A stretch of DNA of 27,199 nt from Candidatus Heimdallarchaeota archaeon (GTDB taxonomy: Archaea; Asgardarchaeota; Heimdallarchaeia; JABLTI01), in assembly GCA_030614005.1 (NCBI GenBank), contig JAUWKS010000043.1:1-27199 (forward strand), given 5' to 3'. How positions within the stretch are numbered: position 1 is the stretch's first letter; each line of letters begins with the position of its first letter. Both the position numbers and the translations under genes were made by a program. This document shows positions 1 through 27,199 of the stretch, piece after piece. The notes under the pieces are model-generated. The model was not told the origin of the DNA, ran no database searches, and saw only the letters and a list, made by a program, of their open reading frames with translations.

Positions 1-81
1 TGACCCCACAAAGTATGCTTAACAAAAAAACAATTAAAAATCGTAAGTAATAATATTAATTACCTTATCTGAGGGAAAAAA

Positions 82-894
82 ATGAATCCAAACCAAGATG
101 AAAACGATAACAAACCAACAGGGCATTTAGTTGAGATATTTAGTTCCTACCAAGGAGAGGGAGGCTCTGTGAGAGGTTCCTGCTTCGGTAGAAGACAAAT
201 ATTTATTCGATTTGCAGGTTGTGACCTTCGCTGTGCTTGGTGTGATTCAGCAGCATCCAGAGACCCCAAATACCCTGAATGTAAAGTAGAAATCAATCCG
301 GGGACATGGAAATTTACTACTTATCCAAATCCTGTAGATGAAACATTCGTTCTCGATCAAATATTGCATTTATCGACAAAGGATTTTCACTCAGTATCCC
401 TTACAGGTGGAGAACCAACTTATCAAGAGGATTTCTTTTACAAAATAGTTAATCGTTTGTACGATTTGGAATTACCAATCTTTCTTGAAACAGCAGGTTA
501 TTTCCCAGAACGAATTGAAAAAGTAGCCCATCTTATCAGCTATTCTTGTGTTGATATTAAAGATCGAAGTGCAAAATGTATCAAAAACAGTGATTGGGAA
601 GACCTTGTTGAAAAGGAATTAAAATCATTAGCTATCTTGAATGAACATTTTGTTAAAGCCTTTGCAAAACTAGTTGTCACAGAAGGCACCTCAATAGACG
701 ATGTTCGAATGATTGCTGATAAAATGAGAGATATAGTTTTACCAATAGTTATACAGCCCGTTACCCCAACAAATGGTGTAGGACCAATTTCTAATGAAAA
801 ATTGTTCGAAATAACAGAAACGATTGCAGAGGTTTTACCTACAGATTTATTCGGTGTATCAATCCAAAGTCACAAAATATTCAGCTTGTTATAA
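82..894 (+). CDS. queE: 7-carboxy-7-deazaguanine synthase (QueE-type radical SAM enzyme)
   Basis: N-terminal 'EIFSSYQGEG...RQIFIRFAGCDLRCAWCDS' carries the CxxxCxxC radical-SAM motif. It is followed by 'SVSLTGGEP', 'LETAG' and C-terminal 'IQSHK', which together are typical of QueE. In archaea preQ0 feeds archaeosine synthesis (established knowledge). Confidence 0.85.
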   Translation: MNPNQDENDNKPTGHLVEIFSSYQGEGGSVRGSCFGRRQIFIRFAGCDLRCAWCDSAASRDPKYPECKVEINPGTWKFTTYPNPVDETFVLDQILHLSTKDFHSVSLTGGEPTYQEDFFYKIVNRLYDLELPIFLETAGYFPERIEKVAHLISYSCVDIKDRSAKCIKNSDWEDLVEKELKSLAILNEHFVKAFAKLVVTEGTSIDDVRMIADKMRDIVLPIVIQPVTPTNGVGPISNEKLFEITETIAEVLPTDLFGVSIQSHKIFSLL

Positions 895-1045
895 TAAAAA
901 ACACGTTAACTTTCTTAATATTAGCATCTACATCGAATTTTCTTCGCTAGTCATTGGTATTCAAAGAATATCTTTCCAATTGTTGCTTGCTTTTTCCATG
1001 GTCACTCATTAACTTTCATTTTGAGAATAAACTTCACTCATAAAA

Positions 1046-1705
1046 TCAATCGTTGATTAGTATTTTCTTGAGTAACTGATAAATGAAATGATGAAATTCT
1101 TTTATTTCAAAAACTTCAGATTGCAACCCTTCAAAGAAATGTGCATGCATCGGAGAAGTAATAATAGCCGGACCTAGAACAAAACCCCATAATGCTAAGG
1201 AGAAATACATAGGGTTAGAAGTTTTTAACTCTCTTGATTTTGTTGCGCGGGAAACCACCTCAAACAAATTCGTAAAACCCGACCGATTGTATTCCAATTC
1301 AAACGGTCCTGGTTTATTTCTATTTGATTTAGGTGGATCTTGTAGGAACATAAACTTAAACAATGGATAATCCTTGACTGAAAAGCCAAGAAATGATTCG
1401 CCAATTTTTCCTATTAATTCTAAATCATTACCTGTATGTTCTTTTTCTAGAATATTCCATTCTTCTGATAATTGACCAAATACCTTGTTTTTGCATGCAA
1501 ACCATAATTCCCTCTTATTGTTCACGTATTTATATAACCCACTAACAACAACATCGAGTTGTTTAGCTAGTTCACGCATGCTCATATTACTCCCATTTTT
1601 GATAAATAATACAAGTCCTTTTCGGATAATTTTCTGTAACTGTTCTTCCTTCTTATCTGGACTTCGATTTCTACTGTTCTTTTCATTTACAGGCATTTGC
1701 TTCAC
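1046..1705 (-). CDS. TetR/AcrR family transcriptional regulator
   Basis: N-terminal HTH 'SMRELAKQLDVVVSGLYKYVNNKRELW' followed by a helical ligand-binding domain. It is divergent from the 1834 gene. Confidence 0.9.
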   Translation of the reverse strand: MKQMPVNEKNSRNRSPDKKEEQLQKIIRKGLVLFIKNGSNMSMRELAKQLDVVVSGLYKYVNNKRELWFACKNKVFGQLSEEWNILEKEHTGNDLELIGKIGESFLGFSVKDYPLFKFMFLQDPPKSNRNKPGPFELEYNRSGFTNLFEVVSRATKSRELKTSNPMYFSLALWGFVLGPAIITSPMHAHFFEGLQSEVFEIKEFHHFIYQLLKKILIND

Positions 1706-1710
1706 TTAAG

Positions 1711-1723
1711 AGAACACTATTCA
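1711..1723. promoter_or_regulatory. Imperfect operator palindrome AGAACA-C-TATTCA (candidate TetR site 1)
   Basis: Matches the perfect palindrome at 1758-1770 at 11 of 13 positions. It lies between the TATA-like box and the tetR GTG start at 1705. Confidence 0.55.
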
Positions 1724-1726
1724 CAA

Positions 1727-1736
1727 TATTTAAATA
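1727..1736. promoter_or_regulatory. Palindromic TATA-like box TATTTAAATA (possibly bidirectional)
   Basis: Self-complementary and reads TTTAAATA on both strands. Its centre is about 26 nt upstream of the tetR start, the expected position for a leaderless archaeal transcript. Confidence 0.45.
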
Positions 1737-1757
1737 CTTTGATGGCCCACCTAAAAA

Positions 1758-1770
1758 AGAACACTGTTCT
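1758..1770. promoter_or_regulatory. Perfect operator palindrome AGAACA-C-TGTTCT (candidate TetR site 2)
   Basis: A 6-1-6 inverted repeat read directly from the sequence, in the 128-bp divergent intergenic region. Confidence 0.6.
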
Positions 1771-1833
1771 CTTAAACATGTCTCTTTAGATAGAACAGCA
1801 AAGTTAAACGTATGAATTTGAGGATTAAGAAAA

Positions 1834-3612
1834 ATGAACAAAACAATGAAGAAACTACTGATTTCAGTACTCAAATATTTGCCATTTATTGCTCTTACAA
1901 TATTGAGTATACTGTCTGGTGTTTTTCTCTATGATATTGAAAAACTAAGAATACCTGTTATAGTAATTGGTTCTTTACTCTCAATAAACTTGATAATAGT
2001 AATTATCCTACAAATAAATGACTATTTTGTATATGGAATTTCAGTAATAGCAATACTAGGGAGTATTTTTGTATTTACTATACCATCAGTAGGACAACTC
2101 TACATAGAAAATGTTATTGCTAGTATATATTTAGGACTATTTAGTGTAACATTCTTTCCACCAATATTTAAGCTGAAGCCGTTCACTTATAGTTTCTCGG
2201 AAGGAGATTTCCCAGTAGCTATTGCTAAAAGTAAAAAGTTTCTGAAAATAAATCTAATAATCAATTATATTTGGGCAATACTATTTGCTGGAGCCTTTTT
2301 CTTAACAATAATAAAATATTCAAATGAACTAGCGATTCAATTGCCATTATCAATAATTCTACCAATTATTATACTGACTGGAATTGGTATTCCAGCAACA
2401 ATAAAACTTCCAACGATACTAATGGATAAAATACCTAATGATCAGATGAAATTTTCATCTATCAAAGAGTTGTTTGAAGCTCAACCATTGGGTTTAAACA
2501 AAGAATTAGCTAAAGACTTGGATATAGTAATGCAATTTCTCCTTACTGGGGAGGAACCTACAGAAGGCTATCTTACCATAAAAAATTCTATTTGTACATA
2601 CACAAGTGGTGTACATCCTTCCCCAAGCACCACAATAAAAGCTACCTCGGAATTGTGGCTCGGTATCTCAAATAATGAGATATCTGGATCAAAGGCTTTT
2701 ATCAACAAAGAATACGAAGTAGAAGGTGATATGTCAATATTAATGGAGTTCAGTAATTTATTCTCTCCAACAAAGAAAGAAAAAGTAAAAGCTAAAGCTA
2801 GAGTTACTCTGAAAAATGTTGACTTTAAATATTCCACTGTTTCTCCTGGAACAATCAAAAAAGTAGTTGTTTTTGATGGTGGTCCAAGGAACAAAAAATT
2901 AAGTAAAACCAGTTTTATGGTGGATAAGTTCATTGAAGGCGTTGAAGTTGCAGGAGCAGAAGTTGAATATTTTAAGCTGAAAGATTACGATATAAATGAT
3001 TGTGTTGGATGTTATACCTGTTGGACTAAAACACCTGGCAAATGTATATTCGAAGATGATATGTCTACTCTTCGGATGAAATATAGGGAAGCTGATTTGA
3101 TTGTTTTTGCTTCGCCACTTTATATTTTCAGTGTAACTGGAATCCTGAAACGATTCTTAGACAGATTAATACCCCTCTTAAAACCATATATGGTAGTTGA
3201 CGAACTTGGTGTTACAATGCATCCTGATAGATATCCTGAGTTAGGAAAGCATGGATTTGTAGTGTTTAGTGCTGCAGGCTTTCCAGATCTAAAGCATAAT
3301 TTTGATGGATTGATTTCTACGTTTAAATTGTTTGAACTACATAATCAAAGTCTACATATGATGGGTGGTTTCTACTTACCCAATGCAGAAACAATCGTTC
3401 AACCAATTTTTTCAGATAGGAAAAATCTAATAGCTGATTTATGTCGAAAATCGGGTGAACAAATCATAAAAGAAGGAAAAATAACTCCATCATTTATGGA
3501 CAAAATCGCTGACCATAGCTTTACAGCTGAAAGATTTCAAGAAGAAGCAAATTATTTCTGGGAAGCTTTAGATGGAAAAGCTTCGTATCTAAAAGAAGTC
3601 CCGAAACTCTAA
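1834..3612 (+). CDS. Fusion: multi-pass membrane domain + SCP2 lipid-binding domain + iron-sulfur flavoprotein (flavodoxin-like NAD(P)H:FMN reductase family)
   Basis: About six hydrophobic segments in aa 1-195. SCP2-like segment 'MQFLLTGEE..GYLTIKNSIC.YTSG..PSPSTTIKATSELWLGISNNEISGSKAF...YEVEGD'. Then 'VVVFDGGPR', the Isf-type motif 'CVGCYTCWTKTPGKC', and 'ADLIVFASPLY....GILKRFLDR'. Confidence 0.8.
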   Translation: MNKTMKKLLISVLKYLPFIALTILSILSGVFLYDIEKLRIPVIVIGSLLSINLIIVIILQINDYFVYGISVIAILGSIFVFTIPSVGQLYIENVIASIYLGLFSVTFFPPIFKLKPFTYSFSEGDFPVAIAKSKKFLKINLIINYIWAILFAGAFFLTIIKYSNELAIQLPLSIILPIIILTGIGIPATIKLPTILMDKIPNDQMKFSSIKELFEAQPLGLNKELAKDLDIVMQFLLTGEEPTEGYLTIKNSICTYTSGVHPSPSTTIKATSELWLGISNNEISGSKAFINKEYEVEGDMSILMEFSNLFSPTKKEKVKAKARVTLKNVDFKYSTVSPGTIKKVVVFDGGPRNKKLSKTSFMVDKFIEGVEVAGAEVEYFKLKDYDINDCVGCYTCWTKTPGKCIFEDDMSTLRMKYREADLIVFASPLYIFSVTGILKRFLDRLIPLLKPYMVVDELGVTMHPDRYPELGKHGFVVFSAAGFPDLKHNFDGLISTFKLFELHNQSLHMMGGFYLPNAETIVQPIFSDRKNLIADLCRKSGEQIIKEGKITPSFMDKIADHSFTAERFQEEANYFWEALDGKASYLKEVPKL

Positions 3613-3630
3613 AGAAAAAAACAGTAAAAC

Positions 3631-3655
3631 TATCAGAGCAATTTCAGCTCTGATA
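3631..3655. terminator. Hairpin terminator, probably bidirectional
   Basis: 9-bp perfect stem TATCAGAGC / GCTCTGATA with a 7-nt loop. A T-rich run follows on the minus strand (complement of AAGAAAAAAACAGTAAAAC) and TTTAATT follows on the plus strand. It sits between the 3612 stop and the relic's stop at 3657-3659. Confidence 0.6.
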
Positions 3656-3656
3656 T

Positions 3657-3782
3657 TTAATTATATGCCAATATTACTCCTGTATCACCTTTAGGTTCTT
3701 CTATAAGTGCTGCATCAAAGTCGCAAATAGTCCAGCAAAGAATATTGGTGCAAGTCATCGAAAAAGAGCCTCGAATTATTTC
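3657..3782 (-). pseudogene. Degenerate ferredoxin C-terminal fragment (paralog of 9713-9973)
   Basis: The minus strand translates as EIIRGSFSMTCTNILCWTICDFDAALIEEPKGDTGVILAYN*, versus EIYRPKNLKDCAECGACWNICDFDAVIFGEPKGGTGVRFEFG* for the intact gene. The stop position is the same. A 20-nt block (3710-3729 = 9766-9785) and an 11-nt block (3688-3698 = 9744-9754) are identical, both at offset 6056. One cluster Cys and the whole first cluster motif are missing. Confidence 0.75.
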
Positions 3783-4070
3783 TGTTTCTTCGCCTGTCTT
3801 TCAGAAATAGAAGATTCTTATAGAAAAAACACCCTTTTAAAATCAATTTTAATTATTTCATCTCTATACTTAATCAGTAATACGAAGATGAAATTTCCTT
3901 GTTTAGTTGGATGTTCAATGAAGTAATGATGCTTTCATACTTCGAATAAATCATTCTGCGCCAGCTATTTGCTATTTCTCTTGTTTTGTTTGTTATTTGA
4001 ATCTCTTTTTTCCTTTTTTTCAACTTTGCAATGTGGAAATAGATATATAGCATATTAGATAGTTTCTTTT

Positions 4071-6818
4071 GTGGGAAGGTTTTACATGAAGGGATTCTAT
4101 TATGATCTTTTAGGTAAAAGGAAATTACTGTTCAAAGTAATAATAATTATTGGTCTCGTTTCTTTAACTTCATTTGTAGTTGCTTTACTTCCACAACTAA
4201 TTAATCCTCATGTTCTTAGTAAACATTTAAGTGGACTTTATAGTGACAGTGAGATTTCTGCTAAGGAAAATATTTATCCTGATATTGAATTTCATGGGCA
4301 TACTAATAATCCTTCATTTATTAATAACTTCAACAAAACTGTAGAAAAAGCCTCTTTAGATGTTTTTGGTATTGTTCAGTTAAAAACTCTTAATCTTTAT
4401 ACTTCGGAAAAGGCATTATATTTAAACAACACTCCTGTTGATCCTTATTACGATCGGGTTGTTTTAGTTGGCATCTCTACTTTATTCTATAATTCACTTA
4501 AAGCTTTTAGCACTGATAATGTTTCCTCTTCCGGAGCAATGTTACTTACTGAATTTGAAAATGAAACTCTAAGTACCTCCCTAATATCCGTAAAAGAAAA
4601 AAACACTACAGTATGTCCAAATAAAATAATTACCTATGATAATTTCAATTCAAACTTCCCTTATTTTAGTAATAATTTTATGTTTGAAATATCTTATTGG
4701 CCTAATGCGTATAATACTTGTTATTATCCTTGTTTCTTCTTCCAAATTGATGAGTATATAGCTCGTTTCGATGACTCAATCACTCAAAATGATGAGTATT
4801 ATTATCTTAATGGTTATCTCAAGTTCGAAGAATACCAGGCAGAAATAGTGGCTTGGTCTATTGACTCAAAAACGCTACTCGAAAACTTTCAAACGGAAAT
4901 TCAAATTAGTATTTATAATCTTGAACCTTCTGCTGAATTATCTTTTCTAAATGTATATATTTGGTCTAATATTGAATTAATTGGTACTGTTTATTCATTT
5001 ATTCGTGGATTACAAATAACAATATGGGGTTTTTCATTATTTATTATAGTAGTAGCAATTGCTAAAATGCAAGATGTCAATTGCAACAAAAAACTTCGAA
5101 TTCTTTTTTCAGGGCAAAAATGGCCCAAGCGATTAATTAGTCTATTTCTAGAAAGCCTTCTTATTGTAGTTCTTGGAGTTGGATTTGCTTTATTGTTAAT
5201 TTATCCTCTTCTCCAATTTCAATCATTATTTAATATAGAATTGGTTCTAACACAAGCAAATATTATTGATGTTAGTATAGTTAGTATTGTTATATTTGGT
5301 ACTATTTTTGCTGTATTTTTAGATTTTGAATTCTATCTTCATAGATTAATTTACAAGCAATCAGAAGAAAAGCATTATAAACCATTTAGGAAAGTACCAA
5401 AATATCTCTATTTAGTTCTTATTTTACTAGTATTTCTAGTTCTTTGGTTAGTAAATAGGAATCTTATCTTTCTATTAGTCTTTGCTATTTTTGTAATAAT
5501 ATCGTTAATAATATGTTATTTAGTCGTTTTGTTCACTCGTCTGTTAGTTTATCTATCGAGGAAACTCTATTATTATAGAAAAAAGAAAGAGGATCAACAG
5601 ATATCACCCCTTTTTGCCTTACTAAAAATGTGGAAGAATAAATTAAATTCTAAACTCCTTGTTTACACTCTTATGTTGACAATTATTAGTACTGCCTTTC
5701 TTTATGCAAATTTTAATGCTGATGCTCAAAGAACAAGTTTCCTTTGGGGGACAGGTGGGGAAATAGAATTGCAAAGTTCGCCCTTGAACACTACAGAAAT
5801 AGAACTTAACTTGAAAAATATCCCCGAAATCATCGATTATACAAAGTTAACAAATTTCTATCAGTTTTCTAATAGTAGTAGTTCTTATGATTTTGCTTTA
5901 ATTGATGATGATATTGCTATTGTCAATGGAACTTATGAAGGGGATCGAATAAATGAACTTATTGGGATTAATAGCACAGATTATCTTCAATTTTTCGAAA
6001 AGTGGAACAAAAGAAGTTGGCTTACACAAGGGAAACCTCAAACTATAGCTGAAAATCAAATTTATGTTACTAGAAAATTTCAAGAAATGGGTTTTGGTCA
6101 AGGTGATAGTATTAACATTCTTAATAATTCACTATCTTTTACAATTGAAGGATTTATCGATGTTTGGCCTGGTATAACCTATTCTTCCAGTAATAGCCTT
6201 CAACGATATTCAATAATAATGGATTATAATCTTCTTGTATCAATTTTAGAAGATTTGCAATTTGATTATAGTGTATACTATAAATTACATACTTCTGAAA
6301 GAGATATCAACTCAACTGTTGAGAAAATTGTTCCAATGATTTCACAACTTGGTGTTAGTGAAATAAATTATCTCAACCCGGAAGTATTTTCAGGTATTAG
6401 ACATGTCTTTCTTAGACCTATTATTGTTGTTGTTCAATTATTTATTTTAATTTGGATTTCGTTGTTTATTTATTCGAATATTGATGGTATTCATCAGAAT
6501 TCTGATGCTAAGAATCTAGGATTAATTGCCTTTAATAGTGATTTTCGAAAACCACTTAAGACCTATCTTTTAATTGAAGTTTTTATTATCTTTTCAGCAT
6601 TTCTAATACTATTCGGGTTTCTTCAAGGATTATCTTTTATATTTCTCACTGGCTTTGGTTTTATGGGAATAAAAACATTGATTATTTCCCATTATACTCT
6701 ATTTAATATTTTATTCCTACTATTATCTTATCCTATTTTATTGCTCGTTCAAGGAATTGCTGAATATTTTAACTTACGTCGGATTAATTTAAGTTTAATT
6801 TATCGACATTTAGAATAA
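4071..6818 (+). CDS. Large ABC transporter permease-like membrane protein (FtsX/MacB-like, divergent)
   Basis: TM - large soluble domain - TM bundle - second soluble domain - TM bundle layout. Segments align by eye with the 12714 permease (FLWGTGGEIEL vs YYTLGADIVV; IGINSTDY vs LGIELDNF; FIDVWPGI vs FYEYWPTL). Two ABC ATPases lie directly downstream. The start may be ATG 4086. Confidence 0.7.
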   Translation: MGRFYMKGFYYDLLGKRKLLFKVIIIIGLVSLTSFVVALLPQLINPHVLSKHLSGLYSDSEISAKENIYPDIEFHGHTNNPSFINNFNKTVEKASLDVFGIVQLKTLNLYTSEKALYLNNTPVDPYYDRVVLVGISTLFYNSLKAFSTDNVSSSGAMLLTEFENETLSTSLISVKEKNTTVCPNKIITYDNFNSNFPYFSNNFMFEISYWPNAYNTCYYPCFFFQIDEYIARFDDSITQNDEYYYLNGYLKFEEYQAEIVAWSIDSKTLLENFQTEIQISIYNLEPSAELSFLNVYIWSNIELIGTVYSFIRGLQITIWGFSLFIIVVAIAKMQDVNCNKKLRILFSGQKWPKRLISLFLESLLIVVLGVGFALLLIYPLLQFQSLFNIELVLTQANIIDVSIVSIVIFGTIFAVFLDFEFYLHRLIYKQSEEKHYKPFRKVPKYLYLVLILLVFLVLWLVNRNLIFLLVFAIFVIISLIICYLVVLFTRLLVYLSRKLYYYRKKKEDQQISPLFALLKMWKNKLNSKLLVYTLMLTIISTAFLYANFNADAQRTSFLWGTGGEIELQSSPLNTTEIELNLKNIPEIIDYTKLTNFYQFSNSSSSYDFALIDDDIAIVNGTYEGDRINELIGINSTDYLQFFEKWNKRSWLTQGKPQTIAENQIYVTRKFQEMGFGQGDSINILNNSLSFTIEGFIDVWPGITYSSSNSLQRYSIIMDYNLLVSILEDLQFDYSVYYKLHTSERDINSTVEKIVPMISQLGVSEINYLNPEVFSGIRHVFLRPIIVVVQLFILIWISLFIYSNIDGIHQNSDAKNLGLIAFNSDFRKPLKTYLLIEVFIIFSAFLILFGFLQGLSFIFLTGFGFMGIKTLIISHYTLFNILFLLLSYPILLLVQGIAEYFNLRRINLSLIYRHLE

Positions 6819-6822
6819 TGAG

Positions 6823-7533
6823 GTGAACAAAATTATTGAAAACAAGAAAATATTGAAAGCTAATGAACTTACAAAAATCTTTCCTCATCCTTCTAAAGAT
6901 GATACAAACATCCCATTATTTGCAAATGCCTCTTTTGAGATGACTTCGGATCAACCTAATTTCATTATCGGTGTTTCTGGTTCTGGAAAAACCACTCTAT
7001 TTAGAATAATCTCCTCCCTTGAACCAATTAATGCTGGAGAGATTTTTTTAAATGAACTTGCCATTCATCATTTAAAAGGAAGAAATAAAACTAAATATTT
7101 GAGTAGTTTAGGTTTTATAGATCAATTTCCTGCAAAGTATCTATCATTATTATTGACGGTTAAACAAAATATGGATTATAATCTAATACTATATTCTTCT
7201 CTTCAAAAAGAAGAGCGAGAAAAAAGAATTCTTGAAACTGCAAGAAACTTTGAGATTCTACACCTTCTCGAGAGAAAAGCAATCCATCTTTCTGGAGGTG
7301 AAATGCGCCGACTTAGTTTAGCATGCAATATGATCTATAATCCTTCCCTTATTTTATGTGATGAACCAACTTCACAATTAGATGATAAAACTAAGGAATT
7401 AATTATGCAATCAATTTACAAAATGAATGAATTGTATGATGCTCTGATTATCATTGCCACACATGATATGTCAATCATTGGCAAAAACCCTACGTTTAAA
7501 ATTGTTGAAAGGAGAATCGAAAAATGGCAATAG
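6823..7533 (+). CDS. ABC transporter ATP-binding protein (LolD/MacB-like)
   Basis: Walker A GVSGSGKT, signature LSGGE, Walker B ILCDEPT, H-switch ATHD. The start position is uncertain. Confidence 0.9.
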   Translation: MNKIIENKKILKANELTKIFPHPSKDDTNIPLFANASFEMTSDQPNFIIGVSGSGKTTLFRIISSLEPINAGEIFLNELAIHHLKGRNKTKYLSSLGFIDQFPAKYLSLLLTVKQNMDYNLILYSSLQKEEREKRILETARNFEILHLLERKAIHLSGGEMRRLSLACNMIYNPSLILCDEPTSQLDDKTKELIMQSIYKMNELYDALIIIATHDMSIIGKNPTFKIVERRIEKWQ

Positions 7534-8198
7534 TAGAATTACAGAATGTAAAATACTCCATTCCAACTCAATCACAAAGTGAATTTACTATCTTAAAAGA
7601 CATTAATCTGCAAGTTAATTCTGGAGAATTCCACATAATTACTGGTCCATCAGGTTCAGGGAAAACAACCTTACTTCAAATTATTTCTACAATTCTTCAC
7701 CAATCAAGTGGTGTGCGAATTCTTTTTTCAAATAAAATTGATGTTGAATCACCAAAAGATGATTTATATGCTATCAGATCAAAAATAGGTTATCTTCTTC
7801 AAGCACCTTATCTCCCTCTAACCTTGAAAGTTCGAGAAATTATTGAATTACAGTGTTCTCTATCAGGAGTCGGTTGTTTAACAGCTGAAAAGAGAGCTAT
7901 GGAATTATTGACAAAATTAGAAATTGATCAATTTTCCGAGAATCTTCCGAGTAAGCTTAGTGGCGGTGAAAAACAAAGAGTTGCATTAGCTACAATTTTA
8001 GCTCAAAATGTTGATCTATTACTACTAGATGAACCTACGGGATCTTTAGATTATGAAAATAGCTTGATACTATGGGATTTGATAAAAAAAATGACTGACT
8101 CAAAAATAACCATAATAGCTGTAACTCATGATAAAGAAATATCTGAATCAGCAGATTTTTCCCATATGTTAGATTATGGTATTATTAAACAATTATAA
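7524..8198 (+). CDS. ABC transporter ATP-binding protein (LolD/MacB-like)
   Basis: Walker A GPSGSGKT, signature LSGGEKQRV, Walker B LLLDEPT, H-switch VTHD. It overlaps the previous gene by 10 nt. Confidence 0.92.
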   Translation: MAIVELQNVKYSIPTQSQSEFTILKDINLQVNSGEFHIITGPSGSGKTTLLQIISTILHQSSGVRILFSNKIDVESPKDDLYAIRSKIGYLLQAPYLPLTLKVREIIELQCSLSGVGCLTAEKRAMELLTKLEIDQFSENLPSKLSGGEKQRVALATILAQNVDLLLLDEPTGSLDYENSLILWDLIKKMTDSKITIIAVTHDKEISESADFSHMLDYGIIKQL

Positions 8199-8254
8199 AC
8201 TAAAAAAATAATATTTTTCTGCTAATGTAAATTGAAAAAAGATGAGGTAAAATT

Positions 8255-9244
8255 TTGAAAGAAAAAAATGGCTTTGAATTTACGAATAAGGAAGAGATAA
8301 AGGAGATTTTTCAACAAGATTTTGATGTTGAACAATACGAAGAACTAATTGAAAGGTTAAAAGATTCAAGTAATGAAGAGACTGTCAATCAATTTCTAGA
8401 ATCAACTAATGAGATAATTACTGAATTAAACCGAAATCAAAATCTGACGAAAATTAAGGGTAAAGTCATTTCTATTCTGAAAGAGATTGTTTTTGATAAT
8501 AAAAATGGAAATTATAGATTCGAAGCATGGAAAATGTTAGAAAAAAGTAAGATTGGAATGGATTTTTCACCAACAATTCTAGAGAATATTTACCCTTTTT
8601 ATTTTGATGATGGTAATGATGATTCGAATTATAAGAAAATTGGTATGTGTTTATTAGAATTTGGGGATGAAGGTTTAAACAGTGTTATAAGACTGCTAAA
8701 ACGAAAATATGATTTTGAGGATCTCATACAAGTCAATAAATATTCTATTTTAATCGAATTATTAAGTGGTATCAAGGAAAATGAAAAAAAGGTAATAAAC
8801 TGTTTGAATGACATATTTTTGAACAATAAAGTCACATCAATAAAAATATCTGTGTTAAAAACATTAGCAAAATTTAGAGATTCAAAATCAAAACTGAAAA
8901 TAATTCCTAAATTGGTACAAGATATGGATGGTGCTAATCAAAACTTAGACTCAGGAGAGAAACTTAATTTTGAGGATACTATTGATAGAGGAAAGCTTTT
9001 CTTAAAGGTGGGGGAAGAATTTTTAACTATAATTGGAAGCGAAAATTTAAGTAAAACTATACAAGAAGAAACTAATCTTCTTTTACAATTCTATTATACA
9101 TATGCTTTATGGACATATGTTGATGAAAAATTGGGATGGAAATATATGAATAGATTTCTAAAAAATAATAAGTTTAGAATAGAGATTCCAGATAGGTTTG
9201 AATGGATAATTGAAAGTTATATTCAAGAAACAACAAAAATTTGA
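8255..9244 (+). CDS. Hypothetical all-alpha protein, possibly HEAT-repeat-like
   Basis: 329-aa ORF with GAGGT 6 nt before a TTG start. It has amphipathic helical repeats ('RFEAWKML', 'GDEGLNSVIRLL', 'KISVLKTLAKF'), but no family was recognised with certainty. Confidence 0.6.
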   Translation: MKEKNGFEFTNKEEIKEIFQQDFDVEQYEELIERLKDSSNEETVNQFLESTNEIITELNRNQNLTKIKGKVISILKEIVFDNKNGNYRFEAWKMLEKSKIGMDFSPTILENIYPFYFDDGNDDSNYKKIGMCLLEFGDEGLNSVIRLLKRKYDFEDLIQVNKYSILIELLSGIKENEKKVINCLNDIFLNNKVTSIKISVLKTLAKFRDSKSKLKIIPKLVQDMDGANQNLDSGEKLNFEDTIDRGKLFLKVGEEFLTIIGSENLSKTIQEETNLLLQFYYTYALWTYVDEKLGWKYMNRFLKNNKFRIEIPDRFEWIIESYIQETTKI

Positions 9245-9339
9245 GATATAAAAAACATTATTTAAACAATTGTTAGATAAATTTTGAGAAAAAAGTGAAA
9301 TCCCCAAAATCATATTGCTATGATTCTGGTAATAAAAGA

Positions 9340-9675
9340 TTAATCTAATTTTTGCAGCTTCAAAATATCTGGCATTGAAGCTTTAATTTTGATCTTACCT
9401 TTATTGTATAACTTCAAACCTTTTACTTCACCATGCATCAAGTCTAACCAATCGCTAGTCGCAATTTTATAACTAATTTCTGGTTTTTCTACTTGACCCT
9501 TTACCGGTTCCTCTGGTTGACCATTAACTAGTTTAATGTACCAATATTCTTCTGTATCTGTAAAAAAATACTGCATGGTTTTATTCCAATTCTTGAAATG
9601 TCTAGAAAGTTTATCGCTCGTCATTTTCTCTCGAACTTTATTCATTTCAGCTATTATCTCTTCATCTGTAACCAT
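9340..9675 (-). CDS. SCP2 sterol/lipid-binding domain protein
   Basis: 'MQYFFTDTEEYWYIKLVNG...GQVEKPEISYKIATSDWLDLMHGEVKGLKLYNKGKIKIKASM' is the SCP2 pattern. A GGAGGT RBS lies upstream. Confidence 0.85.
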   Translation of the reverse strand: MVTDEEIIAEMNKVREKMTSDKLSRHFKNWNKTMQYFFTDTEEYWYIKLVNGQPEEPVKGQVEKPEISYKIATSDWLDLMHGEVKGLKLYNKGKIKIKASMPDILKLQKLD

Positions 9676-9712
9676 TTAATTTACCTCCGAAAAAATGAGA
9701 TGATTGGATATG

Positions 9713-9973
9713 TTATCCAAACTCAAATCTTACGCCAGTTCCTCCTTTAGGTTCACCAAAGATAACTGCATCAAAGTCGCAAATATTCCAACAAGCACCA
9801 CATTCAGCACAATCCTTCAAGTTCTTTGGTCGATAGATTTCTCCATCTTTTACCCAAACATTTCTTGTACAGAATTTAGCACAATCACCGCATCCAGTGC
9901 ATTTTTCTTCATCTACTTTGATGAATTCACCCGTATCGCCAGGATAATAGTCTACTTTCATATCAACTTTCAT
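9713..9973 (-). CDS. 2x[4Fe-4S] ferredoxin (FixX-like)
   Basis: Motifs CTGCGDCAKFC and CAECGACWNIC. ATGA start/stop overlap with the upstream oxidoreductase. Confidence 0.92.
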   Translation of the reverse strand: MKVDMKVDYYPGDTGEFIKVDEEKCTGCGDCAKFCTRNVWVKDGEIYRPKNLKDCAECGACWNICDFDAVIFGEPKGGTGVRFEFG

Positions 9974-11274
9974 TTTTCAGCCCTCATCTTTTTGTATATT
10001 TCAACTGATTCAGAACCTACTTGTCTGTAGGGTTGAATAAGATCATAGAAGTCTTTTGCATCTTGCACTAGACCCATATCGTCTTCTTCTGCTCCTTTCA
10101 TCCAGCTTGTATGAATTGCATTACTGATGAATCCTCCACCAATGACGACATTTTGCATCATTGCTGCAATTTCTTGATCTGGCATTGACATGATTGATTT
10201 TTTATTCAAATCAGCAATATAACGGAAACTTTGCATGAAGACATTTTCATTAATTCTACTCATAAAGTGCTCTTCTAAGAATTCCGCAGAGAAATCATTT
10301 GCTTCTATTGCTTTTGCTGCTGCTTCTGCAGCATAAATACCAGTAAATAATGCTTCAGGCATACCTTCGCCCAAAAATGGGATAACGAACCCTCCAGCTT
10401 CACCCGTCAAGATCAATCTGTCCTTTGTTCGTTTTTCGACTTCTTCATCGAATTCGAGATGTAATCCCCATGCTTCTACTTTCCCACCTTCCAGTTTTTC
10501 TTTTATTATTGGAAGATCGATGAGATTTTGCATATAATCATTTACTGATTTGATATCTCCTTTGAATAAATCGTCGTCCATATATCCACCTGTACCAATA
10601 GTTACAACATCTTTCTTTGGAAAGATCCACGGCCATGTCTTATGTTGTGTGTTTGGTCCTAAGAAATAATAGATTGAATTACCAAATCGTTCATTGACAA
10701 CTTCCTCTCCCAACCAGACATTCAAGATGGTATAGAGAATCATTTTGTCACCTTTTCTCTTTGGAATCAGTCCTGCTTTTCGACCTATAATTGAATTTAC
10801 TCCTGCAGCATCAATAATCACTTTTCCAAAGTATTTTTCACCAGAATCAGTAACTACTCCTGTAATAGTTCCATTCTCTTCAATGATGTCCATTACTGTT
10901 GTTGATAGCTTAACTTCTGCTCCTGCTTTCTTAGCTTCTTCAGTATGCCAAGCATCATATTCGTCTCTTCTTACTGAAAGTAAAATTAATCCTTCACTTG
11001 GAGTTTCACGCATCATTGTTGTTCTTTCAGGTGTAATCATATAGGTGTGCATTTCCGTTATTTCACGTTCAATTGGTCCTTTCATTAAATATTGTAAATC
11101 AGGATCAACTAATGCTGCCATATTCAAACAGGTGCCAGAAACGTTTTTCTCACCAGGTTTCTGAGATTTTTCTAAAAGAAGAACTTTCAGGCCTAGCTCT
11201 GCAGCTTTCTTTGCTGCTGCCGGCCCCGCACATCCAGCGCCAACTACTATAATATCATATTCAGAGTTTCCCAT
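9970..11274 (-). CDS. FAD-dependent oxidoreductase, FixC / geranylgeranyl reductase family
   Basis: Rossmann motif 'YDIIVVGAGCAGPAAA', 'LLEKSQKPGEKNVSG', 'IIDAAG', 'WIFPK' and 'TGEAGGFVIPFLGEGM'. The start was moved to ATG 11274 (MGNSEYD) because the 31 residues upstream in the ORF track look like non-conserved low-complexity sequence. Confidence 0.85.
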   Translation of the reverse strand: MGNSEYDIIVVGAGCAGPAAAKKAAELGLKVLLLEKSQKPGEKNVSGTCLNMAALVDPDLQYLMKGPIEREITEMHTYMITPERTTMMRETPSEGLILLSVRRDEYDAWHTEEAKKAGAEVKLSTTVMDIIEENGTITGVVTDSGEKYFGKVIIDAAGVNSIIGRKAGLIPKRKGDKMILYTILNVWLGEEVVNERFGNSIYYFLGPNTQHKTWPWIFPKKDVVTIGTGGYMDDDLFKGDIKSVNDYMQNLIDLPIIKEKLEGGKVEAWGLHLEFDEEVEKRTKDRLILTGEAGGFVIPFLGEGMPEALFTGIYAAEAAAKAIEANDFSAEFLEEHFMSRINENVFMQSFRYIADLNKKSIMSMPDQEIAAMMQNVVIGGGFISNAIHTSWMKGAEEDDMGLVQDAKDFYDLIQPYRQVGSESVEIYKKMRAEK

Positions 11275-11737
11275 AGATAGATCATCTTTTTTATTGTTGG
11301 TAATATTCTGAGAAGGTTGAGTTTTTCTTTTCTCATTCCTTCGTATTGTCGGAAATTTTGTTCTCACTAAAGCTTACTAGTTTTTATTCTTTTCCCATAT
11401 TTGTAAAGAAGTATACTTGATATCTTTCTTGTTAGTTAATACTAACAGAAATGAATAAAAAACATAATTCGTCTTCGTGGCTAAGTAAAAAGCATTTGTG
11501 GTGCAATTTGTGTATGGATTTATTTTGCAAACATTTCTTTCTTGGATTTTAAAGAAAAAGAAAACATTCCCAAAATCAGCTATTACTATTGATTTTATCT
11601 CTTTTTTTTTATATTACCAATTTATTTATGCTTAAATTCTCTAAAGATTACTTGTTTTTGAAAATTGAATAATTGGTAATATTTAATTACTCCCTAGTTA
11701 ATATGAAGATACAATTGAAAAAAAGAGGTTATTAAAA

Positions 11738-12574
11738 ACGACAATTTTTTGTCCAAGTTGCGGTACTGCTAACCGCGATGATATAGCAGTTTGCTCTGAA
11801 TGTGGTAGTGTAATTCCTAAATTAGCTGATGATGAGAGTTCTTCTAATAGCCAGTTATCTCCTTCTCCTGCTGATTTCGGCATAATTGAAGATTCTCCGC
11901 GTTCGACAGCTCCCGCTGGTTATCCTCCTCCTCCCCCTCCTGGTTATGCACACCATTCTTCTAGTGGTTCTCCTGCTAATACTAATCGAGGTTTTGTTCA
12001 CGCTGGTTCTAAAATTGTCTGTGATCGTTGTGGTACAGTTTTACGTTCTGATGATAAACAGTGTCCTGGATGTGGAAACCCTATTCAATCTACACCATAT
12101 CGTCCTGCAGAACCTTATTCAACTCCTCCTCCACCACAAAAGTCTCCATATCAACCTCAAGCTCCTTATCCCCCTCCACAACAACAAAGAACGCCTCCTC
12201 CTCAACAGAAAGATGGAAAGAAAGCGAAGTTTGCTAAGTGTGCAAAATGTGGTACTATTGTATATGATTATGAAACTAGGTGCAATAACTGTGATCGAAT
12301 ATTATCTCCTCCCAAACCTGCTGGTAAATCAAAACAAGTTGCAACTGCTACTGGAAAAGCTCCTCCTGGAACTGCACGATGCGAACGTTGTAATGCTATA
12401 GTTTACCCCCATCAATCGGTATGTCCAAATTGCAGTAAACCTCTTGCTGCTGCACCCCCTCAACAACCAAGTGGTTCAGGACAAAGAGTTTCTCGGTGTA
12501 GACGCTGTGGAAATACTGTTTATCCTACAGATACCGTTTGTCCTAATTGCGGGAGAGACTTGGACACTATATAA
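11738..12574 (+). CDS. Proline-rich protein with five CxxC-x10-CxxC zinc ribbons (not in ORF track; probable ACG start)
   Basis: Manual translation gives a 278-codon open frame: (M)TIFCPSCGTANRDDIAVCSECG...CDRC..CPGC...CAKC..CNNC...CERC..CPNC...CRRC..CPNCGRDLDTI*. GAGGT at 11725-11729 lies 8 nt before ACG. There is an in-frame stop at 11699-11701 and no ATG/GTG/TTG until the last five codons. Confidence 0.85.
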   Translation, partial: TTIFCPSCGTANRDDIAVCSECGSVIPKLADDESSSNSQLSPSPADFGIIEDSPRSTAPAGYPPPPPPGYAHHSSSGSPANTNRGFVHAGSKIVCDRCGTVLRSDDKQCPGCGNPIQSTPYRPAEPYSTPPPPQKSPYQPQAPYPPPQQQRTPPPQQKDGKKAKFAKCAKCGTIVYDYETRCNNCDRILSPPKPAGKSKQVATATGKAPPGTARCERCNAIVYPHQSVCPNCSKPLAAAPPQQPSGSGQRVSRCRRCGNTVYPTDTVCPNCGRDLDTI

Positions 12575-12582
12575 TTTTACCA

Positions 12583-12711
12583 TTTTTTTCTTTTGCTCCA
12601 TTTGAATTCTTTCAAAAATGATTTCTTGTATTTGTACAGAAAACCACTTTCTTCTTCATTCTCAAAATGAAATAAAAGGAATAAAATAATGAATAAAAAA
12701 AAGGGAAAAAA
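12583..12711. terminator. Convergent oligo(T) terminators
   Basis: T-run at 12583-12594 on the plus strand after the zinc-ribbon gene. A-runs at 12695-12711 give T-runs on the minus strand just after the permease stop. Confidence 0.45.
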
Positions 12712-12713
12712 GC

Positions 12714-15557
12714 CTAAATGGCTTTTAATGCTCCGCCAATCTTTTTGCGGGAATTCAATATTATTGGAATAATCGTGCTAACCAATCCGCAACCAAATAT
12801 TACCAATGTCGTCCAAGCGATATTTGCTAATGGAAAGATGTTTTCATGTGGTGGAAAAACCGATCCAATTCTCAACACTTTCATTATCATTACCGAAGTG
12901 CCAAAACCTAGACTCACACCCACAATCATAGTAAAAATCAGTATAACCAATGCTTCTGAAAAGAAGAATGTGAATAATTGTCTGAAGCTAATACCCATTG
13001 ATTTCATGACAGCTAATTCTTTTTCTCGCTCTATTGCTTGTACTGTCATCATTATCATTAAAGTAGCTGCTGAGATTAACATTGAAATTATGAAACTTGT
13101 ATTTAATGAACCATAGAGAACAGTTGCTTTCAATGTTCCCGCTGAGATTAGTAGCATATCTTCAACATTAGCAGTCTCGTGTCTTGTAGTTGTTTTGATA
13201 GTTTGCGCTACCTCACTAATACTATACCCTTCTTTTACTTTTACTAGTAATTTTCCTTGGACATCGCTTTGATGTCTGGCAATATGGAAAGGTAATGAGA
13301 TATTTGCAAGCAGTCCAATATGGATTTCCTTTGAAATTGTTGATGGTTGAACAGTATACAGAGTAGGCCAGTACTCATAAAAGTCCACAAAATTAACAGG
13401 ATAGTTTATCATAACAACATCTGCCCCAATGTCAGCTAAATTCTCCATAATAAAAGTTGAATTCTCTCCTAAATTGAGCAAGTCCATTTGATCTTTTTGT
13501 CCTATTACATCAGTATAATTGCTTATCGACTGGAGTACATTTTCAATTTGTCGATTATTTGTATATTCATCTTCTTGGTAGGCTACTTTTGAGAAATTAT
13601 CTAACTCTATTCCGAGGATTTTTATTGTATACACCAAATCACTTTCAGAATTTGAAAGTTCCAATATTCCAACATAAGTTGATGCTTCCACTCCCTCAAT
13701 TGCTTCTACTGTTTGTTTATAATTTGGATTTAGGATATCCACCTTATCTACAACAATATCTGCACCTAAGGTATAGTATGCACTCTCTAAATCATAAGCT
13801 CTATATGAATCTGGTATAATGATCGTTGCTACCGTTAGTGTGAATGTTATTGTCATCAATATTATTGTTCTGTTTGTTGACCCTTTCCTTCTGAGGGCAT
13901 TTCTTGCTGAAACAGCGCTGATTTCCATCTTCGGAATTTTGAAGAGCAGATCCGAAAAGAGCTTTATTATTGTTGGATAAAGTCGCGTAGCAAACATTAC
14001 TGTTCCAGTTACAATTAGTATTGGCGCTGGTGCTGCAAAGAAAAACGCAAACTCAATTGCCGTAGCAGATGATCCAATAATATTGGATGAAGCAATTATC
14101 CATAGGGCGGTACCAATGATTAAAATAAAGACATCTATATAAAATCGTTCCCAGAAAGGACTTTTTTCTATTCGCTCTTGAGTAGCTTCGTCAATAGTTG
14201 TTTTCGTTCTTTTCCAAAGAGAGAATATGTTTGATAGAATTGCAATACCAAAACCAACTCCTAAACAAATGACTACTATCCAAATGTTTGGTACTGACAT
14301 TGCTGCTGCTCCTCCAAATGAGAAGAATCCATCACTTTTTTGTGCAACCATAGTATATGGCCAACCAATTAGAAAACCAATCAACACTGCTAAGAGAGCA
14401 TAGATAATAAGCTCAAAAACCATAAATGAAAAGAGTTTGTCTCTTGATGAACCACGTTGATGCATGATGTTAATATGTAAATCTCTCTGTTTTTTGACCT
14501 GATTTGTAGCAAATGCTGTTAAAGCAAGTGATATTCCTAAAGTTGGAAGCATGAATATAAGAATAAAAATCTGAAAAATACGATATTCTTGTTTAAAGGT
14601 AGAGAGAAGGGGAATGATTCTAGAATTAATCTCTAATTCATAACTGTTAGAAAATACACTAATGATTTCTATTAGAGATTCTTGAAGATTATTAACAACA
14701 ATTTGCAAATCGCTAATTATGTCATCTAACTTAAATACATTGAATGCTGGTAGATTGAAAAGAATTCTCCCTGAAACAGATATATCATTTCTCGACAGTA
14801 CAATATTATGAACAATTGAGACACAAGTGAGTGTATCTGTAATTATAAGTTCCGAACCTAATGAAAGAGCCATTGAGATTAATGCTTGTAGCTCTGGTGG
14901 AAGTTCAATGCTCCCAAAAACAATTTCATCTAAATTAATAATTCCAGCAAAGTCGATATATGCACCAGCTTGCCCTATACCCATATTGAAGGAAATATAA
15001 GGATTACCCGATTCTTCCACAGGAACATACATTTCAAAAGTATCATTTACATTTAGATTTGTCTCTTCTATAGTTTGGGTATTTGTTATTATTACTGCTT
15101 CTCCATATTTAGGTGCACTTCCTTCAGTAATTAATGGAGCAAGTGACTCAAGGTAAAGAGAATTTATTCCCACAAGAAATGTATCATGAAACTCATTTTC
15201 ATGATATACATCATTATATAACATTAGAAAGAAGTCTTTGTAAGTAAACCATTCTTGATCATATAATTCTTCATCAAAATCCACATCTTCCATCTGTGTG
15301 TCTACTGCTGACTCGATGATAGTAATGAGACTTGTGCCATAGGTACCAACATGGTCCATGTTTACTGCAATATACGATTCCGTTGTACTGCTGGAAAATT
15401 CGTTGAATGCATTCTCCCTAAAGCTATTTAAAAATAAGATATTCTGGGTTATCATAGCTATACTGATACTCAATCCTATAACAGTAATTATTGCTAATCT
15501 CTTACTGAACCCTATAAACTTCATATTTAATTTAAAATGTTCCAAGAATGTTCCCAT
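12714..15557 (-). CDS. FtsX/MacB-family ABC transporter permease (two FtsX domains)
   Basis: FtsX motifs 'QRDLHINIMHQRGSSRDKLFSFMVFE' and 'EREKELAVMKSMGISFRQLFTFFFSEA', plus two large extracytoplasmic domains. No adjacent ATPase gene. Confidence 0.88.
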   Translation of the reverse strand: MGTFLEHFKLNMKFIGFSKRLAIITVIGLSISIAMITQNILFLNSFRENAFNEFSSSTTESYIAVNMDHVGTYGTSLITIIESAVDTQMEDVDFDEELYDQEWFTYKDFFLMLYNDVYHENEFHDTFLVGINSLYLESLAPLITEGSAPKYGEAVIITNTQTIEETNLNVNDTFEMYVPVEESGNPYISFNMGIGQAGAYIDFAGIINLDEIVFGSIELPPELQALISMALSLGSELIITDTLTCVSIVHNIVLSRNDISVSGRILFNLPAFNVFKLDDIISDLQIVVNNLQESLIEIISVFSNSYELEINSRIIPLLSTFKQEYRIFQIFILIFMLPTLGISLALTAFATNQVKKQRDLHINIMHQRGSSRDKLFSFMVFELIIYALLAVLIGFLIGWPYTMVAQKSDGFFSFGGAAAMSVPNIWIVVICLGVGFGIAILSNIFSLWKRTKTTIDEATQERIEKSPFWERFYIDVFILIIGTALWIIASSNIIGSSATAIEFAFFFAAPAPILIVTGTVMFATRLYPTIIKLFSDLLFKIPKMEISAVSARNALRRKGSTNRTIILMTITFTLTVATIIIPDSYRAYDLESAYYTLGADIVVDKVDILNPNYKQTVEAIEGVEASTYVGILELSNSESDLVYTIKILGIELDNFSKVAYQEDEYTNNRQIENVLQSISNYTDVIGQKDQMDLLNLGENSTFIMENLADIGADVVMINYPVNFVDFYEYWPTLYTVQPSTISKEIHIGLLANISLPFHIARHQSDVQGKLLVKVKEGYSISEVAQTIKTTTRHETANVEDMLLISAGTLKATVLYGSLNTSFIISMLISAATLMIMMTVQAIEREKELAVMKSMGISFRQLFTFFFSEALVILIFTMIVGVSLGFGTSVMIMKVLRIGSVFPPHENIFPLANIAWTTLVIFGCGLVSTIIPIILNSRKKIGGALKAI

Positions 15558-15735
15558 TAGCGTCAGCTCAAAGTGATATTACACTCAATATACGATTAAA
15601 TAGTAAAATCCTATTTAAAGTATTATTACTAATCTAAGAAAGCAATTTTCTCTACATAACATACAAAAAGATGAAAAAAATAAAAGAAAGAGAAAATTGG
15701 TCGGATACAATCCACCAATCTTTGTTTTTGAAAAG

Positions 15736-16152
15736 CTATTTTTTCTTTAAGTGGTTAGGATAATTCTTAGGCCTGAATTTGAAACCATAGGTAATAACAC
15801 CTTCATCTCCTTCAGATGAAATCTTTCTAAAAGAGAATTCTACAGGCATTCCAATTTCAACATCACCTTCTTCCACCGCAACTAGTTGTGTTGTTAGTTT
15901 TGGACCTTCGTCTAATTCAACAATAGCTAAACAATAAGGTATTCTATTATTGAATCCTTTAGGTGGTGTGTAAACCCATGAATAGGTTGCAACTTTTCCA
16001 GTTCCAGAAAAGTTGTGATTTTCTAATCCACTGGTATTACAATCAAGGCATCTTGTGCGACCAGGGAAATAATATTTCCCACATTTTTGGCACTTTGATC
16101 CTTCAAGACTGTAAAGCGCTCTTCTGTTTCTCCAAGTACGTGGTACGGACAT
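15736..16152 (-). CDS. DUF35 family Zn-ribbon/OB-fold protein (thiolase-HMGS scaffold)
   Basis: 'LEGSKCQKCGKYYFPGRTRCLDC...GTGKVATYS...PYCLAIVELDEGPKLTTQL...IGMPVE'. It is the third gene of the HMGS-thiolase operon. Confidence 0.92.
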   Translation of the reverse strand: MSVPRTWRNRRALYSLEGSKCQKCGKYYFPGRTRCLDCNTSGLENHNFSGTGKVATYSWVYTPPKGFNNRIPYCLAIVELDEGPKLTTQLVAVEEGDVEIGMPVEFSFRKISSEGDEGVITYGFKFRPKNYPNHLKKK

Positions 16153-16155
16153 TTT

Positions 16156-17319
16156 TTAAGCACCTCTTGAAAAGACGTTAATGACACATGAAGCTCCGGA
16201 ACCACCGATATTTTGTGTCACACCAATGTCATTCTTTGACACCTGTCTTTTACCTGCTTCATTTCGCAATTGATGGAATATCTCAATAACTTGATAGATA
16301 CCTGTTGCACCTACTGGATGACCCTTTGATTTAAGCCCGCCGCTAGGATTAACAGAAATAGTACTATTTAGAGCTGTTTCTCCATCAAGAGAGAATTTTC
16401 CACCCTTCCCAACTTTACAAAAGCCAAGATCTTCAAGAGTAATTACTTCTGCTACAGTGAAGCAATCATGGACTTCTATAAAGTCAATATCTTTTGGTGT
16501 AATCTTAGCCATTTTGAAAGCTGTTTCCGCGGCTCTTTTAGTTGCTTGCATAGACGTTAAGCTCTCTCGCATATGGAGGGCTATGTGATCTGTTCCAGCA
16601 CCAGATCCCTTGATATAAATAGGATCATCAGTGTATTTTTTAGCACCATCCTTTGCTGTAAGAATGACTGCTGCAGCTCCATCACTTACTGGTGAACAAT
16701 CAAATAATCTGACTGGTTCGGCAATCATTCTCGAATTCATTACTGTCTCCATTGTGACTACTTTTCTAAATTGTGCGTCAGGATTAAGTGAACCATTTTT
16801 ATGATTTTTAACTGATACACTAGCAAATTCTTCCAAAGTGCTGCCGTATTTATGCATGTGTGCACGCATTATTAGTGCATATAGTGCTGGAAAAGTAGCT
16901 CCTACGCCAAGTTCCCATTCGCCATCTGCTGCAGTTCCTAATGCAGTAGTGACATCCCCAATATCGATGAGATCAGTCATTTTCTCAACACCAACAACTA
17001 ATGCCGTATCATAAAAACCTGCATTAATTGCCATCATTGCAACTCGTAAAGCTGATCCCCCACTTGCACAGGCATTTTCCACTCGTACTGCAGGTGCATT
17101 AATACCTGAGTGTGGTCCTACTAGAGCGGCTAAATGTTCTTGTTGGTTAAATATTCCTGAGGACATAGACCCTACAAAAGTGCCTCCGATTTCTTTAGGA
17201 TCAATATTCGCTGATTGAATAGCTTTTGATATAGCTTCATCAGTTAATTCACGGAGACTAATATCATACCATTCTCCAATTTTGGTGTTTCCTACACCTA
17301 CAACTGCTATCTCTTTCAT
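16156..17319 (-). CDS. Acetyl-CoA acetyltransferase (thiolase, archaeal type)
   Basis: 'VENACASGG' (catalytic Cys), 'CSPVSDGAAAV', 'EVHDCF' and 'NPSGGLKSKGHPVGATG'. The true start is probably ATG 17319 (MKEIAVVGVG), downstream of AGGAGG, rather than 17451, which would overlap HMGS by over 100 nt. Confidence 0.93.
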   Translation of the reverse strand: MKEIAVVGVGNTKIGEWYDISLRELTDEAISKAIQSANIDPKEIGGTFVGSMSSGIFNQQEHLAALVGPHSGINAPAVRVENACASGGSALRVAMMAINAGFYDTALVVGVEKMTDLIDIGDVTTALGTAADGEWELGVGATFPALYALIMRAHMHKYGSTLEEFASVSVKNHKNGSLNPDAQFRKVVTMETVMNSRMIAEPVRLFDCSPVSDGAAAVILTAKDGAKKYTDDPIYIKGSGAGTDHIALHMRESLTSMQATKRAAETAFKMAKITPKDIDFIEVHDCFTVAEVITLEDLGFCKVGKGGKFSLDGETALNSTISVNPSGGLKSKGHPVGATGIYQVIEIFHQLRNEAGKRQVSKNDIGVTQNIGGSGASCVINVFSRGA

Positions 17320-17335
17320 ATGCTTTCTCTTCCTC

Positions 17336-18391
17336 CTAGTGTATCTTAATTTTACCTCTATGTTTCGTGTAGAAAGCATAGTCCAAATATTGTTTATGAT
17401 CGAGATAATTTTGCACAGTAGGAACAAGACCTCTGTGTTTCTCGATTTCATCAGTTATTGTGAAGATAAATGCATCACTGCCAGAACCTGATCCATAGGA
17501 AACCATTAGTATTCTATCATCGGGTTTGATGATATCAAGAACTGCAGCTAAACCAATCATTGAAGATGCGGAATAAGTATTTCCAATATACTTAACTGTA
17601 AGACTTGGTTCAACTTTTTCCTTTGGGAAACCCAACATTTTAGCTGTAGCTAAGGGAAATTTTGAGTTTGGTTCGTGAAAAACCACATAATCAAAATCAT
17701 CTGGTGATGTGTTGGTGTGTTTCATTATGCTCTTTGCAGCAGAAATTACATGTCTGAAATAGGCTGGTTCCCCAGTAAATCTTCCACCATGAGAGGGATA
17801 CGTTGCTCCTTCTCTTCTCCAGAAATCTGGTGTATCAGTAGTATAACTTTCTGTGTGATCAATAGTCGCAATAACATTTTCATTGCCAATAAGTAATGCA
17901 CATGCGCCTGCACTTGCGGTATATTCAAGTGCATCGCTTGGTCTGCCCTGGGAACAATCTGCTCCAATGGCCAATCCAACTTTAATTTGGTTACTTTTCA
18001 CCATACCAAGACACATTTGAATTCCAGCTGTACCAGCTTTGCAAGCAAACTCAAGATCAGCTGCAGTAGTAACTGGTGTAATCCTATTTGCTTCTGCAAC
18101 AATAGTCGCAGTTGGTTTAACAGCATAAGGATGACTTTCAGATCCAACATACACAGCTTCAATATCGTCTGGGTTCGTGTTAGCCATTTTTATAGCATTA
18201 CGTGAGGCTTCAACAGAAATTGTTATTGTGTCTTCATCCATATCAGGAATGCTTTTTTCGAGAACACCTAGACCTTTTTTCACTGCTTCTCCTGGTTGCC
18301 CCCAAATTCGAGCAATTTCTTCCACTTTTATTCTAAAGCGCGGAATATAGACACCGTATCCTATAATTCCCGTTTTGTCTTTTTTAGTCAA
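17336..18391 (-). CDS. Hydroxymethylglutaryl-CoA synthase (archaeal type)
   Basis: 'VGSESHPYAVKP', 'DLEFACKAGT' (catalytic Cys), 'LEYTASAG', 'DFWRR', 'RFTGEPAYF' and 'IGNTYSAS'. Likely start is TTG 18391, 8 nt after GAGGT. Confidence 0.95.
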   Translation of the reverse strand: MTKKDKTGIIGYGVYIPRFRIKVEEIARIWGQPGEAVKKGLGVLEKSIPDMDEDTITISVEASRNAIKMANTNPDDIEAVYVGSESHPYAVKPTATIVAEANRITPVTTAADLEFACKAGTAGIQMCLGMVKSNQIKVGLAIGADCSQGRPSDALEYTASAGACALLIGNENVIATIDHTESYTTDTPDFWRREGATYPSHGGRFTGEPAYFRHVISAAKSIMKHTNTSPDDFDYVVFHEPNSKFPLATAKMLGFPKEKVEPSLTVKYIGNTYSASSMIGLAAVLDIIKPDDRILMVSYGSGSGSDAFIFTITDEIEKHRGLVPTVQNYLDHKQYLDYAFYTKHRGKIKIH

Positions 18392-18756
18392 TAGTTGTGA
18401 CCTCATATTCAATTGCGATTCAAAAAACAGTTACAATTGTATAACTGCTATCTGAATCTTTTCAGCTCTACAGAGAATAAATCTAAACGCCACTTTCTTA
18501 ATTCAATGTTCTATATTAGTTTTACCTCGTTGTTTGATATTGCTTTTAGGTTCTTTAACAAAATAATCATTAAAAGTTAGCTGGGAAAATGCGTAATACA
18601 AAGTGTTTTTTAATTCAATTGGAAGTAATCTCTTTAGATATATTATAGTAATGAAAAATTAGCCCAAGTATGACTTCTTTCATTCATTGTTAGAAGTTCA
18701 TCTGTCATTTGATAAATAGGTCAATTTTTCATTAAAAGTTAAATTGAGGCTCTCTT

Positions 18757-21066
18757 ATGAAAAAAAGTAAATTAATAGCAATTTGTTTTTTCATTTTGTT
18801 TACTTTTCCAATAATCTTTAATGTTTATGCAACAAATATCGCTACCTTTGAATTAACGCCACAAAAAAGAGCTACCTATGATCCATTTGTAGAGGTTAAT
18901 GCTGCATTAGACAGAAATGGAAATAAAATTGATGATCAATTAGAACAAATTGTTTCAAAAGGTTTTACTAGCACCTATTATGATACCATCGTTACTTTTG
19001 ATGAACCTGTAAATGAAGCGATAATCAAAAGTATCAAAGCAGTTGGAGGAGAAGTCCTTTCAACTTGGACTTTAATAAATGGTGCAGCAGTTAGGATAAA
19101 ATCGACAGATCTTACAGCACTATCAACAATAGCTGAAGTAAGTTTTGTTGCAAGAAATGCTCGTACTTGTGCAAAGCTAAGTACTAGTGTTCCACAAATC
19201 AATGTTCGTCCATATGTTTGGGATACACTGGGTTACGAAGGTGATTCAGGTACTACAATAGCCATTCTTGATACTGGAGTTGATGATAGTCATTCTGACC
19301 TTTCAGGCAAAGTTTCCTATTGGAAGGATTTCATTGGTGCTGATGTTAGCACTCCTGGTGATGAATATGTAACTGCAACAGATGAAAATGGTCATGGAAC
19401 TCATTGTTCAAGTATAGCTGCAGGTAGTGGTGCAGCTGGTGGTACTGCTTCAACTGTAGAAGTAACAGGTACACTTGGTGTTCCTGAAGCTCTACCTGGT
19501 GGCAGTGGCTATGTTGTTTATATTGAAGTTGAGTCTACAGGTTCAGTGACTGTTGATTTCACTTGGGAAGAAGAACCGGGTCCATCAAGTCCAACAGACA
19601 CTCTTTTTGTAATGATTGATGTTGATAATAATGGTGCATTTGATGATGCTTATGTCACTGTAGATTATAATAACCAGCCTGGTTCAATTACTACTGGGTC
19701 ATTAAGCCCTGGTTTTTATCCTATGTTAATTGGTGCACATGTAGATAGCGAAATTGATCGCTGTGCAATTATCTATACAATAACAAGACCTGCTTCATCA
19801 ACAGCAGATGGTAATAACAAATATCGTGGTGTTGCTCCAGGTTGTGATGTTGTTGGCTTGAAAGTGCTCGACGATTCTGGTTATGGTACTAGTGTCATAT
19901 TATTGGATGCACTAAATTGGATAAGTGCAAATGGTTTGACATATAACATCGATGTAATTAGTATGTCTCTAGGATTAGATTCCATTCTTTCAGCAGTTGA
20001 TACTGCAGTAAATAACCTAGTTGGATTAGGGTATGTATGTGTTGTTGCAGCAGGAAATGGTTTTACAGATGGAATAACTATTAATTCTCCTGGTACAGCA
20101 GAAAAAGCAATTACTGTAGGTGCAATTGATGATGTAGATAAAATTGCTATCTACTCCTCAAATGGTGTTTCTGGCAGTGGAAAACCTGATATAGTAGCTC
20201 CTGGAGGAGCATATCAATACTTCGCATCAACAGATGAAGATACTCATCCTATTATTGCTGCAGATTCTAATGATGCAGATGTAATAGAAATAGGAAATAC
20301 AGCTACTCCTACGTATTGGGAAACAGATGTTAATTCAAATGACTACGCAGGTTATCAAGGAACAAGTATGGCAACACCTCACATTGCGGGTTTAGTTGCT
20401 CTACTAATAGATGCAATGGGTGCCGATTGGACTCACTCAGAAGCTGATGTTCTTGCAATTAAGAATTATCTTTGTGGCACTGCTACGGAAGTAACCTACG
20501 GTGAAGAACTGACTGTTTATTATAATGAACCCTCTCTAAATAGAGGCGATGCTGATTTAGTCGAAGGTTTTGGCAAAGTGCATGGTGATGCTGCAATCGA
20601 AGCATTTCTATCAACATACACTGCTGGTAATACCGTCACAGAAACTCTAAGTAATTCTCCAACTGGTGTTCAAAGTTGGGCAAGAAAAGTTAATCTTGTT
20701 GGTGGAATCGAATTTACAGCAGGTATTGATATGGATGGAACCGCAGACTATGACCTTTATCTCTATGATCCTGCTCAAGATATGAGTCAATATCTTGGTT
20801 ATTTAGCATCAAGCACTTCTGCTGGCACAGGTTTACCTGAGAATATTCTCTATACCCCCTCATCTGATATGACTGCTTACATCGTTATAAAACGAGTTTC
20901 AGGATCCGGTTCATTTACCTTACAGGCTGAAGCAACCAACGTTGGAACATCTACATCAAGTGGTGGCTTTACTTTTCCATTTGGAATATCTACATTGGCT
21001 TGGATTGCTTTAGGAACTCTAGGATTAGCAAGTGTAACATTTGCTTTTAGAAAACTAAGAAAATAA
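18757..21066 (+). CDS. Secreted, C-terminally anchored S8 (subtilisin-like) serine peptidase
   Basis: Signal peptide and I9-like prodomain. Catalytic triad in AILDTG / HGTHCSS / GTSMATPH, oxyanion motif AAGN. PPC-like domain 'DYDLYLYD', then a Ser/Thr linker, a TM helix and the basic tail RKLRK. Confidence 0.93.
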   Translation: MKKSKLIAICFFILFTFPIIFNVYATNIATFELTPQKRATYDPFVEVNAALDRNGNKIDDQLEQIVSKGFTSTYYDTIVTFDEPVNEAIIKSIKAVGGEVLSTWTLINGAAVRIKSTDLTALSTIAEVSFVARNARTCAKLSTSVPQINVRPYVWDTLGYEGDSGTTIAILDTGVDDSHSDLSGKVSYWKDFIGADVSTPGDEYVTATDENGHGTHCSSIAAGSGAAGGTASTVEVTGTLGVPEALPGGSGYVVYIEVESTGSVTVDFTWEEEPGPSSPTDTLFVMIDVDNNGAFDDAYVTVDYNNQPGSITTGSLSPGFYPMLIGAHVDSEIDRCAIIYTITRPASSTADGNNKYRGVAPGCDVVGLKVLDDSGYGTSVILLDALNWISANGLTYNIDVISMSLGLDSILSAVDTAVNNLVGLGYVCVVAAGNGFTDGITINSPGTAEKAITVGAIDDVDKIAIYSSNGVSGSGKPDIVAPGGAYQYFASTDEDTHPIIAADSNDADVIEIGNTATPTYWETDVNSNDYAGYQGTSMATPHIAGLVALLIDAMGADWTHSEADVLAIKNYLCGTATEVTYGEELTVYYNEPSLNRGDADLVEGFGKVHGDAAIEAFLSTYTAGNTVTETLSNSPTGVQSWARKVNLVGGIEFTAGIDMDGTADYDLYLYDPAQDMSQYLGYLASSTSAGTGLPENILYTPSSDMTAYIVIKRVSGSGSFTLQAEATNVGTSTSSGGFTFPFGISTLAWIALGTLGLASVTFAFRKLRK

Positions 21067-21087
21067 TCGTAGAAATTTATTGAAGGA

Positions 21088-21112
21088 TTTTTCCTTCTTT
21101 TCTCTTTTTCTT
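21088..21112 (+). terminator. Pyrimidine/T-rich terminator after the peptidase
   Basis: TTTTTCCTTCTTTTCTCTTTTTCTT begins 22 nt after the stop codon. Confidence 0.45.
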
Positions 21113-21404
21113 ACAAGACCATTTTTTCTCATATTACCAACTTTCTTTTATTGTAAACAATATTTCAGACTAATGTCAACTATCATTAAAAGATGAAACG
21201 CCCTAAGTGAATGAATACTTTCGGTTAACTCCATTGATATTATTATTTAAATTAAGAGAAATAGTAGAATCATTTAGCAATGAAGAAAGAAAAGAAGAAT
21301 TGGGTTTAGGGGCCTAATTAGGAATTCATCTAATGAAAAGGCAGCTTCATTAGGGTATAGTTCCCATTAATCTAAGAATATCTGCTCGTTATGGGGTATA
21401 AATA

Positions 21405-24392
21405 ATGGATAACAAAGTAACACTCTTCCAAAAGATAACGCTCGATAATCTAATGTTACATGAATTTACTGAAGTTGACCTTGCTAAAGAGTCAATTACA
21501 TTGATAACTGGTGCGAATGGTTCTGGAAAAACGCAGATATTGGATGGGATTATTATTTGCATTGGGCACATTCCTACTCGAGCAAAGGCTAAAGGGATAG
21601 GCAGTTTGGTTGGGAAAAATGGCAAACATGCGAAAGTAACCCTTGAATTAGCAAATCCAATAATAAACTCTCGTAGAGCAATTACTACTATGGATAAAGA
21701 CCTGAATGCAGTAATTAATTCTGATCGTTTCAAAATAAATGCAAAAATATCTAGAAATGACAGTTCGATAATTTATTCATTAAACAACTCGCGAACAATT
21801 ATTAGAGGACGTTTGGTCTCTAGAAGAGATATTAGACGAATTTTCGAATCAATTGGTGTTCGAGGAGACAATCGATTAGCATTTACAGGAGAAGGCACAG
21901 TAGATGAGTTTGCTTCAAAAAGCGCTAAACGAAAATTGGATGTTTTATTAGATGTTACCGGACTTAAACAATACAGAGAAGAAGTAATAGCTTCTCAAGA
22001 CTCTCTTAGAGCAAGCATTCAGGAAATTGAGCCTTTAAAGCGAAAGTTGGAGACAGAAGGAAAGCTCCTCAATCTATGGAATGATGCTTTGAATATTCTA
22101 AAACAAAAAAAGAAACTAATGATAATGAAAACTAATCTGCAAAATGAAATGGCTTGGTCATATGTTATACGATTAGAAAAAAGAGTAGAGGGATTAAATA
22201 AAGAACGGGTAAAAATTCTAAAACAAAGAAGCGATAATGAAACCGCCATTCAAAAGAAGGATGAAGAGACCCTCGTTCTTAGACGAAAATTAAATTCGTT
22301 AGATGATGAATTAAATTCTTTTGAAGAACAGCAAAGAGTAAAAAATAGACGAGTAATAACTCTTGAGACCCAGCTAGAAAATGACAAAGATAATATTGCT
22401 AGTTTTCAAAAGGAAATTGCAAGATATTCTGAGCAAAAACAACAAATGGAGGCTCTATTAGCAAATAAGGATTTGAGTGCCAAGGATCTTAAAATTCAAG
22501 ATAAGCAAGAAGCTCTCGCAGTTAAATTAAAGAAACTTTCAATCCTGCAAGAGAAATGTTCGAAAGCCGAAAATGCATTAAGACTTTTACGAAAGCAAAT
22601 TATTGATGAACCAGAATTTGATTCATTTACCTCTAATGAGGAAGTTTTCGAGGGGAAAAGATTAACCAAATATGAAAATGAAATGGTTCACGCTTCACAA
22701 ATTTTCCGGCAAAAAGTAAAGCAGATATCAAAATCAGATGAAATTGCTGGACCCATAATTTCTCTAATTAAGATAAAAGATGGGCATAAATCTTGGGAAA
22801 AGGCGGTAAAAACAATCATTGGGCGTAACCTCTATGCATTTATTGCCAAAACAGATGATGCTTATAGGTTAGCAAAACGGATTTATGACGAAACTTGGCC
22901 TCGATGGAAGCCACCATTATCAGTATACAAAGTATCTGCAGAAGATGCAAAAAGAGCTTCCATTACAATAAAGAAACCCGAGTTTAAGGAAATTTATAAC
23001 ATAGCTGCCAACCTGATAGATGGTGATCCATATGCAATTGGATTTTTGAAACGAACAACGAGAAATGCATTAGCTGAAGATAAATACGATCCAAATAGTT
23101 TAACTGGTATTGCAAAGATAATTAAAACTAATATTTTAACTAAATCAGGTAAAAGTTATTACCTATATCACGGTGGTTTCGGAAGACCGCCCGTGCCAAT
23201 TAATAATCCATTAGGATATCAATTAAAACCACAAACTGGCAAAACCAGAATTTCGTTTTCAAATGAAAGAAAAATAAGAGTAGAAATCGCAAAATTAGAA
23301 AAAGAAAGGAGAGACCTAAAATTCGATGAAATTCAAACAATGGGTGCGATTTCAAAATTACATCAAGAAGTTCAAGCGTTAGGATTGCCTGATGAAAAGA
23401 TAATTGGTAAAATTGAAACAATAAATGAAATGATTGCTAATATTGAAGCAAAAGTTGCTGAATTTAAATCGCATTATACTCAACTAGATTCTGAATTGAG
23501 TATTGCTACTACTGCATATACCTCTTTCAAAAACTCCAAGGGAGAAATTACACAAAGAATCAATGAAATTGAGGAGACAATCGATTTACTAAGAATCGAA
23601 CAACATAGCTTAAAAGAAAAAGGGTCGAGGTTGTTAACTCTCGAACTTAGCTATGATGCAGAATATGATGAATTTATTGACGAGAAAAAAGAACGAGAAG
23701 AAACCGCCAAGAGAAAGGGAGAACGCCCTGAAGAAATTAGAAACTATTCGGATATTAGAGATGAGCTCAATAGAATAGAGGGACATCTTGAGTCAATCGG
23801 TATAAGTAATGTCGATGAAGATAAAATTGAAGATCAAAAAACAAAGGTTGAATCTCTTAAAAAATATATGACTGAAAGAGAGGTACATATAACTCGATTG
23901 CGTGCTGATTTAGAGGCAAGATTGGCCTTCTGGAATGGTGAATTGCAAGAGATAATAACTAATATCTCAAGAGCTATGAAGTTACTTCTTGGAGGAATTT
24001 TTGATAAGGTTCGTTTGAAAGTAACAAATATCAATAAACCAGATGAAGCTGGATTATACATTGAAGCAATTACAAAGGGAGACGATTTTAGGGACTTCCG
24101 TGAATTAAGTGGTGGAGAAAAAGTGCTTGCAATAGAAGGCTTAATTCTAGCTATGCATACTCTCACCGATTCACCAATTCATGCAATTGATGAATTTACA
24201 CAAAGATTAGATGAGAAAAATAAAGCACTAGCTTTTAGTATTGCAATAAGGACACAAAAATTAGCCAATGAAAACTCTCGTTTTATACCACAATTTATGC
24301 TTTTATGTCCAGAAGCTATTGATGTTAAGCTCTCGGAAAGTATACATCATGTGGTTGTTTCAGAAATGAAGGTGATGAACGTTGAACACTGA
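21405..24392 (+). CDS. SMC-family ATPase, SMC5/6-related type
   Basis: Walker A GANGSGKT, long coiled coils, and a central globular hinge ('IAGPIISLIKIKDGHKSWEKAVKTIIGRNLYAFI'). Signature LSGGEK, Walker B/D-loop 'SPIHAIDEFTQRLD', terminal strand 'QFMLLCP'. No central CxxC zinc hook. Confidence 0.9.
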   Translation: MDNKVTLFQKITLDNLMLHEFTEVDLAKESITLITGANGSGKTQILDGIIICIGHIPTRAKAKGIGSLVGKNGKHAKVTLELANPIINSRRAITTMDKDLNAVINSDRFKINAKISRNDSSIIYSLNNSRTIIRGRLVSRRDIRRIFESIGVRGDNRLAFTGEGTVDEFASKSAKRKLDVLLDVTGLKQYREEVIASQDSLRASIQEIEPLKRKLETEGKLLNLWNDALNILKQKKKLMIMKTNLQNEMAWSYVIRLEKRVEGLNKERVKILKQRSDNETAIQKKDEETLVLRRKLNSLDDELNSFEEQQRVKNRRVITLETQLENDKDNIASFQKEIARYSEQKQQMEALLANKDLSAKDLKIQDKQEALAVKLKKLSILQEKCSKAENALRLLRKQIIDEPEFDSFTSNEEVFEGKRLTKYENEMVHASQIFRQKVKQISKSDEIAGPIISLIKIKDGHKSWEKAVKTIIGRNLYAFIAKTDDAYRLAKRIYDETWPRWKPPLSVYKVSAEDAKRASITIKKPEFKEIYNIAANLIDGDPYAIGFLKRTTRNALAEDKYDPNSLTGIAKIIKTNILTKSGKSYYLYHGGFGRPPVPINNPLGYQLKPQTGKTRISFSNERKIRVEIAKLEKERRDLKFDEIQTMGAISKLHQEVQALGLPDEKIIGKIETINEMIANIEAKVAEFKSHYTQLDSELSIATTAYTSFKNSKGEITQRINEIEETIDLLRIEQHSLKEKGSRLLTLELSYDAEYDEFIDEKKEREETAKRKGERPEEIRNYSDIRDELNRIEGHLESIGISNVDEDKIEDQKTKVESLKKYMTEREVHITRLRADLEARLAFWNGELQEIITNISRAMKLLLGGIFDKVRLKVTNINKPDEAGLYIEAITKGDDFRDFRELSGGEKVLAIEGLILAMHTLTDSPIHAIDEFTQRLDEKNKALAFSIAIRTQKLANENSRFIPQFMLLCPEAIDVKLSESIHHVVVSEMKVMNVEH

Positions 24393-25287
24393 AGATGATA
24401 CTAATAATATTGAATTTATAATAGAGTCAAATTCAGGTGAATCTTCAACAGATGATGCTAAAAAAGGAGAAAATATCTCAGAACCAAAGGTCAAAGATAA
24501 ATCTAAATCTTCAAAGAAAAAAGTATCTTCAGTGTCTAATATAGAGAAAAAATTATGGAATGTCGCTAAAAAATACAAGTCGTTTTTCGATAAAGATGAA
24601 GTTCCTCAAATTGCTGAAAGTGAAGAAGATCGCCAAGAAGTATCTAATGCATATATGAAAATATCAACAAAACGTCATAGACAGTTGGATTCACGCGTTT
24701 ATCAATCTCTAACAAAAATGCAAAGGACACGAGATGCTAAAGTCGCTTTAGAAGGAACGACTGAAAAAGATAGATTACGAATGATTGCTTGGGAAGTGAA
24801 GATTCGTCTACAACCAATTATTTTTGCTGTAGGCGATAGCACAATAGAAATGGATATTTTTAACCTTCATAAGACCGGAGCCGATGTTCGAATTATTGAG
24901 GGCACCAGTCAAGAATTACTGATTGAAGATAATATCCTTGATGAGAACAGCATTGCAATAATTGATGACTTGCCCCTCAGAAAATTGACTAAAGACAAGA
25001 AAGCAAAACTGAAAAAGGAGATCATTGAGAAATTTGGTGGAAAGATTTTCTCAAAAGATGATTTTAATAGAAAACTTACCAGTCTTTATGCTGATTTGAT
25101 TTCCTTGATGGTGCGAGAAAAACAAATTATACTTGTAAAACAGCAAGATAATCGATTCAAGTTTATAACCGTAGAACAAGACGGAGATGTTGACTTTGAA
25201 CATTTAGAAAGTCAATCGCTCGTAATTACACCAAAAATGGTGCAGCTACAGAGTGTAGTTATGAGAAGAAGGAGTAAGAAGCTATGA
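24382..25287 (+). CDS. Putative kleisin (ScpA/Nse4-like) subunit
   Basis: TTG start after AGGTGA, overlapping the SMC stop by 11 nt. Charged, disordered-looking N-terminus. C-terminal 'LTSLYADLISLMVREKQIILVKQQDNRFKFITV' resembles the kleisin C-terminal winged helix. The ORF is secure; the kleisin call is an inference. Confidence 0.55.
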   Translation: MNTEDDTNNIEFIIESNSGESSTDDAKKGENISEPKVKDKSKSSKKKVSSVSNIEKKLWNVAKKYKSFFDKDEVPQIAESEEDRQEVSNAYMKISTKRHRQLDSRVYQSLTKMQRTRDAKVALEGTTEKDRLRMIAWEVKIRLQPIIFAVGDSTIEMDIFNLHKTGADVRIIEGTSQELLIEDNILDENSIAIIDDLPLRKLTKDKKAKLKKEIIEKFGGKIFSKDDFNRKLTSLYADLISLMVREKQIILVKQQDNRFKFITVEQDGDVDFEHLESQSLVITPKMVQLQSVVMRRRSKKL

Positions 25288-25913
25288 TTGATAACAGGCT
25301 AGAAGATTACGACGAAGCAGTGGAAAACACCAGAGGCTCTTCCGAAGTAGAAGAAAAATTAGCAGAAGATTTTGGAGAAATGGATCCACAGTTATTTGTA
25401 GCATTATCTTCGCGTTGGAGAAGAGAAAATGGAGCCCTTGCTTTTGGTATAGAGAAAAGACAATTGCGCAATAAGACAGGTTTATCATTGATGGAACTTG
25501 AAACACTGCTTGAAGATTTTGGTAAAAAAGTAAAAAGAATAGGATTGGAACTAATTTCATATGTTGAGAATAATCAAGAATGGTATTGTTTACGGTCGAT
25601 ATTTGTCGTTCCAAATGAATTGTCATTAGATGAACAAGCAGTTTTAGGAACAATCATTTTCTTAATAGAGAAAAAAACTGATCACCGAAGAAGGGAAGAA
25701 ACACCAATTACTTCAACAGAATTAATTGAAAGATTGGTAAAAAGAGGATACTACTCTGAATATACATTAACGAAAATCTTACGTAGATTAGATAATTCTG
25801 GTTATGTCCGAAGAGGGGGAAACAAAATACGCTACGGTGCTAGAACAAAGATTGAGATTTCTTCTGAAAGGCGGAAAGAAATAGCTGATAGAACAGAAGG
25901 TATGCTCCTATAA
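25284..25913 (+). CDS. Tandem winged-helix KITE protein (Nse1/Nse3-MAGE-like)
   Basis: ATGA overlap with the upstream gene. 'LLEDFGKKVKRIGLELI' matches WH-A, 'LSLDEQAVLGTIIFLI' and 'ILRRLDNSGYV' match WH-B, and 'IRYGARTKIEI' matches the Nse1/MAGE C-terminal G-x-R-x-x-x-E motif. Confidence 0.7.
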   Translation: MIDNRLEDYDEAVENTRGSSEVEEKLAEDFGEMDPQLFVALSSRWRRENGALAFGIEKRQLRNKTGLSLMELETLLEDFGKKVKRIGLELISYVENNQEWYCLRSIFVVPNELSLDEQAVLGTIIFLIEKKTDHRRREETPITSTELIERLVKRGYYSEYTLTKILRRLDNSGYVRRGGNKIRYGARTKIEISSERRKEIADRTEGMLL

Positions 25914-25933
25914 TTCAATGAGGTGAAGATGAT

Positions 25934-26422
25934 ATGGCCGTTGTAACTACTACTACTGTTTCGGTTAGATGTGCAGGACACAATGGTAGAGCCACGCTAA
26001 AAGAAGCTGTAGAAGCAGGTTGGAGAATGTGCAGAGTCTGTAGGTCATTTATCTGTCCAAAATGTATCGAAGAGTTTGATTTAAAAATGAATGGCACTTG
26101 TCCATCTTTTATTTTCGGAATGGATCAACACCAGCTTAGTCCAGGACCTATTCCAGTTGAAGAAGTAATCCTATTTGCAGAATCAAACAAACAAGAAGGA
26201 ATAACCGGTGGATTGTTAGAAGCACTCTTCTTTGAAGATGAACAAATGGGTTTTATGCCTTTTTATGCTACTATTGAGAAGAAAAAAGAGGAAGAAGAAG
26301 AGGAGGAAGATGAATTAAGTTTAGAGCCTCCAAAAATACAAGAAGAAATGTGGTCCTCTTTCGGATTTGTGATGACTAAAAGAAGACGAGGCAAATTCAT
26401 TACTTGGGAGAAAATTGGTTAA
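25934..26422 (+). CDS. RING-like zinc-finger protein with acidic tail (putative E3 ligase)
   Basis: GAGGTGA RBS. Ligand pattern C13-x2-H16-x16-C33-x2-C36-x4-C41-x2-C44-x11-C56(P)-x9-H66, followed by an E7-D-E tract and C-terminal KRRRGK. Confidence 0.65.
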   Translation: MAVVTTTTVSVRCAGHNGRATLKEAVEAGWRMCRVCRSFICPKCIEEFDLKMNGTCPSFIFGMDQHQLSPGPIPVEEVILFAESNKQEGITGGLLEALFFEDEQMGFMPFYATIEKKKEEEEEEEDELSLEPPKIQEEMWSSFGFVMTKRRRGKFITWEKIG

Positions 26423-26456
26423 GGAATTTTAGAAATTAACAACAGGTGGAATACAG

Positions 26457-27092
26457 GTGACAGAAAAAAAACAAAAACAGAAAAAACTACTTTCCGAATT
26501 ACTTGGTGAAGTTGCACCTGAGGAAAAACCTTCCGAAAAAATTGAAGAAGAATCTCGGTCTGTTGACACTGAAGAGGTTGCAGAGGAAATTCTAGAGGAA
26601 TATCCACTAAATGAGATCTATCCTGTATATATTCTACATAGAGTCGTTTATGAAACAATAGTTATGTGTAAGAAAGCCATTCCAAATGAAGCAATTGGAA
26701 TTCTCTTAGGATATAAGATGCAATACAAAGGAAAGAATTACGTCAAAGTAGTTGATTGGGTCACAGGCAAAGCAAACCAAAGTCAGGTATTTGCAGAATT
26801 TACACCTGAGGGCGTAAGACAATACACTACGTTAATTGATGAAAGATACGGTGAAAGTGAAAATCGTCCAAGAATTGTGGGTATAATTCATTCCCATCCA
26901 TTTGGGTCTAATCCACATTTTTCAGGAACAGATTATAATACATTTCTGAATTTTCCTTATGATGCAGAGCACAATGTATTCGTTCTAGTAGATCCAAAAT
27001 CTGGCTACTACAAGACATATATGGTACTAACTAATGAAGAAAAACAAAAGGATTTGATTGAAGTAAACTGGGTTGAATATACAGCACGATAA
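26457..27092 (+). CDS. JAB/MPN+ (JAMM) metallo-isopeptidase
   Basis: 'PNEAIGILLG' supplies the catalytic Glu, 'VGIIHSHPFGSNPHFSGTDYNTF' supplies HxH..S..D, and 'VFVLVDP' follows. GTG start after AGGTGG. Confidence 0.9.
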   Translation: MTEKKQKQKKLLSELLGEVAPEEKPSEKIEEESRSVDTEEVAEEILEEYPLNEIYPVYILHRVVYETIVMCKKAIPNEAIGILLGYKMQYKGKNYVKVVDWVTGKANQSQVFAEFTPEGVRQYTTLIDERYGESENRPRIVGIIHSHPFGSNPHFSGTDYNTFLNFPYDAEHNVFVLVDPKSGYYKTYMVLTNEEKQKDLIEVNWVEYTAR

Positions 27093-27104
27093 AGAGGTGA
27101 AAAA

Positions 27105-27199
27105 ATGACTGAAAAACCACTAAATGTAGGATTTTATGAGGATGATCTTGAAGATCGTAATAGACGATATTACGGAACAGATAACCTCAAACGAATAAA
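27105..27199 (+). CDS. 5' fragment of next operon gene (truncated by window end); possibly E1/ThiF-like
   Basis: GAGGTGA at 27094-27100, ATG at 27105, open to the window end: MTEKPLNVGFYEDDLEDRNRRYYGTDNLKRI. The gene start is well supported; the E1-like identity is weak. Confidence 0.6.
   Translation, partial: MTEKPLNVGFYEDDLEDRNRRYYGTDNLKRI

Follow-up and report, generated by a model that had tools for sequence, protein, structure and literature searches.

The window, that is, the whole 27,199-nucleotide stretch of Heimdallarchaeota DNA analysed here, contains an open reading frame (P0001; 21405..24392, +) for a 995 aa SMC ATPase, which can be classified as SMC5/6-related from its Pfam SMC_N domain, the match of its family profile to yeast Smc6 and its placement in trees. 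It is the first gene of an operon that also includes a candidate kleisin, a kite-fold subunit and a Cys-rich protein.

The SMC protein and its operon

The protein has the complete build of an SMC. It carries the Walker A, signature and Walker B motifs, and its two coiled-coil arms lead to a hinge with the SMC fold. The Pfam SMC_N family (PF02463) matches it with 71.9 bits, against a gathering cut-off of 40. The N-terminal head (residues ~1-205) and the C-terminal head (~835-995) are each joined by an arm to the hinge (~444-594). The heads are of the split ABC type, since the Walker A motif GANGSGKT (21510..21533, +), the signature LSGGEK (24105..24122, +) and the Walker B string HAIDE are all found and conserved. 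The hinge domain (22734..23186, +) lies centrally and is modelled by AF2 as an SMC hinge fold with a pLDDT of 85 and helices on both flanks.

All of the strings that a preliminary description had quoted from this reading frame were located where it had placed them. These include the Q-loop region IGVRGDNRLAFTGEGTVDEFA (21852..21914, +), in which Glu163 (codon 21891-21893) replaces the Q-loop Gln; the hinge strings GPIISLIKIKD (22749-22781, +) and WEKAVKTIIGRNLYAFI (22794-22844, +); the Walker B and D-loop strings SPIHAIDEFTQRLDEKN / IHAIDEFTQRLD (24171..24221, +); and QFMLLCPE at the H-loop position (24291..24314, +), where Pro969 (CCA, 24309-24311) takes the place of the switch residue. The motif strings are not chance features, as a number of their residues are invariant in homologues. 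In particular, G449, P450, D929, E930, F931, Q963, F964 and P969 are unchanged in 24 homologues with identities down to 28%, and G36, N38, G39, S40, G41 and K42 of Walker A and S902, G903, G904 and E905 of the signature are likewise invariant across the family.

The four-gene order, with the SMC gene first, is kept in family loci of 32%-69% identity. The second gene (P0002; 24382..25287, +; 301 aa) shares 11 nt with the end of the SMC gene and is named a candidate kleisin from its position alone; a gene of 231-290 aa occupies the same position at 14/14 aligned family loci. No kleisin match to its product was found in Pfam (to E 10), PADLOC, a PDB profile search, an hhalign comparison with the genome's own ScpA or the ESM Atlas, and in a predicted complex of the SMC N-head, C-head and candidate kleisin the control scored too close. 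The third gene (P0125; 25284..25913, +) encodes a 209 aa tandem winged-helix protein whose AF2 model (pLDDT 82) clearly predicts a kite fold. The leading Foldseek matches of this model are ScpB, MukE, Nse1, Nse3/MAGE and JetB. Over both domains, its predicted fold appears closest to Nse1 (7dg2_A; Z 10.7 over 160 residues), with ScpB (8.7) and JetB (8.4) within ~2 Z; at the sequence level, a PDB profile search gave only generic winged-helix matches and none to a kite protein. The fourth gene (P0126; 25934..26422, +) encodes a 162 aa zinc-finger protein with a Cys-rich N-terminus. It has no significant Pfam family and no usable ESM Atlas match, and a gene of 147-162 aa is found in its position at 14 aligned family loci.

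Profile searches, motifs and phylogeny

A profile of the 24-member family, searched against the PDB, matches yeast Smc6 best (172 bits, E 1.5e-49), in an alignment that is colinear end to end (positions 9-950 against 83-1083), followed by human SMC6 (135 bits), SMC4 (87), SMC5 (85) and Pyrococcus furiosus Smc (80). The hinge profile matches yeast Smc6 alone (E 3.4e-7). The C-head profile has human SMC5 as its best match (53.5 bits), in an alignment that crosses the TP motif, and SMC1 at 49 bits, so that the C-terminal head by itself barely discriminates SMC5 from SMC1. As a control, the genome's canonical SMC matches P. furiosus Smc with 390 bits, followed by SMC2/3/4/1, and SMC5/6 is absent among its best 60 matches.

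The same ranking extends beyond the PDB. In the best 150 matches of a HMMER scan of 1.84 billion proteins (1.84e9), the family itself is followed, among the matches listed, by Asgard relatives (Hod-, Odin- and Promethearchaeota), then by Bathyarchaeota forms and then by named eukaryotic SMC6 proteins, which score 165-190 bits and stand directly below the archaeal relatives. Members of the Asgard subfamily score >450 bits against their own profile and other archaeal relatives at most 340, again among the matches listed. In a separate word-indexed search, canonical SMCs reach at most 146 bits and SMC5 is absent among the 120 matches listed. The protein also falls short of the canonical equivalogs, with 95.2 bits for TIGR02169 (cut-off 729) and 71.7 for TIGR02168 (cut-off 567).

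The parallels with SMC5/6 motifs that the preliminary description had drawn are borne out by computed alignments. In the terminal head, the family consensus 'pqFilltPeal' aligns with human SMC5 'SQYFFITPKLL'; in the Walker B and D-loop region, 'sPlhaiDeFtqrLD' aligns with CPFRVVDEINQGMD in the human SMC5 comparison; and the hinge string 'iGPiislisikegeeewekavkaliG' has yeast Smc6 IGPLGSLVTIRKGFEKWTRSIQRAIS as its counterpart. The Q-loop parallel holds in part: the region is homologous and aligns with Smc6 'FLSQDAARSF', but the key Gln is Glu163 in this protein. The family reads FT(G/E)EG here, as against (T/S)QD in SMC6 and QG in canonical SMC. In an alignment of 96 sequences, DEF of the family corresponds to DEFD/DEWD of SMC6, whereas canonical SMC has DEID, and (T/C)P stands at the H-loop position in all of the eukaryotic SMC6 proteins and archaeal relatives. 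The same position is occupied by (S/T)(L/F)(R/K) in canonical archaeal SMC and SMC1/3/4 and by TH in Rad50. The '..ITH' that had been given for both canonical SMC and Rad50 is not what canonical archaeal and eukaryotic SMCs have; in the canonical SMC of this genome, the string is VISLR.

Maximum likelihood (ML) trees were rooted on Rad50 from other Asgard genomes, the main tree being built from 491 head and hinge columns under LG+C20+F+G4. In this tree the protein, eukaryotic SMC6 and relatives from Bathyarchaeota/TACK and Asgard archaea form one clade (100/98), and a clade of canonical SMC with SMC1/3/4 (100/99) excludes it; SMC5, SMC2, MukB, JetC, LmuB and RecN sequences are absent from the trees. 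The backbone is unchanged in a second tree of 939 columns. A tree constrained to unite the family and canonical SMC loses 24.1 lnL units and is rejected by an AU test (p-AU 0.022), in which the group was chosen post hoc from the tree. On profile and phylogenetic evidence, the protein belongs to an archaeal SMC5/6-related group that includes eukaryotic SMC6. The check by profiles and an ML tree that had been proposed, carried out here on head and hinge columns for the tree, places it with the SMC6 group and apart from canonical SMC, and the profile ranking, the own-genome control, the trees and the AU test agree with a reading of it as SMC5/6 type and not canonical SMC, Rad50, JetC or MukB.

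These results also bear on the possibility that the protein is a paralogue of canonical archaeal SMC that evolves fast and has come to resemble SMC5/6 through convergence and long-branch attraction. Both the family and eukaryotic SMC6 have long branches, many rows of the alignment deviate in amino-acid composition, the top NCBIfam models for the protein remain SMC_prok (95 and 72 bits), and its C-head scores for SMC5 and SMC1 are nearly tied. However, a mixture model was used for the tree, and the family was not drawn to the long branch of the Rad50 outgroup. The hinge-only profile finds just Smc6 although the PDB holds many canonical hinges, and the full-length colinear Smc6 alignment, the common (T/C)P and DEF states and the AU result likewise argue for membership in the SMC5/6-related group. 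A canonical paralogue is, on balance, very improbable.

The position of the family within this group is a separate matter. Eukaryotic SMC6 is monophyletic (100/100) and the family falls outside it. One tree gives a sister relationship of the two a support of 59/24; in the other, it is the Bathyarchaeota clade with which SMC6 is paired. It is conceivable, though we think it unlikely, that the Asgard subfamily and its Hod-, Odin- and Promethearchaeota relatives are the specific sister of eukaryotic SMC5/6, and that the operon preserves the pre-duplication Smc5/6-Nse core, including a forerunner of the RING/zinc module, with a link to a ubiquitin-like conjugation cassette in one subclade.

Hinge fold and genome context

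The preliminary description had proposed a structural comparison of the hinge with that of Smc5/6. In VIA-align, the modelled hinge matches those of SMC3, SMC4 and Smc6 with Z scores of 13.2-13.6, and those of JetC and MukB with 5.7 and 4.5. In Foldseek searches (pdb and afdb_swissprot) combined with VIA-align, Smc6 is tied with cohesin, condensin and bacterial hinges. The comparison therefore bears out the SMC hinge fold, but the modelled fold does not decide the SMC subtype.

The hinge scores do speak to another explanation, in which the protein would be the motor of a mobile SMC defence system of Wadjet or Lamassu type that acts on plasmids or viruses, and would not be part of a housekeeping complex of the chromosome. 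PADLOC, which has no curated cut-offs, matches LmuB to it (59 bits, E 1e-16). The flanking genes vary among family loci, one of which lies beside genes of transposon type (OrfB_IS605/TnpB) and homing-endonuclease type (LAGLIDADG), and the Smc5/6 complex of eukaryotes is itself a restriction factor for extrachromosomal DNA (PMC10586767). Yet the match to LmuB scores far lower than that to Smc6, JetC models give only ~20 bits, and the hinge resembles SMC hinges (Z >13) much more than those of JetC or MukB. In addition, Pfam and PADLOC searches found no effector-like domain and no nuclease of JetD or LmuA type in the operon, and the family is found in 12/14 and 18/19 genomes of two Asgard families, an occurrence that looks lineage-wide rather than patchy. 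We regard a defence system as quite improbable.

A third explanation is that the protein is a Rad50/SbcC-type repair ATPase, or another archaeal SMC-like one such as ASRP, arcadin-4 or coalescin. Its N-terminal P-loop region gives weak matches to Rad50 models (37 bits) and ASRP (14 bits), and a search of this genome with model NF003034 found no Rad50. Against this, the hinge of the protein has the SMC fold and is not a zinc hook, all scores are far below the curated cut-offs, and Rad50 from Asgard archaea is set apart as the outgroup (100/100). This explanation is hardly credible, and the tree and the modelled hinge effectively rule it out; in addition, the H-loop position reads CPE, not TH.

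The genome also encodes a canonical SMC (C9; 1213 aa), which scores 826 bits for TIGR02169. ScpA adjoins the canonical SMC gene, and ScpB lies elsewhere in the same genome. Thus, the earlier statement that there is only one SMC gene is true of the window but not of the genome. Within the family, the SMC5/6-related protein, searched against this 90%-complete genome, matched only itself and, weakly, the canonical SMC, and neither a second family copy nor a distinct SMC5 partner was found.

Proposed mechanism and relation to known complexes

In our judgement, the product of the reading frame is most probably the ATPase of an SMC5/6-type complex, the second SMC complex of a Heimdall-group Asgard archaeon that keeps canonical SMC-ScpAB. 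A homodimer, formed through the hinge, would be the most likely arrangement because each genome has a single copy of the family gene, and such a homodimer may plausibly be older than the Smc5/Smc6 duplication. The candidate kleisin would bridge the SMC heads, and dimers of the kite protein would sit on the kleisin. As in Smc5/6, DNA would be clamped, entrapped or extruded into loops at the expense of ATP, which the heads would bind and hydrolyse once engaged. Glu163 would take the place of the Q-loop Gln, and the H-loop His is absent, as in SMC5/6. The role of the complex in the cell could be in repair, in the support of replication or in the control of extrachromosomal DNA.

SMC5/6 is the least understood of the eukaryotic SMC complexes, and the yeast complex consists of eight subunits. 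The four-gene Asgard version, with its presumed homodimer, would be simpler for biochemistry and structure determination than the yeast complex, and the origin of SMC5/6 bears on DNA organisation and repair in eukaryotes' archaeal ancestor.

The protein is similar to eukaryotic SMC6, which is its best full-length PDB match and its sole hinge sequence match, and the two have TP, DEF and the lack of an H-loop His in common. Its length of 995 aa, well short of the genome's canonical SMC, is a further SMC6 likeness. It differs from eukaryotic SMC6 in its position outside the SMC6 clade, in the Q-loop Glu and in being presumably a homodimer, not an SMC5/SMC6 heterodimer; no relatives of Nse2, Nse5 or Nse6 were identified for this system. 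With the condensin-like SMC-ScpAB of archaea it shares the overall SMC build and the SMC hinge fold, and like that system it has a kite partner. Unlike that system, which is encoded elsewhere in the genome, it belongs to a separate clade and reaches only 95 of the 729 bits of the TIGR02169 cut-off.

Operons of SMC5/6-related SMCs have already been published from Asgard and TACK archaea, and these aSMC operons are described as having an Nse4-like kleisin and an Nse1/3-like kite (Yoshinaga & Inagaki 2021, PMC8665677; van Hooff et al., bioRxiv 10.1101/2024.01.07.573240). Heimdallarchaeia are included (Supplementary Table 3 of the published aSMC work), and the idea that TACK and Asgard ancestors had two SMC complexes, one of them SMC5/6-like, has likewise been published. 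The protein resembles the aSMCs in being a second SMC beside a canonical one that groups with eukaryotic SMC5/6, and in the gene order SMC, kleisin-position gene and kite. Because the evolutionary point has been published, the locus adds an example and motif-level detail, and not a new concept. What sets the protein apart from other aSMCs is its membership of a tight subfamily within Asgard archaea with the Q-loop Glu and a conserved fourth gene (Cys-rich, ~150 aa), neither of which was found described in the consulted sections of PMC8665677 or 10.1101/2024.01.07.573240. The natural change of the Q-loop Gln to Glu offers a direct test of the tolerance of the ATPase site.

The SMC gene and its motifs

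The SMC gene (21405-24392, + strand) encodes a 995-aa protein, P0001, that matches SMC_N in Pfam at 72 bits and SMC_hinge weakly (E 0.005). The NCBIfam canonical SMC equivalogs, whose cut-offs are 729 and 567 bits, give it 95 and 72 bits; the SMC_N match, taken with scores so far under the canonical cut-offs, thus marks P0001 as a divergent SMC. Its close homologues (95-57% identity) are annotated as Heimdallarchaeota or Asgard MAG proteins, and 24 homologues, reaching down to 28% identity, are colinear in the family alignment. Unchanged in all 24 are the residues of Walker A (GANGSGKT), S902 to E905 of the signature, D929, E930 and F931 of Walker B and the D-loop, and Q963, F964 and P969. The H-loop position reads QF(I/M)L(L/I)(C/T)P, and the Q-loop Gln is substituted (FT(G/E)-E163-G). 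All the strings quoted in the preliminary description are present in place, Pro969 (CCA, 24309-24311) included.

Motif states were compared by group in an alignment of 96 sequences: the P0001 family has (C/T)P at the H-loop position, DEF(T) at the D-loop and Glu for the Q-loop Gln; other Asgard relatives have (C/T)P and DEF/DEV and have lost the Gln; eukaryotic SMC6 has TP(Q/N) and DEF/DEW, Thor-like proteins TP and DEV, canonical SMC and SMC1/3/4 (S/T)(L/F)(R/K) and DEID/DEVD, and Rad50 TH and DEP, all four groups keeping the Gln. The Q-loop Glu of the P0001 family may be a new detail relative to archaeal SMC5/6-related SMCs as described in the available portions of the published accounts. 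In a sister group of Asgard relatives (P0167, P0174 and P0184; ~1044-1087 aa) a degenerate signature motif (QSSGER, HSSGQK and HSTGQK) is accompanied by loss of the Q-loop Gln as well; judged from these residues, the two changes suggest that the ATPase sites of this group are weakened or altered.

Relation to SMC5/6 and canonical SMC

A profile of 24 family members, searched against all PDB sequences, finds yeast Smc6 at 172 bits (E 1.5e-49) in a single alignment of positions 9-950 with 83-1083, and human SMC6 at 135 bits; SMC4 (87 bits), human SMC5 (85) and P. furiosus Smc (80) follow well below, and MukB, JetC and RecN are absent among the best 60 matches. The hinge-only profile has yeast Smc6 as its sole PDB match (33 bits, E 3.4e-7) and matches none of the many canonical hinges there. 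The C-head profile places human SMC5 on top at 53.5 bits, with SMC1 near at 49 bits, and its SMC5 alignment spans 'pqFilltPeal' versus 'SQYFFITPKLL'. As a control, the canonical SMC of the same genome (P0124) matches P. furiosus Smc at 390 bits and also SMC2/3/4/1, and SMC5/6 is absent from its best 60 matches. An unbiased ranking was obtained by hmmsearch of the family profile against 1.84 billion representatives. Among the matches listed, the family itself comes first (>450 bits), followed by full-length archaeal relatives of ~1000-1090 aa (340-230 bits; named Hodarchaeota, Odinarchaeota and Promethearchaeota), Bathyarchaeota forms and, fourth, eukaryotic SMC6 (165-190 bits; chytrid SMC6, Candida Smc6 and Pelomyxa SMC); canonical SMCs score at most 146 bits among the matches listed in a separate word-indexed search. 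The family profile also gives 574 bits to a 784-aa MAG protein annotated as Planctomycetes bacterium (P0047), a match that could come from contamination, mis-binning or horizontal transfer.

For phylogeny, the 96 aligned sequences comprised the family together with other archaeal relatives, eukaryotic SMC6 (13 sequences), canonical SMC of archaea and bacteria, and eukaryotic SMC1/SMC3/SMC4, with Asgard Rad50 as outgroup and without SMC5, SMC2, MukB, JetC or RecN; 491 head and hinge columns were retained. In a careful IQ-TREE run (72 rows, LG+C20+F+G4 PMSF), the canonical clade (100/99) takes in P0124 and SMC1/3/4, and a separate clade (100/98) unites eukaryotic SMC6 (100/100) with the Bathyarchaeota forms and the Asgard group that includes P0001 (100/98); Thor- and Jordarchaeales proteins branch immediately outside the latter clade. 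Constraining the Asgard group, named after the tree was seen, with canonical SMC is 24.1 lnL units worse (p-AU 0.022). The preliminary description's core reading, that the SMC is of SMC5/6 type rather than canonical, is therefore borne out by profile ranking, a tree built without SMC5 and the AU test. Two trees disagree on which archaeal subclade is sister to SMC6: the 491-column one gives its pairing 59/24 support, and a 939-column tree instead joins SMC6 with the Bathyarchaeota clade (SH-aLRT 86).

The SMC5/6-related clade also holds short SMC-like proteins of 660-685 aa (P0185, P0186, P0193 and P0204; Bathyarchaeota and unnamed), which adjoin forms of 980-1047 aa, at least one of these from Bathyarchaeota. 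These short proteins may be derivatives with short arms or no hinge. P0185, the one in the motif alignment, has TP at the H-loop position; the two scanned, P0185 and P0193, score only 60-77 bits for NCBIfam ASRP, whose cut-off is 300.

The predicted fold of the P0001 hinge (residues 400-660; pLDDT 85) gives Z scores of 13.6 to SMC3, 13.3 to SMC4, 13.2 to Smc6, 5.7 to JetC and 4.5 to MukB. The hinge comparison proposed in the preliminary description thus confirms, for the model, the SMC hinge class but does not decide the subtype.

According to the published reports, an 'SMC5/6-related aSMC' of TACK, Asgard and other archaea was defined by Yoshinaga & Inagaki 2021 (PMC8665677), and archaea of the TACK and Asgard groups carry two complete SMC-kleisin-kite operons, one of them SMC5/6-related, with extra copies in Hodarchaeales (van Hooff et al., bioRxiv 10.1101/2024.01.07.573240); Supplementary Table 3 of the latter records SMC5/6-related SMCs and Nse1/3-related kites for Heimdallarchaeia (UBA460, Kariarchaeaceae, Hodarchaeales). 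The P0001 locus is a further example of this already published archaeal type.

Paralogues and distribution

The window is an entire 27.2-kb contig of a 3.6-Mb assembly (33.5% GC, 90% completeness). The earlier count of only one SMC gene fails genome-wide: contig C9 has a canonical SMC gene (a frame of 1213 codons; TIGR02169, 826 bits) with ScpA directly 3' (PF02616, 28.8 bits; cut-off 24.6), and ScpB is encoded on contig C82 (119 bits). A search of this 90%-complete genome with P0001 found no second copy of its family. The homodimer put forward in the preliminary description, older than the SMC5/SMC6 split, would be a plausible form of P0001. In the C9 gene (L009:1474-5112), the stretch coding for the conserved N-terminus and Walker A has no ATG, GTG or TTG 5' of it, the first such codon lying 106 codons past the HMM match start; the 5' sequence, GGTGA followed after 7 nt by CTG-GTT-CAT-ATT-AAA, is suggestive of CTG or ATT as a non-canonical start codon.

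Among 150 Asgard genomes, strong matches to the P0001 family occur in 12/14 and 18/19 genomes of two taxonomic families and in four single-genome families; two further families belonging to that class yielded none (0/4 and 0/7 genomes).

The operon and its neighbours

The gene order, SMC followed by proteins of 231-290, 187-239 and 147-162 aa, is conserved in 14 aligned family loci and in further listed ones, at SMC identities from 69% to ~30%. The second gene (24382-25287) is a candidate kleisin solely from its place in the operon; Pfam, a profile search against PDB, hhalign against the genome's ScpA and ESM Atlas gave no kleisin match. The third (25284-25913) is modelled as a tandem winged-helix kite (pLDDT 82), with ScpB, MukE, Nse1, Nse3/MAGE and JetB as leading Foldseek matches; across two domains the best fit is Nse1 (7dg2_A; Z 10.7, 160 residues), with ScpB (8.7) and JetB (8.4) near. 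The fourth, P0126 (25934-26422, +; 162 aa), present in the 14 aligned loci, has a Cys-rich N-terminus (C13, CxxC 33-36, CxxC 41-44, C56) and an acidic stretch, and yields no significant Pfam family and no usable Atlas match. By analogy, it could be a zinc module comparable to the Nse1 or Nse2 RING, and its conservation may be another new detail relative to the published systems, as far as those portions extend.

Downstream of the operon, the 26457-27199 region holds a Prok-JAB/JAMM gene, and the contig ends within the first part of another ORF. At a 69%-identical locus (L019:13009-16162) a ThiF/E1 gene and three small ORFs come after JAB. JAB and ThiF follow the operon in the closer subclade only and are missing at a 32%-identical locus, so this ubiquitin-like cassette is linked in one subclade only. 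Upstream, 18757-21066 encodes a 769-aa subtilase (Peptidase_S8, 152 bits), which appears unrelated to the SMC operon; its N-terminus resembles a signal anchor, and its C-terminus carries a hydrophobic anchor.

Follow-up and report, generated by a model that had tools for sequence, protein, structure and literature searches.

The gene at positions 26457..27092 of the forward strand (+) encodes a protein of 211 aa that is a complete MPN+ JAMM metalloprotease. This protein is probably an active stand-alone isopeptidase, the peptidase arm of a private ubiquitin-like (Ubl) cassette that is genetically tied to an Smc5/6-like operon. We infer its activity, its substrate and its targets from the motif, the fold, the gene linkage and the pattern of Ubl tails. 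A JAMM peptidase within a prokaryotic E1-E2-Ubl cassette is an already known arrangement. Here the cassette is attached to an Smc5/6-like complex in four Asgard lineages and one Planctomycetota clade. In the latest survey of SMC evolution, the link of Smc5/6 to a ligase is taken to be a eukaryotic addition.

The JAMM gene and its protein

The gene was identified from its open reading frame and translation, a Pfam Prok-JAB match, an AlphaFold model and the fold match of this model to Rpn11. It starts with GTG, 7 nt downstream of a Shine-Dalgarno-like AGGTGG (26444..26449, +) read from the sequence. As it lies 34 nt 3' of the stop codon of a Cys-rich gene of 162 aa and 13 nt 5' of the ATG of the next gene, it forms part of a tight co-directional gene row. 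The Prok-JAB model (PF14464) is matched above its cut-off (35.6 bits against 25, E 9.6e-9). The cut-off of the eukaryote-type JAB model (PF01398) is missed with 17.0 bits against 22.5, as is that of the NCBIfam model desamp_Halo for the archaeal JAMM1 desampylase HvJAMM1/PfJAMM1 (24.7 bits against 130), and no CSN5_C domain was found in the protein with Pfam.

The complete catalytic set that the first-pass annotation of this DNA had proposed is present. The catalytic Glu78 lies in the segment PNEAIG (codon 26688..26690, +) and the zinc and catalytic motif H145-S-H147-x8-S156-x2-D159 is encoded by 26889..26933 (+), with the codons of H145-S146-H147 at 26889-26897, of S156 at 26922-26924 and of D159 at 26931-26933. 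E78, H145, S146, H147, S156 and D159 are all invariant in an alignment of 37 orthologues with identities down to 38%. The spacer between H147 and S156 has eight residues (PFGSNPHF; x8) whereas that of Rpn11 has seven (x7), and the HMMER alignment to Rpn11 requires a gap of one residue at this place. The longer spacer could alter the geometry of the site. The Rpn11-like flanks pointed out earlier were recovered in the same alignment, in which 'fsgtdyntflnf' matches 'LSGVDINTQQSF' and 'vfvlvdp' matches 'VAVVVDP' of Rpn11.

In the AlphaFold model the α/β MPN fold is confident, with pLDDT >90 at residues 51-211, and the domain ends at the C-terminus of the protein. A hairpin (106-108/113-115) occupies the place of Ins-1 of Rpn11 and two of its residues, A113 and F115, are invariant in the family; as modelled, it would fit the binding of a Ubl tail. 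The acidic N-terminal extension of about 55 aa noted at first sight also exists (aa 1-55, 26457..26621, +), with the refinement that residues 1-11 form a lysine-rich head and the acidic body comprises residues 12-55 (16 D/E versus 3 K/R). The extension is predicted to be disordered (pLDDT <50 at residues 1-11 and 17-50), with a short helix at 12-15. It is restricted to the Heimdall orthologues, being absent from the JAMMs of Asgardarchaeum and Planctomycetota (158-184 aa), and the Hodarchaeales JAMMs carry C-terminal tails instead. Within it a motif L-x-x-L-L-G-E (aa 11-17, 26487-26507) is kept only among Heimdall orthologues and could be a docking motif.

Relation to Rpn11, CSN5 and other MPN proteins

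The x8 JAMMs make up a small distinct clade. A search with the family profile among 1.84 billion representative proteins returned 13 clusters at E<=1e-30; relaxing the cut-off to E<=1e-10 raised the number to 43, and to E<=0.001 it was 320. No fused forms of the family were found when the search was run without a length limit. At E<=1e-30 the proteins have 162-297 aa, the exception being a 472-aa protein with an x7 motif. The motif HSHPFG-x2-P-x-F/L-S (x8) occurs in every family member and x7 in every outgroup sequence. A divergent sister subclade of metagenome proteins (P0088/P0089/P0092) keeps the x8 spacer, with ...DLS instead of ...P-x-F-S.

Family members score at least 112 bits against the profile. 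Next come short prokaryotic JAMMs of 150-200 aa, which carry the x7 motif of Rpn11 type (HSHPG[YFH]GCF[LM]S) and score 41-80 bits, followed by eukaryotic Rpn11 (22-32), CSN5 (7-30) and the three remaining MPN proteins of the source genome (12-16). The suggestion that the protein resembles Rpn11 more than it resembles short prokaryotic JABs is not supported by these scores. The nearest outgroup JAMMs that could be located in genomes are those of canonical Loki-type JAMM-E1-E2-Ubl cassettes.

Among solved structures the order is different. Searched against the PDB, the family profile matched Rpn11 at 1.5e-6 (31 bits), the Caldiarchaeum Rpn11 homologue at 1e-4 and CSN5 at E 0.4, with no match to AMSH, BRCC36, JAMM1 or Cap3 at E<=10. 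When folds were compared, the model gave Z 19.3 to ubiquitin-bound yeast Rpn11 (rmsd 2.2 over 142 residues), 18.8 to the Caldiarchaeum protein (CsRpn11) with ubiquitin, 18.1 to CSN5, 16.3 to PfJAMM1, 16.3 to BRCC36, 15.7 to Cap3 and 15.0 to AMSH, so that the best two matches are both ubiquitin-bound structures. The label 'Rpn11/CSN5-like' given at first is thus acceptable solely in the sense that no solved protein comes closer than Rpn11, in profile or in fold; in sequence the short prokaryotic x7 JAMMs are nearest.

In the trees the family forms a single clade (100% support) on a long stem, outside the CsRpn11-like clade with x7 'HSHPGxGCFxS'. The MPN phylogeny that had been proposed as a check was run with named eukaryotic Rpn11 and CSN5 taken from the profile search, and AMSH, BRCC36 and Cap3 were compared by the PDB profile and fold rankings. 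In the best tree eukaryotic Rpn11/CSN5 group with two other Asgard MPN families (95% SH-aLRT), which include the 329-aa and 285-aa paralogues of the same genome (contigs C9, C30), and the SMC-linked JAMM family stands apart. Forcing this family and eukaryotic Rpn11/CSN5 into one clade makes the tree 15.6 lnL worse, but such a sister position is not rejected by the AU test (p 0.17). The core of the family tree is a polytomy and does not show whether transfer went from archaea to bacteria or the other way. The protein belongs with the Ubl peptidases encoded in prokaryotic operons, as a variant with the x8 spacer.

The three further MPN proteins of the genome lie on contigs C63, C30 and C9 (loci L048, L049, L051). 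Both larger paralogues (285 and 329 aa) score above the cut-off of the eukaryote-type JAB model, the two values being 65.5 and 48.1 bits, and the C63 protein (145 aa) is JAMM1-like, with a score of 53.9 against desamp_Halo.

The E1, the Ubl and the E2-like protein

The gene directly downstream of the JAMM gene encodes a ThiF-type E1 (27106..27199, +), of which the first 31 codons are present before it is cut by the contig end. It is 90% identical to the E1 of a close relative, and this near-identical E1 matches ThiF (PF00899) at 1e-38. The window, that is the whole stretch of 27,199 nucleotides analysed, is the whole contig, and its last 127 nt (27073-27199) are identical to the reverse-strand end of another contig from this genome, C94. 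This overlap indicates that the gene row continues there with E1, Ubl and E2-like genes: on C94 (L105, G000:C94:14800-24796) the row comprises an E1 of 284 aa, a Ubl of 103 aa, an E2-like protein of 259 aa and an acidic protein of 98 aa. Past the acidic gene the row goes on with two aromatic-amino-acid-lyase genes. A rubredoxin domain is inserted in the first lyase of the close relative (L031, 12942-14660; PF00221 + PF00301), and presumably the same holds for the source genome.

The 103-aa protein matches no Pfam family. It models as a β-grasp with pLDDT 86.6, its top fold matches being SUMO1, ubiquitin, ISG15, Hub1 and the Caldiarchaeum ubiquitin CsUb, and its C-terminal Val-Gly is invariant in the alignment. 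The E2-like protein has an invariant H-P-R with a Cys 10 residues further on. Of its best 20 PDB profile matches 19 are to E2 enzymes, with the alignment falling on the active-site segment, although these are weak (best E 0.0085), and against UQ_con it gives E 0.004.

The C-terminus of the Ubl varies among lineages, as would be expected of a modifier dependent on a processing peptidase. It ends at Gly without any extension in all 8 Heimdall loci and in 4/4 loci of Planctomycete clade A, whereas a tail of 1-3 variable residues follows in 14 of the 15 Hermod loci and a tail TCKT in Coatesbacteria. In one Planctomycete (L067:3349-4335, +) the Ubl is fused in frame to the E2 (...PVVG|GLPPKIFNRR...). 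This natural variation (none, 1-4 residues, E2 fusion) provides ready-made candidate substrates on which the JAMM protein can be tried.

Three short hydrophobic strand repeats were noticed in the tail of the E2-like protein (L105:7789-8568, -), reading GG[IV][KR]II in Heimdall and VRILDDED in Hermod. Like strands occur in the 98-aa acidic protein (IKILSERD, L031:12500-12796) and at the end of the Loki-type E2 (DDIIIIDD, L106:5353-5958). All these strands resemble SUMO-interaction motifs and may bind the Ubl non-covalently.

Linkage to the SMC row

Upstream of the JAMM gene the row consists of an SMC-like ATPase (21405..24392, +; SMC_N 71.9 bits and a weak SMC hinge), a kleisin-like gene (24382..25287, +) recognized from conserved gene order, a winged-helix kite-like gene (25284..25913, +) recognized from a weak winged-helix match and conserved gene order, and the open reading frame of the Cys-rich zinc protein (25934..26422, +), which has no Pfam match. 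The zinc-protein gene adjoins the JAMM gene in Heimdall, Sifarchaeum, Asgardarchaeum and Planctomycetota.

Linkage was scanned with one genome per species, which gave 43 loci of the JAMM family. The complete order SMC-kleisin-kite-ZnF-JAMM-E1-Ubl-E2 is found in Heimdallarchaeota and in a Planctomycetota/Brocadiia clade. It is kept through the E1 in Asgardarchaeum abyssi, where the Ubl is on a separate contig, and to the end of a short contig in Sifarchaeum. Hermodarchaeota differ in that about 4 kb separate the JAMM-E1 pair from the SMC-kleisin-kite-ZnF row. This stretch contains the genes for the Ubl and the E2, another paralogue of the zinc protein and, on the opposite strand, a transglutaminase-like gene (PF01841, 4e-24; L042:11380-13366, -, and further Hermod loci). 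In Coatesbacteria one locus has JAMM-E1-Ubl-E2 and no SMC genes within 10 kb. The Planctomycete contigs with the operon have 62-71% GC, as against 34% in the source DNA, and thus are not contamination.

The E1 gene is directly 3' of the JAMM gene in 34/34 non-orphan loci with downstream sequence. The placement of the JAMM gene inside an SMC operon, as it had first been described, is right in that the row from SMC to JAMM recurs; the constant partner of the JAMM gene, however, is the E1 and not the zinc protein, and the gene is to be counted with the JAMM-E1-Ubl-E2 cassette and not with the SMC set.

In a sample of 300 Asgard genomes, 27-28 have the Ubl together with a JAMM orthologue, 2 have the JAMM alone, 2-3 the Ubl alone and about 268 neither. 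The Ubl and strong JAMM orthologues share the same families (8/10, 17-18/19, 1-2/2 and 1/1 genomes). In a fifth family, represented by one sampled genome that is 80% complete, the JAMM was found and the Ubl was not, and the other Asgard families sampled had neither the Ubl nor a strong JAMM orthologue.

An orphan clade of Planctomycetota (L068, L070-L073; 33-40% GC) has its JAMM member after two genes, one with an MshEN domain and one whose 450-aa product combines an HU DNA-binding domain and HATPase_c_2. No E1, Ubl or E2 was found within the examined flanks of these loci (4-10 kb each side), so the JAMM fold can work outside the cassette. In the family tree this clade nests beside operon-linked bacterial members with 98/91 support.

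Proposed function and alternative explanations

A Ubl-directed role for the JAMM protein is strongly supported by the E1, the β-grasp Ubl and the E2-like gene directly downstream. Since the JAMM gene is tied to this cassette in both Asgard and Planctomycetota, its product most likely both trims and removes that Ubl. The Ins-1-like hairpin (106-115; A113, F115) would hold the C-terminal tail of the Ubl as a β-strand, and the zinc site (H145, H147, D159) together with E78 and S156 would hydrolyse the bond that follows the terminal Gly. With a Ubl that is tailed or fused to the E2 (Hermodarchaeota, Coatesbacteria, one Planctomycete), such a cut would expose the Gly. In the source genome the protein would strip the Ubl from conjugates and so reverse or edit the modifications attached by E1, E2 and, probably, the putative RING-like zinc subunit. 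The obvious candidate targets would be the SMC complex itself or proteins met on DNA.

The occurrence of tails and of an E2 fusion in some lineages and of neither in the source genome argues for a peptidase that both processes and deconjugates. A protease of maturation only, which exposes the terminal Gly of the Ubl without deconjugation, would be consistent with the tails of 1-4 residues, with the Ubl-E2 fusion and with the fact that the JAMM is the only peptidase encoded in the cassette. We consider this very unlikely, as the Ubl already ends in Gly in 8 Heimdall and 4 Planctomycete loci, in which the catalytic residues of the JAMM are intact. With the Ubl encoded in its mature form in the source genome and the catalytic residues all kept, the role retained there would be deconjugation.

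Erasure by the isopeptidase of marks made by the adjacent putative RING-like protein, as the first-pass annotation had it, is plausible. A wider role as the eraser in a reversible Ubl cycle on the Smc5/6-like complex or its DNA-bound contacts is a tentative proposal, which we regard as possible. If it were true, the partnership of Smc5/6 with a Ubl ligase and protease would have a prokaryotic forerunner in Asgard archaea and Planctomycetota and would not be a eukaryotic invention. A catalytic mutant of the JAMM that traps conjugates would offer a handle on what the SMC-linked Ubl system modifies.

The alternative that survives best, even if we judge it unlikely, is an off-switch of the Cap3 type. 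Here the JAMM would strip the Ubl from the pathway enzymes or from a primed target until a trigger arrives, for example foreign DNA caught by the SMC complex, and the locus would serve in defence or plasmid restriction. Both eukaryotic Smc5/6 and bacterial Wadjet restrict episomal DNA. The structural match to Cap3 (Z 15.7) and weak PADLOC matches (JAB 2.9e-7, Cap2 'E1-E2' 5.9e-18) are in line with such a function. So is the sharing of the operon by Asgard and Planctomycetota with host-like GC in each (34% versus 62-71%), which indicates an old transfer. However, the locus is near-universal and syntenic in two Asgard families (8/10 and 17-18/19 genomes), unlike sporadic defence islands; genes for a nuclease, a CD-NTase or another effector are absent; and no PADLOC or NCBIfam model is matched at a family-level score.

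Cleavage of a substrate other than the Ubl, such as the kleisin in the manner of a separase-like ring opener or another protein of the operon, could be suggested by the presence of the JAMM gene in the same row as SMC-kleisin-kite and by the orphan members without a Ubl in the examined flanks. It is nevertheless highly improbable, because adjacency of JAMM and E1 is universal while that of JAMM and kleisin is not, and the top structural matches are Ubl-bound forms. To our knowledge the characterised JAMM enzymes all cut after a Ubl-type C-terminus.

Least probable of all is a sulfur-carrier or biosynthetic JAMM (Mec+/CysO or QbsD type) that would free a small-molecule adduct from a β-grasp protein thiocarboxylated by the E1, since, although trios of JAB, E1 and β-grasp protein of this type are known and the E1 scores highest against ThiF and MoeB models, every such score is far under the cut-off, the constant partners are the zinc protein and an E2-like protein with an HPN-like motif and Cys, no rhodanese or sulfur-metabolism genes were found nearby and the cassette is linked to an SMC complex.

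Comparison with known systems

In eukaryotic Smc5/6, with its Nse1 RING and Nse2 SUMO ligase, an SMC complex is likewise coupled to a Ubl ligase, whereas here a Ubl protease is also encoded alongside. SENPs and DUBs, which remove SUMO and ubiquitin in eukaryotes, are either cysteine proteases or JAMMs of unrelated type, and none is a subunit of Smc5/6. The likeness between the two Smc5/6-Ubl links is one of arrangement and is not evidence of common descent. Archaeal SMC-kleisin-kite operons related to SMC5/6 have been described in a preprint on SMC evolution that calls the Nse1 RING a eukaryotic innovation and whose text, when searched, showed neither a JAMM nor a Ubl cassette of this kind (10.1101/2024.01.07.573240). 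A full-text search of a limited literature collection found no paper linking an SMC operon to a JAMM/E1/Ubl cassette.

The prokaryotic systems Bil (BilC), Type I Bub (BubCD) and CBASS (Cap3) also encode a JAB peptidase together with E1, E2 and Ubl, and the Ubl-E2 fusion of the Planctomycete L067 is comparable to the BubAB fusions found in Type I Bub operons (PMC11601603). Unlike in these systems, here the E1 and the E2 are separate genes, the Ubl is a single β-grasp, the cassette is linked to SMC genes and the locus is near-universal in two Asgard families. No CD-NTase or DUF6527 gene and no Cap2-type E1-E2 fusion was found at the JAMM loci examined. With NCBIfam and PADLOC the JAMM protein gave only generic matches below threshold, and for membership in the Bil or Bub JAB families the comparison covered the generic PADLOC JAB match (2.9e-7).

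Eukaryotic Rpn11/PSMD14 shares the flanks SG-x-D-x-NT and V-x-VDP with the JAMM protein. It has, however, about 310 aa with a C-terminal helical lid domain (PF23594 in the eukaryotic references), whereas the 211-aa protein has no such lid-helix domain, has the x8 spacer and lacks 'GFGCWLS'.

A closer counterpart is CsRpn11, from the E1-E2-RING-Ub operons of Caldiarchaeum subterraneum and Asgard archaea (6FJV, 6FNN, 6FNO; PMC6043591, PMC5654768), which is also a short stand-alone MPN+ protein with no MPN- partner gene. This homologue reportedly processes its ubiquitin precursor and acts as a deubiquitinase (PMC6043591). At both loci the peptidase gene is accompanied by those for a ThiF-type E1, an E2 and a small zinc/RING protein, together with a β-grasp Ubl, possibly tailed. 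They differ in that the JAMM studied here has x8 (HSHPFGxxPxFS) instead of x7 and belongs to a separate well-supported clade, the Ubl ends in VG and not in GG, the E2 is highly divergent and the cassette is tied to an Smc5/6-like operon.

The Loki-type cassettes of other Asgard genomes (L106-L109; G281, G049, G194, G209) have the same order of JAMM then E1, but no SMC genes. They encode an x7 JAMM of 162 aa (PF01398 48.5 bits), an E1 (ThiF 158 bits) and an E2 (UQ_con 37.8 bits), and their Ubl, on the opposite strand, ends in GG followed by 0-3 further residues. Adjoining these cassettes are one or two genes for proteins of about 300 aa that give weak P-loop matches.
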